From: Sedimentisphaerales bacterium
GTDB lineage: Bacteria > Planctomycetota > Phycisphaerae > Sedimentisphaerales > SM23-30
Direction: 5' to 3' (one strand)
DNA length: 64,000 nt
Assembly (NCBI GenBank): GCA_963666285.1
Contig: OY762711.1
Shown here: piece by piece, positions 1 to 64,000 of the stretch
Layout: the number at the start of each line of letters is the position of its first letter
How positions within the stretch are numbered: position 1 is the stretch's first letter
Notes under the pieces: model-generated
Seen by the model: only the letters and a program-made list of their open reading frames with translations
Told to the model about the DNA's origin: nothing
The model's database searches: none
Program-made: the position numbers and the translations under genes

Positions 1-1008
1 GTAGCCCGGACATGTAACCAGTAGTTTTGAGCCGGGAGCCATTTCTATTTTACCGGATTCCATTGCCGGGATAAGGAACGATTCGCCTATTTTGAACTCG
101 ACAATATCGTCCGGAATATTTGTGTTATAAACTTTTCCACTGCCTGCGACAGTCATTATGATCATAGGAGCTTCAGAACTGAAAGCGGCTGGGCTGTCCT
201 TCGCGGTGACTTCTGCGACAGTGTAGAACGGACACTGGGTAAGCAATTTTGCTTCGCCTAGCTTTGAGCAGGCGTCCATCAATGGTTTGCTAACTGGATA
301 TTCAGCATCTTCATTATAAATTTTCTTGTTTGAGAAGTTGATTGAATCCATTGATTCCTGGATATGCAGTTCACGGCTGTTTCCATCTTTATCGAGCCTG
401 TTCCAGTCAAAAACGCGGTATGTCGTGTCTGACTGTGTGCCGATTTCAGCTGTTAAGGTGCCGGTTCCAAGGGCATGGATACGTCCGGCTGGTATCTGGA
501 AGAAATCACCTGATTTGACAGGTATTTCAACTAAAGTGTCTTTGACTGTACCATCTTTGATAGCTTTTTCAAATTCATCTTTAGTAACACCGTCTCTCAG
601 GCCGTTAAAAATGGTAGCACCTTCCTCGGCATGCATTATGTACCAGCATTCTGTTTTGGATCGTGCCTGGGGGTAAATTTTGCAGGTTTCGCTGTCAGGA
701 TGTACCTGAACACTTAATTTATCCGCTGCGTCAATGAATTTGATGAGCAGGCCAAAATGCTCTTCTGACTGAATTTCGTTAAAACCCAGGTTCTTACCGT
801 GCTTGTTGAGTAGCTCTCTAAAGGTAAGCTTATCGAACATGCCGCCGGAGATAATGGTTTGCTCTTCCGGCAGGTCAACAAGTTCCCAGCATTCACCAAT
901 TGGTAGCTGGTCTTGTGGCAGTTCCTTGGCAAAGATAGTTCCAATTTTTTCACCGCCCCAAAGACGATGTTTTAAGATTGACTGAAATTTTACAGGTGGT
1001 ATTTGCAT
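1..1008 (-). CDS. manA: Mannose-6-phosphate isomerase, type I (partial, runs off the left edge)
   Basis: Missing from the ORF track; translated by hand from ATG at 1008: MQIPPVKFQSILKHRLWGG..GECWE..LLIKFIDAADKLSVQVHPD..KTECWY..IPAGRIHA..SDTTYRVFDWNR, the PMI cupin motifs. AAGGA upstream. Confidence 0.93.
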   Translation of the reverse strand, partial: MQIPPVKFQSILKHRLWGGEKIGTIFAKELPQDQLPIGECWELVDLPEEQTIISGGMFDKLTFRELLNKHGKNLGFNEIQSEEHFGLLIKFIDAADKLSVQVHPDSETCKIYPQARSKTECWYIMHAEEGATIFNGLRDGVTKDEFEKAIKDGTVKDTLVEIPVKSGDFFQIPAGRIHALGTGTLTAEIGTQSDTTYRVFDWNRLDKDGNSRELHIQESMDSINFSNKKIYNEDAEYPVSKPLMDACSKLGEAKLLTQCPFYTVAEVTAKDSPAAFSSEAPMIIMTVAGSGKVYNTNIPDDIVEFKIGESFLIPAMESGKIEMAPGSKLLVTCPGY

Positions 1009-1055
1009 TCTACTTTCCTTAGTGTAATTTATAAACCTTATACTTTTATATGTAT

Positions 1056-1094
1056 ACTCCATATTAATCAGCAATTAGCTGATTAATATGGAGT
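1056..1094. terminator. Perfect 17-bp inverted repeat between GH125 and manA (terminator or mRNA-stabilising hairpin)
   Basis: ACTCCATATTAATCAGC-aatta-GCTGATTAATATGGAGT; no clear U-tract. Confidence 0.55.
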
Positions 1095-1113
1095 TAGAAT
1101 CTTTTATACTTGC

Positions 1114-2553
1114 TTAAATATTGCTGATTTTTAATATCTCAGGATGTTCATTATAAACTTTGATAATCAGCTCGCCAAACAGGGTGTTAGCCCAGGCAAA
1201 CCAGCTTCTTGAAAAGTTATTTGGGTTATCCTTGTTAAAGGATTCGTGCATAAATCCGGTTCCGGCATGAGTATTTTTCAACATGTGCAGACATAGCTGA
1301 ATCTCTTTCGGATCGGTACTGGTCAGAGCACGAAGAATAATGCCCATTGGCCAGATAGTATTGGGCCCGGTGTGAGGGCTTCCGGCACCTTCCGCATATT
1401 TGCCTCTGAGATACCATGGGTTGTCATCGCTAAGCAAATATTTACGGGTTCTGACATAGATATCGTCAGTTGGTTTATGGATTCCAAGGTAGCCAAGCGA
1501 AAGCAGGCTAGGCACATTTGCATCATCCATGAACAGGCAGTTACCAAAGCCATCAGTTTCGTAAGCATAGATTTTACCGTAACTAAGGTGGTCTTCTACT
1601 GCATATTTATTGATTGCGGACATCACCTCATCAGCAAATTCACTGCATTTCCTGGCAAATGCCTGATCTTTATAAATATCAGAATAGAAAGCTGCCATTT
1701 GCTTCATACTTTGAACAGCAAACAGGTTTGACGGTACCAGGAATGACAAGTTAGTAGCATCGTCAGAAGGGCGGAAGGATGAACAGATCAGTCCAACCGG
1801 CTTGATCGGACGGCCCACACCGTTGTGAACCGGTGCGTCAGTCATTCTATCAGTTGAACGAGCGAAACGATATGGAGTATCGTGGTTGCCGCCTTTTCGC
1901 TGTTCCTGTCTGAATACCTTGATAATAGTACGCATGGCTTTATCAAAATCAGCGTCGAAAATAGTCTTATCGCCGGTTGATTCATAGTAATAATTAGCCA
2001 GACGAACTACATAGCAGAGAGAGTCGATTTCCCATTTGCGTTCGTGTACTCCATCAATCGGAGCCGGTCTGTCAGATGCCCACTCAGTTTCCTTGGTCTT
2101 GTCCTTATAGAAGGCATTAGCATACGGATCCAGGTTAACGCACTTGATTTGGCGATTTACCAGGCCTTTTACCAGATTCTTCAACTTGGCATCATCATTT
2201 AACAGGGGCATATACGGCCATACCTGGGCAGTTGAGTCACGCAGCCACATGGCGTCAATATCACCGGTAATAATCACAGTATCCGGTTTTCCATCAATGA
2301 CTTCATAATCAACTGTAGTATCCAGAGTATTTGGATAGCAATTTTCGAACATCCAGGCCAGCTCAGGGTCTTTCATAAAGCTTTTAACTTCTTTAATCTT
2401 CTTTTCTACGCCCTCACTGATAAAAGTACGTTTGTTTACAGGCGGACGCTGAGATTTGAATTTGTCAGAAGTCTGGGCAAGTAAGGTACTTGCAATGCCT
2501 AATGACAAGGCCAGAGCTAAGCTAATTTTAGCTGTATTTTTTCTTCTTATCAT
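1114..2553 (-). CDS. GH125 (DUF1237) exo-alpha-1,6-mannosidase, signal peptide
   Basis: Motifs NTLDTT, ITGDIDAMWLRDS, ERKWEIDSL, FRPSDD, MDDANVPSLL, RSWFAWAN. Confidence 0.93.
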   Translation of the reverse strand: MIRRKNTAKISLALALSLGIASTLLAQTSDKFKSQRPPVNKRTFISEGVEKKIKEVKSFMKDPELAWMFENCYPNTLDTTVDYEVIDGKPDTVIITGDIDAMWLRDSTAQVWPYMPLLNDDAKLKNLVKGLVNRQIKCVNLDPYANAFYKDKTKETEWASDRPAPIDGVHERKWEIDSLCYVVRLANYYYESTGDKTIFDADFDKAMRTIIKVFRQEQRKGGNHDTPYRFARSTDRMTDAPVHNGVGRPIKPVGLICSSFRPSDDATNLSFLVPSNLFAVQSMKQMAAFYSDIYKDQAFARKCSEFADEVMSAINKYAVEDHLSYGKIYAYETDGFGNCLFMDDANVPSLLSLGYLGIHKPTDDIYVRTRKYLLSDDNPWYLRGKYAEGAGSPHTGPNTIWPMGIILRALTSTDPKEIQLCLHMLKNTHAGTGFMHESFNKDNPNNFSRSWFAWANTLFGELIIKVYNEHPEILKISNI

Positions 2554-2585
2554 AGGAAAATACTCCTTTAATGTTGCATATTTTT

Positions 2586-3686
2586 TTAACTGTCTAACTG
2601 GTTTAGTGCAAAAGCATAAGCACCAACAGAAATAGCATAGCTTGTATCTAAAGCAGCTTTGCCAATACCAATTCTCTTAAGTGAATCGTATTTGACTACT
2701 TTATCAGTACCAGGTACCGTAATATCTTTTACTTCTCCTTTGATAAATTCCTTGCATGCATTTTCATTTTCCAGGTCAAAGGTTTTCAGGGGTATTCTTG
2801 GCAGCTTATCGCCGCTATAACTTTCGATGGTACCGTTCATTTCAGCCAGAATAGCATCAATGAACATTGGATAAGCATTTGCCAGGCCACCGCCAACAAC
2901 AATTACACCGTCAAGAAGGGTAATGGCATTTGCCAGAGCGTCGCCAATAACTTCGCCCATTTCAGCAAAAGCAGTCTTTGCAGCTTCAACATTACCTTCC
3001 TGCTGACCTTGAGCGATAGCAAAAATGTCCTTTGGTTCCGGGGTATCAGCAAAGTCCATACCGGTGATCCTGGCATAAGTGCCTTTTACAGCTCGGATTG
3101 CAACTCCTTCTTCAGCAAAGCATTTAGGGTGACGTTTGTTCCTGGTAATCCATATTTCACCGGCACAGGAGTTGTCGCCGATGTGCAATTTGCCGTCAGA
3201 AACAATACCGCCGCCAAAACCGGTGCCAAGAGTGATACCAAATAGCTTGTTGAACCGCTTTGGGGAACCGGCCTTTTCCAGCATTTCATTGACTTTAGGA
3301 AGGAATCCGGCCATTGCTTCGCCGTAAACGAATAAGTCGCCATCGTTATTGATGAATACCGGAATGTTGAACTTGCTTTCCAGGAATGGTCCTAATGCTA
3401 CATTATGAAATGCAGGCATATTCGGCGGGGTGCCGATAATACCGTTTGGATAGTCAGCAGGACCTGGGAAGGCAAAGCTGATAGCTACTGGTTTATCGTC
3501 AAGTTTGTCAATAACCTGGGTGAAACCGGCGATTAAAGTTTCAAGACATTTGTCCAGATCTTTAGGCTCAGTCGCCAAACGAACAGGTTCTACGATTTCT
3601 TTCATGCCCTGAATGGCAGAGAATACCAGGTTGGTACCTCCAACATCAAGGGTGAGTACTATTCTTTTATCTGATTTATAATCCAT
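2586..3686 (-). CDS. ROK-family sugar kinase
   Basis: LDVGGT, FPGP, INNDGD, TLGTGFGGG, AGE motifs. Confidence 0.9.
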   Translation of the reverse strand: MDYKSDKRIVLTLDVGGTNLVFSAIQGMKEIVEPVRLATEPKDLDKCLETLIAGFTQVIDKLDDKPVAISFAFPGPADYPNGIIGTPPNMPAFHNVALGPFLESKFNIPVFINNDGDLFVYGEAMAGFLPKVNEMLEKAGSPKRFNKLFGITLGTGFGGGIVSDGKLHIGDNSCAGEIWITRNKRHPKCFAEEGVAIRAVKGTYARITGMDFADTPEPKDIFAIAQGQQEGNVEAAKTAFAEMGEVIGDALANAITLLDGVIVVGGGLANAYPMFIDAILAEMNGTIESYSGDKLPRIPLKTFDLENENACKEFIKGEVKDITVPGTDKVVKYDSLKRIGIGKAALDTSYAISVGAYAFALNQLDS

Positions 3687-3712
3687 TTTTTATCCTTTCA
3701 AAACACAAAATT

Positions 3713-4897
3713 TTAGTTTGTTTCTTCAGCTGAAGTATTGTTGACAAGTGGATGTTTTGCTACAACAAACCCAATAATTAGGATGTATGCGATTGCTGCT
3801 AGCGGGACAAGGAAGCTTATTAAAACTGAAGCTTTGTCAGCAACAAAACCTCGCAAAGGAGGTAAGAATGCGCCACCGACAATAGCAGTTACCATCAGGC
3901 CGGAAATTTCATTTGCTCTTTTCGGCATTGCATCAACAGTAATAGAAAAAACAAGTGGGAAAATATTTGCAAAACCAAGCCCCATGAGGAAGAAAGATGC
4001 AATACCAACAGCTTTAGATGGAATAGCCAGTCCGGCTATGCCGACAATAGACAGTATTGCTGTAAGTATTAGAAAAGTTTTTGGTTTCATCCAGTTTAAG
4101 ATCATACCACCAGAAAAGCGACCTATAGTTAATGCTGCAAAAAACAAACCAGTACCAGCAACCAGGCCAAGCTTTTCCACGTCAACTTCATATTGTTCTT
4201 TTAGAAAACCAGCAGCCGCAGAACCTACGCTGCATTCGGCACCAACATATAAGAAAATACCGAATACCATCATAGCAATAAATGGGTCTGAAAGCAGTTT
4301 GATACAAGAACCGAATGAAGCCGGTGTATCGCCAGTTTCTTTGTGCTCATTGACTTTTAAAAGGCCTACTGCGATTGCTGTGATTGAAACGCAAATAGCG
4401 TATACAGGGAACAGAACAGTCCAATCTTTCGTAAAATATCTGGTTGCAATAACAGGTATAATTGCACCAGATAATGTACCAATAGCTTTAACAAACTGTC
4501 CAAAAGAAAGGTTACGTGAATATTTTCCTTCAGCTGAAACATCTCTCATGATTGGATTGCCTGATACCTGAAGAATAGTTGCACCGGCGCCGAGAACCAA
4601 AATAGAGCATATTAAGGTTGCATATTTATCCAATCCAATAATTACAGGAATAATCAGTCCAATAAATGCAGTAACTAAACCAATCATCAGAGTAAACTTT
4701 TTCCCTTTTCTATCCTGGAATAAGCCCATTGGGACAGAAAGTAATCCAAACATGATAAATCCGGCACTAGGTATTAAGCTGGCTTCAAAGCCAGTCAAGT
4801 TAAATTGTTTCTTTGCTAATTCTACCAATGGGTTTACTACATCACCGAATCCCATACATAGAAAAGTAAGAAAAATAGGTAAAGTTTTTAGTTTCAT
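3713..4897 (-). CDS. MFS sugar:H+ symporter (GluP/FucP-like)
   Basis: About 12 hydrophobic segments with LQVSGNP, GIFLYVGAE, GRFSG and AIVGGA. Start moved to MKLK at 4897 (AAGGA upstream). Confidence 0.85.
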   Translation of the reverse strand: MKLKTLPIFLTFLCMGFGDVVNPLVELAKKQFNLTGFEASLIPSAGFIMFGLLSVPMGLFQDRKGKKFTLMIGLVTAFIGLIIPVIIGLDKYATLICSILVLGAGATILQVSGNPIMRDVSAEGKYSRNLSFGQFVKAIGTLSGAIIPVIATRYFTKDWTVLFPVYAICVSITAIAVGLLKVNEHKETGDTPASFGSCIKLLSDPFIAMMVFGIFLYVGAECSVGSAAAGFLKEQYEVDVEKLGLVAGTGLFFAALTIGRFSGGMILNWMKPKTFLILTAILSIVGIAGLAIPSKAVGIASFFLMGLGFANIFPLVFSITVDAMPKRANEISGLMVTAIVGGAFLPPLRGFVADKASVLISFLVPLAAIAYILIIGFVVAKHPLVNNTSAEETN

Positions 4898-5002
4898 TTG
4901 AATTTCCTTTGACAAAAGCACAATCGTTAATAAGTTTTTGTCCGCACGAGCAGACAAAAACTTACATAACATTACTACTATTAATTTTTTAATTATATAC
5001 TA

Positions 5003-7309
5003 CTATTTTGATTCTTTAGACATAGAATATGGAGCATCTTCCGGAGCTGATCCCCAGTTTGGATTTGGTTCTGGCCCCATATTGAATGTGATTTTACCGC
5101 CATTGGTAATCTGTTCGTGAGTCAGGTATGTCTTGGTATAATTTTTGAAGAATCCAGTCTTAGCAGACTGAATGTAGATGTTTTCGGCGGAGTTTTTAGG
5201 AGCGTTGATAACAAACTTCTTGCCGTCAGCAAGGTTTATGGTCGCTTTTTTGAACAGAGGGGCACCGATAATGTACTCGTTAGATGCTGGGCATACAGGG
5301 TAGAAGCCCATAGCACTGAAAACATACCAGGCAGAAGTCTGGCCGTTGTCTTCATCGCCGCAAAGTCCGTCCGGAGTAGGCAGGTAAAGTTTTTCCATTA
5401 CAGTTCTAACCCATTTCTGAGCTTTGTACGGTGCTCCGGCGTAGTCATACAAATATATCATATGCTGAATAGGCTGATTGCCGTGAGCGTACTGGCCGAG
5501 ATCCATTACAAGCATTTCAGTGATTTCATGAATCTGACTGCCATAGTAAGAGTCATCAAAGTCTGGCGGGCTGGAGAATACTGCGTCGAGTTTGGCAATA
5601 AACACATCTGGTCCGCCCATGAGGTCTATCAAGCCTTGCGGATCCTGGAAAACTGACCAGGTATAATGCCAGGCACAACCTTCGGTGAAATCACCACCCC
5701 ATTTTTCAGGGACAAACGGAGTTGCCCAGGAGCCGTCTTTGTTGCGGCCCCGCATGAAGTTAGTAGAAGCATCGAATACATTTCGATAATTCTGGGCACG
5801 TTTAGCAAAGAGGTCGATTTCTTCCTGGGGGCGGCCAAGCTCTTTGGCGAGCTGCCAGATACAGTAATCTGCATATGCATATTCCAGTGTACGGGCAGTG
5901 TTTTCTCTGAAGCCCATATCATTACTTGGGACATAGCCGAGTTTGTTATAGGCTTCTGCACCGGCACGACCAACTGAAGTCATCGGGCCGATACTTTTTG
6001 TGTTTTTGATGATAGCTTCGTATAGAGTTTCGATGTCATAATCGCGATTGCCTTTCATGTATGAATCAGCAATAATCGAAGCTGAATTTGAACCGATCAT
6101 GCAGTTTCTGTGGCCCGGACTGGCCCATTCCGGCAGCCATCCGCTTTCACGGTAGGCATTTGCCAGGCCTTCCATCATCAGGCTGTTCAACTCTGGATAC
6201 ATCAGGGCATTTAAAGGGAATGCAGATCGGAAAGTATCCCAGAACCCGTTATCTGTGTACATTGGTCCAGGCAGTATTTGACCATTATATGGGCTGTAAT
6301 GCATCATTTTACCGTCTTTATCAAATTCGTGCAAGGTGCGCGGGAATAAAATTGAACGATATAGAGCTGTGTAGAAGTTACGGTATTGAGTCTCTGTTCC
6401 GCCTTCTACTTCAATGCGTCCAAGTTCCCTGTTCCAGGTATCTTTTGCCTTTTGACAGGTAGTATCAAAGCAGTCATCACCAATTTCTCTGGTCAGGTTA
6501 AGCTTTGCCTGTTCCGGGCTGATAAAAGACGAGGCAACTTTCATATTTACTACCTGATCTTTTGTCGTTTTGAACTTAACTACAGCACCAACGTGGTTGC
6601 TTTCTTCGGATTTGCTGCCCATGGTAACGTTCCAGTCTTTCCATGTTCCAACTTCTTCAAAGTCTGTATCAAATACAGCAATAAAGTAGTTATGGAAGTT
6701 GCCCGGCACGCCACCGCTATTATTGCGGCAATATCCGATAATAGTGCGTTCTTCCGGGATAATCTGGACCTTTGAACCTTTGTTAAATGCATCAAGCAAA
6801 ACATAGGCTGAATCTGATTTGGGGAATGTGAAGCGGAACTGGGCAGCCCTTTCTGTCGGCGTAATTTCAGTAGTTATATCATGGTCTGCCAAATAGACGC
6901 TATAGTAATATGGTTTGGCAATTTCCGCTTTGTGGGAGAACCATGACTCCCTTTCTTCTTCCCGAACTTTCAGATCACCAACGATAGGCATAAACAGGAA
7001 AGCAGCATAGTCATTGATCCATGGACTGGGCTGATGTGTTTGTTTAAAACCTTTGATTTTATAGGCATCATACTGGTATCCCCAGCCGTTGCCCATGTTG
7101 TTTGTCATTGGTGTCCAGAAGTTCATACCCCATGGCAGGGCAATAGCGGGATAGGTATTGCCGCTGGAAAGTTTGAATTCTGAATCTGTACCCACCAGCG
7201 GGTTAACATAATCTGCATAAGAGATTTTGTCAGCTGACAGGGCATTACTGCTAAGTAACGCAGAACAAATAAGAATTACTAATGAGATAAACTTTTGCTT
7301 TTTAATCAT
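5003..7309 (-). CDS. GH92 alpha-1,2-mannosidase, signal peptide
   Basis: YVNPLVGT, THQPSPWINDY, GFWDTFR, TLEYAYAD, YAHGNQP, GDEDNGQTSAWY. Confidence 0.94.
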   Translation of the reverse strand: MIKKQKFISLVILICSALLSSNALSADKISYADYVNPLVGTDSEFKLSSGNTYPAIALPWGMNFWTPMTNNMGNGWGYQYDAYKIKGFKQTHQPSPWINDYAAFLFMPIVGDLKVREEERESWFSHKAEIAKPYYYSVYLADHDITTEITPTERAAQFRFTFPKSDSAYVLLDAFNKGSKVQIIPEERTIIGYCRNNSGGVPGNFHNYFIAVFDTDFEEVGTWKDWNVTMGSKSEESNHVGAVVKFKTTKDQVVNMKVASSFISPEQAKLNLTREIGDDCFDTTCQKAKDTWNRELGRIEVEGGTETQYRNFYTALYRSILFPRTLHEFDKDGKMMHYSPYNGQILPGPMYTDNGFWDTFRSAFPLNALMYPELNSLMMEGLANAYRESGWLPEWASPGHRNCMIGSNSASIIADSYMKGNRDYDIETLYEAIIKNTKSIGPMTSVGRAGAEAYNKLGYVPSNDMGFRENTARTLEYAYADYCIWQLAKELGRPQEEIDLFAKRAQNYRNVFDASTNFMRGRNKDGSWATPFVPEKWGGDFTEGCAWHYTWSVFQDPQGLIDLMGGPDVFIAKLDAVFSSPPDFDDSYYGSQIHEITEMLVMDLGQYAHGNQPIQHMIYLYDYAGAPYKAQKWVRTVMEKLYLPTPDGLCGDEDNGQTSAWYVFSAMGFYPVCPASNEYIIGAPLFKKATINLADGKKFVINAPKNSAENIYIQSAKTGFFKNYTKTYLTHEQITNGGKITFNMGPEPNPNWGSAPEDAPYSMSKESK

Positions 7310-7373
7310 TATTGCTCCTTTATTGTTACGTAAATACTTATTATTTCAAATATTTTTGTATAATATAGCCGAA

Positions 7374-9917
7374 CTAACCGGAAAGTTCCAGTTGTTCTCT
7401 GAGATATTTTACAATAGTGGTTTTATCCTCGATGCTTTTGAGCTGATTTCTAAAGCTTTTATGCACAATATTTCTGGCAAGTCTGGAGAATATATTCATA
7501 TGTGCGTTGCCGGCACCCTGGTTTTCCCTGATGGTCATAGCAATAACGATATTTACAGGCTCGCTGTCGATAGATTGCCATTCTATGGGTTTTTTCAGTC
7601 GGAAAACACAGATAGAATTTTTTGAGATGTGTGATGTTTTACAGTGTGGGATAGCAAAGCCATGGCCCAGTCCGGTAGAGTAAATTTCTTCTCTTTTCCA
7701 GAAATCTTCTTCGAGTTTTATATAGTTATTGGTTCTCTGGTCCAGGAACAGGGTGTCAACAATATGCTTAATAACTTCTTCTTTATTGTTACAATCAACA
7801 TCAAGGTCGATAAGTTCGGTTTCTATGATACTTTTTTCGGTATTATATAAGCTGTATCCGGCTAGAATTTCAGATACCTGATCAATAGAACTGCATTTGA
7901 TAATATTTTTTAACATATCATAGCAGATATGGCTGTTATGCAAAGACGTAGCAGCCTTAATTCTGCTGATAAACGGTATAGATACACTCAGAGAATCAAT
8001 ACCTGCTCCAATTAGAAGAGGCAAATATTGATCGCTATTGGCCATTTCACCACAAACACAGACATATAAATTTTTATTGTGGGCTTCTGAAATAATCCTG
8101 GAAACAAGGTTCAGGAAAGCCGGGTGGTGGTCAGGATACTTGGAATAAACCTGCTGGTTTTCCCTGTCAGCGGCAAAATAATACTGTTTTAGGTCGTTAG
8201 TGCCGATGTTGATAAAGTCTATTAAATCGGCTAACTGGTCAATAATAAAAAGAACGGAGGGGACCTCAGCCATTATTCCCAGCTTGATATCTTTATCGTA
8301 ATTTATGGAATTGGAATCAAGTTCCTGTTTTACTTTGTTAAGAATTGTACAGACATACAAGACTTCATCGTAAGACGTTACCATAGGGATAACAATCTGA
8401 ATGGGGCCAAAAGCCGAAGCTCTCAATATAGCACTTAGCTGTGTATGCAATAATTCCTTATGTTTCTGATACACCCTTACACCTCTATATCCGAGGGTTG
8501 GGTTTTTTTCATCAGCAATAGGGATAAAATCAATATTTTTGTCGCCGCCGATATCAAAGGTTCTGATTGTGACCGATTTGCCATTTGCCAGAACAGTAGA
8601 TTTCTTATATTCTTCGAAGAGCTCCTGTTCGGCCGGGCAACAATCGCGTCCCATCAGCATAATTTCTGTTCGGAAAAGTCCAATTCCATCGGCTCCATTT
8701 TCGATAGCAGTTTCGACTTCCGAGGCCATGGCTATATTAGCCATGACCTTGAAAGTCTTTTTGTCTTGTGTTGTTGCGGGTTTAGAAATAAATTCTGCCA
8801 TATTACTGCTATAAAAACTACTTTTTTTCTTTTCTCGATCATAAAAACGGTTTACTTGTTCGTTGATCTCGGTTAAAAGGAAACCATAATTAGAATCAAT
8901 GATTACTTGTTGACCTTCTGGCAGATTGAAGTCAACATATTGCACGTCGGTAATAATTGGAATATTGCATGAACGAGCTAAAATAACGATATGAGAAGTA
9001 GGTCCTACCTCCTTCAGGATTAATCCTTTTAAGAATGTTTTATCTAATGAAATAAAATCAGATGGTGACATACTGTCTGCAACACATATTGATGGTTTGT
9101 CCAGACAGATTTTTGTCATTACCTGATTGCCGTATATGAAATTAAGTAATTGATTTCGTATGTCCTGCAAGTCTGAAATTCTGTCACGAATCAGTTGGCT
9201 TTGTGCCTTGCAGAGAATTTCAGAGAAATATTTAAATGCTGTTATAATAGCTTTGGCAGCATTATATTTATTCTCGATAATGAAAAATTTGATTTTATCT
9301 TTCAGCTCTGAATCATTAATAATAGATTTGTGCGCCTGTAATATTTGTCTTTCGACGGTGCTTAACGATAATGTTGCAGCTTTTGCCTTTAGCGAATCAG
9401 CAATGTGGTCGAAGGCATTTTCAATTAAGGCCAGTTCATCCTGAGAATTTAGATATTCAGAATTTATCAGGGTTTCAGGCAGTTTAATATCATCAATGTG
9501 AACTATATGACCTATGCCAAAACCTGAAGTAACTGGTTTGGCAGGGTAAACTTTTACGCCTGCATTCCTGATTACAGGAGAAATGTATGCTCCGTTATAG
9601 TTTTCAGATTCCACGATAGCATCGTCATCAATTATCGGCAGCTCTTTTTCGATGAATTGAGTCAGTTCCTTATACGCAAGGTCAGAGTCATCACCGGTAA
9701 TTTTAAGCAGACATTTATCGTCTACTTTTACATCTGCAGCGATTAGTGAAAGTATGCTTCTGGCATTAGCGGATTTTCCATTCTGCAGATTTTCAATAAT
9801 AATCTGGCTGGAATATCCAGAAGCAATCTGTTCCAGTCTGTTTGCAGGGCGGGCATGAAGACCGTTGATTGCAGGACAGGTAAACTGGTATTCAATTATA
9901 TTATTAATGTCTGCCAA
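7374..9917 (-). CDS. Multiphosphoryl transfer protein HPr-EI-EIIA(Fru), PtsA/FryA-like
   Basis: HPr GLHARPA; EI PTSH, GIGLFRTE, RTFDIGGDK, IGTNDL, CGEMA; C-terminal EIIA STGLGHGFAIPH. Confidence 0.92.
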   Translation of the reverse strand: MADINNIIEYQFTCPAINGLHARPANRLEQIASGYSSQIIIENLQNGKSANARSILSLIAADVKVDDKCLLKITGDDSDLAYKELTQFIEKELPIIDDDAIVESENYNGAYISPVIRNAGVKVYPAKPVTSGFGIGHIVHIDDIKLPETLINSEYLNSQDELALIENAFDHIADSLKAKAATLSLSTVERQILQAHKSIINDSELKDKIKFFIIENKYNAAKAIITAFKYFSEILCKAQSQLIRDRISDLQDIRNQLLNFIYGNQVMTKICLDKPSICVADSMSPSDFISLDKTFLKGLILKEVGPTSHIVILARSCNIPIITDVQYVDFNLPEGQQVIIDSNYGFLLTEINEQVNRFYDREKKKSSFYSSNMAEFISKPATTQDKKTFKVMANIAMASEVETAIENGADGIGLFRTEIMLMGRDCCPAEQELFEEYKKSTVLANGKSVTIRTFDIGGDKNIDFIPIADEKNPTLGYRGVRVYQKHKELLHTQLSAILRASAFGPIQIVIPMVTSYDEVLYVCTILNKVKQELDSNSINYDKDIKLGIMAEVPSVLFIIDQLADLIDFINIGTNDLKQYYFAADRENQQVYSKYPDHHPAFLNLVSRIISEAHNKNLYVCVCGEMANSDQYLPLLIGAGIDSLSVSIPFISRIKAATSLHNSHICYDMLKNIIKCSSIDQVSEILAGYSLYNTEKSIIETELIDLDVDCNNKEEVIKHIVDTLFLDQRTNNYIKLEEDFWKREEIYSTGLGHGFAIPHCKTSHISKNSICVFRLKKPIEWQSIDSEPVNIVIAMTIRENQGAGNAHMNIFSRLARNIVHKSFRNQLKSIEDKTTIVKYLREQLELSG

Positions 9918-9919
9918 TT

Positions 9920-10225
9920 TTACTTAACGTCCTTAGCAAAAATACTTTCAGGATCTTTCAGGGCCATCTGGATTGGAACTTCGATTTTTGGGATATCATC
10001 GAATCGTTCCATTTTTTCTACCATAATGTCAACTGCCAGGATTAAGGCATCGGCATTTCTGACATCATCAGCTGTCAGTTCGTTTTCTATACCCATTGCG
10101 CCTTGGGTTTCAACTTTAATTTCGTGACCAAGTTTTTTGGCAGTCTTTTCAAGGTTTTCAGCTGCCATGTAAGTATGTGCGATGCCGGTCGGGCATGCTG
10201 TAACTGCAATATATTTCACTTTCAA
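9920..10225 (-). CDS. PTS fructose-family EIIB
   Basis: VTACPTGIAHTYMAA, KVETQG. Confidence 0.93.
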   Translation of the reverse strand: MKVKYIAVTACPTGIAHTYMAAENLEKTAKKLGHEIKVETQGAMGIENELTADDVRNADALILAVDIMVEKMERFDDIPKIEVPIQMALKDPESIFAKDVK

Positions 10226-11301
10226 GATTCCGTTTTTAAAGTTAACTTTTTAACAATGTTGATTGATATAGCGGTAACAAACGAGCCAATAACAATAGCA
10301 AGAATGTACATTATGCGATTATCAATCACCAACAATACTATAGGTCCACCGTGTGGTGCGTGGTTTCCAACACTGCCAAGCATGGCTGTAACAGAGGCTG
10401 CCATTGAACCAATGATAATACAAGGTATGACTTTTATTGGGTCAGCAGCTGCAAAGGGGATAGCGCCTTCTGTAATGCCGATCATCCCCATACCAAACGC
10501 GGCAATACCGCTTTCACGCTGCTCTTCTGTCCAGAGTTTTTTCTGCAGCATAGTTGCCAGACCCAGTCCAAGCGGAGGGGTACAGATAGCTGCAGCTACA
10601 GCGCCCATGATCTGGTAATTGCCCTGGTTAATCATAGAAGCACCAAAGAAAAATGCAGCTTTATTTACCGGTCCGCCCATGTCAAAAGCTATCATAGCGC
10701 CAAGAGCCATAGCAAGCACAATAGCACTGGAATTTTGCATTTCAGAAAGACATCCTTGAAGACTAACCATTATCTGAGCAACTGGCATACTGACAAATAT
10801 CATCAATGTTCCAACGATAACAGCTGAAACTATAGGAATGATTAAAATAGGCATGATTGGCCTTATCATTTTATGAACAGGCCACTTCTTGATCCAGTTT
10901 ACTATGTGACCAGCTACAATACCGGCTAGCAGTGCACCAAGAAAACCGGCGTTTGCTGATTGGTCGCCAATTTTTTGAGGTAAATCTGCAAAATAGCCTC
11001 CAATGAAACCGGCAACAAGGCCAGGTTTACCAGCCATTGCATAAGCGATGTAGCCGGCCAGTATAGGAAGCATAAGTTTAAAAGCTGAGGATCCTATTGT
11101 TAAAAGATGGCTAAGGATTTGTATTTTTGTTTTCATGAATTGTGAATAATCATCATGAATCGAAAAATCAGGACCACCTTCTCCCATGGGGGCAAAGCCA
11201 ATTGCAAATGCAATCAATATACCGCCGCAAGCAATAAACGGTATGGCGAAAGATACACCGCTTAGCAAATATTGTTTGTGTTTATCTATGATTGCTTTCA
11301 T
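10222..11301 (-). CDS. PTS fructose-family EIIC
   Basis: LSGVSFAIPF..GGILIA, FDMGGPVNK, GITEGAIPFAAADP, APHGG. Start uncertain (11301 ATG versus 11346). Confidence 0.9.
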   Translation of the reverse strand: MKAIIDKHKQYLLSGVSFAIPFIACGGILIAFAIGFAPMGEGGPDFSIHDDYSQFMKTKIQILSHLLTIGSSAFKLMLPILAGYIAYAMAGKPGLVAGFIGGYFADLPQKIGDQSANAGFLGALLAGIVAGHIVNWIKKWPVHKMIRPIMPILIIPIVSAVIVGTLMIFVSMPVAQIMVSLQGCLSEMQNSSAIVLAMALGAMIAFDMGGPVNKAAFFFGASMINQGNYQIMGAVAAAICTPPLGLGLATMLQKKLWTEEQRESGIAAFGMGMIGITEGAIPFAAADPIKVIPCIIIGSMAASVTAMLGSVGNHAPHGGPIVLLVIDNRIMYILAIVIGSFVTAISINIVKKLTLKTES

Positions 11302-11561
11302 ATTTATCAGGATAAGAAGAAGTAATAAAAATGTAATAATATCCAATGTTTATAGCTATATTATATATAAGTGTTGATTGGCGACCAATAGGAATAAAGA
11401 ACCAAATGTAGTACAATTATCGCATGGAAGTGGCGGGTGAGTGGTGTTTTGTGCTATGCGGTAAAAAAATATTTATATCTAAATGTAGTTAATGTAGATG
11501 TTTATATTTTTTGTGAAATAATCTACTTTGAAATGAAATGTGATTTTAGTAACATGTAATC

Positions 11562-12398
11562 GTGGAAGCAACGCAAAAGATATTGAAAAGTCTTAATCAG
11601 TTCATTGAAACAAACAGTATTGAAGACGTCTTTTTTGCCGGCAATCGGTTTCCAGCCCCTATGTTTGCCTTTGCCGTGCATTTTCCCCGTCTTTCTGTGC
11701 CGTTGGAAGGTGAGTATCGCACTCAGATTGAGCAGGGAAACGAGATAGTCGATTTAGAGTTAGCTCCCGGTAAAGCTGTTTTTATACCTCCTAACTGTTG
11801 GGATAAGCCTGATATGGCTTCAAAATCGCAAACTCTCCATTTTCTTTTTGGTGTCAGGCAGACCGGAATAAGCCTGGTTTCTTCACAGGAAGATGTCAAA
11901 GCCGAAAAAATTGCTGTACAGAGGGTAATTACCGAGCCTGAGCAGCGTATTCTGGATATTATTCTGGATTTTAATCGCAGGAAAATTGATTATCCGGCTT
12001 TTGGTCATTTGATTACTTCTCTGCTGGCATGCTTTATCAAAAGGCTGGAAGAGTACGACAAGCCGGTTAAATCTCATTCAAAGTATTTATTCCAGGAAAT
12101 ATGCACTTATATTCAGGAAAATTTTCAGAATGACATCTCACGGTCTTCGGTAGCAGAGGTTTTTGATATAACACCAAACCACCTGTCACGGGTTTTCAGG
12201 AACGAAGGTTATATGAAGTTCTGTGACTATGTTAATTATGTACGAATTAACAGGGCAAAGTTTCTATTACAAAATTATGATTTGCCATTATATCAGATAG
12301 CGAGCAGGTGTGGATATAACGATGTGGTTTATTTCTGCAGGATTTTTAAAAAAATCACCAAGAAGACTGCCAAGGAATATCGGGCAGGTCTTAATTAA
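11562..12398 (+). CDS. AraC-family regulator (YijO/YpdC-like), divergent from the PTS genes
   Basis: HFPRLSVPLEG N-terminal motif; C-terminal HLSRVF..IASRCGY..YFCRIFKK AraC HTH. Confidence 0.88.
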   Translation: MEATQKILKSLNQFIETNSIEDVFFAGNRFPAPMFAFAVHFPRLSVPLEGEYRTQIEQGNEIVDLELAPGKAVFIPPNCWDKPDMASKSQTLHFLFGVRQTGISLVSSQEDVKAEKIAVQRVITEPEQRILDIILDFNRRKIDYPAFGHLITSLLACFIKRLEEYDKPVKSHSKYLFQEICTYIQENFQNDISRSSVAEVFDITPNHLSRVFRNEGYMKFCDYVNYVRINRAKFLLQNYDLPLYQIASRCGYNDVVYFCRIFKKITKKTAKEYRAGLN

Positions 12399-12706
12399 GC
12401 TTTGCTTACATAGTACATCAAGTTACTTTTCATAAGAGGTCAGGATATTTCATTTGCAGTTAGATAGTTTTTCCTATGGCGTAATATGGCTATAAGTGGC
12501 AAGTTTCCGGTTGGGGACAAGTAATGTTTAGTGTAAAATATTATTTTTAACTTATTGCTATGTAATGCTTTGTGGATTTAATTGTAAATTTTTAGTTTAA
12601 AATAATCTATTATCTAACATATATATTGACGATTAACTTTAATAGTATTTTAAGTAGATAATATGTAACCTGACAACATGGTTTTGTAATTTTTAAGCCA
12701 ATAAAG

Positions 12707-13246
12707 ATGCCCATAGAGAATAGTAGAGAAAGTAATCACCATAATGTCGAAGCCTTTGTTTCGCTTTTGACAGATAACCAGGCCAGGATTTATAGTTATG
12801 TCCTGTCATTGGTCCCAAACTTCAATGATGCTGACGATATCCTGCAGGAGACAACTAAGCTGATGTGGGAAAAGTTTGGACAGTATAAGTTTGGAACAGA
12901 TTTTTTGGCATGGGGCAGGCGGATAGCTTATTTTCTGATTTTGGAGTATTATCGAAAGAAAAAGAAAGATAACAGTTTTTATTATGATGAGCAATTGATA
13001 AAAAAACTTGAGAAGAATACAGAGAAATTTTCAGATTCTTCGAAAGAGTATATGCTGCATCTAAACAGTTGTATGAAGAAACTTAAAGAACATGATAGGA
13101 ATCTGTTAAAGTTAAAATATTTTGAAAACAAGAAAGTAAAGGATCTCGCTTCTCGATTTGGATGTTCTGTCCAGTATGTGTACAGGAATTTTTCACGTAT
13201 TCACCAGTTATTATTAGCGTGTATTGAGAGGCAGCTTAAGTACTAG
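12707..13246 (+). CDS. ECF sigma-70 factor (Rhodopirellula/Verrucomicrobium type)
   Basis: DADDILQET..MWEKF..GTDFLAW; region 4 LKY..VY..SRIH. Confidence 0.9.
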   Translation: MPIENSRESNHHNVEAFVSLLTDNQARIYSYVLSLVPNFNDADDILQETTKLMWEKFGQYKFGTDFLAWGRRIAYFLILEYYRKKKKDNSFYYDEQLIKKLEKNTEKFSDSSKEYMLHLNSCMKKLKEHDRNLLKLKYFENKKVKDLASRFGCSVQYVYRNFSRIHQLLLACIERQLKY

Positions 13247-13256
13247 GATTGTGTTT

Positions 13257-14912
13257 ATGTCTTTAGAGCAAAAGACAAAAAAAATAATAATGGATATACT
13301 TGTCATGTCTTTGGAAGGGCAAGCCGGTAAAGAAGATTTAGAAATGCTCAAGAGTATTCTTGACGGTTCTGAAGTTGCGCGTGATTATTATTGTAGAGCT
13401 GTTTCGGTTGCGGAGTATATCAGAAAAAAAGATTGGAAAGCTGACGGAATACAAGAGTCCGGATGCGATAAGATTTTGAGTACTGATTTATGGCATGCTC
13501 TTGCTGGGCAGGAAGAGGATGCTGAATCCATTATTGTTGAGACGCCATGTGTGATAAATTCAAAGGAGGCTGAATGTGGCCTCGGCAAAAGGAATAAGCT
13601 GATATTCAATTCAGCAATACTGGTAACAGCAGCCTGTCTGTTATTTGCATTTGTTCTTTATTTTACGGCAGATGATTTTCAGAAAGATGCGGCAACACTC
13701 GCAGATTGCTATAATGCCAAGTGGGCTGATGGTGGAATTCAGAAAGGTGATCGTATTTTATTTCGTTCCGGCGTACATAGTTTAGAAGAAGGATATGCCA
13801 GTCTTGTATTTGATAATAATGTAAGGGTGGCTTTTGAATCTCCGTGCAGTTTTGAAATTTTATCTGAAGATAGAATTCGGTTAGATTATGGCGTTCTTTA
13901 TTCACGTGTACCGTCAGAATCCATTGGTTTTTCGGTTGTGACTCCTAAGTGTTTGGTTGTCGACCTGGGAACGGAGTTTGGTGTTAAGGTTGAATATGAT
14001 GGCACAACTGAGCTTCACGTTAATCATGGAAAGACAATGCTGCTTGCAGGCAATAAGACCAGTATTGAGGTTTCTGAAGGATATGCCAGGAAAATATATG
14101 ATCCGGGAAGCGTTACAGAGATTCCTTGTGAAAGTGATTATTTTGTAAGAGAGATTAATTCTGAAACCGGTATGATCTGGCGTGGTGATACGCATTTTTC
14201 TCTAGCTGATGTAGTGGGAGGAGGGAATGGCTGGGGAACAGGTAATCAGGAATCAGGCATTGAGCCGACGACTGGAGAGCGTATAAATTATTTGTCTTAT
14301 AATCGAGAGGGAGAAGGAAAATATGTTTCAGTTTCTCCTGATAAATATTCATATATTGATGGAGTTTTTGTTCCTTGTGGTCCTACTCAGATTGTAAGTA
14401 GTCATGGGCATATATTTAGCGATTGTCCGATAACAAATAATATATATTATACTGATATAATATCTGGTGCTGGTAGCGGTATTAATGACTATAACGACAG
14501 GGCGGGCAAATACCTGCTTGGTGGTAAGAGGTATGGTGTTAAAGGAAATCCATCGATATTTATGCATGCTAATTTGGGGATAACTTATGATTTGGATGCA
14601 ATTCGGGCAGATATGCCAATGAATGATATTGTAAGTTTTGTCTCTAGTGCAGGATTGTCTTCTGATTTGCCCAGAATTGGTAATGCGACAGTATGGGTAT
14701 TGATTGATGGTAATGCCAGATTTAAGATGCAGGTGGATCAGCCCGGTGCTGCAGTATCAATTGAAGTTGATATTCATGATACTGACAGGTTTTTATCTCT
14801 TGTCACGACAGATGGTGAGGACCCTGATATGTATGGCGATTCTAATCTCAGGGCTACTGATTCTGACTGGTGTGTTTTTTCCAGCCCGGAACTTATTTTT
14901 TCGGTCAAATGA
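13257..14912 (+). CDS. FecR-like transmembrane anti-sigma factor with C-terminal NPCBM-like domain
   Basis: Single TM (AACLLFAFVLYF), VVDLGTEFGV, MHANLGITYDL..WVLIDG..LSLVTTDG; directly after the ECF gene. Confidence 0.82.
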   Translation: MSLEQKTKKIIMDILVMSLEGQAGKEDLEMLKSILDGSEVARDYYCRAVSVAEYIRKKDWKADGIQESGCDKILSTDLWHALAGQEEDAESIIVETPCVINSKEAECGLGKRNKLIFNSAILVTAACLLFAFVLYFTADDFQKDAATLADCYNAKWADGGIQKGDRILFRSGVHSLEEGYASLVFDNNVRVAFESPCSFEILSEDRIRLDYGVLYSRVPSESIGFSVVTPKCLVVDLGTEFGVKVEYDGTTELHVNHGKTMLLAGNKTSIEVSEGYARKIYDPGSVTEIPCESDYFVREINSETGMIWRGDTHFSLADVVGGGNGWGTGNQESGIEPTTGERINYLSYNREGEGKYVSVSPDKYSYIDGVFVPCGPTQIVSSHGHIFSDCPITNNIYYTDIISGAGSGINDYNDRAGKYLLGGKRYGVKGNPSIFMHANLGITYDLDAIRADMPMNDIVSFVSSAGLSSDLPRIGNATVWVLIDGNARFKMQVDQPGAAVSIEVDIHDTDRFLSLVTTDGEDPDMYGDSNLRATDSDWCVFSSPELIFSVK

Positions 14913-15180
14913 AGTTTATTGAAAAAATACACTAAAAATTGCATTTTTAAAAAAATTATGGTCAAAAAAACACATCTCAGGACACTTAACTACATAAGCA
15001 TTAATTCCATATAATATTATATTTGACATCAAAGTGTAAAAAAATAGTTAAGTAGATTAAGTAGATATTTTTAAAAGAGAAGTAGATAAGTAGATAACTC
15101 ACCGCAAATTATGAGGGCAAAAGAGAATCGTTCTCTACAGGTAAAGGCCCTGGAGATTCACCATTTATAAGGAGAAAGAC

Positions 15181-17568
15181 ATGAAAAAAATTATTTGTTT
15201 GTTTGGTATGTTAGCTATTCAGCTCATGCTGCAAGTTAGCCTTGAAGCAGGAACTGTAGCTTATTGGCGGTTTGAAGATGGTGTCGATTATACCAATCTT
15301 GAGCATACAGCAGATAATGGTGTATATGGTGCTGACGTGGCTGATGTATCGAACAACGGTAATGATTTATCAGTTTGGCAAACTGGCGATGGCGGCGGAT
15401 ATGGATACCGTGCCAACGTTGCAACTGAAAACATACCGTATACAGGTCAGGCTAATACTCTAAGTGTGAAAAACACTGGAGGCGGTCCGGCTATGTGGTG
15501 TGCTACTCAGGCAATGCAGACAATGACGCCTTCTGAATTTACTATCGAAGTTACAACTAAGCTTGAAACTGGCGGCTGGAAAACTATTATTGGTCGTGAC
15601 AGTATTGGTACTGCTACAACTAATAGTGATCTTGCGGCATTATACCTGCAGGTTACTCCTGGTAATGGCTATGCAATAAAGTTTTGTGACGTTTCAGGGT
15701 ACTGGCATGACGCGACTTCTGCAGATGGTTTACATGCCGGTTTTGATTATGGCTCAGATCCTGATGGCAATCTTGCACCATGGACAACTCTGGCAGCGGT
15801 TTCAGATGGTTCAACCCTGTCGCTTTACATGCTTCAGCATGGCAGAGACAATGGATATACCCTGATTGCACAGACAGACCTTTTAGTTGGTGGCAGCCCA
15901 GATACAAGATTGACAGCCGGAGCTGGTGATGGCGGAGACTGGGATGCGGGTAGCTGGACGGTAGGTCGTGGCCTTTACGGTGGAGGTCATGAAGACCGTG
16001 CTTATGGTTATGTTGATGAAGTTCGCATCAGCGATACTGCTTTGGCTCCAACAGAATTTCTTTATGGCCCAGATCCATATTACCCTGAAGTAGCTCAAGT
16101 TGCAGATACTGTAAATGGTGATGTAGATGTTGCATTCAGCTGGCAGGCAGCCAGTGATCCAAATGTTGCAACAACCGGTAATGCTGTACTCGACAAGATT
16201 GTTGATCAGTATGTATTTGTAAGAGACACATCTTCAGAAGACACTGCTTTCTACTATGTTGGTTCTGCCGGTGATCCTGGTACTGTTGATCCTGAATCTG
16301 CACTTACGGCAAATCTTGCTTTTGATGCTTACTACGAATGGGTAGTATTTGAATCATTTGAGTTATTGACCCTGACTGAATCCAGTACTTTGGATGATGT
16401 TGCTTCAGGTCTTACCGGTCCGGTTTGGTCTTTCCAGGCACTGTATTCTATTCCTGTAATTGCATCTCAGCCGGCTGATATGCTGATGGCAGCAGGTGAA
16501 GGTCCTGATTCTTTGAGTATCGAAGTTGAAAGCCTTAGTGATAATATTTCATATTCATGGTACAAGACAGATAGTCTGAGTAATGACAATGCTAATGGTA
16601 CCGATACTCTTGTATATAGTGTGGAAAATACTGATTCAAGAACGAACAGCCTGGTAATTAATGATCTTAGTGCATCAAACGATGGCTTCTACTACTGTGT
16701 TGTTACTAATGACAGTGGTGTTGATGTTGTTTCTGATGTTGCTATGCTGGAAGTAGAAAGACTGGTTGCTTATTATGAATTTGAAGAAAGCATTCTTGAT
16801 TCTGAAAATGATAATGACGGCTGGTTAAGTGTTGGTGATCCTAATCAGACTATTGCCTATTCTGCTGGTAAAGTTGGTATGGGTGCAAGTCTTAACGGAG
16901 TGGATACTTCTGTTTCAGTTCCACGTACGCTAACAAACAGTATGACAATTGAATTCTGGGTAAAGACAACTCAAGTTGGTACTGTTGGAAACGGCTGGTT
17001 TGATGGTATTGGTCTTGTTGACGCTGAAGTATCCGGTTATAATAGAGCTGATTTTGGTGTATCTCTTCGTGGCGGTAAGGTGACATTTGGTGTCAGCAGT
17101 CTGGCTGGTCCATACACTAGCCTTGATTCAGTAAGTGCCGTTAATGACGGCATCTGGCACTATTGTGCGGTAACTCGTGATGCTGATACCGGGGAGATCA
17201 AGGTTTATGTTGATGGTATTCATGAGTCAACCGCAACAGCTCCTCTTGGCAGAGAAGTTACCCCGACATCAATACGTATAGGTGCTATTGGTGTGGATGG
17301 TGTTACTGCGGATGGAACTGTAATTGAAACCGGTATTTCACGTAACCTGCTTGGCGAAATTGACGAAGTTAAACTTTACAATTATGCTTTGGATGAGTTG
17401 GCTATTGCAGGCAACTATGTTGCAGTTGAAGGCGGCAATGTGTGTGTTGCTTCAATGCGTCCTGAAAGCAAGTATGATTTAAATGGTGACTGTAAAGTTG
17501 ACCTGGAAGATTTTGCTGATTTTGCATCTGGCTGGCTGACATGCGGTTACTATCCTGTATGTGAATAA
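15181..17568 (+). CDS. Secreted LamG/Ig-like protein with dockerin-like C-terminus
   Basis: Signal peptide; two LamG-like domains (VAYWRFE..GYVDEVRIS; DGIWHYCAVT..GEIDEVKLY); Ig (YSWYK..GFYYCVV); DLNGDCKVDLEDFADFASGWL. Confidence 0.8.
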   Translation: MKKIICLFGMLAIQLMLQVSLEAGTVAYWRFEDGVDYTNLEHTADNGVYGADVADVSNNGNDLSVWQTGDGGGYGYRANVATENIPYTGQANTLSVKNTGGGPAMWCATQAMQTMTPSEFTIEVTTKLETGGWKTIIGRDSIGTATTNSDLAALYLQVTPGNGYAIKFCDVSGYWHDATSADGLHAGFDYGSDPDGNLAPWTTLAAVSDGSTLSLYMLQHGRDNGYTLIAQTDLLVGGSPDTRLTAGAGDGGDWDAGSWTVGRGLYGGGHEDRAYGYVDEVRISDTALAPTEFLYGPDPYYPEVAQVADTVNGDVDVAFSWQAASDPNVATTGNAVLDKIVDQYVFVRDTSSEDTAFYYVGSAGDPGTVDPESALTANLAFDAYYEWVVFESFELLTLTESSTLDDVASGLTGPVWSFQALYSIPVIASQPADMLMAAGEGPDSLSIEVESLSDNISYSWYKTDSLSNDNANGTDTLVYSVENTDSRTNSLVINDLSASNDGFYYCVVTNDSGVDVVSDVAMLEVERLVAYYEFEESILDSENDNDGWLSVGDPNQTIAYSAGKVGMGASLNGVDTSVSVPRTLTNSMTIEFWVKTTQVGTVGNGWFDGIGLVDAEVSGYNRADFGVSLRGGKVTFGVSSLAGPYTSLDSVSAVNDGIWHYCAVTRDADTGEIKVYVDGIHESTATAPLGREVTPTSIRIGAIGVDGVTADGTVIETGISRNLLGEIDEVKLYNYALDELAIAGNYVAVEGGNVCVASMRPESKYDLNGDCKVDLEDFADFASGWLTCGYYPVCE

Positions 17569-17600
17569 TCCAATTATCAATTTTATATTTAATCTATACC

Positions 17601-17634
17601 CAGATGGAGGGACTTGTGCCCTCCATCTGTTTAT
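17601..17634 (+). terminator. Intrinsic terminator-like hairpin
   Basis: CAGATGGAGGG-acttgtg-CCCTCCATCTG then TTTAT. Confidence 0.65.
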
Positions 17635-18206
17635 ATAGAAAGCAAATGAGAGTGGTGAGTCGAAATGATACAAATCTTTGGTTTATATAGGTATAAAGTG
17701 AATATCTGTTCTAGTGGCAATTGCGATTAAGCCTCAAAACATGAGCAATTGAATGTCTTTGGAGAGCAATTCTCCAAAATACAGCAAGCTGCTGTTTTTA
17801 CAGGAGTTCGATAAGGTCAAATATGTAAGCATAGTGATATTTTTCAAATCTAATCATTGAATATTTCATAGAGTCTGCTTATAATTACTTATCGATACTT
17901 TGGATGGACAGGTGAAAATTTTATCCTGGCTGTGCATAGCTAAAAAGTTGTGATCTGGCATATTGCCAGAGGATATAATAATTTCTGTTTTTTTTAATAA
18001 TATTCTCTTAAACACAGGATTTTATTTTCTGAAAATTTAATTTAATATCAGTATGAATTTCACAGTTCTATATTTTCTGACAGTTAATAACTTCTGGTAT
18101 GGAAAGAGAAAAGGATTTTGTAGTTTAATATTGTTTTAAGTTTTTTATTGTCTAGTGAAGATTGTTGTACGCAGCATGGATTCACAAAATATTATTGGAG
18201 ACTAAT

Positions 18207-20813
18207 ATGAAGTTAAAAAGTATTGTAAAGTTGATTCTTTGTGCTTGTGTTGCCGGATTGACTATTTCCGGGCCGGTTTCTGCTGTGACTGAAACTATTA
18301 CACCGCCTGCGATTCCGCTGGTGGCTTGTGACCCATATTTTAGTATCTGGTCAAATACCGATGCTCTTAATGAAGGTGTAACAAGGCACTGGACAGGAAG
18401 GCCGCATCCGATTACATCATTAGTAAGTGTTGATGGCAAAGCTTTTCGCCTTATGGGTGAAAAGCCGTCTGCATTAGATGCCATGAAACAGGTTGCAGTT
18501 GAAGTTCTTCCAACGCAGACTATTTACACCTTTGAAGGTGCCGGTGTAAGCGTCAAGATGACTTTTCTTCAGGCTGCATTACCGGATGATATTGATCTGA
18601 TGAGTCGACCTGTTGTGTATCTTACCTGGGATATAAGCTCTCTGGATAAGAAAAAGCATCAGGTTTCGGTTTATTTTGATGCAGCAATGGATCTGGTTGT
18701 AAACGATCAGGCTCAGCGTGTATCATGGGGCGAAGAAAAAATTTGGGGGATGAAAACCTTAAAAGCTGGTTCTGTAAGTCAGAATATTCTTGGCCGAAAA
18801 GGTGATAATGTTCGTATCGACTGGGGTTATTTCTATCTTTCATCAGCTAATAATCAAAAAGCAGACGCTACAATAGCCAGACCGGAAACATGTCGTGACA
18901 GTTTTGTTAGCGGTTCTGATATGCCGGAGCAGATTTCTTATATTGAAGAGTGTACAGTTGAAGATGACAGCTGTCCGGTAATGGCAATGCAGTTTAGCAG
19001 AAAAGTAAAGTCTTCCGGTACTCAGTCCTGCCAGGTCATATTGGCCTATGATGATCTTGAGTCTGTATTATATTTTGGCCAGAATCTTTCTGCGTACTGG
19101 AAAAAAGATGGAAAAACAATAGATAAGGTTATCAGAGAAGCGTCAAAGGACTACAGGTCAATAGCTCGTCGCTGTGCTGCATTTGATGCCGAACTTATTG
19201 AAGATTTGAAAGCTGCAGGGGGCGATGATTATGTTATTATTGGTAACCTGGCATATCGTCAGGCTTTAGCTGCCAATAAGATTGTTGCAGATAAAAAAGG
19301 CATGCCTCTGATGTTCAGCAAGGAAAACTTCAGTAACGGCTGTATGGGGACTGTAGATGTATTCTATCCATTTGCACCTCAGGTGCTGCTGCTGAACCCA
19401 ACTCTGGCTAAGGCTTCATTTGTGCCAATTCTGGAATATGGTCGCTCTGAACGCTGGAGGTTTCCATTTGCTCCACATGATATTGGTACTTATCCTCATG
19501 CTATGGGTCAGGTATACGGTGGTGGAGAACGCACTGAAGATAACCAGATGCCGGTTGAAGAATGCGGCAATATGATCCTGCTGGTTGGTGCTGTTGTTCA
19601 GGCTGAAAATGATATCAAATTTGCCCGTCAGTACTGGGATGTTTTGACCGTTTGGGCAGAATACCTGAAGAGCAAAGGATTGGATCCGGAAAATCAGCTC
19701 TGTACTGACGATTTTGCCGGTCATCTTGCTCACAATGTAAACCTTTCCGTTAAAGCTATTGTTGCCCTTGGTGCTTATGCCAAGATGGCTGTTATGATGG
19801 GTGAAACTGAAACCGCAAAATCTTACCGCAACACAGCAGAACAATACACAAAACAGTGGATGGAAATGGCTGATGATGGTGATCATTACCGTTTGGCTTT
19901 TGATAAGCCGGGTACTTGGAGCCAGAAATACAATCTGGTTTGGGATCGGCTGTTAGGGCTTAAACTGTTTCCGGAATCTGTTGCCAAAAAGGAAATGGCT
20001 TATTATAGAAAAGTTCAGAATGAGTACGGTCTGCCTCTGGACAACCGCAGCAAGTACACAAAACTTGACTGGATCATCTGGACCGCTTCAATTACCGGTA
20101 ATAAAGATGACTTTGAAGCATTAGCAGCTCCGATTGTTAAATTTCTTGATAAAACTCCTGACAGGGTGCCTATGACTGACTGGTACTGGACTCATGATGC
20201 AAGACATCGCGGTTTCCAGGCTCGTCCGGTTGTCGGTGGTGTATTTATTCGTCTTATGGATAATGCTAAAGTCTGGAATAAATGGGTTAAACGTGCTGAT
20301 TCTGTTGACGGTACATGGGCTAAGCTGCCAAAACCTCCAAAGATAGTTGATATAGTTCCTATGTCAATTGATGAACATTATGACTGGTTCTATACTTTTG
20401 ATGCTCCAAAAGATAACAACTGGTTTGCTGCAGATTTTGATCCGGCAGCTGCCGGATGGAAAACCGGTAAGGCTGGTTTTGGTACCAATGGAACTCCTGG
20501 TGCCTACCTTGGTACTGAATGGAACTCATCGGATATCTGGGTTACCAGGAAATTTGAACTTGGCAAGCTGGCTTGTCGTCCAATGCTGCTGGCTCACCAT
20601 GATGAAGATGCAGAAGTTTACATAAACGGTATTTTAGCTGCAAAACTGCTTGGATTCACCGGTTCTGGGCAACCGTTTAAGCTAACAGATAAAGCGTACA
20701 AGTCTTTGAAAGAAGGTACTAATACGATTTCAATTCATTGTCATCAGACAACCGGCGGACAGTATATTGATGCCGGTTTAGTTGAAGTTATTCCTCAAAA
20801 GCAGGATGATTAG
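18207..20813 (+). CDS. DUF5127/DUF4965/DUF1793 'glutaminase A-like' protein with C-terminal sugar-binding-like domain
   Basis: PAIPLVACDPYFSIWS, IDWGY, SKENFSNGCMGTVDV, MPVEECGNM, QLCTDDFAG, WSQKYNLVWD, RPVVGG. Start at MKLK (GGAG upstream). Confidence 0.82.
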   Translation: MKLKSIVKLILCACVAGLTISGPVSAVTETITPPAIPLVACDPYFSIWSNTDALNEGVTRHWTGRPHPITSLVSVDGKAFRLMGEKPSALDAMKQVAVEVLPTQTIYTFEGAGVSVKMTFLQAALPDDIDLMSRPVVYLTWDISSLDKKKHQVSVYFDAAMDLVVNDQAQRVSWGEEKIWGMKTLKAGSVSQNILGRKGDNVRIDWGYFYLSSANNQKADATIARPETCRDSFVSGSDMPEQISYIEECTVEDDSCPVMAMQFSRKVKSSGTQSCQVILAYDDLESVLYFGQNLSAYWKKDGKTIDKVIREASKDYRSIARRCAAFDAELIEDLKAAGGDDYVIIGNLAYRQALAANKIVADKKGMPLMFSKENFSNGCMGTVDVFYPFAPQVLLLNPTLAKASFVPILEYGRSERWRFPFAPHDIGTYPHAMGQVYGGGERTEDNQMPVEECGNMILLVGAVVQAENDIKFARQYWDVLTVWAEYLKSKGLDPENQLCTDDFAGHLAHNVNLSVKAIVALGAYAKMAVMMGETETAKSYRNTAEQYTKQWMEMADDGDHYRLAFDKPGTWSQKYNLVWDRLLGLKLFPESVAKKEMAYYRKVQNEYGLPLDNRSKYTKLDWIIWTASITGNKDDFEALAAPIVKFLDKTPDRVPMTDWYWTHDARHRGFQARPVVGGVFIRLMDNAKVWNKWVKRADSVDGTWAKLPKPPKIVDIVPMSIDEHYDWFYTFDAPKDNNWFAADFDPAAAGWKTGKAGFGTNGTPGAYLGTEWNSSDIWVTRKFELGKLACRPMLLAHHDEDAEVYINGILAAKLLGFTGSGQPFKLTDKAYKSLKEGTNTISIHCHQTTGGQYIDAGLVEVIPQKQDD

Positions 20814-20898
20814 AATAATCTGCTTTGAGGTTTGTCAGGAATGATTGAATCGTTAAGGCGATATTACTGAATGATAAGTTAATATAGTTAAAAAAGCA

Positions 20899-20943
20899 TA
20901 AGGGTGGACTTTCTGATATTGCAGATCGTCCGCCCTTAATTTG
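20899..20943. terminator. Hairpin after the DUF4965 gene
   Basis: TAAGGGTGGAC..TCTG..CAGA..GTCCGCCCTTA flanked by A- and T-rich sequence. Confidence 0.5.
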
Positions 20944-21165
20944 TTAAATTATCCTAACAAGAAACAAGTAAAAAAACGTATATATACATTATGTAATAGT
21001 TTATGCTGGAGGAAGTAACTGATATCTAGTAAACAATTAAACTGTATGAAAAAAGCAGATTATGTTGGCAAAAGAATTTATTGAGCTGATACGGATGAAT
21101 TAAAACCATAAGTAGTGTAATTTTAGTGAAAGTTGCAGTAAGAAGAATTAGATTAGGAGTCTAAA

Positions 21166-23610
21166 ATGAAAACAACAAGAATGATTTTGGTTTTTTTTGT
21201 GTTAATGGCAAGTTCTATGGCATATTCTGCCCAGAATGTAAAAGTTGATATCTTTACTAAACAGGTGGGACCTGATTTGAGTCCTGAACTGTACGGCCTG
21301 TTTTTTGAAGATATTAATTTTGCCGCAGATGGTGGTCTTTATGCTGAGTTAGTCCAGAACAGGTCTTTTGAATATTACCCGGTAGAAGGTGGAAACAGGC
21401 TTAGCAGGCAATATCAACCTCTATTTGCCTGGGAAAAGGTTGAAAAAGGTGGTGGCCGCTGTAGTTTGCAGGTTGATAAAATAATACCACTGAATCGGAA
21501 TAACCCAAATTATCTTGTTATAAGAATAGAGCAGCCGGGTGATGGCGTAGGGGTAAAGAATAGCGGTTTTCAGGGAATTTGTTTGGATAAAGGGGAAAAA
21601 TATGATTTTTCATTTTATGCCCGCAGAACCGGCCGTGGCGGAGCTCCAGTCAGTGTAAGCCTGGTTGATGGAGAAGGAAATGAATGTGGTTCCGTATCTT
21701 TTGATCGTATCATAAATGACTGGCGTAAATATGAGGCGGTTATTACTTCTGATAAAACTGTTGATGATGCATCTTTAGTAATCACAACTAAAGGTAATGG
21801 CACTCTTTATCTCGATATGGTGTCATTGTTTCCTCAGAAAACGTATAATAACAGGAAAAATGGGCTGAGAGCGGACCTGGTACAGGCACTGAAGGATTTG
21901 AATCCTAAGTTCTTCCGCTTTCCGGGAGGCTGTATTGTTCACGGTCATGGTCTGGAAAATGCATATCGCTGGAAAGACAGTGTAGGGGATGTTGCCGAGA
22001 GAAAAGGAAACTGGAACCGCTGGGGCTACCATCAGACATATGGTTTGGGTTACTTTGAATATATGCAGTTATGCGAAGATATTGGTGCGACTCCATTGCC
22101 TGTACTGCCGGTTGGTGTGTCCTGTGGCTTTAATGATCCGTATCAGTGTGTGCCGATGGATGAGCTTCAGCCATGGATTGATGATGCTGTTGACCTGATA
22201 GAATTTGCCAATGGTCCAACCACGAGTAAATGGGGTAAACTTCGTAGTAAAATGGGCCATCCTGAACCATTTAATCTGAAATATATTTGTCTGGGAAATG
22301 AAGAGCATGACAGGCGTGAATTCCATGAACGAATGCCTTTGTTTGTAGAAGCGGTAAGAAAAGCCCATCCGGAGATCAAAATACTCGGTACTTCGGGCCT
22401 TAGTGCCAATATTCCGATGTATTCTTTTATGAAAGATCTAGGAGTTTACAGCTCAGATGAACATTATTATGAAAGCCCTGAATGGTTTATCAATAATGCC
22501 AGAAGGTTTGACTCATTTGACAGAAGCGGGCCTAAAATATTTGTTGGTGAATATGCCTCGCATTCAAATATGGGTAATGCCATGTATAATGCTGTTTCAG
22601 AAGCAGCGTTTCTTACCGGTGTTGAGAGAAATGGTGATATCGTTGATATGACCTGCTATGCTCCGCTTTTTGCCAAGTATGAGCGTACTCAATGGGCGGC
22701 AGCGGATTTGATCTGGTTTACTAATCGTGAAGTGGTAAAAACGCCAAGCTATTATGTTCAGCAGATGTTTGGCTGCAATAAAGGAGATATGTATCTGCCG
22801 ACTAAGATTTCTAAGATGGCTTCTGCGGCACCTGAAACTGTTTCAGGTTGGGTTGGCATAGCCACATGGAGCACATCTATTGAAGTTGAAAGTGCTTATG
22901 TACAGGATAATAAAATTGATTTTAACAACATCAAAGTTTTGAGTGGCGATTTTGTGTTCAAGGTAAAAAATCTAGCTCAAATGAACCCAGATATTCAGCC
23001 GGCAATGGGTGTTTTTCCTGACAAATATGATTCTGATATTGTTGTTTACAAAGTCAGGGCTAAAAAGCTGCGTGGCGATGAAGGGTTTCTAATAGTTTTT
23101 GGCTATGAAAATGATAACAACTATTACTGGTGGAATGTTGGTGGTTGGAATAATACCCAGCATGCGATTGAAAAAGCTGTTGATGGTCAAAAATCAACTT
23201 TAATATCAAGAAACGGTTCTATCGAGACTGGCAAATGGTATGACCTTAGGGTAGAGCTTTCGCCTGGAAGGATTAAATGCTTTATTGATGACCAAATAAT
23301 TCACGATTGTGAACTTGAAAGACCGGAAATTTTTGCCGGATCAGCAATAGATAAAAAGAATAATGCTGTAATTGTTAAACTGGTAAATCCAACAGAAGAA
23401 GATGTTACTGCAAAGATTAACCTGGATGGTGTTCGTGAGTCTGATATGTCTGCAAAAGTACTTGAATTGACAGGTAAACGCAGTGATATCAATAACCTGG
23501 AGAATCCGGATAATGTTAAGACGCAAGAAAGTAGCATAAAAGTAGGCAGTCAGTTTGAAAGTCCGCTGCCGGCATGTTCAGTAAAGATGATAATAGTTGA
23601 TTTGAAATAA
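21166..23610 (+). CDS. GH51 alpha-L-arabinofuranosidase
   Basis: YGLFFEDINFAADGGLYAE, FRFPGGC, LGNEE, DEHYY, FVGEYA, ERNGD..CYAPL. Confidence 0.92.
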   Translation: MKTTRMILVFFVLMASSMAYSAQNVKVDIFTKQVGPDLSPELYGLFFEDINFAADGGLYAELVQNRSFEYYPVEGGNRLSRQYQPLFAWEKVEKGGGRCSLQVDKIIPLNRNNPNYLVIRIEQPGDGVGVKNSGFQGICLDKGEKYDFSFYARRTGRGGAPVSVSLVDGEGNECGSVSFDRIINDWRKYEAVITSDKTVDDASLVITTKGNGTLYLDMVSLFPQKTYNNRKNGLRADLVQALKDLNPKFFRFPGGCIVHGHGLENAYRWKDSVGDVAERKGNWNRWGYHQTYGLGYFEYMQLCEDIGATPLPVLPVGVSCGFNDPYQCVPMDELQPWIDDAVDLIEFANGPTTSKWGKLRSKMGHPEPFNLKYICLGNEEHDRREFHERMPLFVEAVRKAHPEIKILGTSGLSANIPMYSFMKDLGVYSSDEHYYESPEWFINNARRFDSFDRSGPKIFVGEYASHSNMGNAMYNAVSEAAFLTGVERNGDIVDMTCYAPLFAKYERTQWAAADLIWFTNREVVKTPSYYVQQMFGCNKGDMYLPTKISKMASAAPETVSGWVGIATWSTSIEVESAYVQDNKIDFNNIKVLSGDFVFKVKNLAQMNPDIQPAMGVFPDKYDSDIVVYKVRAKKLRGDEGFLIVFGYENDNNYYWWNVGGWNNTQHAIEKAVDGQKSTLISRNGSIETGKWYDLRVELSPGRIKCFIDDQIIHDCELERPEIFAGSAIDKKNNAVIVKLVNPTEEDVTAKINLDGVRESDMSAKVLELTGKRSDINNLENPDNVKTQESSIKVGSQFESPLPACSVKMIIVDLK

Positions 23611-23631
23611 TAGTATTGTGGAGATTATGTA

Positions 23632-25710
23632 ATGAAAAAAATGTTATTGTTTGTATTACTTCTGATTTTTTCAGCGTCGCTGCCTGCCCAGACAGGCGGC
23701 GATGCATTATATCTTTTTAATCGGGCACCTTTACTTGATAAGCCCTATACAGAGCTGCCTTTAGGGTCAGTTTCGCCTGAAGGCTGGCTGGAAGATGAGC
23801 TAAAACGTATGGCAAATGGTATGACCGGCCATCTGGATGAATGGTACCCGGAGGTTTGTGGTCCGCGAAATGCGTGGCTGGGTGGTGATGGTGATACCTG
23901 GGAAAGAGGTCCATACTGGATCGATGGTTTATATCCGCTGGCTAAACTGCTGAAAGATAAAGAGCTTGAGCAGAAAGCTCAGAAATGGGTAGATTGGACA
24001 TTGAATAACCAGCGTGAAGATGGTTATATTGGTCCAAGGCCGTTTGGTCCAGACGGCCCTCCAAAGAATCCGCCAAGAGGAGCCCAGGTGGAAGAGCCGG
24101 AAGACTGGTGGCCGAGAATGGTCATGCTGAAAATACTGCAGCAGCATTATATGGCGACCGGAGACAAGCGTGTAATTGACGTTATGACTAAGTATTTCCG
24201 TTACCAGCTTGAGCATTTGCCGGATGAACCTTTGGAAGCTCCTCGTGGTGGTAAAGGCGGCAGCTGGTGGGCTCGCCAGCGTGGCGGCGATAACCTTATG
24301 TCAGTATTGTGGTTGTATAATGTAACAGGTGATAAGTTTCTTCTCGAACTGGCAGATATCCTGTATAAACAGACATTACCCTGGACAGATTTATTTCTTG
24401 AAGGCGAAATTCTGGCTGTTCAAATGGAGTCACCGGCAGACCCGTACGGAAGGCATGTACTACACTGTGTAAATCTTGCCCAGGGTATAAAAACCCCGGC
24501 TATCCGATATCAGCAGGATAAATCCCCAGTTCAGCTAGATGCGTTAAAAAAAGCATTTAATGATATTCATGCGTATCACGGACAGCCGACAGGTTTGTAT
24601 GGTGGTGATGAAGAAATGCATGGTCCCGGACTTGATAGAGGTTCGGAATTCTGTACAGCAGTTGAGATGATGTTTTCGCTGGAAAAGATGATAGAAATTA
24701 CCGGTGATGTTCAGTTTGCTGATCACCTGGAGAAAATAGCTTATAATGCTTTGCCAACCCAGGCGAGCGATGATTATTATACCCGTCAGTATTTTCAGCA
24801 GTCTAACCAGGTATTGATTACCGCCGGTGACAGATCATTTGAAGATGATGGCGGATATAGAAATGTAAGCGGGCTGTTGCAGGGCTACCCGTGTTGTACT
24901 TGTAATTTTCATCAGGGCTGGCCAAAGTTTATCCAGCATATGTGGATGGCTTCGATTGACAGGGGGCTGGCAGCGATGGCGTATGGTCCAAGTACCATAA
25001 CAGCAAAAGTATCGAACGGGCAGGAAGTTACGATAAAAGAAGAAACTTACTATCCGTTTGAAGATACTATAAGGTTTACGGTCAGTGCCGGGGGAGAAGT
25101 TAAATTCCCGTTACATCTGCGAGTACCAGGCTGGTGTAATAATTCCAGGATAACAGTAAACGGTAAAGTTATGCCGCAGACTAAAGCAGGCCAGATAGCA
25201 ATTTTGAAGCGTACCTGGCAAGATGGTGATACGGTAGTGGTAACTTTGCCAATGGAGCTTAGAAAATCATACTGGTACCACCGTTCTGCTGCGATAGAGC
25301 GTGGTCCGCTGGTGTATGCCCTGCGAGTTGAGGAAGACTGGTCAGAGATATATCAGCCTGCTCCTGAAGGTGTTCCGGCAGATGGTATGCATCGCGGTTA
25401 TCGTGAATGCAGACCGGGTACGCCCTGGAATTATGCTTTGCTGAGAGATACACTGGATAACCTGGACAATAAAGTCAAGGTTATCGAGACAGGTAAAACG
25501 GAAGCTAACCCATGGAATCTTGAGAATGCCCCGATTGAGCTGGAAGTACCCGGGATAAGGCTGCCATACTGGACGATTTATAACAATTCAGCCGGTCCGG
25601 TACCGCTGTGTCCGGTAGAAAAGCCGGCAAATGCAGAATTAGAGACAATTAAGCTGGTTCCATATGGTTGTACTACATTGCGAATAAGTGGTTTTCCATG
25701 GATATGGTAA
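23632..25710 (+). CDS. GH127/GH146-like (DUF1680) beta-L-arabinofuranosidase
   Basis: WERGPYW, HCVN, GDE, EFCTAVE, YPCCTCNFHQGWPK, ERGPLVY, LVPYGCT. Confidence 0.85.
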   Translation: MKKMLLFVLLLIFSASLPAQTGGDALYLFNRAPLLDKPYTELPLGSVSPEGWLEDELKRMANGMTGHLDEWYPEVCGPRNAWLGGDGDTWERGPYWIDGLYPLAKLLKDKELEQKAQKWVDWTLNNQREDGYIGPRPFGPDGPPKNPPRGAQVEEPEDWWPRMVMLKILQQHYMATGDKRVIDVMTKYFRYQLEHLPDEPLEAPRGGKGGSWWARQRGGDNLMSVLWLYNVTGDKFLLELADILYKQTLPWTDLFLEGEILAVQMESPADPYGRHVLHCVNLAQGIKTPAIRYQQDKSPVQLDALKKAFNDIHAYHGQPTGLYGGDEEMHGPGLDRGSEFCTAVEMMFSLEKMIEITGDVQFADHLEKIAYNALPTQASDDYYTRQYFQQSNQVLITAGDRSFEDDGGYRNVSGLLQGYPCCTCNFHQGWPKFIQHMWMASIDRGLAAMAYGPSTITAKVSNGQEVTIKEETYYPFEDTIRFTVSAGGEVKFPLHLRVPGWCNNSRITVNGKVMPQTKAGQIAILKRTWQDGDTVVVTLPMELRKSYWYHRSAAIERGPLVYALRVEEDWSEIYQPAPEGVPADGMHRGYRECRPGTPWNYALLRDTLDNLDNKVKVIETGKTEANPWNLENAPIELEVPGIRLPYWTIYNNSAGPVPLCPVEKPANAELETIKLVPYGCTTLRISGFPWIW

Positions 25711-25810
25711 AGTTATAAAAGACTTTACAAAGTATATGTGACATTTATAGAATATAAAGTATTGTTTTTGCTACAACTTAATGCAACATTGAAAAAGTAC
25801 GGAGATCGAA

Positions 25811-28189
25811 ATGAATTTTAGAACTTTGATTGCGGTATTTGTATTGTTTTTGACAATTTCATTAAATTCAGTTCAGGCCCAGGTTGGACAGGAATTTGCC
25901 GGTAACCCGGTCTTTCCAGGCTGGTATGCCGATCCGGAGGTGATAATCTACGGAGATGAATACTGGATTTATCCAACATATTCAGCCCCGTATAATGAGC
26001 AGTTATTCTTTGACTGTTTTTCGTCAAAAAATCTGGTGGATTGGACCAGGCATTCCAAGATCCTGACTAATAAAGAGGTAAAATGGGCCTGGCGTGCGAT
26101 GTGGGCGCCAGGAGTTATATCGAAAGATGGTAAATATTACCTGTTTTTTACCGCTAATGATGTTCATCCGAACGAGATCGGCGGGATTGGCGTAGCAGTA
26201 GCCGATAGTCCGGGCGGTCCGTTTAAGGACCATATTGGCAAGCCCCTGATCAATCATATAGTGAATGGTGCTCAGCCTATTGACCAGTATATTTTCCTTG
26301 ATGATGATGGTACGTATTATATGTACTACGGCGGCTGGCGTCATTGTAATATAGTTAAACTAAACGAAGATTTTACCGGGCTGGTACCTTTTGATGATGG
26401 TCTGACCTACCGGGAAGTAACGCCGGATAACTATGTTGAAGGCCCATTCATGTTCAAAAGGGATGGCAAATATTACTTCATGTGGTCAGAAGGCGGCTGG
26501 ACAGGTCCGGATTATTCGGTAGCGTATGCAATAGCAGATTCGCCGTTTGGCCCGTTTAAACGAGAGGGAAAGATACTCAAGCAAGATCCGGAAATTGCGA
26601 CCGGAGCAGGTCATCATTCCTGTTTTAATATACCGGGAACAGACAAATGGTATATAGTTTATCATCGTCGTCCGCTAACAGAAACAGACGGCAACAGCAG
26701 GGTGACATGTATTGATGAGATGCATTTTGATGATAATGGTAAAATACTGCCGGTAAAAATGACAAATAAGGGTGTTAAATGGCAGACTATTGATGCTGTT
26801 GGAAAAGTATCGCAGGAAGGCGGTGCTGACTGGTCGACGTTTAAATATCCTGAAGTAATAATAGTTGATAAGGATAACGGTCAGAGTGAAGGTTCCAAGC
26901 TGGTAAAGAAGATGATTCCTGACCTAGAATCATTTATTAAAGATATTTCTTTGGGTGTCTGTAAAACCCTGTATAAATCGCCTGATGAAGTTCCGGCTTT
27001 TGAAACTCTGGTTTTTGAGTTAGAAGATACCGATGGTGTAGCTTATAAAATGGGTAATAACCCCAAGATCAAGATTCATATGAGTACCAGGTATCTTGCC
27101 GATCAGTATCGCAGGATGGGTGATGAAGCGATAACATATGAGATTGCCGGTATTAACTGGCATGAGCTGACCCATGCGTATCAACATTCTCCGAGAGCGA
27201 AAAGCCGAGAAGATCATTTTGGTGCAATTGAAGGTATGGCAGATGCTGTCAGGATAACAGCCGGTTATCATAAGACAAGAAAGCCTAGGCCGGGCGGTAA
27301 CTGGAACAGCGGCTATACAACAACCGGTTTCTTTATGGAGTGGTTACAAAATACCTATGATAAGGATTTTGTCTATAAGTTTAACCAATCATGCCGGGAT
27401 ATGAGGCCATGGAGCTGGGATAAGGCGTGTAATTCTATTGCAGGAAAAGGCATACAGTTGTTGTGGAATGAGTATCAGTGGCATCTGAAAGGCGGCGGCA
27501 GTGAGGCTGTGGCCCAATTTACAGTAAATAAAAACATTGTTGGTAAGGGCCAGGAAATAAAGCTGGAGAATACATCTTTTAATGAGCCGGAATCATACAA
27601 ATGGGAATTTCCAGGTGCGACCCCATCATCAAGTACAGATAAATCACCGGTAATAAAATATAATGCTGCCGGTCAGTATGATATAACCTTGTCAGCGACA
27701 AATAAAGATGGGAGTACCACCCAGACAGAAAAGGGATGTGTACTGGTTTTGGAAGAGAACGGTTCGATAGTAAGTCTGGCATCGATACGGGAAGGCATTT
27801 CGTGTGTGCCAGAGCGGGCGATGCCACGTGAAGGGGTAAGAAACCTGGTTGATGGTAATCCCGAGACGAAATATTGTACCCAGTCCAGGGCGTCACAGAT
27901 AATATATTCGCTGACAAAGCCGGCCCAGTTGTATGTGTATTCGATAACTTCTGCTAATGATGCACCTGGCAGGGATCCTGCCAGCTGGACACTTGAAGGA
28001 TCAAACGATAACAGCATCTGGGAGCCGATTGATACTCAAAAAGATGTTACTTTTGCCGGCAGGTATCAGAAGAAGCAGTTTTTAGTTAAGGGCAACAGTA
28101 AGAAATATACATATTACAGGTTAGATATGAGGTCTAAGAGTGATCCGATTTTTCAGTTTGCCGACCTTGAGCTTATAGGAGCATTCTAA
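25811..28189 (+). CDS. GH43 glycosidase fused to a BSP-type (HEXXH) metallopeptidase, PKD and discoidin-like domains
   Basis: GH43: YADP, MWAP, QPID, VEGP, AGHHS. Then WHELTHAYQ..EGMADAVR..GYTTTGFF. PKD: YKWEFPG..GQYDITL. C-terminal SANDAPGRDPASWTLEGS. Confidence 0.85.
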   Translation: MNFRTLIAVFVLFLTISLNSVQAQVGQEFAGNPVFPGWYADPEVIIYGDEYWIYPTYSAPYNEQLFFDCFSSKNLVDWTRHSKILTNKEVKWAWRAMWAPGVISKDGKYYLFFTANDVHPNEIGGIGVAVADSPGGPFKDHIGKPLINHIVNGAQPIDQYIFLDDDGTYYMYYGGWRHCNIVKLNEDFTGLVPFDDGLTYREVTPDNYVEGPFMFKRDGKYYFMWSEGGWTGPDYSVAYAIADSPFGPFKREGKILKQDPEIATGAGHHSCFNIPGTDKWYIVYHRRPLTETDGNSRVTCIDEMHFDDNGKILPVKMTNKGVKWQTIDAVGKVSQEGGADWSTFKYPEVIIVDKDNGQSEGSKLVKKMIPDLESFIKDISLGVCKTLYKSPDEVPAFETLVFELEDTDGVAYKMGNNPKIKIHMSTRYLADQYRRMGDEAITYEIAGINWHELTHAYQHSPRAKSREDHFGAIEGMADAVRITAGYHKTRKPRPGGNWNSGYTTTGFFMEWLQNTYDKDFVYKFNQSCRDMRPWSWDKACNSIAGKGIQLLWNEYQWHLKGGGSEAVAQFTVNKNIVGKGQEIKLENTSFNEPESYKWEFPGATPSSSTDKSPVIKYNAAGQYDITLSATNKDGSTTQTEKGCVLVLEENGSIVSLASIREGISCVPERAMPREGVRNLVDGNPETKYCTQSRASQIIYSLTKPAQLYVYSITSANDAPGRDPASWTLEGSNDNSIWEPIDTQKDVTFAGRYQKKQFLVKGNSKKYTYYRLDMRSKSDPIFQFADLELIGAF

Positions 28190-28359
28190 TAATGAGCAAG
28201 GTTATAGCCTTGACCAGAACCCGGAGACGAATAGAAACTGTAATGTCTAATGACCGTTAATTCTGAGCGGATAGGCCCTTGACAAATCGTTTTATATTCA
28301 ATTATTCAAAGAGCAAAATTTATTATTAAGACGAAGTTTTCGTCGTTGTTAAGTTTTAG

Positions 28360-28391
28360 AGAGAGCTGATTTTTATTGGTTCTCTTTTTTT
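28360..28391 (+). terminator. Intrinsic terminator ending the arabinosidase cluster
   Basis: AGAGAGCTGAT-tttt-ATTGGTTCTCT followed by a T-run. Confidence 0.55.
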
Positions 28392-28794
28392 GTTAGCTCT
28401 CTACTGTTGGATGGTATGTCGCAAGTGCGCTGATTTTTTGGGCGGGATGGTTGGTTTGGAAGCTTGTAAGGTGTTGGGGGTAAAGTGGATAATAATTTTG
28501 GAGAATTTGGATTTTCGCGATTTGGTGGTTGTAAAAACGCGGTGATTTTTTCGAGAAAATCAGTGGTCAGGTATCAGGTTTCAGATGCCAGGGAAGGTTG
28601 CTCGCTACCGCTCGCGGGTAATTGATGGGGGACGGAGGGAGTGCGGCATATATACGGGACATCGCGGCGGTAGGACGGCGGCGAAAAGGGAAACGGATTT
28701 GAGCGGCGGCGAATTGCGGGCTGCGGACAGTATACGGCGGAACGTTGAATGGGTGCGGCGGTATACGGACGGGAACGAAGCGGAGATGGGAAGG

Positions 28795-29650
28795 CAGGTA
28801 AAAAGTAATAGGTAAAAGGTAAGAGTTGAGGTGTCTTGTACCGTACGGTACAAGACCTTATTTTAAACGGCTGGCGGCGAACGACCAAAGGTCGTTAGAG
28901 ATTAGAGCAGATGAGCAGTAGAACAGGCAATCAGCTACGAGCAACGAGCGGCCAGCGGCCAGCAAGCAGCCAAGCTGCTAGAGATTAGAGGAGATGAGCA
29001 GCTAAACAGCAACGAGCGACCAGCGGCCAGCGGCCAGCAAGCAGCCAAGCTGCTAGAGATTAGAGGAGATGAGCAGCTAAACAGCAACGAGCGACCAGCG
29101 GCCAGTGAAGAGGAAATACGTGCTACGCACTGGGGCACATCATTGGACAAGTCCAATGATGTGAAGGTGTCGCTTACGCGACCTTTTTTAAACGGTTACG
29201 GGGTGTGAAGGAGGGGTAAAAAAACGGAATGAAATAGAAGAGTGGGGGGATATAAGGAAGAGTGCATGGCGGGTTTGGGAAAGTGTGCGGCGGTGAGGGG
29301 ATTTTGCGAGAATTGTTGTAAGTTATTGTTTTTTGATTGTGGGCGGACCAGAAAATAAGTGATGAGTGAAGAGTTAATAGTGAAGAATTGAGGTGTTCGC
29401 CTAACGGCTCATGACTTGTTTTAAAGCTGATGCCGAACGACCAAAGGTCGTTAGAGATTAGAGCAGGTGAGCAGTTGAACAGGCAATCAGCTACGAGCTA
29501 CGAGCGGCCAGTACATTAACTTCGTGCTGCGCACTGGGGCACATCATTGGACAAGTCCAATGATGTGAAGGTATCGCCTGGCGGCGATGGTATTTTTGTG
29601 TACTGATGCGAAAGTGTGGGTGATTTGCGAAAAGGTGTCTCTACGCGACA
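28795..29650. repeat. Composite REP-like region of heptamer runs and short hairpins with internal duplications
   Basis: Perfect 75-bp-period tandem 28947-29105; 28878-28955 matches 29434-29511 (3 mismatches); 29119-29168 matches 29523-29572 (1 mismatch); palindromes GTCTTGTACCGTACGGTACAAGAC, AACGACC-aaa-GGTCGTT, CACATCATTGGAC-aa-GTCCAATGATGTG. Confidence 0.9.
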
Positions 29651-29779
29651 GCTAGGGTATGTTCATTTAAACGGTACAGCTATTTGGGATAAAATACCCA
29701 GATTTGACAGTAATATATATGTTGCAGGTAATGATAGACTATTATGTTGAGTTGAAAATCAGAAATTTAGCTGATAGGC

Positions 29780-29820
29780 AAAAGAAAAACCCCGGGACAG
29801 GTTGTTCTATGCCGGGGTTT
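29780..29820 (-). terminator. Intrinsic terminator of the alpha/beta-hydrolase gene
   Basis: AAACCCCGG..CCGGGGTTT with a preceding A-run (U-tract on the minus strand). Confidence 0.65.
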
Positions 29821-29844
29821 GGATAATTTTAAAGGTAATAATAC

Positions 29845-32640
29845 TTATTCGCCGTAAACAGCCGGGTTTGTTCCGTCAGAAACCTCAGTCCCGTCGTTAG
29901 TGCCGTCTTCGTCTGTGTCTGCTTTGTCGGCTCTCAGGTGGTTTTCGTATTCATAGAGGTTGGTCAGTCCGTCACCATCAAGGTCGCCCAGACTGTCGTC
30001 TATAAGCGGGTTCATGCCGCAGGCAATTTCATAGCCGTCAGAAATGGTATCACCATCGGTATCAGATACAAGCGGGTTGGAATCTGTTTGAGAATTATAA
30101 GATATTGTGCCGTCAAAAGCCACTTCTTCATAGTCGGTGGCACCGTCACTATCGGTATCGGTTTCGTCAACAGATGTGCCAAGCACTATTTCCAGATGGT
30201 CGGCCAGGCCATCGCCATCGGTATCAGTTGCAGCGAAATCAGCGGCGGTGTAGGCGGTTGTAGTGTAATCATCTGTGTCAGAGATAACTGTGCCGGCATT
30301 CGGGTCTAGTACCTGGATATCAGTTATAGTGAATGGCCCATCCGTGGCGTTATCAAATATCTTTTCTGATGAAAATTCCAGTGTAACGGTTATTTGGCCG
30401 GTTCCAGCCATCCAGTTTTGGGCGATAGCGTCCAGATCGGCAAGGTCAACTGTGCCGGACTCATCCAGATCGTAAGCATTACATGGGTAATCTTCGACCA
30501 GGCAGTGAATCTCGCCCCAGAAGTTTGCCAATAGAGCAAAGTCGATCAGGTTGACTTCTTTATCGCCATTAAAATCACCGCTGACTGATTCAAAAGTAAC
30601 AACTTCAGAACCATCGGTATCGATAATATTGCCGGAGCTGTCGGTAAGATTACCTATAACCATAAAGTCAGTTGGTTCTGATATGTCAACAGGGATGGTA
30701 ACTTGCAAAGATTCATATATGCCGTCATTGTCTGAATCGATAGCTGAATCAGACATTCCGCCGGAAATGTTAATGTTGGCAGAAGATATAGTAAAGCTGT
30801 CGAAGGCGGTTCTCTGGAAAGAGCCGTCTGCTGCATTTGCGGTTAATGTGACATAGTATGTGCCGATTTGAGTAGTATCGGCAAAGTCCAGCATGAAAAC
30901 GCCGTCACCTGCGGCAGAATCGCTGCCTGTACCATCGTCGGTTAATGTGTATTGTGTTGTGGTTTGGTCAGGGTATGTAATGTCTGCGATAATTTCAACA
31001 TCTGTAATTGCAGTATCATTGTCAGAGACGGAAGCATAGACGGTAATATTGTCATTTACATTTGCCCACTGGTCTGAGTATATTGTCATTGAGATAGTTT
31101 CATCATCGAATACTGTGATGCCGTAGTTTTGTTTATCTTCGGAATCTGTGGAGAACGATGCTGTCCATGGGCCTGACTGAGGGTTTGTAATCGTGTAGTT
31201 GAAATAGCCATCATCTGAAGCTGAATATGTGACAGAAGAATCTGAGGTTTCCGGAGTGTAAACTGTGCCATCCGGAGCAGACAAATTCAATAGATTTATC
31301 GCAGCTGTATCTGAAGCATAAGCAAATACTTTAAGGGTTTCACAGGTTGCGATACTGAATTGGTATTCAACCGGTGAACTGCTGTCGAAAATACCGCTGT
31401 CAGAGCCGATAAAACAAGTATTTTGTGATGTTTCTTCCTCTGTGTCTGTAGTTGATAACGCTAAAGGTTCAATTGAAGAAGTAGAAGTGCTGGAAGATAT
31501 ATCTAGCCATTCAATTATTTTATTTAGAACATTTGGATGTCTGAAGCATGAATAATGATCTAATCCGGAATTATAAAAAGAGCAAATATCAACGGCCTGA
31601 TATTCATGTTTCTTCTCTAGTTTGTCATTTTTCCTATCATAGTACCAGCCTAAGATAACGCCTTTAGCTGAATTATAAGGAACTGCCCCATCATTTTCAG
31701 AATAATGGCTCATACCGCTTTTTGCATATAGTAAAGCACCTGAGGCAGTTAAGCTCAATGTATGAAGAACATTTTGATTTTTTTTACTGTATGTTGCATA
31801 AATAGGCAAATCGCATTTTATTCTTTGGTTAAAACTTTCCAGATAATCAGTAGCCAGGCATTGTGTTGCTTCATTATCTTTTTTGGGGTTAAATTCTGAA
31901 AGAGGACTTCCTGTGTGTGGTGTTTGAGCACAAAATATTTTCAATACTCTATCCTGATGGTCATAGGCATATTGGCGAGAGATCAATCCTCCCATGCTGT
32001 GACCAAAAAGATTTACTTTTGCATTATTATATTTGTCATCAGATTGGAATTTAGTTTTAATAAATTGATTTAATCTGCCAGCATTCCATTCTATACTTTT
32101 TGTTCCATTCAAGATAAGGCTGGCATCCCAACAAGTTATTCCTCTGGTCTCAAACCAACTTTGCACTGAAAACACTAGTCCCATTTCTTGTTGAAATACA
32201 TCTGAATGCCAATAATAATCATCTATGCCTATCCCAAAGGCATCATACCCTCTCACTAGAACGATAATAACTTCTGGGGTAATTGCTTCTGATTGTTCAC
32301 TAACCGGCACTTCTTCTGCGTTAGCTAGAATATAACTGTATGAATAATGACAACTAAGTTCTGAAAGACTGAAATGGTCAATAAACTTACTTCCATGAAC
32401 AGTATGACTGTCTAGTTCACTATTACCTAAATTTAAACGACTGAGTACATAATTACCCTCCGGTTCCCAACTGACGGTAACAGTGCCATCCCAGTTATTT
32501 GTGACATTTAGCTTGATTGCGTCTCTGTTGTTGATTATGAAGGTGTTGGATAAAGCGGTGCCAGTTTCCGCAACTGCCTGACTGGCAAAGAAGGTAACAG
32601 CTAAAACAGATATTATCGAAACTATTTTACAAAACTTCAT
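29845..32640 (-). CDS. Secreted alpha/beta-hydrolase (lipase/PGAP1-like) with dockerin-like and Asp-rich Ca-binding repeats
   Basis: Signal peptide; GHSMGGL, TPHTGS, NDGAV, DH; LTDDGTGSDSAAGDGVF; GDFNGDKEVNLIDF; repeated DTDGDG. Confidence 0.8.
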   Translation of the reverse strand: MKFCKIVSIISVLAVTFFASQAVAETGTALSNTFIINNRDAIKLNVTNNWDGTVTVSWEPEGNYVLSRLNLGNSELDSHTVHGSKFIDHFSLSELSCHYSYSYILANAEEVPVSEQSEAITPEVIIVLVRGYDAFGIGIDDYYWHSDVFQQEMGLVFSVQSWFETRGITCWDASLILNGTKSIEWNAGRLNQFIKTKFQSDDKYNNAKVNLFGHSMGGLISRQYAYDHQDRVLKIFCAQTPHTGSPLSEFNPKKDNEATQCLATDYLESFNQRIKCDLPIYATYSKKNQNVLHTLSLTASGALLYAKSGMSHYSENDGAVPYNSAKGVILGWYYDRKNDKLEKKHEYQAVDICSFYNSGLDHYSCFRHPNVLNKIIEWLDISSSTSTSSIEPLALSTTDTEEETSQNTCFIGSDSGIFDSSSPVEYQFSIATCETLKVFAYASDTAAINLLNLSAPDGTVYTPETSDSSVTYSASDDGYFNYTITNPQSGPWTASFSTDSEDKQNYGITVFDDETISMTIYSDQWANVNDNITVYASVSDNDTAITDVEIIADITYPDQTTTQYTLTDDGTGSDSAAGDGVFMLDFADTTQIGTYYVTLTANAADGSFQRTAFDSFTISSANINISGGMSDSAIDSDNDGIYESLQVTIPVDISEPTDFMVIGNLTDSSGNIIDTDGSEVVTFESVSGDFNGDKEVNLIDFALLANFWGEIHCLVEDYPCNAYDLDESGTVDLADLDAIAQNWMAGTGQITVTLEFSSEKIFDNATDGPFTITDIQVLDPNAGTVISDTDDYTTTAYTAADFAATDTDGDGLADHLEIVLGTSVDETDTDSDGATDYEEVAFDGTISYNSQTDSNPLVSDTDGDTISDGYEIACGMNPLIDDSLGDLDGDGLTNLYEYENHLRADKADTDEDGTNDGTEVSDGTNPAVYGE

Positions 32641-32900
32641 TATTTTTTCTCCTGAAATATCAGTACAATTAACAATGACTATCTATATTTTTCACGCAGC
32701 AAAACTGCGATAGCATTCAAGAAACCAAATGGAATTTCCGGTTAAAAACCTACCAATGCCATCCGGCTTTATTGAAATTCGGCCACTGAGCAATTGCCCA
32801 GTCATCTCAGGACACTACCGAGGATTTTCCACGCCACACTGGCAATATCCGTAAATATCACCATTCCGGGTAATTCGTGAAAATACAAGGGGGGCAGGGC

Positions 32901-33980
32901 TCAACGGCAGACCCGAAAGCCTGTATATTGGTCTTCACATTCTTCTTCAGTAACATTTGCATAAAATGATACTCTACAATCTATTATTGCAGAATAATTT
33001 GCCCAACAACCACCTCGAATTGAGTGATAATAGCTACTATAAACACTTTTATTACTTGTTAATTCAAAAACATTTCCAGCCATATCACATAGTCCATACC
33101 CGAATGGACCATAATATCCAACAGGGGTTGTATATGGATTATCATTAAAACCAATAGGATTTGAGCGATTGTAATTTGCTATTGAAGTGTTTATTGTATT
33201 GCCGGTACCATATGTATAGTTACCGTCGTAATCGGCTACGGCTTGCCATTCCCACTCTGTAGGCAGACGCCAGCCATAATAACTGGCAAAAGACGTCGCT
33301 CCATACCATGTTACAAAAACTACCGGATGATTGGCCATACTGTAGCCATCACGAGTTCTTACAGAAAAAGTACCGTTATAACTTATCTGGCTATATGAAT
33401 AGCTTTCATAAGTTCTGAAATATGTTTTTCCGCTATATGAGCCGCTATTACCATAAACATAACCATCGGAGACATAAATATCACCTGAGACCAGGGCGGC
33501 GTTGAGATACTGGCAATACTGGGCATTGGTAGTCTCATACTTGCTCATGTAACCCATAAATCCTTCGTGTCCAGACACGCCAGAATCATTGACATAGACC
33601 CATTTCATGCCCAGTTCGCTACTGTTGGCATTGGTATTGCTATCATCGGCTGTGATCTGGATTTTGTAGGTATTGCCGTATTGGCCGGGGAGGTCGGTTT
33701 TGGTGTTCCAGGTGATAGTGTGTCTGCCGGGGGAGATGGCGGAGCCGAGATCGCCGGAGATGTCTGTTGCAGATACGTTCCATGTACTGCCGCCATCGTC
33801 ACTGATGAGCATGGAAACAATACAGCTATCGCCGTCAGCATCGGTAAGGGTGTAGCTGATATCGACAATGCCGCTGTCGTCGGTTCGCTGGACAGCGTAA
33901 ATATTGCTGATTTCGGGTGCGGAATTGGCATAAATACAGTTTGTAAAAACTATAAGAACTAAAAGCCATAAATACTTCAT
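32901..33980 (-). CDS. Secreted FGE-sulfatase/SUMF1 (CLec-fold) domain protein
   Basis: YETTNAQY, HPVVFVTW, WRLPTEWEW, GLCDMAGNV, RGG.W, terminal GFRVCR. Confidence 0.87.
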   Translation of the reverse strand: MKYLWLLVLIVFTNCIYANSAPEISNIYAVQRTDDSGIVDISYTLTDADGDSCIVSMLISDDGGSTWNVSATDISGDLGSAISPGRHTITWNTKTDLPGQYGNTYKIQITADDSNTNANSSELGMKWVYVNDSGVSGHEGFMGYMSKYETTNAQYCQYLNAALVSGDIYVSDGYVYGNSGSYSGKTYFRTYESYSYSQISYNGTFSVRTRDGYSMANHPVVFVTWYGATSFASYYGWRLPTEWEWQAVADYDGNYTYGTGNTINTSIANYNRSNPIGFNDNPYTTPVGYYGPFGYGLCDMAGNVFELTSNKSVYSSYYHSIRGGCWANYSAIIDCRVSFYANVTEEECEDQYTGFRVCR

Positions 33981-34277
33981 TCTCTAACTCCTCAAATAGC
34001 ATATACGGATAATAATAGCAGGATAAGACCAAGTTTTGAAGCCAACCAGTAAAAAACTCTATTCTCTACTCGCATCTCCCATGTTTAACTTATATATACT
34101 AGCAAAAATATCGTTTAGATCAAAATAAAAAGATGATAAATAATGTTGCATATAATTATCTGGAGCTACCAGATGGCGGTAATATAGGTAGGATATGATA
34201 TTTAAGGATGAATTTTTACGAAAATTCTTAGGGCGGTCAAGTGAGCAACCTAAGAAAGGTATTAGGTGCGTGAATGT

Positions 34278-34410
34278 AGGTAAGAGGGGAGAGGTAAGAG
34301 GTAAGAGGTAAGAGGTAAGAGGTAAGAGGTGAGAGGTAAGAGGTAAGAGGTGAGAGGTAAGAGGTAAGAGGTAAGAGGTAAGAGGTGAGAGGTGAGAGGT
34401 AAGAGGTGAG
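34278..34410 (+). repeat. Tandem heptamer array, 19 units of AGGTRAG
   Basis: Counted directly: 13 AGGTAAG, 5 AGGTGAG, 1 AGGGGAG. Confidence 0.97.
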
Positions 34411-34420
34411 AGGGGTTCGT

Positions 34421-34466
34421 TCAAGACATGGGTAACGGTTGAGTGTCAAGACATAGGTAACGGTTG
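34421..34466. mobile_element. Possible isolated IS481-family terminal sequence (no transposase)
   Basis: Two direct copies of TCAAGACATRGGTAACGGTTG, 25 bp apart, resembling as I recall them the repeated transposase-binding sites at IS481-family ends. Confidence 0.45.
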
Positions 34467-34776
34467 GATTAACCTAATCAGAAAGCAAATGCGTATTTCT
34501 CGGATGCCAGGTTATGCCTAACTCCGGCAGATAATCATATTTTACTCAAAAAACAAATTTGTCAGGGGATGACAAATTTGAAAAGATTTTTTTGTATAGC
34601 TTCTGTTTGTTTAAGTTGTTATTTTGTAATGGTTTATGTTGGTGTGTTGTTGTGAGGTTAAGCTCGGATGAGTTTTTTTTGTATTTTTTTCATAAAAAAA
34701 AGGAACTTTGGAAATTTCACTATAGTAATCAATACATTTTTTTTCAATATTGCAGGATTTAGTGAGACTTAAGATT

Positions 34777-35727
34777 ATGATAGCTAGAAAAAATATATCC
34801 AAAGGTTTTACTTTGATTGAATTGCTAGTAGTAATTTCTATAATTGCTCTTTTGGTTTCTATATTGATGCCGGCTCTGAATAAAGCTAAGGAACAAGCTA
34901 CGTCAGTAGTATGCCTGGCAAATATTCGATCTTTGTCGCAGGCGTATTATATGTATGCGATGGATAATGACGGGACTATTGTTGGTGGTTATGTGCAAAA
35001 ATATGATAGAATAACCTGGGGTAACTACCTGGACAATCAATGGGTTTTTTCTCCTCGCAAAAATGATAATAATTTATATGATCATATTGGTTTAGCAGAT
35101 GGTTCAAGTGGAGCAGTAGTGCCAACGCAGGATGATCGTTTAACCGGCATCAAAGCCGGTAAACTTTGGAAGTATATCAAAAATACAGATGTGTATCACT
35201 GCCCAGGTGATAAGCGCTATATAAAGCCGACTTCAACAGAAATAATCGGCTCACAGGAAAATTACATGATTTACAGGAGTTATAGTATACCGGATTGTTT
35301 ATATGGGTCCAAAAGCAATTTACCCTATGATTATTTGCAGAATCCAGTAACAAAAATCACACGGATAAGGATTCCAAGTGAAAAGTATTGTTTTGTAGAG
35401 GCCAATTTCCCCGGCTATGAAGCAATGCCGTATAATCATGGCGGTTTTTCGTTTATGCCATGGAAGGATGTCCCGTCGGTAATGACAACATGGTGGGATC
35501 CGCCAGCTCCGTTTCATAATAAAAGCGGCGTATTTGGTTTTTTAGATGGTCATTCAGAAAAACATAAATGGGAAGATAAAAGTACAATTGAGCATACAAC
35601 TTCCGGACTAGGTAGCGGTAGTGTTGCTTATGATCCAGATGGAGACGGTCTTAATAAAGATGTTGACTGGATGACGCAGGGATGGCCTGAAGATAGAAAT
35701 AATAAATACCGTTATGTTTATAATTAA
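34777..35727 (+). CDS. Prepilin-type N-terminal cleavage/methylation protein with H-X9-DG motif (DUF1559-like)
   Basis: KGFTLIELLVVISIIALLVSILMPAL, YHCPGD, HNKSGVFGFLDGH. Confidence 0.9.
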   Translation: MIARKNISKGFTLIELLVVISIIALLVSILMPALNKAKEQATSVVCLANIRSLSQAYYMYAMDNDGTIVGGYVQKYDRITWGNYLDNQWVFSPRKNDNNLYDHIGLADGSSGAVVPTQDDRLTGIKAGKLWKYIKNTDVYHCPGDKRYIKPTSTEIIGSQENYMIYRSYSIPDCLYGSKSNLPYDYLQNPVTKITRIRIPSEKYCFVEANFPGYEAMPYNHGGFSFMPWKDVPSVMTTWWDPPAPFHNKSGVFGFLDGHSEKHKWEDKSTIEHTTSGLGSGSVAYDPDGDGLNKDVDWMTQGWPEDRNNKYRYVYN

Positions 35728-35741
35728 TTAACTGGAAGTAT

Positions 35742-36260
35742 ATGGAAACCAAAAAGAACAGTACAGAAGATTTTCTACCATTGCTAATGAGCAATCAGAG
35801 GAAGATACATTCATATATCAGGTCTCTTGTATTCAATTTCAGTGATGCTGATGACATTATGCAGGAAACGATAACGACTATGTGGTCAAAATTTGATCAG
35901 TTTGAATTAGGATCGGATTTTGCTTCGTGGGGAGTTAAAATAGCGTATTTTAAGGTATTGAATTACCGTAAGAAGCAAGGGAAAGATGTTTTGAGTTTTA
36001 ATGACAATATTCTGGAGCAGATAAGTGATACTTCAACCGAAAAAATTTGTGAAATAGAAGATAGAGTTAATACCCTGCGAGAATGTATCAAAAAGTTAGG
36101 TGATGAGGATCGGCAATTATTAGATATAAGGTATGAGTTAAATTGTGCACCTAAGAGTATTGCACTGCAATTAGATAAATCAGTTCAATATATTTATAAG
36201 AATCTGTCTCGGATACACTTTCTCCTGAACAGATGTATCAAGAAAAAAATGCAGGCATAG
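35742..36260 (+). CDS. ECF sigma-70 factor, paralogue of 12707..13246
   Basis: DADDIMQET..MWSKF..GSDFASW; IYKNLSRIH. Confidence 0.9.
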   Translation: METKKNSTEDFLPLLMSNQRKIHSYIRSLVFNFSDADDIMQETITTMWSKFDQFELGSDFASWGVKIAYFKVLNYRKKQGKDVLSFNDNILEQISDTSTEKICEIEDRVNTLRECIKKLGDEDRQLLDIRYELNCAPKSIALQLDKSVQYIYKNLSRIHFLLNRCIKKKMQA

Positions 36261-36264
36261 TTGT

Positions 36265-37977
36265 ATGAAAGCCAAAGAATACATTCAAATAGTAGATCTA
36301 ACACTTAAATGCTATGATGGAAGAGCAACTCTTAAGTGTATAAGAGAATTGGAGTCACTGCTTAATGCTAACCAAGAGGCATTGGAGTTATATACAGAAA
36401 TAGTATTTCAAATAAACTATTTTCAATGTGAAGTTCAGAGTCCATATGTGTCAGATGTTAGTGGTTATCTAAGGGATGAACTATATTTTAAGATCAATAA
36501 AGACGGAGATATTAAGGATGTTATGTCAGTTATGGTTCAGGAAGAAAATGAAGCTCCGGAAGTGTTAATAGACCAGGTTTCAGAGATTACCGCGTCAGAT
36601 GATATTTTACCGGTTCAAGTTGTTAGAACGGGTCTATTTGTAAGAGTTTATAATGTATTAGTATCTTTAGCAGCCGTATTTTTGATAGTTTTTATTGTTT
36701 ATGCTAATTTGTATCCATCAAAGAGAAGTGAAAAGGTTGCAGTGCTGACCGAGCAGGTTAATGCTAAATGGAGCGATGGCAGCGATCAACTTAATATTGA
36801 TGATGTCTTATATACAAATCATGGACCGTATGTTCTTGACAGTGGTTTTATTGAACTGCAATATGAAAATGGAGCGAAACTGGTAGTAGAAGCACCAGCA
36901 AGTTTTACGATATTGTCAGAAAGCAACTTTAATCTGATTTTAGGTCAGGTTTATACCAAGGTTCCTAAAGAAGCAATAGGTTTTACTATTACCAGTCATA
37001 ATTCAAAAGTGATAGATTTAGGTACAGAATTTGGGGTTGCGGCAGATAGAAGTGGTAATAGTGACGTATATTTATTTAAAGGCAAAGCATCACTGGTTTC
37101 CGGCTATAAAAAACAGGAAAAGGAAAGCTTTTTGTTGGAGCCAGGGCAGGGTAAACGAGTTGATTCCAGTGCAAAAGTAAAAGATATTAATTTTGAAGAA
37201 TTTGCATTTGCAAGAGATATTTCATCAACAACATCATTGGTATGGCGTGGCCAGACAGATTGCGATTTAGTCCAGATAGTCAAAGGTAATAATGAGTTTT
37301 GGAAAAAGGACAGATCGTTTTATGCGATCAATCAATCCACGGGAGATATTATTACTTCAGTAGATCAAGGAGCTGAATATTCAGATTTGTCGAAGTACAA
37401 TGTTGTGGCTGATAATGCATATATAGATGGAGTATTTATTCCGGATGGAGGTCAGGGCAGGCAAGTGATAAGCTCTACCGGTCTTACATTTGATACTTGT
37501 CCAGATACCTGTGGTTATTGGTTTGCCCCGATAATGACGGAATGGACGCCATCATTGGAGATATTATCAGAAGGAAAGCATCTGAAGGGGATAGATATAG
37601 AAAAGTGGGTTCTTAATAAGACTGATTATGGTAATGGCAATGGTGCAATTGTATTACATTCTAACAGCGGATTGACATTCGATATTGATAGTATACGCAA
37701 TCTGTTTCCTAAGTTCGGCAGCATATTTTTTACAGCTGATATAGGCATAACCGAAGCGGTAGATAAGGACCAATTAAATATTACAGAATTCTGGGTACTA
37801 ATTGACGGTAAAGTACGTCATCATATGGTTCAAAAGGATTTTAAGCTTAAGTCTGAATATGTTCAGATAGAAATATTAGAGGAAGAACGTTTTATGACTC
37901 TGGTCGCATCAGATGGAGATAATTTGGTTGATTTTGATTGGTGGGTAGTTGCCGACCCTGTTATAACATTTAAGTAG
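36265..37977 (+). CDS. FecR-like anti-sigma factor with NPCBM-like domain
   Basis: Single TM, VIDLGTEFGV, YIDGVFIP, LHSNSGLTFDI, WVLIDG. Confidence 0.82.
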   Translation: MKAKEYIQIVDLTLKCYDGRATLKCIRELESLLNANQEALELYTEIVFQINYFQCEVQSPYVSDVSGYLRDELYFKINKDGDIKDVMSVMVQEENEAPEVLIDQVSEITASDDILPVQVVRTGLFVRVYNVLVSLAAVFLIVFIVYANLYPSKRSEKVAVLTEQVNAKWSDGSDQLNIDDVLYTNHGPYVLDSGFIELQYENGAKLVVEAPASFTILSESNFNLILGQVYTKVPKEAIGFTITSHNSKVIDLGTEFGVAADRSGNSDVYLFKGKASLVSGYKKQEKESFLLEPGQGKRVDSSAKVKDINFEEFAFARDISSTTSLVWRGQTDCDLVQIVKGNNEFWKKDRSFYAINQSTGDIITSVDQGAEYSDLSKYNVVADNAYIDGVFIPDGGQGRQVISSTGLTFDTCPDTCGYWFAPIMTEWTPSLEILSEGKHLKGIDIEKWVLNKTDYGNGNGAIVLHSNSGLTFDIDSIRNLFPKFGSIFFTADIGITEAVDKDQLNITEFWVLIDGKVRHHMVQKDFKLKSEYVQIEILEEERFMTLVASDGDNLVDFDWWVVADPVITFK

Positions 37978-38068
37978 TGTTATGGCTGGAAATTGCAATA
38001 TCCATAGTGTACCTCAGAGGATGTGATTGGGGTTTAGTGTATATAATGTTTTACAATGGAGATTAGTT

Positions 38069-40093
38069 ATGAAGACAAAAGTTTTAATGGTGATTATGTT
38101 GTTGGGTTGTTCTTTGTGGGCTGTAAGTATTCCGGTGGCAAACTTCAGCTTTGAAGAACCTTATTCAGTTGATCCAAATCCAAGTAATCCAGGATATAGC
38201 GGTATTGATGGGGTGCCGCCATATTGGTCATCAAGTTGGGGTTCCTGTGGAGTTGAGAATCCAATAGATGGAGTGCATACCCTTCGTTATAGTGGCGGGC
38301 CAAATCCTCTACCAAACCCAGGAGATGGAGAACAGGTATGTTTTGTTAATATTGGTACTTCCAGTTCAGTAGCATCAATAACTTCAGATGTGGTAAGTCA
38401 GGTGTTGCCAAATGAAATGTATAAACTAGTCGTTGCTATAGGAGATCGAGTTGACCATGCTCATCCAGATGGCAGAATAGGTATATTGGTTAATGGAGAA
38501 GAAGTTGGAGATTTTTATGAATTTGATGGAGCTTCGTTAATTGATGCCGCTTTTAACGATGTAACGTATTACTGGATTTCACCGGATGAAGGAGATGTTT
38601 TAATTGGCGGAGATATTCAGATTAAAATAGAATTCTGGTATGACCAGGAAAATGGCGGATGGCAGCAGGCAACTTTTGATAATGTAAGACTTAGCACAGA
38701 AAATATATCAATGAGGACTCCGGGTAACGGCTCAATTAATCTTCCGCTTACAACAGAATTAAACTGGGAAATCAGTAATACATCTATAGCCGAAGATTAT
38801 GTGGATGTATATTTTGGTACCGGATCAGATCCGAATCTGGTAGAACAAAACAACACTTCTGGTGTATTTGAGCCGGTATTAGAAAATGATACAACTTATT
38901 ATTGGAAAATAGTTACATATGAGCCTAATTATCCTTCACCGTCTACAGTGGCAACAGATGTATGGAGTTTTACCACGTTACCGGCAACGCCAGTTGTAAC
39001 GGTGGTTTCACCTGCAGCGGCAGTAGTAGACCTTGGAGAACCAAGTATTCAGTTTACTGTAGCCACAGAAAATGAAAAAACATTACAATGGTATAAAGAT
39101 GGAATAGTTATATCAGATTCTGAAGGGATATATAGCGGCACTACAAGTAATACATTGACAGTTTATGATATCCAACAAGAAGATGAAGGTAAGTATGTTT
39201 GTACGGCAGTGAATTCGGCCGGCTCTGCAACTAGCACACCTGTATATATAGTGTTAAAAAATATGATTGCTCATCTGGCCTTTGAAGACAACCTTGAAGA
39301 TTCATCTCTATCAGGTATTTATGATGGTGTTGTTCGCCCAAGCAGTGAAAATGAATCATATGCCGATGGTGTTATTGGTCGCGCATTTGATTTTAGTGCC
39401 AATAGTAATTCAATGTACAGTGTTGTGATTCCCGGTAGCGAAGTTGATTTCCCTGAATTTATGAATATAAGCGGTTATACTTTTTCCTGCTGGATTAAGA
39501 CAAATCAAGGCCCCTGGGCAGGAATTTTGGGAATGGTCACCCGTAATGGAAACGATTATTTCAGGGCATGGAGCGGTATTGGCCTGGCTCTCGGTTCCGG
39601 TGATGATTCCGGAGCATTCTGGCATCAGATCAAAGGCGGAGCAGAAGTAAGTGACAGTAGTTATCGGATTAATGACGGAGAATGGCATCATGTTGCCGGT
39701 GCATACGATCCTGTACAGAAAAAAGGTATTTGGTATGCAGATGGTCAGTATTATTCTTATAGCAGTTCAGGGCCTATTGATGTAAATCAGGAGTTTATGA
39801 TAGGAAATGAGATGACTCTTGAGCCTGGTACTGACAATAAAATAGGTGGCGATATGCAATTTAACGGCTTGATCGATGATGTTCGAGTTTATAATTATGC
39901 ATTGTCAAAAATAGAATTGTATGACCTTTATGCAGCCGGTGAAGGTACTTTTTGTATTACTAATCCGCAAATGGATGTAAACGGACCTGATGGTGTGCCG
40001 GATTGTATTGTAGATTTATTCGACTATTCAGTATTGGCATCTCAGTGGTTAGAATGCAATCTTTATCCTGAATGTTACGATTTTTCTAACTAA
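38069..40093 (+). CDS. Secreted Ig/LamG protein with dockerin-like C-terminus
   Basis: Signal peptide from 38069 (GGAG upstream); LQWYKDG..EDEGKYVC; DGEWHHVAG..GLIDDVRVYN; DVNGPDGVPDCIVDLFD..ASQWL. Confidence 0.8.
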   Translation: MKTKVLMVIMLLGCSLWAVSIPVANFSFEEPYSVDPNPSNPGYSGIDGVPPYWSSSWGSCGVENPIDGVHTLRYSGGPNPLPNPGDGEQVCFVNIGTSSSVASITSDVVSQVLPNEMYKLVVAIGDRVDHAHPDGRIGILVNGEEVGDFYEFDGASLIDAAFNDVTYYWISPDEGDVLIGGDIQIKIEFWYDQENGGWQQATFDNVRLSTENISMRTPGNGSINLPLTTELNWEISNTSIAEDYVDVYFGTGSDPNLVEQNNTSGVFEPVLENDTTYYWKIVTYEPNYPSPSTVATDVWSFTTLPATPVVTVVSPAAAVVDLGEPSIQFTVATENEKTLQWYKDGIVISDSEGIYSGTTSNTLTVYDIQQEDEGKYVCTAVNSAGSATSTPVYIVLKNMIAHLAFEDNLEDSSLSGIYDGVVRPSSENESYADGVIGRAFDFSANSNSMYSVVIPGSEVDFPEFMNISGYTFSCWIKTNQGPWAGILGMVTRNGNDYFRAWSGIGLALGSGDDSGAFWHQIKGGAEVSDSSYRINDGEWHHVAGAYDPVQKKGIWYADGQYYSYSSSGPIDVNQEFMIGNEMTLEPGTDNKIGGDMQFNGLIDDVRVYNYALSKIELYDLYAAGEGTFCITNPQMDVNGPDGVPDCIVDLFDYSVLASQWLECNLYPECYDFSN

Positions 40094-40122
40094 AGGTCGA
40101 TTACTTAGTTGGTTATAGTGTA

Positions 40123-40155
40123 AGACCTCGGTGTTAATTGCCGAGGTCTATTTTT
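40123..40155 (+). terminator. Intrinsic terminator
   Basis: AGACCTCGG..CCGAGGTCT then ATTTTT. Confidence 0.7.
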
Positions 40156-40168
40156 CTCCATATAGTAG

Positions 40169-40408
40169 AGGTGCGGTATCGCACTCTTGACTGTTCAATA
40201 TTACACGCGAAGGTCAGAACAGGACCAATTAAGTGAAAAATGAATAATGAAAAGTGAAAAATTAAGGTGTCCCGATGTACGTTGACATCAGGAATAATTC
40301 GCTATCGTCTCACACTTTATTTTAAACATAAGCGTTGCAGGAAGGCCCTTTTATGCGATTTGCCAAAAGGTACTTCGTTACTGCAACTTAAAAACTGCGA
40401 AAGTTAAC
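40169..40408 (+). repeat. Dispersed structured repeat, copy 1 (long form)
   Basis: Aligns by eye with 44681-44876; the core ATCGTCT..GTTGCAGGAAG..CTTTT..TGCAACTTAAAAACTGCGAAAGTTAAC also occurs at 42214 and 48402. Confidence 0.88.
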
Positions 40409-40419
40409 TGGAGTGATTT

Positions 40420-42213
40420 ATGAGTCTTAAGGATTTACTTGATCTCGCATCAAAAGCAATTTCTAGAGGCACCCTTAAATATTATGGGCTTGAATATGTT
40501 TTATTTTTGTTTATTTTAATTGGTGGTCAAAATTCAGTTTTGTTTGCTGATCGTTCTGATGCAGTTTTATCATCTGCAGACAGTCAGAAGGGCAGTGTGA
40601 TTAATGTGCTGGATTTTGGTGCTGTGCCAAATGACGGGCAGAATGACCTGGAAGCGTTAAGGTTAGCATTAAAAGCATGTAAAGACTTTGACGCTCGTAT
40701 TCTGGTATTGCCGCCCGGACGTTATGTCCTGGCAGATGAGATGGCTCAGCATTTGCGAGATGATGTTTTGCATAGAAGATATGGGAATAACCCGCAAAAT
40801 TATATGTTTAATAGAGACTTGGATTATGTAGTTGGTCTCGATTTTACAGGAATTAAGAATTTAACCATCAATGGTTATGGAGCTGAATTATATTGTGATG
40901 GATGGATGGAGACTATTGTTCTGGCGAATGCTCAAAATATAGTTATGAATGGGATTACTGTTGATAATAAACGTCCGGCAAATAGTGTTGGAGAGATAAT
41001 TCAGGTTGGTGAAGATTTTGTTGATGTTAAATTCTTTGATTGGTGTCCGGTGTTTGATGGTATAAATTTTTGCCGATTTATGGTTTACGATGATGATTTA
41101 GGCAGAATTGCAGGTGGGTGCATCAGTTGCAATGACTGGAAAATTGTTGCACCGCAAACCATGAGAATGAAGTCGCAAAGTGATCTTCTTGAAAAGGGAA
41201 GAAAGCTTCTGTGCTGGCACTGTTTTCATTTCAGGCCGGCTATTCTAATTTATAATTCATTGAATATAACGCTTTCTGATGTTAGTATTTATGCTCATCC
41301 AGGGATGGGGATTGTAGGGCATTTGTCAGAAAATATTGAGTTGAATCACCTTAGAATAATACCTCGTTCCGGGAGGTATATTTCAACCAATACAGATGCA
41401 ACCCATTTTGCTTCATGTTATGGATTTTTACGTTTTAATGAATGTGAATTTGGCGGGCAGGGAGATGATGCGACAAATGTGCATAATTATTATAAACAGA
41501 TAGCAAGTGAACCAGTTAATAATACCTGTATGATTGATACATTGCGCAGCTATGATTTACATTCGATGCGAATGGACTATCCTCGCGATGGAGATGTTTT
41601 TGCGGTTGTGAAAAGAAAGACTTTGGAAGAAGTAGGATATATTCAAGTTGAATCGGTCGATATTGATTTTGATAAATGGAAGACAACGATAACTTATAAG
41701 GGTAATATTCCATTTGATTATAAGGATTATTATCTTGCTGATATCAGTGCATTGCCAATGCTGACTTTCAGAAATTGCAAAGTTGACTCGCATCGTGCCA
41801 GGTCAGTTTTGTGTAAAACACGTAATGTAATAATTGAAGGCAATGTATTTAATGGCTGCACAGGTACCGCTATTCATATTGGTGCTGAAGGGCACTGGAT
41901 GGAGGGGGCAACATCAAAGAATGTGATTGTTAGGAATAATCAATTTAATAATTGCGGTTTTGCAGATGGTACAATTAATGGTGCATCTGCCGTTTCAATT
42001 CATGTTGCTGCTGAAGATGTCACAGTACCAGGGCTGCATAAGAATATTATCATTGAAAACAATGATATAAATGGAGGATATTACGGTATTTCTGTCAGCA
42101 GTGCTGAAAACGTACTGATATCAAATAATAATTTTAGAAATATACGTAAAGATAATGTTAAGGTAGATTATTCAAATATGGTAAAAATATATGAGAATAC
42201 AATATCTCAATGA
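40420..42213 (+). CDS. Right-handed beta-helix glycosidase, GH110 (alpha-1,3-galactosidase)-like
   Basis: INVLDFGAVPNDG, GMGIVG, STNTDATHF, GQGDDATNVH, parallel beta-helix repeats. Confidence 0.68.
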   Translation: MSLKDLLDLASKAISRGTLKYYGLEYVLFLFILIGGQNSVLFADRSDAVLSSADSQKGSVINVLDFGAVPNDGQNDLEALRLALKACKDFDARILVLPPGRYVLADEMAQHLRDDVLHRRYGNNPQNYMFNRDLDYVVGLDFTGIKNLTINGYGAELYCDGWMETIVLANAQNIVMNGITVDNKRPANSVGEIIQVGEDFVDVKFFDWCPVFDGINFCRFMVYDDDLGRIAGGCISCNDWKIVAPQTMRMKSQSDLLEKGRKLLCWHCFHFRPAILIYNSLNITLSDVSIYAHPGMGIVGHLSENIELNHLRIIPRSGRYISTNTDATHFASCYGFLRFNECEFGGQGDDATNVHNYYKQIASEPVNNTCMIDTLRSYDLHSMRMDYPRDGDVFAVVKRKTLEEVGYIQVESVDIDFDKWKTTITYKGNIPFDYKDYYLADISALPMLTFRNCKVDSHRARSVLCKTRNVIIEGNVFNGCTGTAIHIGAEGHWMEGATSKNVIVRNNQFNNCGFADGTINGASAVSIHVAAEDVTVPGLHKNIIIENNDINGGYYGISVSSAENVLISNNNFRNIRKDNVKVDYSNMVKIYENTISQ

Positions 42214-42315
42214 CGGCTTATGTTTCGTTTCAATTCAGAGTGTTGCAGGGAGGTCTTTTAGGCGATTGGCCAAGGGGGAATTTGTTATTGCAACTTAAAA
42301 ACTGCGAAAATTAGC
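42214..42315 (+). repeat. Dispersed structured repeat, copy 2 (core)
   Basis: GTTGCAGGGAGGTCTTTTAGGCGATT..TTGCAACTTAAAAACTGCGAAA; begins right after the stop codon at 42213. Confidence 0.85.
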
Positions 42316-42355
42316 GGTCACAAGAGAGGTTGGCACTAATTCCAATATATTAATT

Positions 42356-44509
42356 CTATAAATTAGTTGGGATCCATCCTGTATTGGAAAAATATTCATA
42401 TTTATTTCCATTTATTTTACATATAGTGCCATCAGAGAATATGGGTTTGGCAGGTATAGATTCAGTATGAACGCTACCTTTAATAAACTCAATCTTGTTA
42501 TTGTTTAATTTAACCGAACCGTAGAAAAGAATGCTGCCTTCGGACATTTCAAAAGATGGAGTAACAGCAGTCCAAATGTTGTTTTTAGAGTTTATGTCCA
42601 TGGCAGCCTGTTCATCGTCAGATACAACGGTTGAGAGTTTGTACGAGCAATAAATATTTGCATCGAAAACTACTTGTTCACCGTTAACCAGATTATTGAA
42701 GGTTTGTTTGCCGGCAGAATTATTTTCAAAAGACACTTTAAATGGTGCTGATTTTGAAGCTACAATTCCCTTAACCTGGGATTTTGCCTTTAGTTCTTTT
42801 TCGGTTTCATCAATGAGCGTAATTAAAATATATTTGCCACAATTATCAATTGTAGTGATATCCGTGGTGAATTGGTCAATAATACTGTCAGTTAAATTTA
42901 ACTTAAATTTATAAAAAGAGTAGTCTTTAAGATATTTGAAAATAGTATTATCGTTTGAATCTCTAGCCAGGGTTAAAGGAGAATGAAGTTTGTTGTCGGA
43001 CATCGTGGTGTCGAAAAAGATATTGGCACCTTTATCGATAAGATATTTTACAAGGTCTAGTTTACCGCAGTATACAGCCCAGTGTAGAGCTGACCCTAAT
43101 GTTTTATTACAGATATTGATATCAGCATTATTTTTCAGCAGGAAGTCCATGGCCTCGTAACTTGAATTCATAGAAGCCATAATAAATGGCGGTATGCAAT
43201 TATTGTCGCTAACGTTTATTGAAGCATTATATTCGATCAGAAGTCTCATTAAGCTGATATTGTTGTTAAAAGAAGCTATGCCAAGCGGACTATGACCTTG
43301 CGAAGTTACAGGATTGACATCGCAATAATTTTCAAGGAGTAAAGAGGTAATATCCATATCTCCACGTGATACAGCAAAATGTATTGGCATCCATCTATTG
43401 TTATCAGTATAGTTTATATCTGCATTTTGGGAGAGCAGGATGCGGACATGTATAGTATTACCTTTCTGGCAGGCTAATAATAGTGCCGCAGATTTATCAT
43501 TTGGGTTTATCCCGTTTTCCTTGATAAAAGAGTTTAGTTCATCAATATCCTTTGGGGGGAAGAGGTGGGCATCACTGCTTTCTTCTGGGATATTTGCGAT
43601 TTTGACGGGTATTTCACTCTTTTTTTCAGTTGTTTTATTTCTAATGGTATGAGAAGTAGTGTCAATAGTTTCATTTAATGACGCGACTCTTTTTTTTGCA
43701 GTTTCATTGCCCTGATCTGCAGATTTCTGATACCAGATTAATGCTTGAGAAATATTTTTGGTGACACCGTATCCAGTTTCATAGTAATATCCTAAAACAA
43801 CCTGCCCGAACTGGTTATCATTATCGGCAGATTTTCTGAGCCATTGAACAGCTTTTGCAATGTCCTTATCAGTACCTTGTCCTTTTTCATACATCATGCC
43901 AAGAAAAAACTGGGCATATCCAACTTCCTGTTCTGCCGCTTTTGTGAACCATTTGAAGGCTTCGTCATTGTTTTGTAGAATATCTTGCCCGCTATAGAAA
44001 AGCAGCCCAAGAGATAATTGGGCAGAAGAATTGCCATTTTCAGCAGATTTTTTATACCATTGAACAGCAGTTGTGATATTTTTTTCGACCCCGTCACCAT
44101 TTTCATATTTTGAAGCAACCAGGGCTTGAGCGGCAGCGTTACCGTTTCGAGCTTTTTCTAATAAAAGATTAAACTCATCTTTTGCCGAGGTGAGTGAATT
44201 TATTACCGTATCACCTATTTTTGGTGTTTGTTCTGGGGTATACATTCTGCCAACAGATTCTTCAGGCTCGACATAGATAATGGTCATTTTGCCGATATAA
44301 AGATTTTCCCGGATAATATATAAAATCATGTTTTCTTTGATTCCGGAAGAAGACCCGGCAGAAATAGCGGCGTTATTGTTATCCATTTCAGTGATTTTAG
44401 CAATAATAGCAGCATCCGAGATATTTATATCTGTCTGATCTGCGAAGCTAAAATGAACGGCAGTGCTTAAAAATATGACCAATAATAATTTTAGTTTTAA
44501 ACCATACAT
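42356..44509 (-). CDS. Secreted SEL1-like repeat plus ankyrin-repeat protein
   Basis: Signal peptide; four AQ..LG..Y..G.G....A..W..KSA repeats; about five ankyrin repeats (PIHFAV, SPLGIAS, SALHWAV). Confidence 0.9.
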   Translation of the reverse strand: MYGLKLKLLLVIFLSTAVHFSFADQTDINISDAAIIAKITEMDNNNAAISAGSSSGIKENMILYIIRENLYIGKMTIIYVEPEESVGRMYTPEQTPKIGDTVINSLTSAKDEFNLLLEKARNGNAAAQALVASKYENGDGVEKNITTAVQWYKKSAENGNSSAQLSLGLLFYSGQDILQNNDEAFKWFTKAAEQEVGYAQFFLGMMYEKGQGTDKDIAKAVQWLRKSADNDNQFGQVVLGYYYETGYGVTKNISQALIWYQKSADQGNETAKKRVASLNETIDTTSHTIRNKTTEKKSEIPVKIANIPEESSDAHLFPPKDIDELNSFIKENGINPNDKSAALLLACQKGNTIHVRILLSQNADINYTDNNRWMPIHFAVSRGDMDITSLLLENYCDVNPVTSQGHSPLGIASFNNNISLMRLLIEYNASINVSDNNCIPPFIMASMNSSYEAMDFLLKNNADINICNKTLGSALHWAVYCGKLDLVKYLIDKGANIFFDTTMSDNKLHSPLTLARDSNDNTIFKYLKDYSFYKFKLNLTDSIIDQFTTDITTIDNCGKYILITLIDETEKELKAKSQVKGIVASKSAPFKVSFENNSAGKQTFNNLVNGEQVVFDANIYCSYKLSTVVSDDEQAAMDINSKNNIWTAVTPSFEMSEGSILFYGSVKLNNNKIEFIKGSVHTESIPAKPIFSDGTICKINGNKYEYFSNTGWIPTNL

Positions 44510-44680
44510 ATCAAATTTCTCGTTAGAGTAATAAATAAATCAAACTGACTGATGTTCAATTTGCCTGGCATAAGAGATCGGGCTTTTTAAGGCTGACCTT
44601 CGATATAATGTGTTGAAGCCGCAAAGCGGCATGCTTATTAAAAATGTAATATAACAGGTTATATTAAAATATGTTATGGC

Positions 44681-44876
44681 AGGTGCGGCATCGCACTTTT
44701 GACTGTTCAACATTACAGGCAAAGTCCGGAACAGAGCCAATTAAGTGAAAAATTAAGGTGTTTGACTATCCTTCGACTAGCTCAGAACAGATCGTCTCAC
44801 GCTTTGTTTAAACCATAAGCGTTGCAGGAAGTGCCTTTTAGGCGATTATTGCAACTTAAAAACTGTGAAAGTAAAC
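44681..44876 (+). repeat. Dispersed structured repeat, copy 3 (long form)
   Basis: AGGTGCGGCATCGCACTTTTGACTGTTCAA..AATTAAGTGAAAAATTAAGGTG..core; direct repeat of 40169-40408. Confidence 0.88.
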
Positions 44877-45256
44877 GACAGTATAAAAATACCAATCGGC
44901 ACTTTGATTAAATAAGATAATATCCAAATAACAAGGAGATATTACCAAAAAACAGTCATCCAGCCAATAATAAAATTCTACCGGCATAAAAGTAGTCATA
45001 TTGATAGTGGAGAAAGAATAGAGATTAGAATCGAGAGATACCATCGGGTATGGTATTAATAAAAATTGCCGCAGCATGGGACAAGCCCAATACTGCGGCT
45101 ATGCGATGTGCATTTGTTTAGGGAGTTGGTTTGTTTTGATTCAAGAACTAAGAGAAGAGTTATGGTGTCAACAATGTCGACTCAGATTAAATAATGCTAT
45201 CGCATAAATAGTTATATCTTTTACTCTTAGCTCTTTTCAATTGTTATTTTGTGGAG

Positions 45257-45289
45257 GTGTGGTGAGATCAAACAACGATCTCACCACGC
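45257..45289. terminator. Hairpin immediately downstream of glnK
   Basis: GTGGTGAGATC-aaacaac-GATCTCACCAC; no U-tract on the minus strand. Confidence 0.45.
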
Positions 45290-45306
45290 ATGAAATTTAA
45301 TAATGA

Positions 45307-45648
45307 TTAACCAATTGCATCACTGCCTTCTTCGCCAGTTCTGATTCTCACACAACGAGTAACCGGCAGAACGAAGATTTTACCGTCGCCAATTTCCCCG
45401 GTGCGAGCACCTTCGATGATGGCGTTTACAGTAGATTCAACGAATTTTTCGTTAACAGCGATTTCAATTCTTATTTTTTTGAGCAGGTTAACTTCGATAT
45501 CAACGCCACGGTAAGATTCGTGGTAGCCCATTTGCTGGCCGCAGCCTAAGGCAGTAGTGACTGACATTTTCCTGATGTCGGCCTTATATAGAGCCTGCTT
45601 GACATCGTTAAGTTTTTCCGGCTGTATGTAAGCAATTACAAGATTCAT
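45307..45648 (-). CDS. glnK: P-II nitrogen regulatory protein
   Basis: ESYRG T-loop, [21 protein letters not shown]; adjacent to amtB. Confidence 0.93.
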
Positions 45649-45721
45649 AATATATGTTCTCCATTATTTAGAGTTTACTGTTAAATTTAATGTTTCTTTT
45701 GTCAGTTGTCATTTTATCTGA

Positions 45722-47095
45722 TTACTGATTAAGGAACAACTGGAATCCTGAGTACGCTTCATTACCATGTTCGCTGATATCAAGACCCTTAACTTCTTCA
45801 TCGTGAGAGACTCTCAGGCCGACAGTGAACTTAATAATGTTGAACAGAAGCATACCACAACCGAAAGCCCATATAAACATAGCGCCTACGCCAACCAGCT
45901 GAGTCATAAGCTGTGGGCCAACTGCGATAGCATCCCTCTGGAAGAATACAAGGGCGATAGTACCCCAAGCACCACAAACACCGTGAACACTTACAGCACC
46001 AACAGGATCGTCGATTTTCAATACCTTATCGATAAATTCAACACTTAATACAACCAGTACACCAGCAACGGCACCGATGATAATAGCACCACCGAAAGTT
46101 ACACTGTCACAACCAGCAGTGATAGCAACCAGACCAGCAAGAGCACCATTTAAGCTCATACCAGTGTCAGGTTTGCCAAAACGGATCCAGCTAGTGAACA
46201 AGCCCATGATAGCACCAGCAGCGGCAGCCAGGTTAGTAGTTACAGCAATGTAACCAAGTGCACCCGGTCCGGAACCTACTGAAGTAGTAGAACCAGGGTT
46301 AAAACCGAACCAACCGAACCACAGGATGAATACACCAAGAGCAGCCAGTGGAATGTTGTGACCCTGGATAGCACGGCTCTTGCCGTCAGGACCATATTTA
46401 CCAATACGAGGACCAAGAGTTATAGCACCAGCTAGAGCTAACCAAGCACCACAGCTATGTACAACAGTTGAACCGGCAAAGTCCATTAAGCATAATCCAT
46501 CTTCACCTTCAGGTGTAAACCATGTTATATTCTCTAACCATCCAGAGCTAGGTCCAAACAAGCTAGCCCAAGCCCAGTGACCACTGATAGGGTAGATTAT
46601 ACCGCAAATAACTACACTATAGATCAGGTAGCTGGTAAATTTAGTACGGCCAGCCATAGCACCTGAAACAATAGTTGCAGCAGTACCGGCAAATACACAC
46701 TGGAAAATAAAGAATACAAATCCAAGACCTGAATCACTGAAGTCTTGAGTTGCAAAATGAGAGCCGCCAATGAAAGAACCGCCGGCACCAAACATAAGGC
46801 CGAAGCCCAGAACCCACCACATGATAGAACCGATGGAGAAGTCCATGAGGTTTTTCATCATGATGTTACAGGCATTTTTTGCCCTGGTGAAGCCAGCTTC
46901 AACCATGGCGAAACCAGGCTGCATGAAGAAAACCAGGAAGGCTGCCAAAGCAGTCCATAAAATGTCCATGTTTGTCTGAAGTTCAGCCTGAACTTTTTCC
47001 AGATCAGAAGGATCACCTTCCTGAGCTGCAGCAAAGCTGCATAGGCCTGCTACTATTAACGCTACTAATGTCTTACCACCTTTTGGAATTCGCAT
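45722..47095 (-). CDS. amtB: Ammonium transporter
   Basis: FFMQPGF..EAG, DFAGSTVVH, LWFGWFGFNPGS, DDPVGAVSVHG. Confidence 0.95.
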   Translation of the reverse strand: MRIPKGGKTLVALIVAGLCSFAAAQEGDPSDLEKVQAELQTNMDILWTALAAFLVFFMQPGFAMVEAGFTRAKNACNIMMKNLMDFSIGSIMWWVLGFGLMFGAGGSFIGGSHFATQDFSDSGLGFVFFIFQCVFAGTAATIVSGAMAGRTKFTSYLIYSVVICGIIYPISGHWAWASLFGPSSGWLENITWFTPEGEDGLCLMDFAGSTVVHSCGAWLALAGAITLGPRIGKYGPDGKSRAIQGHNIPLAALGVFILWFGWFGFNPGSTTSVGSGPGALGYIAVTTNLAAAAGAIMGLFTSWIRFGKPDTGMSLNGALAGLVAITAGCDSVTFGGAIIIGAVAGVLVVLSVEFIDKVLKIDDPVGAVSVHGVCGAWGTIALVFFQRDAIAVGPQLMTQLVGVGAMFIWAFGCGMLLFNIIKFTVGLRVSHDEEVKGLDISEHGNEAYSGFQLFLNQ

Positions 47096-47181
47096 ATTAC
47101 TGTTTCCTTTCCATTAAGAAAAATGTTCTGTGAAATACACAACGCTATTAAATTTTTATCGCGGCGATACGCCCTATCATA

Positions 47182-47197
47182 TGCACAATGCGTGCCA
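47182..47197 (-). promoter_or_regulatory. Sigma-54 (-24/-12) promoter of amtB-glnK
   Basis: Minus strand TGGCACGCATTGTGCA: one mismatch to TGGCACRNNNNTTGCW with correct GG-N10-GC spacing, about 87 bp upstream of amtB. Confidence 0.75.
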
Positions 47198-47560
47198 AAA
47201 GTGTAGTAGAAATTTTAAGTGTTTATTTAGTAATAAATTATGTAAGAAAAATTATTTTTTCATTAAAAACATATTTGATTTTCCGCCTATTGCAAGTTAC
47301 AAAAATGTAACCAAGTCCAATAAAAATACTAAAAAAGACACATTTGTTGCGATAATTGGCACATTTTGTTAGTAAGTGGTAAAGAAAATACAGATAGAAT
47401 AAAGTCAGGATAGTATGACATGGGTTCATCAATTCTGCTATATACAAGCAGCCATTATTGCTATAATCTTTTATGTTGTGTAATAGTGGTATGAATGATA
47501 TAATATTTGACCTTTTGTTTGTGCGTAAATGTATATTTGACTTGGATTAAAAAAAGATTT

Positions 47561-48319
47561 ATGAATAAATTTGCAGTAATATCTGATTTGCATTCAAACC
47601 TTGAAGCACTGACGGCAGTGTTTGAGGAGATTGATAGAAGAGGCATAAAAGAGGTATTTTGTCTTGGTGATATAGTTGGTTATGGACCTGATCCAATAGC
47701 ATGCCTGGATATGATAATTGATCGCCAAGTGATTACTACTATGGGTAATCACGACCAGGCCGCCTTTTATGAGCCGACAAACTTTAATGCCGGAGCAGAG
47801 CGAGCAGCATACTGGGTTCGTCAATGCCTGGAAGAAGACCCTGATAAAGAAAAGCGAAATAAACGCTGGGCTTTTCTCGGCAGACTTCCGGTTAGATTAC
47901 AAATGGGTGATATGTTAATGCTGCATGGTTCGCCCAGAAAACCAGTGACCGAATATATATTTCCAGACGATGCCTATAATAATTCAACCAAGCTGTTGAG
48001 TATATTTGAGCGAGTAGAACATTTATGTTTTGTCGGTCATACACATGTGCCGGGAGTGTTTTTTGAAGATCCGGACTTTTACGCTGCTGAAGAGATAGAT
48101 TATGAATATCTAATTCGAGAGGACGAAAAAGCGATAATTAATGTCGGTAGTGTGGGTCAGAGCCGCGATCAGGATACCAGGACGAGTTTTGTAATAGTAG
48201 ATGATAAAAAGATTGAGTTTGTTCGTCTTGAATATGACCTGGAAACGACAGTTAACAAGATATTGAATAATCCGCACCTAGATGATTTTGAGGGTCTGAG
48301 GCTGCGGGATGGAAGATGA
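47561..48319 (+). CDS. Calcineurin-like metallophosphoesterase
   Basis: SDLHSN, LGDIVGYG, GNHD, HGSP, GHTH, NVGSVGQ; start at ATG 47561. Confidence 0.9.
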   Translation: MNKFAVISDLHSNLEALTAVFEEIDRRGIKEVFCLGDIVGYGPDPIACLDMIIDRQVITTMGNHDQAAFYEPTNFNAGAERAAYWVRQCLEEDPDKEKRNKRWAFLGRLPVRLQMGDMLMLHGSPRKPVTEYIFPDDAYNNSTKLLSIFERVEHLCFVGHTHVPGVFFEDPDFYAAEEIDYEYLIREDEKAIINVGSVGQSRDQDTRTSFVIVDDKKIEFVRLEYDLETTVNKILNNPHLDDFEGLRLRDGR

Positions 48320-48401
48320 CGATTAAGTAGAAACGAAATAGTAAGAAGTCAAAAAATAAGAAGTTTCCCGAGTAATCGGGATTTCGCTTTGCTTAACATC
48401 G

Positions 48402-48485
48402 CGTCTTATGCTTTGTTAAAATTCAAAGAGCTGCAGGAATGTCTTTTAAGTCAATTTATTCAACTTGAAAAGTGCGAGAGTTAAC
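48402..48485 (+). repeat. Dispersed structured repeat, copy 4 (diverged), upstream of yidC
   Basis: CGTCTTATGCTTTGTT..CTGCAGGAATGTCTTTTA..CAACTTGAAAAGTGCGAGAGTTAAC, preceded by TCCCGA..TCGGGA-TTCGCT as in copy 1. Confidence 0.65.
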
Positions 48486-48543
48486 TAAGCTAAGTACGAA
48501 AATAAGCTGCCGGTAATTGGCAGTAAGAAGGAATACAATATTT

Positions 48544-50535
48544 ATGGATTGGAAGCGATATTTATCAACAATGTCTTTTGCCTGCCTGGTGGTAGCCGGA
48601 TTTCTTGTGTTTTCGAGTATGAACTCAAAGGATAAAGCAGGCCAGGAAACACCACAGGAAGTTGAGACGAAGCAGGTCAGCCAGGAGTCTGAATCTGGAG
48701 AGAAGAATGAAGCACCTCAACTAGTAAGTGTTGAATCCCAGGATAAGGATCTTCATCTAGGGATAGTTGAGACAGGCGAAAGTGTAGATGAAACATATGA
48801 GCTTGGTTCTGTAACAGATGAGAATTACAAGGCCTTGATCACATTTGATAAATCGACAGCCTCTATTACATCGGTTAAAATAAATGGATATAAATATAAG
48901 GTAAACGATAAGGATTTTGGTTATCCGCTATTGAATACCAGTAAGAGTATAACCGGTGAGATCTGGCATTCTTTTATGCTGGACCGGATAATAATCGATG
49001 GTATTGATAAAAAATTTGACCTGAAAAAGAACTGCTGGACGGTACTGGAAAAGAGTGATGATCAGATAAGCTTTTCAGCGACTATTTATAATGGCGAAGA
49101 AAAGTATCTCGATGTTATCAAAACATTCAGGTGGGAGCCTGGAAATTATGAGATGGACTTTTTTGTAAAGTTTGTTAACTATACCGATCAGGCGTTGAAT
49201 ATAAGTCGGGTTGGTATGTCTGGTCCGACCGGGGTATTGCGTGAAGATACCAGGAGTGACAGGCGAAATGTATTTCTTGGTTTCTACAATGAGAAGAACA
49301 ATTTCGAAACTGTTTTAGCCAATCCTGCCAAAGTTAAAAAAGATGGAATGCAAAAGATTGAGACTTCTGATAATAGATTCTTGCACTGGTTTGCATATGG
49401 CAATAAGTTTTTTACGGCGATTGTAAGGCCTATGCCTAGGAGCGAAGAAAGCCAGGTGGCGGCTTATATCTCAAACCAGGTCAGTCTGAAGACAACTAAG
49501 TTGAATAGCGGTCCGGAAAGATATGTAGGGGAGCTGGATGACCTGATACCTTATACAGAGTTTGTCCCAGGGACGATAGAGAAGGCCGAAAAGAGCGAAT
49601 TTGATTTTAAGGTTTACCTCGGACCTATTGATAAGGAGCTGTTTGAGCAGGCACCATTTGCGGCAAATCATTATGATGCAACAGCAAAAGGTCCTTCATG
49701 TTCGGTGTGTACATTTGGCTGGCTTAACACGATATTGTTCAAGCTGATGCAATACTGTCATTTTGTAACACGCAATTATGGAATATCGATAATCTTCCTG
49801 GTGTTTTTGGTACGGCTTGCCCTTCATCCTATTACCAAGAAGAGCCAGATCAATATGCATAAGATGAGTAAGCTTGGTCCTAAGATGGAAGAGATCAAGA
49901 AGAAATACGGAGATAACCAGAAAGAATTGCAGCGTCAGATGTCTCTGGCTTACAAGGAGATAGGTTTTAATCCGCTAATGGGTTGTTTGCCGATGCTATT
50001 GCAGATGCCGATCTGGATAGCTTTGTATACCTCAGTTGACTCAAATATCGGTCTGAGACATGAAGGTCTGTTTCCGGCCGGATTTCCGTGGCTGAATGAT
50101 TTGTCGGCACCTGACAGGCTGATTCCATTTACTTTGTTTGGAGTTGAGAATGGCTTTAACCTGCCGATATTTGGTAATGTGGATGCATTTAATATTTTGC
50201 CGATATTACTGACGATAGCAATGTTTTTCCAGTCAAAGGCATCTATGGCACAGAACCAGACAGCAACTATGACACCTGAGCAGGCCCAGCAGCAGAAACT
50301 GATGATGTATATGATGCCAGGTATGATGCTTCTGTTTTTCTATACAGCACCTTCCGGTTTGAACCTTTATATTATGGCAAGTACATTTGCCGGTCTGATA
50401 GAGCAGAAGCGTATCAAACAGCACCTGAAAGAGCAGGAAGCGGCTCAAAGTGTGGGCGTTGTGGAAGTGAAGGCGAAAGTGCTGAATAAGATGGGCGAGA
50501 AGAAAAAGAAACCGAGAGAGAAGTTCAGAAGATAA
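48544..50535 (+). CDS. yidC: Membrane protein insertase YidC
   Basis: N-terminal TM, periplasmic domain with NKFF and YLGP, NYGISII, GCLPMLLQMPIW, WLNDLSAPD, PSGLNLY. Confidence 0.94.
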   Translation: MDWKRYLSTMSFACLVVAGFLVFSSMNSKDKAGQETPQEVETKQVSQESESGEKNEAPQLVSVESQDKDLHLGIVETGESVDETYELGSVTDENYKALITFDKSTASITSVKINGYKYKVNDKDFGYPLLNTSKSITGEIWHSFMLDRIIIDGIDKKFDLKKNCWTVLEKSDDQISFSATIYNGEEKYLDVIKTFRWEPGNYEMDFFVKFVNYTDQALNISRVGMSGPTGVLREDTRSDRRNVFLGFYNEKNNFETVLANPAKVKKDGMQKIETSDNRFLHWFAYGNKFFTAIVRPMPRSEESQVAAYISNQVSLKTTKLNSGPERYVGELDDLIPYTEFVPGTIEKAEKSEFDFKVYLGPIDKELFEQAPFAANHYDATAKGPSCSVCTFGWLNTILFKLMQYCHFVTRNYGISIIFLVFLVRLALHPITKKSQINMHKMSKLGPKMEEIKKKYGDNQKELQRQMSLAYKEIGFNPLMGCLPMLLQMPIWIALYTSVDSNIGLRHEGLFPAGFPWLNDLSAPDRLIPFTLFGVENGFNLPIFGNVDAFNILPILLTIAMFFQSKASMAQNQTATMTPEQAQQQKLMMYMMPGMMLLFFYTAPSGLNLYIMASTFAGLIEQKRIKQHLKEQEAAQSVGVVEVKAKVLNKMGEKKKKPREKFRR

Positions 50536-50593
50536 ATCAAGGTTTTGAAAGCATCAGGCGGGTGAATATATTTACTTGTTCTTTATGTTAAAA

Positions 50594-51034
50594 TTATTCA
50601 AAAGAGCCGGTAACCTGGCTCTTTTTTTTGTTGGAAGCAAAGGCATCTCTGGTGTGCCTGATTTCTGGCTGAGATTCGGGTGTTAGGATGACCGCGACAA
50701 TATCATAGCGGCAGGGGTGTTTATGCAGTTTATAGCGATTTATGAAATGTCGGGCAGTTTTGATGAGCATTTTTTGCTTATCACGATCAACGGCAGTTTC
50801 TGCGGGATATAAGCCTTCATTGGTACGGGTTTTAACTTCGACGAATACCAGGTCGTGACCGTCCTGCATGACCAGGTCGAGTTCACCTTTGCCGCTGCGG
50901 AAGTTTTTCTTAAGCAGTCGCATTTTCTGTTTACGAAGGTATTTGAGAGCGAGTTTTTCGCCTTTGATGCCAGTTTGGAGATGTTTTGGCTTTTGATGCA
51001 GTATAAATAAGAATTTGGACCATAGTTTGAACAT
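50594..51034 (-). CDS. yraN: YraN/UPF0102 family protein
   Basis: GIKGEKLA, NFRSGKGELDLV, LVFVEVKTR, CRYDIVAV. Confidence 0.9.
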   Translation of the reverse strand: MFKLWSKFLFILHQKPKHLQTGIKGEKLALKYLRKQKMRLLKKNFRSGKGELDLVMQDGHDLVFVEVKTRTNEGLYPAETAVDRDKQKMLIKTARHFINRYKLHKHPCRYDIVAVILTPESQPEIRHTRDAFASNKKKSQVTGSFE

Positions 51035-51037
51035 GAT

Positions 51038-52618
51038 TTAACGTCCAGCTTTTTTGGCAGAAGCTTCCATAAGAATAAAAAATGCCTGACCTTCGGTGGA
51101 GATGCCGGGTTTATTAAATGATGGGGCACCGGCAACACCCTGTACAAATCCTAACCGGTCAATTTTGGTTCTGACAGCATTTCGCATTTTGTCTGCATGA
51201 TGAAGGTAGGAAGTTGGCAGCCAGCCGCCTCGTACACTTTCATAGATAGCATATGCGAGCATTGATGCCAAGTTGGTCTCTACATAGGTAGAAGGATCAT
51301 TAACGTAATCGTGGAAGAGCCCATCTTCGCGTTGATAGGAGATACAGCTATCGACCAGATCCTTTAGCATGGCTGAAAGTTTGACTCTTTCAGCTACATG
51401 TTCAGGCGGAAGAGAGCGTATGACCTGTGTGATACCTGCTGCCGTCCAGCCGCAGCCGCCACCCCAGAATGCCGGATCGGTCATTTTGTCTTGTTTTTCA
51501 GACCAGCGATGATGCATAAGCTTTTTGTCATTGTCCCATAGCCTTTGATGAACGCCTAATAGATGAGTGACAGCAGTGTCATATTTATGGGCAGCAGCAA
51601 GAAAAGGGGGAGAAGTAAAGCTGCCGTCTGACCAGAACTCTTTTTGATCCGGCTGATGATACGGAGTACCGTCATTAGATCTGGAAGCGTCATTGATTGC
51701 ATACCTAAGCATGTCGTTAGTGGCTTGAAGTAATAATGGATATTGTGTATGTTGTGCTGCCCACCAGAGAGTGCCGCCAAGCATAAGCGGGTCGGTTGGA
51801 GAACCGCCATTGGCTGCCGGTACATTATGGCTGTTTACATGAACAAGTGAAGACCGTGCCAAAGCGATAGCAGCGTCAAGTTCGCCGGCTTCTATAAGTG
51901 CCTGTCCGGCGATTCCCTGTTCCCATGAAGCACGCTGAAATCCCATCATCGCTTGAAAAGCCTTGTCGATAATCGGATTGTTACGCAGTTCGCGGGCAAA
52001 TTGCGGGGCGGCAACATATTCGAATTCCGGAGCATAACGTCCCCAGGCTTCAAATTCGCAAAGAGCACACCATTTATCTTCTACTGGTTTGAGCTCAGTA
52101 AGAAGCAGCCATCGAATAATTTTTTTAGGGAAAGTAAACTGCTGGCCGGATGCTGTTTGATTGAGCTTTAACTGTAAGCGTGATCCATCAGAAAAAATAA
52201 CAACCGCATCATTCCAAAAAGAGTCATGCGGATTGTCAGGCGGGAACCAAGCAGCACGGAGATAAAGTACTATTTTGTCAATTTCAACAGGGCGGCCAAA
52301 GTCAAGTTTCCACCATATGTCAGGGGCTTTTTGAGGCCCCCAGGATCCGCACTGGTGTACGCTATCATTTTTAGGGCTGCCGTCAATGGCGCAACGAGCG
52401 GCGAATTCAGCTTTATTATATTCACTGTTGCTGGTTGCATGAGGGAACGAAGAAGGCTCGGCCTGGTTTGAAGCGTTAGGGTTTAAGGCAAGGTTGCGGT
52501 AATCATTGAGCAGAATTATATTATTCTGATTTTCTGAAATGTTTGCTGAGCTGTTTGCGGTAGCGATGCTATATGTAGAAAGAAATAATATAGTCAGGAT
52601 TGTACTAAAATAATTCAT
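51038..52618 (-). CDS. GH88/GH105-like unsaturated uronyl hydrolase with N-terminal discoidin-like domain
   Basis: Signal peptide; WWKLDFGRPVEIDKI; SWEQG, FWSDG, FWGGGCGW, YVETN. Confidence 0.72.
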   Translation of the reverse strand: MNYFSTILTILFLSTYSIATANSSANISENQNNIILLNDYRNLALNPNASNQAEPSSFPHATSNSEYNKAEFAARCAIDGSPKNDSVHQCGSWGPQKAPDIWWKLDFGRPVEIDKIVLYLRAAWFPPDNPHDSFWNDAVVIFSDGSRLQLKLNQTASGQQFTFPKKIIRWLLLTELKPVEDKWCALCEFEAWGRYAPEFEYVAAPQFARELRNNPIIDKAFQAMMGFQRASWEQGIAGQALIEAGELDAAIALARSSLVHVNSHNVPAANGGSPTDPLMLGGTLWWAAQHTQYPLLLQATNDMLRYAINDASRSNDGTPYHQPDQKEFWSDGSFTSPPFLAAAHKYDTAVTHLLGVHQRLWDNDKKLMHHRWSEKQDKMTDPAFWGGGCGWTAAGITQVIRSLPPEHVAERVKLSAMLKDLVDSCISYQREDGLFHDYVNDPSTYVETNLASMLAYAIYESVRGGWLPTSYLHHADKMRNAVRTKIDRLGFVQGVAGAPSFNKPGISTEGQAFFILMEASAKKAGR

Positions 52619-52701
52619 GAGGCACTATATTCCTTTGAAACGATACGAATCTTAGTGAACCATAATTACAATAGTAAGTGTGAAAAGCCGGCGAGTCAAA
52701 T

Positions 52702-52731
52702 AAAAAAAGGATGGAAACAAGTTCCATCCTT
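52702..52731 (-). terminator. Intrinsic terminator of the ffh-rplS operon
   Basis: AAGGATGGAA-acaag-TTCCATCCTT with an A-run giving a minus-strand U-tract. Confidence 0.75.
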
Positions 52732-52831
52732 AATATTGATATCATATCTTTGATCGAGGAGAGCGCAGTATCTGCGCAAGATCATTATGTAGGTATGCCT
52801 CAATAGTAAATCGGCATACGATAAATGATCA

Positions 52832-53188
52832 TTAGCGTCTGTCTTCGCGAAGACGAACAGCTTTACCAACACGATCGCGCAGGAAGTAAAGCTTAGCTCT
52901 GCGAGTTCTACCGGAGCGAATAACTTCAACTTTCTCAACGTTTGGAGAATAGATAGGGAAGATACGCTCGATACCTTCGTTATTGGTATTAGTGATACGT
53001 CTTACAGTGAACACTTCGTTAATGCCTGAGCCTTTACGAGATATAACAGTGCCGTTGAAAAGCTGGGTACGAACCTTTTCACCTTCAACTATACGCACAT
53101 GCACATTAACAGTGTCACCGATATCAAACTGATGTTTTTCGCGTTTGATCTGGCCCTGCTCAAATTTTGCAATTAATGGTGATGTCAT
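52832..53188 (-). CDS. rplS: 50S ribosomal protein L19
   Basis: GDTVNVHVRIVEG, FTVRR, GIERIFP..SP, RRAKLYFLR; ATG at 53188 after AGGAG. Confidence 0.96.
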   Translation of the reverse strand: MTSPLIAKFEQGQIKREKHQFDIGDTVNVHVRIVEGEKVRTQLFNGTVISRKGSGINEVFTVRRITNTNNEGIERIFPIYSPNVEKVEVIRSGRTRRAKLYFLRDRVGKAVRLREDRR

Positions 53189-53226
53189 TTTTTTACTCCT
53201 TGCCAAAGGGCAATATCAATAAGTTG

Positions 53227-53922
53227 TTATTTTAAATTGTCAATATCATTTAATAAGTCAGGCCGTCGCTGTTTAGTTCTGTCCAGTCTCTGGTTATGCC
53301 TCCATTTTTCAATTTCGGCATGGTTACCGCTAAGCAAAATATCCGGTACCTTGCGGCCTCTAAAATCCGCGGGCCTGGTATATTGCGGATATTCAAGAAG
53401 CCCATCGGAAAAAGATTCTTCAACAGAAGAACAGTCATCTCCTAGAGCTCCCGGCATCAGCCTGGTAACAGCGTCGACAATCGTCATTGCCGGAAGTTCA
53501 CCGCCGGAAAGAACAAAGTCACCAATGGATAATTCCATTGTAGCCAATTCTGTCCTGATCCGCTCATCAAAGCCTTCATAATGGCCGGCGATGAGAATAA
53601 TGCGTTTTTTCTTGCTGAATTCAAATGCAGTTTCCTGATTGAATTTTTTTCCTTGCGGAGTCATGAGAACTATTTCGTCAGCCGGTTCGCCTTGAGATTG
53701 TAAATCGTCAATAGCTTTGAAAATCGGCTCACACATCAGCACCATGCCAGGTCCTCCGCCGTAAGGGGCATCATCAACTTTACGATAATTTCCTTCGGCG
53801 TAGTCACGTATATTGGTAAAAAAAATCTCAACAAGTGCGTTATCACGTGCACGTTTGATAATCGATTCACCAAAAGGACCTTCAAACATTGAAGGAAATA
53901 AAGTGACTATGTCAAATCGCAT
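53227..53922 (-). CDS. trmD: tRNA (guanine37-N1)-methyltransferase
   Basis: [43 protein letters not shown]. Confidence 0.97.
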
Positions 53923-53954
53923 TATTACAGCAATCTATCGATAAAAGTGCTAGT

Positions 53955-54206
53955 TTAGTTTTTAGTGATGCCAGCTTTTTTCAGCATATTTGCAACAGTA
54001 TCAGTTGCAATAGCACCCTGGCTCAGCCAATGGCGTATACGATCTTCTTTCAGAACCAACTGTCTGGAAGATTCTTTAGCAATTGGGTTATAGTAGCCAA
54101 CTTCTTCGATGACCTTGCCGTCACGAGGGCTGCGAGAGTCCATTACGCTAACGCGGTAGAAGGGGGCATGCCTTCTGCCCATTCTTTTAAGTCTGATCTT
54201 TACCAA
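53955..54206 (-). CDS. rpsP: 30S ribosomal protein S16
   Basis: [29 protein letters not shown] start after AAGGAG. Confidence 0.96.
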
Positions 54207-54242
54207 GTTTTAATCTCCTTAAAACTATTTATTTGTTACTTT

Positions 54243-54563
54243 TTATACCTGGCTGTTTTTTCTAGCCAGTACAAATCCGTTTATAAGAATCGCCGCAATG
54301 CCGCGGTCACATTGTGCCCTTGAGGCGATATCTTCAATATCATTATCGTCAAGCAGTTCAGGTCTGGCTTTTTCACTATCAGCCATTACCTCTGCGATTC
54401 TGCAAAGCTGATGGTACTCTTCTTCGGTCGGAGCTTTTAGCATGGCAAGTTCAGCGGTTCCTCGTGTGTCACGAAACTGATTTCTAAACTGCATGCCGAA
54501 TCTGCTTTGTCGGAAACGACCAATCTGGTCAAGAAACATCTCGATTGTCAGGTCTGATTCCAT
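54243..54563 (-). CDS. Hypothetical protein; stand-alone paralogue of the Ffh M domain
   Basis: Aligns by eye with the adjacent Ffh: LTIEMFLDQI versus [10 protein letters not shown], plus a 55-residue ungapped block keeping M...E...P...IA...L...F. Confidence 0.7.
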   Translation of the reverse strand: MESDLTIEMFLDQIGRFRQSRFGMQFRNQFRDTRGTAELAMLKAPTEEEYHQLCRIAEVMADSEKARPELLDDNDIEDIASRAQCDRGIAAILINGFVLARKNSQV

Positions 54564-54628
54564 TTTAATTAACTATTCAGTTTTGACTATTTCACTTCAA
54601 GTCTGCAAGTTAAGTCAAGGCTTGAAGA

Positions 54629-56104
54629 TTACCTTTTTTTGTTCTTTTTAGGCCTCTTTTTGCGTTCGACTTTTTTCCGTTTAGAACGCTGTCGGACTTT
54701 TCCGCCGGGGCCGCCCATCCCTAAGCCAGGCATTCCACCCATATCACCAAGGTCACCCATGTCGCCGCCCATAGCACCACCAAGCCCTTTTAGAGCTTTC
54801 ATTTTGCCAAGTGGTCCCATGCCGCTCATCATCTGCATCATCTGGCGTGACTGTCGGAAAGTTTTAAGAAGCCCGGCAACCTCATTTTGTTCACTACCGC
54901 TTCCAGCAGCGATACGTCTACGTCTGGAAGGAGAGATAATGTCCGGTTCTCGTCGTTCTTCTTTGGTCATTGACTGAATCATAGCTTCTATGCGTTTGAT
55001 TTCTCTATCGTCAATGTCGATATTTTTCATTGCCTGCCCCATTCCAGGCAGAAGTTTCATAATACTTTTAAGACCGCCCATGTTTTTCATAGCATTCATC
55101 TGTTTCAGGAAATCGTCAAAGGTAAATGTCCCTTTGGCCATTTTTTCCTGAAGTTTGAGCGATTCTTCTTCGTCGAACTGTTCCTGAGCCTTTTCCACCA
55201 GGCTGACAACATCACCCATGCCAAGGATTCTGCCGGCCATTCTATCAGGATGGAATTCTTCCAGGTTATCAAGTTTTTCACCGACACCAATATATTTGAT
55301 CGGTTTGCCGGTAACGGCTTTTACGCTAAGAGCAGCACCGCCACGAGCATCACCATCAAGTTTGGTAAGAATAACGCCGTCAAGTTCCAGCTGTTCGTTG
55401 AATTCCTTGGCACTGTTGACAGCGTCCTGACCAGTCATGGCATCACAGACGAGGAAAATCTGGTGCGGATTGACGGCCTTACATATATTGCCCAGCTCGG
55501 TCATAAGCTCTGTGTCAATATGCAGACGACCGGCGGTATCGAGTATAACTACATCTCGATTTTGATCTTTAGCATGTTTGACAGCATCTTTGCAAACTGC
55601 AACAGCGTCTTTTGTGTCTTCTCGGCTAAAAACCGGAATATTGAGCTGGTTGCCAAGAGTTTTTAACTGTTGTATAGCAGCAGGTCGCTGCAGGTCGACA
55701 GCGGTAAGTAAAGGTTTTTTTCCTTTTTTGACAAGGAAGTTTGCCAATTTTCCACAAGTAGTAGTTTTACCACTACCTTGCAAACCAGCAAGCATGATGA
55801 CGGTAGGGCCGGGAGAGACATAATATATCTCGTTATCGACAGGCCCCATCAATTCGGTAAGTTCGTCGTTTACAATTTTAACCATCAACTCGCCCGGTTT
55901 TAGCGACTTGATGACTTCGGCGCCTATTGCTTTTTGGGAGACAGTTTCACAGAAGTCTTTAACTACCTTATAGTTAACGTCAGCTTCCAGCAATGCGGTA
56001 CGCACTTCTTTCATTGCGTCCCGGACATTATCCTCGCTGATTTTTCCACGACCGCTGAGGCCGCGAAATACATTGCCAAATTTTTCTGTTAAAGCGTCAA
56101 ACAC
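54629..56104 (-). CDS. ffh: Signal recognition particle protein Ffh
   Basis: [39 protein letters not shown] domain with [10 protein letters not shown]. Confidence 0.97.
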
Positions 56105-57068
56105 TTACTCTTGCTCCATTTATATAACTATAAGCGCACAATCTATCCGCAGGGATAGAACAGCAAATGATACAGAAAAACAAAGTACAAATCAAGAGGA
56201 AAAGATAACTTATATGATAAAAGTCAATAAAATTGACCGTCGGCCAATATTGTAAAATAAATATTGTGTGATCTAAAGAATAAATGTGAAAAAAAACAGA
56301 TTTGAAATCTGAAAACCCGACTAAGGTAAAGAATTAAATGGAAGCCTACTTCAATTTAAGGAGTTTACCTTAGCGAATTTGTGCCGATTTTACTACTTAG
56401 AAAAAGATGTTTGTGTAATATATAAAAAATAGGGAAACTAGTTGTTTGAGGCTAAAAATGAGGTAAAAATCTGTTTTTTGTTCTGTTTGGCATAAGTCTT
56501 TTATTTACATAGTAATATGAGTTGTTGAATTCAAAGTGAAAGGATCTGGTATGTAAGATACAAGCTTTGGAAGTTTTAATTTACCTATCCAGTATATCTT
56601 ATAAATATCTGTCATATATGTTTTTATAGGATGTTGTTGTTTGCGGAAGGTCGCAAAAGTAAATTCATTATTGCTCTCTAATGCATTATTAATAACAAGT
56701 GCAGGTCCTATAAATGTTTTGGTGTTGGAAATTAATATGCTTTTAATATTGACAATATTAGAGTTTTGTGTTAAATATATGTTGGTTTTACTATATAAGA
56801 GAATTATTTGCAGTGAGTGCACCCTCTTATATGTATTGAGAATACAGTCTCTTGCTTTTGCTTGAGGCCGAGTAAAGAACAGGGCAGAAAACTTTGATTG
56901 ATATGGTGGAAGTCTATTAGAGTGTTGTGGCCTTTTTCTTTGCTGACTATATTTATTTGGTTTTTGCCTGTACTATGGCCAGGCATTACAGCTATATAAG
57001 ATAGTTAAAGTTTGATAATTATATGGCCTAAAACACATGTTGGTGGCTATACTTAAAATAGGTTAAGA

Positions 57069-57863
57069 ATGAGAAAACTTTTTTTGACAATTTTAATTGT
57101 ACTATATTTTAGTGCAAATTCTTCAGCTAACATCACTTATGTGAGTGATTCGGTTTTTGGGGAAGATTCAATTATAAGTCAGAAGGAAGTGTCTGATAAA
57201 TTTGGTGTAGATGATGAATTTCTTTACCCCCACAGTTTATCAGTTACTTCATTGTTTCCTGGAAATAATCTAAATGTTTATTTAGAAAGAGTTACCGCCG
57301 GTTCTGATTGTGTTGAATTTGGTAGTGCTGCGGTTCCATTTAATTATGGCAGTGTGAATAGAATATATGACATAAGTAAGGATTTGCTTATGTTTGGTGA
57401 TTCTGCTTATGTAAAAGCAGAAGAAGTGTTATATCTTTCGAAGAATGAAATAAGCCATAAAAGATTTCAACTTTCTGCAGGGCCGGGTGCATTGGCATTA
57501 TTTATTACTGGTATTGCATGTTATTTTGTACTTGTGAACATTAAGTGGATATTCTCTGCTATCGCTTTTGGTCTCATGTTTGGGATTACAGGTGTTAAGC
57601 GTGTTCCTTATTATTTGCGATCATGCTATGGCGAGTTTGCCGGTAAAGTTTTGAATAAAAATGCAGTATTTTCAGGTTTAGTATTTGAAGGTGTCGTGCA
57701 TAGTATTCATTCAGTTGAAACAGGTTTTGCCGGGCTATTGAAAAAAATAGCTTCAAAATCGGGTTTTATTGGGAATGGAAATTCAAGAAATCAAGATAAT
57801 AATAATCTTAATTGGTATGAGATACTGACGCGTCAAATGTTCGTCATTGGTGCGTCTTTTTAA
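57069..57863 (+). CDS. Hypothetical exported membrane protein with an internal PEP-CTERM-like motif
   Basis: Signal peptide; LSAGPGALALFITG followed by a second hydrophobic helix and a tail of about 85 aa. Confidence 0.6.
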   Translation: MRKLFLTILIVLYFSANSSANITYVSDSVFGEDSIISQKEVSDKFGVDDEFLYPHSLSVTSLFPGNNLNVYLERVTAGSDCVEFGSAAVPFNYGSVNRIYDISKDLLMFGDSAYVKAEEVLYLSKNEISHKRFQLSAGPGALALFITGIACYFVLVNIKWIFSAIAFGLMFGITGVKRVPYYLRSCYGEFAGKVLNKNAVFSGLVFEGVVHSIHSVETGFAGLLKKIASKSGFIGNGNSRNQDNNNLNWYEILTRQMFVIGASF

Positions 57864-58195
57864 TGCGCTTTGAAAAGTTAATATTGAATAAAGGAGAATT
57901 GTTATGCCTGAAAAGGGGTATCTTAGAAATAATTTTCATGGATATAGCCAGGTTTGTTATTTCTAAATGTCAGGCATCAGGCTGCTTCCGACTGGCAGTG
58001 ATATAGAAGCATATTTTTTAAAAAAGAATATGCTTGATAGATTTAGAAGAGAAAGAGAATAAATAAATTGAACCAATCAGGTTTTCCTGAGTCATTTATT
58101 GAGTTTATTGAGTTTTTCAAACTTAATATATAAGGTCGGCAACTTTCTTTTCTTTAGCTTTTGTTGCTGTTGAGATTTTAGAGCTACAAAAGAAA
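57864..58195 (+). ncRNA. Candidate structured 5' leader, copy 1
   Basis: Blocks TTTGAAAAGTTAATA, AGGCTGCTTCCGACTGGCAGT, GGTCGGCAA and CTTTTGT..ACAAAAG are shared in order with 60398-60680. Confidence 0.55.
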
Positions 58196-58294
58196 AAATA
58201 TAACGTTTCGGAATATAATTTGTGTCCTTTTAATTCTCAAAACGAGTGTTTTGGGAGAAAACAATTTATTGATTTTATTAAAGGAGATTTTATT

Positions 58295-58930
58295 ATGAGG
58301 AAGTTTTTAATTTTGGCAATGATATTTGCCGTAAGCACTGTAGCAAGTGCCAGTTTTACTTACACTTATAGTGAATTGTCAAGCTTGGTATTTACCGATC
58401 AGGCGTTATCTCTCACAGGTTTTGATCTGAAAACAAGTGCGGATCTAGCTCCTTTAGTAGGTAGTAGTGCTCCAACGTATCAAGACGATACAGCAATGAC
58501 TGGCCAGTATGGTTATTATTCTGGCCTCCTTGACAATGGTTCGACATCAGACCCTGACGCGCAATATGCTACAATTGGTACTAATGTAACTGTGGCCGAT
58601 TCATTATTCACATTGAGTGTTTTCAATGATAATGATGATCTTTGGGGTTACATGCTTTATGCGACTGATGGCACAACTTTAGTTAAAAATGCTGATTTTG
58701 TGTGGGTTGCTGGAAATGGAACAACTACTGTCCCTTCTCCAGGTACTGTACTTACCCTTGATCTTTCATCTTTTGCGGTAAATGCTAATGTAGAGATAGG
58801 TCTTGCAATTGCAGCAGGCGCTGATTCCGATGTATTCCATACATCTATGACTGTTCCAGCTCCAGGTGCGATTCTTCTTGCGGGTATTGGCACTAGTCTT
58901 GTTGGATTAGTTCGTCGTCGTACACTGTAA
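58295..58930 (+). CDS. PEP-CTERM-like (VPAPGA) surface protein, family A copy 1
   Basis: ATG at 58295 after AAGGAG; signal peptide; C-terminal VPAPGA-TM-RRR; 211 aa, no Cys. Confidence 0.88.
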   Translation: MRKFLILAMIFAVSTVASASFTYTYSELSSLVFTDQALSLTGFDLKTSADLAPLVGSSAPTYQDDTAMTGQYGYYSGLLDNGSTSDPDAQYATIGTNVTVADSLFTLSVFNDNDDLWGYMLYATDGTTLVKNADFVWVAGNGTTTVPSPGTVLTLDLSSFAVNANVEIGLAIAAGADSDVFHTSMTVPAPGAILLAGIGTSLVGLVRRRTL

Positions 58931-59048
58931 TTTTGTTTTATTTAGTGGGGTGTTTTTCATCTCGCTCTCGATTTTTTTAAATTTCTTTATATATAGTATT
59001 TTATGCTATTTAATTTAGAAATTTTGTGTATTTTAAGGAGAAATAGTT

Positions 59049-59771
59049 ATGAAAAAACTATTACTTATATTGTTAATACTATTTCCCGTACTGGCGACTA
59101 ATGCAGGACTGGACTATAAATTAGGTGATACGTTTCAGGTTATTATTGAAGGGCCAAACTATGATGGTCTTCCTTATAAGGTTGATGATCTTAGAGATGG
59201 TCTAACTGGAATAGATTTTGAGACATTTTGCGTTGAGAGCCTGTCTGGTTCTGACGAACTTTATTGGCCAGGTAGAACCTATTGGGCGACAATTGATAAT
59301 TCTGTTTATTATTCACCTGATCCTGATGGAGTTGTTTATCTGACAGATGATACTCGCAAATTGTATGCAGCTTTTGTTAATGGTTATGATTATACCGGCA
59401 ACGGATATAGTTACAATGCTTTACAAACAGCAATCTGGTATTCTTTGTCAGGTAATAATGATGATAATGCATTAGATGATCCATACGACAAGGTTGCTGA
59501 TACTAATTTAGCATATCAAACCTATTTTGATAACTTGCTTAATAGTATTTCGTCATTTACAACCGGCTATGAACGTGTGAAGGTATTAAATATCTGGGGA
59601 CCTGCTTCTATCAGTGTGACAGGAGCAGCGGATGAATACATATATGATGTAAATCCAGATTTATTTGATCGTCAATCACAACTTGTAATGACGGTTCCAG
59701 CTCCTGGTGCAATATTGTTGGCAGGTGTTGGGACAGCTTTTGTCGGTATTATTCGCCGCCGTTCAATGTGA
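59049..59771 (+). CDS. PEP-CTERM-like (VPAPGA) surface protein, family B copy 1, putative thioester domain
   Basis: Signal peptide; TFCVE, LQTAIW, RQSQL; VPAPGA-TM-RRR. Confidence 0.85.
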   Translation: MKKLLLILLILFPVLATNAGLDYKLGDTFQVIIEGPNYDGLPYKVDDLRDGLTGIDFETFCVESLSGSDELYWPGRTYWATIDNSVYYSPDPDGVVYLTDDTRKLYAAFVNGYDYTGNGYSYNALQTAIWYSLSGNNDDNALDDPYDKVADTNLAYQTYFDNLLNSISSFTTGYERVKVLNIWGPASISVTGAADEYIYDVNPDLFDRQSQLVMTVPAPGAILLAGVGTAFVGIIRRRSM

Positions 59772-60264
59772 GCCTAATAAAATAGTTTTCATATTGAATA
59801 AATAAGTTTTTTTGGAAATGAAGATTTGATTTTGAGACTGATGCACTGTATCAGTCTCTTTTTTTTCGGTATGATTTTAAATTTATATATGGGTTGCGAT
59901 GGTTTAAATCGTAAGCCGATGGTAAGTATATTAGGGCGATGTACGGTAGATAAGGAGAGGTATTGTGTAAGTATGGTTGGCTCTGGAAAAGGGGTGGTAT
60001 GCAGATAAAATACTGTAATTGAATAAGAAATGTTTTGAAAATATAATATATAGCAATAGTATTTCTGAATTTCCGCTTAAATGGGTATGTCAAGTCTGGA
60101 TAGTTTATGATATATTTAACGATTATTTAAGTCGTAGATATTCAAAATAGTCAAAATTTTGCCGATAATTTAGGCAATGTGTAGTGGTTGTATAATTTGC
60201 TAATTATTTCAAAATAGATTTTTTTTTTTTTTTTAGCTTTTGCAAAGTGAAACTGATTTTATCT

Positions 60265-60293
60265 TTGACATGTTCTTTCTTTTTTTATATTAT
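60265..60293 (+). promoter_or_regulatory. Sigma-70 promoter for the second VPAPGA unit
   Basis: TTGACA-17 nt-TATTAT, implying a leader of about 455 nt before ATG 60755. Confidence 0.7.
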
Positions 60294-60397
60294 CTACTAA
60301 GCTTAAATACTAAAAATAGTGTTTCGGCTTTATATTGGCTTTGGAGTATGGAGAAAAAGAGAATTCCCTCCTTAATTACTCCCAAATCAGTAAATAG

Positions 60398-60680
60398 TTT
60401 TATTTGACAAGTAAATATATTAATAGTCTGTTCGAGGTTAACTTAAGATATACTTTTGCCATGAAATAAAATTTCTGGTTTGTCTTAACTGCCAAACAAC
60501 GGGCAAGGCTGCTTCCGGCTGGCGGTCAAGGGATTCGGGCATACAAACTGATGTTTATGTTGTATATATTTAGAACGAGACATGCCTGACAAAAAATTAG
60601 TAATATTTTTATTGTTAGTCGGCAAGTTTCTTTTATTAAGCTTTTGTATAAATATCACATAGTTGATAGAAACAAAAGAG
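60398..60680 (+). ncRNA. Candidate structured 5' leader, copy 2
   Basis: TTTGACAAGTAAATA, AGGCTGCTTCCGGCTGGCGGT, AGTCGGCAA, CTTTTGT..ACAAAAG. Confidence 0.55.
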
Positions 60681-60754
60681 TTTATAGATATTTAAGATTA
60701 GAATTTAATTTTATAATTAACTTACATTTGAGTTAAGAAGGAAAAGGTGAAAAA

Positions 60755-61390
60755 ATGAAGAAATTTTTAGTTTTAGCAATGGTTTTTGCTATGAGTGCAG
60801 TGGCTAGTGCAAGCTTCACTTATACTTATAGTGAATTATCGAGTCTTGTATATACTGACCAGGAATTATCCTTGACTGGTTATGATCTAAAACAAAGTGC
60901 AGATCTTACACCATTGGTTGGTAGTTCTGCTCCCTTGTATTTAGATGATACAAAAATGACAGGTCAATATGGATATTTTGCGGGTCTACTTGACAATGGT
61001 TCTCAAAGTGATCCTGATGCACAGTATGCTACAATTGGAACTACAGTAACAGTAGCAGATTCTGTATTTACACTCAACATTTCTAATGATAATGATGATC
61101 TTTGGGGTTACATGTTGTATGCGACAGATGGTTCAACGATAGTTAAAAGCACTGATTTTGTTTGGATTGCTGCTAATGGAACTGATACAGTCCCTTCTCC
61201 AAGTGCAGTATTAACACTTGATCTAAGTTCTTTCACATTAGGTGATAGCGTAGAGATAGGTGTTGCAATTGCTGCAGGTGCTGATTCTGACGTGTTCCAT
61301 AGCTCATTTACAGTTCCAGCTCCAGGTGCTATTGTTCTATCTGGTATCGGTACAGCTTTGGTTGGTTTAGTTCGTCGTCGTAGCCTTTAA
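60755..61390 (+). CDS. PEP-CTERM-like (VPAPGA) surface protein, family A copy 2
   Basis: Ungapped paralogue of 58295..58930 (42 differences in 211 aa by hand count, about 80% identical). Confidence 0.9.
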   Translation: MKKFLVLAMVFAMSAVASASFTYTYSELSSLVYTDQELSLTGYDLKQSADLTPLVGSSAPLYLDDTKMTGQYGYFAGLLDNGSQSDPDAQYATIGTTVTVADSVFTLNISNDNDDLWGYMLYATDGSTIVKSTDFVWIAANGTDTVPSPSAVLTLDLSSFTLGDSVEIGVAIAAGADSDVFHSSFTVPAPGAIVLSGIGTALVGLVRRRSL

Positions 61391-61451
61391 TTTTGACGAA
61401 TTAAAACTTTGATTGCTTGATAGTGATCAGTACAATTGAATTATAATTACG

Positions 61452-61487
61452 AGACAGGATGCACTTAGTGTATTCCTGTCTTTTTTT
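61452..61487 (+). terminator. Intrinsic terminator between A2 and B2
   Basis: AGACAGGATGCAC-tta-GTGTATTCCTGTCT followed by a T-run. Confidence 0.75.
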
Positions 61488-61528
61488 AAAAATTAGAGTA
61501 TTTAAGAATAATTATTGAGGAGAGAGAA

Positions 61529-62200
61529 ATGAAGAAGTTGTTAATACTAATATTGGTATTTTCGTTTGGGAGTATAGTCAACGCAAATTATGATCTTAAA
61601 GTCAAGATGCATACGACAACTCCGTATACTGCACAAATATTAGAGAGTAATATAGACGAAAGTACGATTGCTGGATTAGGTGTACCAACTCATACATCTG
61701 ATTCATTTTATACATTTTGTGTAGAGCAGGGTAGATATTATAATAACCATGGTATATATTATGCCTCTATTGATGATGTTGTATTAGATGGTGGTCAATA
61801 TGACTATGATAACAATGGTTATGCAGAGTTAGACCTGGTTGTTAAGAAACTATATGCCGCATATATCAATGAAGGCGGTTTGTCTTCATATGATATTAGT
61901 GGTAGTGAATTACAGAATGCAATCTGGGGATATATGTATGATCCAGATGCCGCATGGCGTATTTCTGATGATGTAGAAGCTTTTGTTGCTCGGACTGACT
62001 TTGACGAGCTATCCGAAGGGTATATGAATGTTAAAGTAATGAACTTATGGAGTAACTATAATTCAGATACCGGAATATTATATGGAGACAAGCAGTCCCA
62101 GCTGATTATGTTTGCTCCTGCGGTACCAGCTCCAGGTGCTGTGATACTAGCAGGATTGGGTACAAGTCTGGTGGGGCTTATTCGCCGTAGAACTTTATAG
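61529..62200 (+). CDS. PEP-CTERM-like (VPAPGA) surface protein, family B copy 2, putative thioester domain
   Basis: TFCVE, LQNAIW, KQSQL; VPAPGA-TM-RRR. Confidence 0.85.
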   Translation: MKKLLILILVFSFGSIVNANYDLKVKMHTTTPYTAQILESNIDESTIAGLGVPTHTSDSFYTFCVEQGRYYNNHGIYYASIDDVVLDGGQYDYDNNGYAELDLVVKKLYAAYINEGGLSSYDISGSELQNAIWGYMYDPDAAWRISDDVEAFVARTDFDELSEGYMNVKVMNLWSNYNSDTGILYGDKQSQLIMFAPAVPAPGAVILAGLGTSLVGLIRRRTL

Positions 62201-62237
62201 TAATCATTTATCAAATAACGAAACTAACTAAATTAAT

Positions 62238-62266
62238 AACCGTCAGCAGCAGCTGGCGGTTTTTTT
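62238..62266 (+). terminator. Intrinsic terminator
   Basis: AACCGTCAGC-agca-GCTGGCGGTT then TTTTT. Confidence 0.75.
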
Positions 62267-62438
62267 ATGGTCAAAACAATAAATTCTCAAAAAAACATCT
62301 CTTTGATTTGCTCTCTGAATATTTAAATTGTACATTTTGCTACTGAATAACTTAGGGGAAACCATTCCCTGAAGTATTATTGAGCGTAGAATATAAAAAT
62401 AGAAAAAATAACGTCTTATAGAGATGGAGAGAGAAAAG

Positions 62439-63110
62439 ATGAAAAAAGGAATCATTTTGTTAGTATTATGTGCGCTGGCAATCCCAGCAATGGCGGGATT
62501 TGAACTTGGTCTGGTTAGTCTATCTAATCCAAATGGTGATGGCGGGCCATACAGTGTTGATGTCTATGTTGATGGTGAGTATGATTTTGATACTTTCTGT
62601 GTAGAGATGGATGACACTTTCAATCCTAATACTACATATTATGCTACTGTTGATGATCAAGTAATGTATACTCCAGGATGGGATACTGCAGGTAACCTGA
62701 CATCGCTGACAGATATTACCAAAAAGTTGTATTCAGCATATTTGAATGGGTCGCTGGGTAAAGGTCAAAAGGTAGGTTACTATTACGATATCCAGGAAGC
62801 TATCTGGCAGGCACAAGGCAGTGGTATTTTCAATATCCAGGACGCTGCTATTGCAGCAGCTGTATATGGTGATTTTACCGGGCTGGATATTTCGGGCTGG
62901 AACAATGTGAAGGTAATGAACCTTTGGAAGTACAGTTCATATAAAAGTGATGATTATTACGCATATAGTACAAGTTGTGACAAGGATTTTCAGTCTCAGC
63001 TAATTCGCTTGGGTAATGGAGAAACTGTTAATGTACCGGCTCCTGGTGCTGTATTGTTGGCAGGGATAGGTACAAGTATTGTTGGTATGATTCGTCGTCG
63101 TACTTTATAA
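62439..63110 (+). CDS. PEP-CTERM-like (VPAPGA) surface protein, family B copy 3, putative thioester domain
   Basis: Start at the second ATG (GGAG upstream); TFCVE, IQEAIW, FQSQL; VPAPGA-TM-RRR. Confidence 0.85.
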   Translation: MKKGIILLVLCALAIPAMAGFELGLVSLSNPNGDGGPYSVDVYVDGEYDFDTFCVEMDDTFNPNTTYYATVDDQVMYTPGWDTAGNLTSLTDITKKLYSAYLNGSLGKGQKVGYYYDIQEAIWQAQGSGIFNIQDAAIAAAVYGDFTGLDISGWNNVKVMNLWKYSSYKSDDYYAYSTSCDKDFQSQLIRLGNGETVNVPAPGAVLLAGIGTSIVGMIRRRTL

Positions 63111-63139
63111 AGAGAGAGAAAAAGCTTAATAATACATAG

Positions 63140-63176
63140 AAGCCGGCAGTTGATGATAGCTGTCGGCTTTTTTTTT
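63140..63176. terminator. Terminator between convergent genes
   Basis: AAGCCGGCAGT..GCTGTCGGCTT followed by a T-run. Confidence 0.75.
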
Positions 63177-64000
63177 ATTCTGTGATCTTGGTTATTATAC
63201 GGGTGAGCAGGAATTTAAGTTGCGGAATTGAACAATTGGGAATTGCCATTCTTGCTTTTTTACGGTATTCATTCAGCAGCAATTCGGCTTTAGCAACCGA
63301 TATCTTTTTTCCGTTGTTGGCAATAGCATTTAAAATATTTAGCTGGTTTACATCATTGTCTGTATCTTCCAGATCATCTTTAATCTGGTAGGCAATTCCA
63401 AGGTCGTCGCTCAGAATAGTTAACATTTCCAGTGTGTCATTGTCTGCACCACCAAGAATTGCCCCGCTGAGTAATGCTACTCTGAAAGCTGGAGAAGTTT
63501 TATCTCTATATATATTTAATAATCTATCCAGGTCACATTTATTACCGACAAGAGCAAGTTCTGCTCCCTGTCCGCTGCTCAGCTGCTGATGAGCTTTTGC
63601 AATTTCAATAAGAATTTTATTTACTATCGTAGAAGGGCTACATTGCTCAGCAATTAGTCTATAGCCGGTACCGATTAGAAAATCTCCTATATTGATAGCG
63701 AAAGCATCACCATACTGGTTATTTATTGTCGGCAGGCCATATCTTTCGTTATCATTATCTTCAATGTCGTCATGAACAAGAGAAGCTTTGTGAAAAAATT
63801 CAATTGCGACAGAAGTGTGAATAATGCTTTTTGGAAATACAGTATTTTTATCCTTGCATAAACAGTCGTATACTGCTGCGGTCATAATAGGCCTGTGTCT
63901 TTTTCCATCTCTGGCTATCCAGTCAATTGAGATTTGGCTGGTTTCTTCATTTGAGTCAATTTCCATCTTTTCAAAAAGAGCAGCAATATTTTCGTAGCTG
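63175..64000 (-). CDS. Polyprenyl diphosphate synthase family protein (partial; start lies beyond the right edge)
   Basis: GKRHRP, HKASLVHDDIED, AINIGD, GQG, KT, YQIKDDLED; the frame stays open to position 64000. Confidence 0.88.
   Translation of the reverse strand, partial: SYENIAALFEKMEIDSNEETSQISIDWIARDGKRHRPIMTAAVYDCLCKDKNTVFPKSIIHTSVAIEFFHKASLVHDDIEDNDNERYGLPTINNQYGDAFAINIGDFLIGTGYRLIAEQCSPSTIVNKILIEIAKAHQQLSSGQGAELALVGNKCDLDRLLNIYRDKTSPAFRVALLSGAILGGADNDTLEMLTILSDDLGIAYQIKDDLEDTDNDVNQLNILNAIANNGKKISVAKAELLLNEYRKKARMAIPNCSIPQLKFLLTRIITKITE

Follow-up and report, generated by a model that had tools for sequence, protein, structure and literature searches.

A structured RNA element in and behind the leader reading frames of PEP-CTERM-type genes in Sedimentisphaerales, a candidate antiterminator

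Attenuators of the trp and his type are ribosome-gated transcription attenuators, and LoaP, RfaH and UpxY represent antitermination by NusG paralogues. The eps-associated RNA (EAR) of Bacillus subtilis contains a pseudoknot, and to our knowledge processive antiterminators made of RNA only are rare, EAR and phage put being the cases known to us. The proposed role of EAR, as PMC7858274 summarizes Irnov and Winkler (2010), is to carry transcription past several intrinsic terminators located farther down the operon. The RAPP/RGPP arrest-peptide leaders SecM, ApdA, ApdP, the RQH family and CruR, in so far as they are described in PMC10987492 and PMC12992588, resemble the locus analyzed here in being membrane-targeted ORFs placed immediately ahead of the genes under their control; the genes regulated by those leaders are export machinery, whereas the genes at this locus are export clients. 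PEP-CTERM is not mentioned in the main text of either paper, and no literature linking PEP-CTERM genes to RNA motifs, riboswitches, arrest peptides or Sedimentisphaerales was found in open-access and bioRxiv text.

The window, the whole 64-kb stretch of DNA that was analyzed, contains the PEP-CTERM-type genes A1 (58295..58930; 211 aa, 80% identical to A2), B (59049..59771) and A2 (60755..61390), followed by C (61529-62200) and D (62439-63110); coordinates are given for the plus strand throughout. A VPxP motif, a hydrophobic helix and a basic tail were present at the C-terminus in 5/5 window genes, PF07589 scores were 16.1 and 15.7 bits, under the cut-off of 20.7, and each of four genomes encoded two exosortases. 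A sequence-only reading had proposed that the regions upstream of A1 and A2 share ordered blocks, and all of these were re-found: the boxA-like 15-mer starts at 57869 and 60403, the 21-mer at 57979 and 60506, RGTCGGCAA at 58134 and 60617, and the arms of a CTTTTGT..ACAAAAG stem lie at 58158-58192 and 60641-60678. At up to two mismatches the 21-mer has two copies in the 6.35-Mb genome, both of them in the window. Neither the 19/21 nor the 27/30 match between the leaders was reached in 300 shuffled pairs (0/300 each, dinucleotide shuffles of both leaders).

In the predicted fold of copy 1 the core hairpin occupies 57980..58000 and its loop (57988-57993) is complementary to 58134-58139. It is followed by a second helix, the GCAT..ATGC stem (58007..58035), and by a third helix (58037..58131), in which 58037-58043 pairs with 58125-58131 and encloses a variable region; the AAAG preceding the distal strand could also take part in third-helix pairing. 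The distal pairing strand together with a pyrimidine tract covers 58134..58155. In copy 2 the core hairpin lies at 60507..60527, the second helix (60537-60587) and a shortened third helix (60586-60618) span 60537..60618, and the distal strand (60617-60622) with its pyrimidine tract occupies 60617..60634. The loop/distal duplexes of the two copies have 6 bp, with -7.8 and -7.2 kcal/mol. Folding z-scores of the whole leaders were modest (-2.67 and -2.00), and A2 folded without constraint gave an alternative in which the loop-distal helix was extended and the core stem open. Rfam returned no match at the gathering or E-value level in the 64 kb, and the window and relative loci gave only noise (E ~1 or higher), none of it on the element, which bears out the earlier statement that this is no known riboswitch. 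The comparisons support a predicted conserved structured cis element ahead of surface-protein genes that matches no Rfam family.

The sequence-only reading had looked to homologues for further evidence, and three further copies were found upstream of PEP-CTERM genes in two genomes of the same genus (G273 and G297), adding covariation and giving a total of five DNA copies from three related genomes of one Sedimentisphaerales genus. A model built from the three relative copies only matched just the two window copies in the 64 kb, with E-values of 1.1e-4 and 0.014; the scores were 24.5 and 16.2 bits, the latter being that of A1 and lying inside the genome-wide noise range (15.8-19.6 bits). Across 43 control loci, mostly other PEP-CTERM neighborhoods, the best E-value was 4.1, with four loci that were noise matches set aside. 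When 150 genomes of the order and 25 of the family were searched with the model, only G273 and G297 were recovered; the source genome's own copies were missed as well, so these searches are insensitive and no proof of absence. A strict 18-mer with one mismatch matched in 36 of 301 class genomes, not above the reversed-pattern control, and the non-coding matches inspected (loci L012 and L013) were unrelated. In the species-genome collection a three-block pattern gave 22 matches, of which three were the relative copies already found and 19 lacked a full stem and tract; in metagenomes 0/27 matches were real, the gaps of the pattern excluding A2-like spacing. A looser two-block pattern matched in 68 of 251 order genomes, judged to be background from the listed sequences and not one by one, and neither the element nor a PEP-CTERM array turned up next to ffh in 18 genomes of the family. 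The contigs from a single RNA run of a related strain cover parts of A1 and B, the leader being outside the coverage.

The helices held within the third helix of the relatives are missing from the window copies, which together with their low scores would fit eroded remnants, retained by descent or for nuclease protection of the mRNA and with no regulatory role. We regard such a decaying duplicate or mRNA-stability structure as very improbable. The A1 and A2 leaders are otherwise unalignable, yet the same three blocks survive in them with pairing kept (0/300 shuffles), as the sequence-only reading had it; the six differences in one low-depth strain contig all fall outside the core and distal strand; and the short leader type of the window recurs in three other proteins, one of which shares its ASF ending.

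All five copies have the core hairpin, the complement of its loop lying 90-166 nt farther downstream, and two further helices. In the five-copy alignment, which was fitted to the model, 103/103 cells were paired and two-sided change was seen in 6/21 pairs, against 29-36% paired cells in slid controls. In the core stem 29/30 cells were paired and two pairs changed on both sides; two pairs of the second helix did so as well, and both third-helix changes hinge on the alignment of A2. The core stem thus shows two-sided compensatory change; in the pseudoknot helix the changes are one-sided only, with pairing kept in 5/5 copies. With only five copies, all from three related genomes, these observations are not independent of one another.

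The element had been described as part of a long 5' leader, and it is more than an untranslated leader: the three relative copies lie wholly within a translated leader ORF and the A1 copy directly follows one; in 4/5 copies, the element is thus inside or just behind such an ORF. The window leader ORF (57069..57863; 264 aa) has a signal-peptide-like N-terminus and an internal hydrophobic segment, such features of the leaders being read from alignments, and no RGPP. Its AGPG plus hydrophobic segment (57474..57545) corresponds in the alignment to LPAxPG-TM-RDRR of RGPP-type leaders; the internal segment resembles a PEP-CTERM sorting signal on visual inspection only, and HHalign against a sorting-signal cargo alignment gave non-significant probabilities of 3.4% for the window type, on the signal peptide only, and 6.0% for the RGPP type, on the sorting helix. 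The GFAGLLK codons (57723..57743) show protein-level conservation, with synonymous codon changes among four DNA copies. Window-type leaders sit upstream of PEP-CTERM genes in 4/4 DNA loci, and no relative of the leader was found in viral contigs.

The leader ORF stops within the U-tract of T0, a terminator-like hairpin with U-tract inside the ORF (57827..57861). Such a site was present in 4/4 leader-ORF copies, the three relatives among them, and absent from A2; random in-ORF windows gave 3/250. A hairpin ahead of the boxA-like block had been noted in both window copies and is present in both, but that of A1 (57827-57856) is terminator-like and lies in the last codons of the ORF, and that of A2 (60343..60382) has no U-tract, copy 2 having no leader ORF. 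The A2 leader is predicted to start from a sigma-70-like promoter (60265..60293; 11/12 match, 17-nt spacer), the top-ranking one among 47 sites over 7.2 kb. Behind T0 in copy 1 there is a 47-codon ORF (57863..58006). Its ATG shares bases with the stop codon of the leader, and it runs across the core hairpin in the same frame as in the relatives; it was stop-free in 54/3000 shuffles.

Where the element lies in leader ORFs, the substitutions per codon position were 9/7/5, 11/12/11 and 11/11/11, and 1-2 synonymous codon changes stood against 11-18 non-synonymous ones. Among 3000 shuffles, only 5-16 left the leader frame open through the element. Eight long leader proteins read the 3' block in three frames (5, 1 and 2 proteins): P0002 reads the same frame as G273, so that the shifted frame of G297, taken by itself, might come from a one-base assembly error, but a third frame is used by P0006 and P0008. 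The three reading frames and the lack of codon-position bias lead us to reject a protein-coding explanation of the blocks. Within the aligned copies, these patterns demonstrate selection on nucleotides rather than on the encoded amino acids.

The window leader is homologous to RGPP-type leaders (HHalign probability 93.9%, E 1.6e-7). Among the matches listed, 120/120 order-wide homologues end in RGPP or HGPP, and an RAPP-like C-terminal motif was present in 12/15 complete leaders from other genera. The RNA model, run without filters on eight leader-search loci (seven of them real leader loci), gave a best E-value of 0.53 and the element was absent. The RGPP and RAPP-like motifs were found in 0/12 window-type leader proteins, the reading of the core in none of the top 120 RGPP-type matches, and no known arrest motif in the window-type leader. 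Judged from these sequences, RGPP and the RNA appear mutually exclusive so far. RGPP is a known arrest motif that likely makes the related leaders ribosome-stalling peptides, and the RNA would occupy its place in one genus; compared with the published RAPP/RGPP leaders, as far as PMC10987492 and PMC12992588 present them, the window type carries T0 and the RNA in place of the RAPP-like motif.

This exclusion would also be expected if the fold itself replaced RGPP as a roadblock, slowing translation of the leader, which would then go on monitoring export or sorting, and the frame is indeed kept open through the element, with A1 retaining its coupled ORF across the core. We consider this distinctly improbable, as the A2 core has no ORF over it, the coupled ORF of A1 ends 6-7 nt beyond the core hairpin, and four short leaders stop 28-40 codons past the GLL motif.

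Terminator-like hairpins were also found between the genes: after B (59834-59866), between A2 and C (61453..61488) and between C and D (62238..62269), and the scan found no plus-strand promoter-like site between the last of these and gene D. Behind the element 4/6 internal junctions had such a hairpin, the two without one by the rule used including A1 to B, compared with 1/29 junctions by the same rule in arrays without the element and 76/500 in the genome background. The Fisher p of 0.0014 is too favorable, the loci behind the element coming from only three related genomes. Element-free tandem PEP-CTERM junctions elsewhere in the source genome had a terminator in 1/5 cases, and a G273 pair (locus L070, outside the junction count) has an internal terminator without the element; as some occur without it, internal terminators may be a habit of the genus, accompanied by undetected promoters. 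Of 345 predicted terminators, 311 begin more than 12 nt past the stop codon, a spacing that fits coupled transcription and translation, the terminator-to-stop distance being used as a proxy for such coupling in PMC7858274.

The internal terminators are the grounds on which antitermination becomes the best reading here; the sequence-only reading had proposed an antitermination leader as well, on other grounds. We tentatively favor, at somewhat less than an even chance, an EAR-like antiterminator located behind a translation-gated terminator, in which the predicted pseudoknot RNA would allow read-through of the terminators between the genes. A ribosome trailing the polymerase on the leader ORF would mask T0; if translation of the membrane-targeted leader lagged, T0 would form and the operon would be off. 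A polymerase that has passed T0 would transcribe the pseudoknot and become resistant to later terminators. In A2 the gate would have been lost, with no leader ORF and no U-tract, and the device kept behind its own promoter.

The invariant loop and its remote pairing partner, the variable inserts between the helices and the position upstream of related genes in 5/5 copies are aptamer-like, and could form a binding pocket for a metabolite or ion that controls the downstream genes. A riboswitch, as also suggested in the earlier reading, is nevertheless quite unlikely: no Rfam family matches, the sole terminator that the copies share precedes the core, a terminator-like site behind the core was present in one of four scored copies (G273b; not G273a, A1 or A2), in the relatives the fold would be traversed by a ribosome, the distribution is very narrow, and anti-SD pairing was no better than in many windows. 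Alternatively, the fold could set the pyrimidine tract against the start of the first PEP-CTERM gene, at its ribosome-binding site or initial codons, until a leader ribosome, in a SecM-like manner, or a bound protein opens it. The tract is kept in 5/5 copies, all three ORFs of the relatives stop 27-54 nt past the distal strand, minimum-energy 3' folds of A1, A2 and G297 have the tract paired to the start region, and the ancestral RGPP leaders likely act at the level of translation, going by the description of such leaders in PMC10987492. This translational switch or protein-binding site is unlikely, though with an appreciable chance: the tract/SD duplexes (-5.3 to -7.3 kcal/mol) were equaled or bettered by 7-31 of 79 upstream windows, which makes the anti-SD model weak, in A1 the tract lies beyond the end of any ORF, and T0 and the internal terminators are left unexplained.

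The boxA-like blocks (57865..57883 and 60399..60417) match the genome's own rRNA boxA at 10/14 and 11/14 positions. Both copies thus resemble rRNA boxA at a similar offset, whereas A2 lacks the C of CTTT and matches of at least 10/14 occur at 0.72 per kb of strand. A 13/15 boxA-like match was obtained anywhere in the leaders in 183/300 shuffles, and in register in 29/3000. The block can no longer be taken as a defining part of the element, being absent at that position in 3/3 relative copies, nor is the sequence of the CTTTTGT..ACAAAAG stem kept in the relatives. Three of the other boxA-like sites in the genome adjoin transposase-like ORFs and two more share flanks with them, and these sites therefore give no support for a regulon. 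Within the antitermination reading the block may further shield from Rho the two copies in which translation does not cover the whole element, which is its weakest step; Rho and NusB are encoded in the genome.

The locus comes in several forms that can be compared, namely an RGPP leader, a long leader with embedded RNA, a short leader with the RNA behind it and the RNA alone, and with this series one can test how a structured cis RNA arose within coding sequence. It is possible, though doubtful, that an export-monitoring leader lost its RGPP arrest motif and its coding tail became the carrier of a ribosome-gated terminator and a pseudoknotted processive antiterminator, so that control moved from translation to transcription, the RNA later becoming free-standing in A2. 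Even if the proposed mechanism is wrong, the RNA motif is new, and because it is located inside an ORF in the relatives a scan of intergenic regions alone would miss it there.

Compared with the described systems, the locus would resemble the trp and his attenuators in that terminator formation depends on the position of the ribosome on a leader ORF; it differs in that this leader is membrane-targeted and has 250-360 codons, the terminator is inside the ORF, and the large conserved fold comes after the terminator rather than before it. A likeness to LoaP, RfaH and UpxY lies in a second NusG-family gene in 3/3 element-carrying genomes, which is unlinked to the PEP-CTERM operons. EAR, in the account of PMC7858274, is also a cis RNA inside a surface-material operon with several distal intrinsic terminators. 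In contrast to EAR, the present element has no Rfam match, belongs to a different phylum and is situated within or after a translated leader ORF that has a terminator-like hairpin of its own, and antitermination is what we infer here. Given the rarity of RNA-only processive antiterminators, a second bacterial example, if the reading is true, would be an informative comparison with EAR for the modification of polymerase by RNA.

The window genes A1 (58295-58930) and A2 (60755-61390) are 80% identical and belong to a row of five genes whose products all end with VPAPG, followed by a hydrophobic helix and then a basic tail. Family matches are weak: PF07589 scored 16.1 bits, below its cut-off of 20.7, and matches to NCBIfam PEP-CTERM subfamilies were below cut-off. 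The genome holding the window (G000) contains two exosortases and 60 genes matching a PEP-CTERM regular expression. The conserved blocks described upstream of both genes in the sequence-only reading were recovered in place. The 21-mer block occurs at these two sites and nowhere else in the genome, and none of 300 shuffled leader pairs attained the 19/21 match or a 27/30 match. The 13/15 match of the boxA-like block was frequent in shuffles (183/300 at any place, 29/3000 in register). In Rfam, no gathering-level matches were obtained, and those at E-value level were noise only. No prior report of the motif was found in open-access and bioRxiv text.

PEP-CTERM loci retrieved from relatives yielded three further copies of the element, each preceding PEP-CTERM genes. 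Two are in G273, in the same position next to ffh/trmD, and the third is in G297; both genomes belong to the genus of G000. When a covariance model was trained on these three alone, leaving the window copies out, its only matches in the 64-kb window were the two window copies, scoring 24.5 and 16.2 bits (E-values of 1.1e-4 and 0.014 over 98 kb). Among 43 control loci, drawn mainly from other PEP-CTERM neighbourhoods, the best E-value was 4.1. The score of the A1 copy falls within genome-wide noise, and its assignment therefore rests also on position and the exact blocks. Outside the genus, no element was found in the species collection and metagenomes searched: three of 22 pattern matches in the former were the already known copies and none of 27 in the latter was real. 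The genome-wide model searches missed the copies of G000 itself and were hence insensitive, so that absence beyond the genus does not follow. As judged from sequence, the element is a real RNA motif without a known family, narrow in its known range.

The predicted fold opens with a 6-bp core stem and a 9-nt loop, followed by a second helix. A third helix encloses a variable region, and the strand complementary to the core loop lies 90-166 nt downstream, followed by a pyrimidine tract. All 103 cells were paired in the alignment fitted to the model (29-36% in slid controls), with two-sided change in 6 of 21 pairs, two in each of the core stem, the second helix and the third helix. The two in the core stem persist on a plain MAFFT alignment, where 29/30 cells of this stem were paired and 32/500 shuffles were equally high; those in the third helix hinge on how A2 was fitted. 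Folded alone, A2 favours an alternative structure. As the loop-distal helix showed four invariant pairs and two with one-sided change, the putative pseudoknot agrees with the data, short of proof.

The sequence-only reading had missed the setting of the element in a leader ORF. In all three relative copies, the entire element falls within the last third of a 343-363-aa ORF, a homologue of the window ORF 57069-57863. Substitutions in this region show no preference among codon positions, and codon changes were synonymous in 1-2 cases against 11-18 non-synonymous; the element is judged to be conserved at the nucleotide level inside the relatives' ORF. The element-spanning frame stays open, which only 5-16 of 3000 shuffles do, and the other frames hold 3-13 stops. 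The window-type leaders comprise 12 proteins (10 from a profile search, P0002 and P0012). Eight long ones bear GRxRLA, the reading of the core; among them the 3' block is translated in three frames, used by 5, 1 and 2 proteins respectively. The frame shift of G297 alone could be an assembly error; the third frame, seen in P0006 and P0008, is independent of it. The four short leaders, including that of the window, stop 28-40 codons past the GLL motif; GFAGLLK shows synonymous changes at the DNA level and is conserved as protein. In A1, the stop codon of the leader ORF overlaps the start codon (ATG) of a further ORF of 47 codons, which spans the core in the frame used by the relatives (54/3000 shuffles). 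The A1 leader also holds (57890-57966) a strong SD at 57890-57896 and a 20-codon ORF at 57904-57966, whose start is predicted to pair with 57970-57977; no counterpart was seen in the other copies. A 26-codon hydrophobic ORF at 60582-60662, which runs across the distal strand of A2 and shares the frame of G297, may be a chance product of AT-rich DNA.

In other families of this order the window-type profile also matched leaders, which immediately precede PEP-CTERM arrays; HHalign joined these RGPP-type leaders to the window type across the GLL motif and a hydrophobic segment (probability 93.9%, E 1.6e-7). The 15 complete other-genus leaders, one cut off at a contig end being omitted, end in RGPP (9), HGPP (2), RSPP (1) or none of these (3). 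In the class sample, leaders were matched in 9/43 genomes of the order and 0/257 others. A database search yielded 428 proteins at E <= 1e-5; among the matches listed, 120/120 end in RGPP or HGPP, with a median of 3 residues between motif and C-terminus, a count biased by the presence of the motif in the query profile. L244, L248, L261-L265, L268 and P0013-P0132 are members of this large unnamed leader-ORF family; no NCBIfam family matched. RGPP is a demonstrated arrest core of other proteins (PMC12992588, PMC10987492); PEP-CTERM is absent from the main text of both papers and from the examined supplement files of PMC12992588 (all but one). The membrane-targeted family ending in FSPAFIF..L.RGPP, located upstream of PEP-CTERM arrays and confined to this order in the class sample, is likely an arrest-peptide system in its own right. 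A RAPP-like motif was found in 0/12 window-type leaders, and the RNA model detected no element at seven other-genus leader loci. The element is embedded in a variant of this likely arrest-peptide system, with PEP-CTERM operons behind the leaders.

The boxA-like block had been proposed as part of the conserved element but does not belong to it; the relative copies have nothing of the kind at the corresponding place. Against the rRNA boxA of G000, as read in the leaders of the two 16S genes and of the 23S gene, the window blocks match at 10/14 and 11/14. Since rho and nusB are present, the block, seen in one genome, may be relevant only where the leader is untranslated. The exact rRNA boxA 14-mer also occurs away from the located rRNA genes, at G000:C1:3246261 and 6150241, the latter ~100-160 nt upstream of an ORF that is prmC-like by its translation. 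BoxA-like 15-mers at G000:C1:745747, 1411070, 1420017, 1579280 and 2617235, with adjoining transposase-like ORFs or sequence common to those sites, are probably insertion-sequence ends. The three element-bearing genomes share an unlinked second NusG-family gene (183 aa; G000:C1:249132 (L202), L200 and L201), which lies ahead of a gene for a membrane protein and is divergent from a sugar-transferase-like gene in two of the genomes. All three also have a second Rho-like gene (G000:C1:1463841-1464959; 439 bits, below the TIGR00767 cut-off). The 16S genes of G000 are unlinked from the 23S gene (G000:C1:1183650, 1451093 and about 3851000), which has a promoter-like site and boxA of its own, and nine tRNA genes cluster in 3 kb at G000:C1:5226832-5229866. 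Between G000:C1:4861346-4861460 and G273:C1:770028-770142, in a second ATP-synthase-alpha-like gene, the 80 bases compared are identical, which suggests recent transfer or shared contamination.

A terminator-like hairpin with a U-tract (T0; -10.3 to -17.1 kcal/mol) lies within the ORF, 140-155 nt upstream of the core, in 4/4 leader-ORF copies; similar sites were found in 3/250 random in-ORF windows. A2, which is without a leader ORF, fails the T0 test; a strong promoter-like site lies at 60265-60293 in this copy. Twelve nucleotides is the threshold of the stop-terminator proxy. As T0 is inside the ORF and 311/345 predicted gene-end terminators start >12 nt past the stop, a ribosome translating the leader ORF could mask T0; short stop-terminator distance is described as the proxy for uncoupled transcription in PMC7858274. 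T0 precedes the core, which thus cannot control it in aptamer fashion, and no terminator common to the copies was found downstream of the core; a riboswitch is improbable. Translational control by the element is rather unlikely, anti-SD pairing being weak. That the element acts as a ribosome roadblock we hold to be quite improbable, and that it is a remnant or stability structure very improbable.

In arrays located behind the element, 4/6 internal junctions carry predicted terminator-like hairpins, versus 1/29 in arrays without it and a same-strand background of 76/500 in G000; this is the clearest functional correlate of the element. Against an antitermination reading, the copies are close kin, two of the six junctions show no such hairpin, and in G000 another tandem pair has one without the element. 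We infer the mechanism, and tentatively consider the element a processive antiterminator of the kind of EAR, the eps-associated RNA of Bacillus subtilis. Such an antiterminator, going by the description of EAR in PMC7858274, would need terminators downstream within the operon, and the element-bearing arrays hold predicted ones there.
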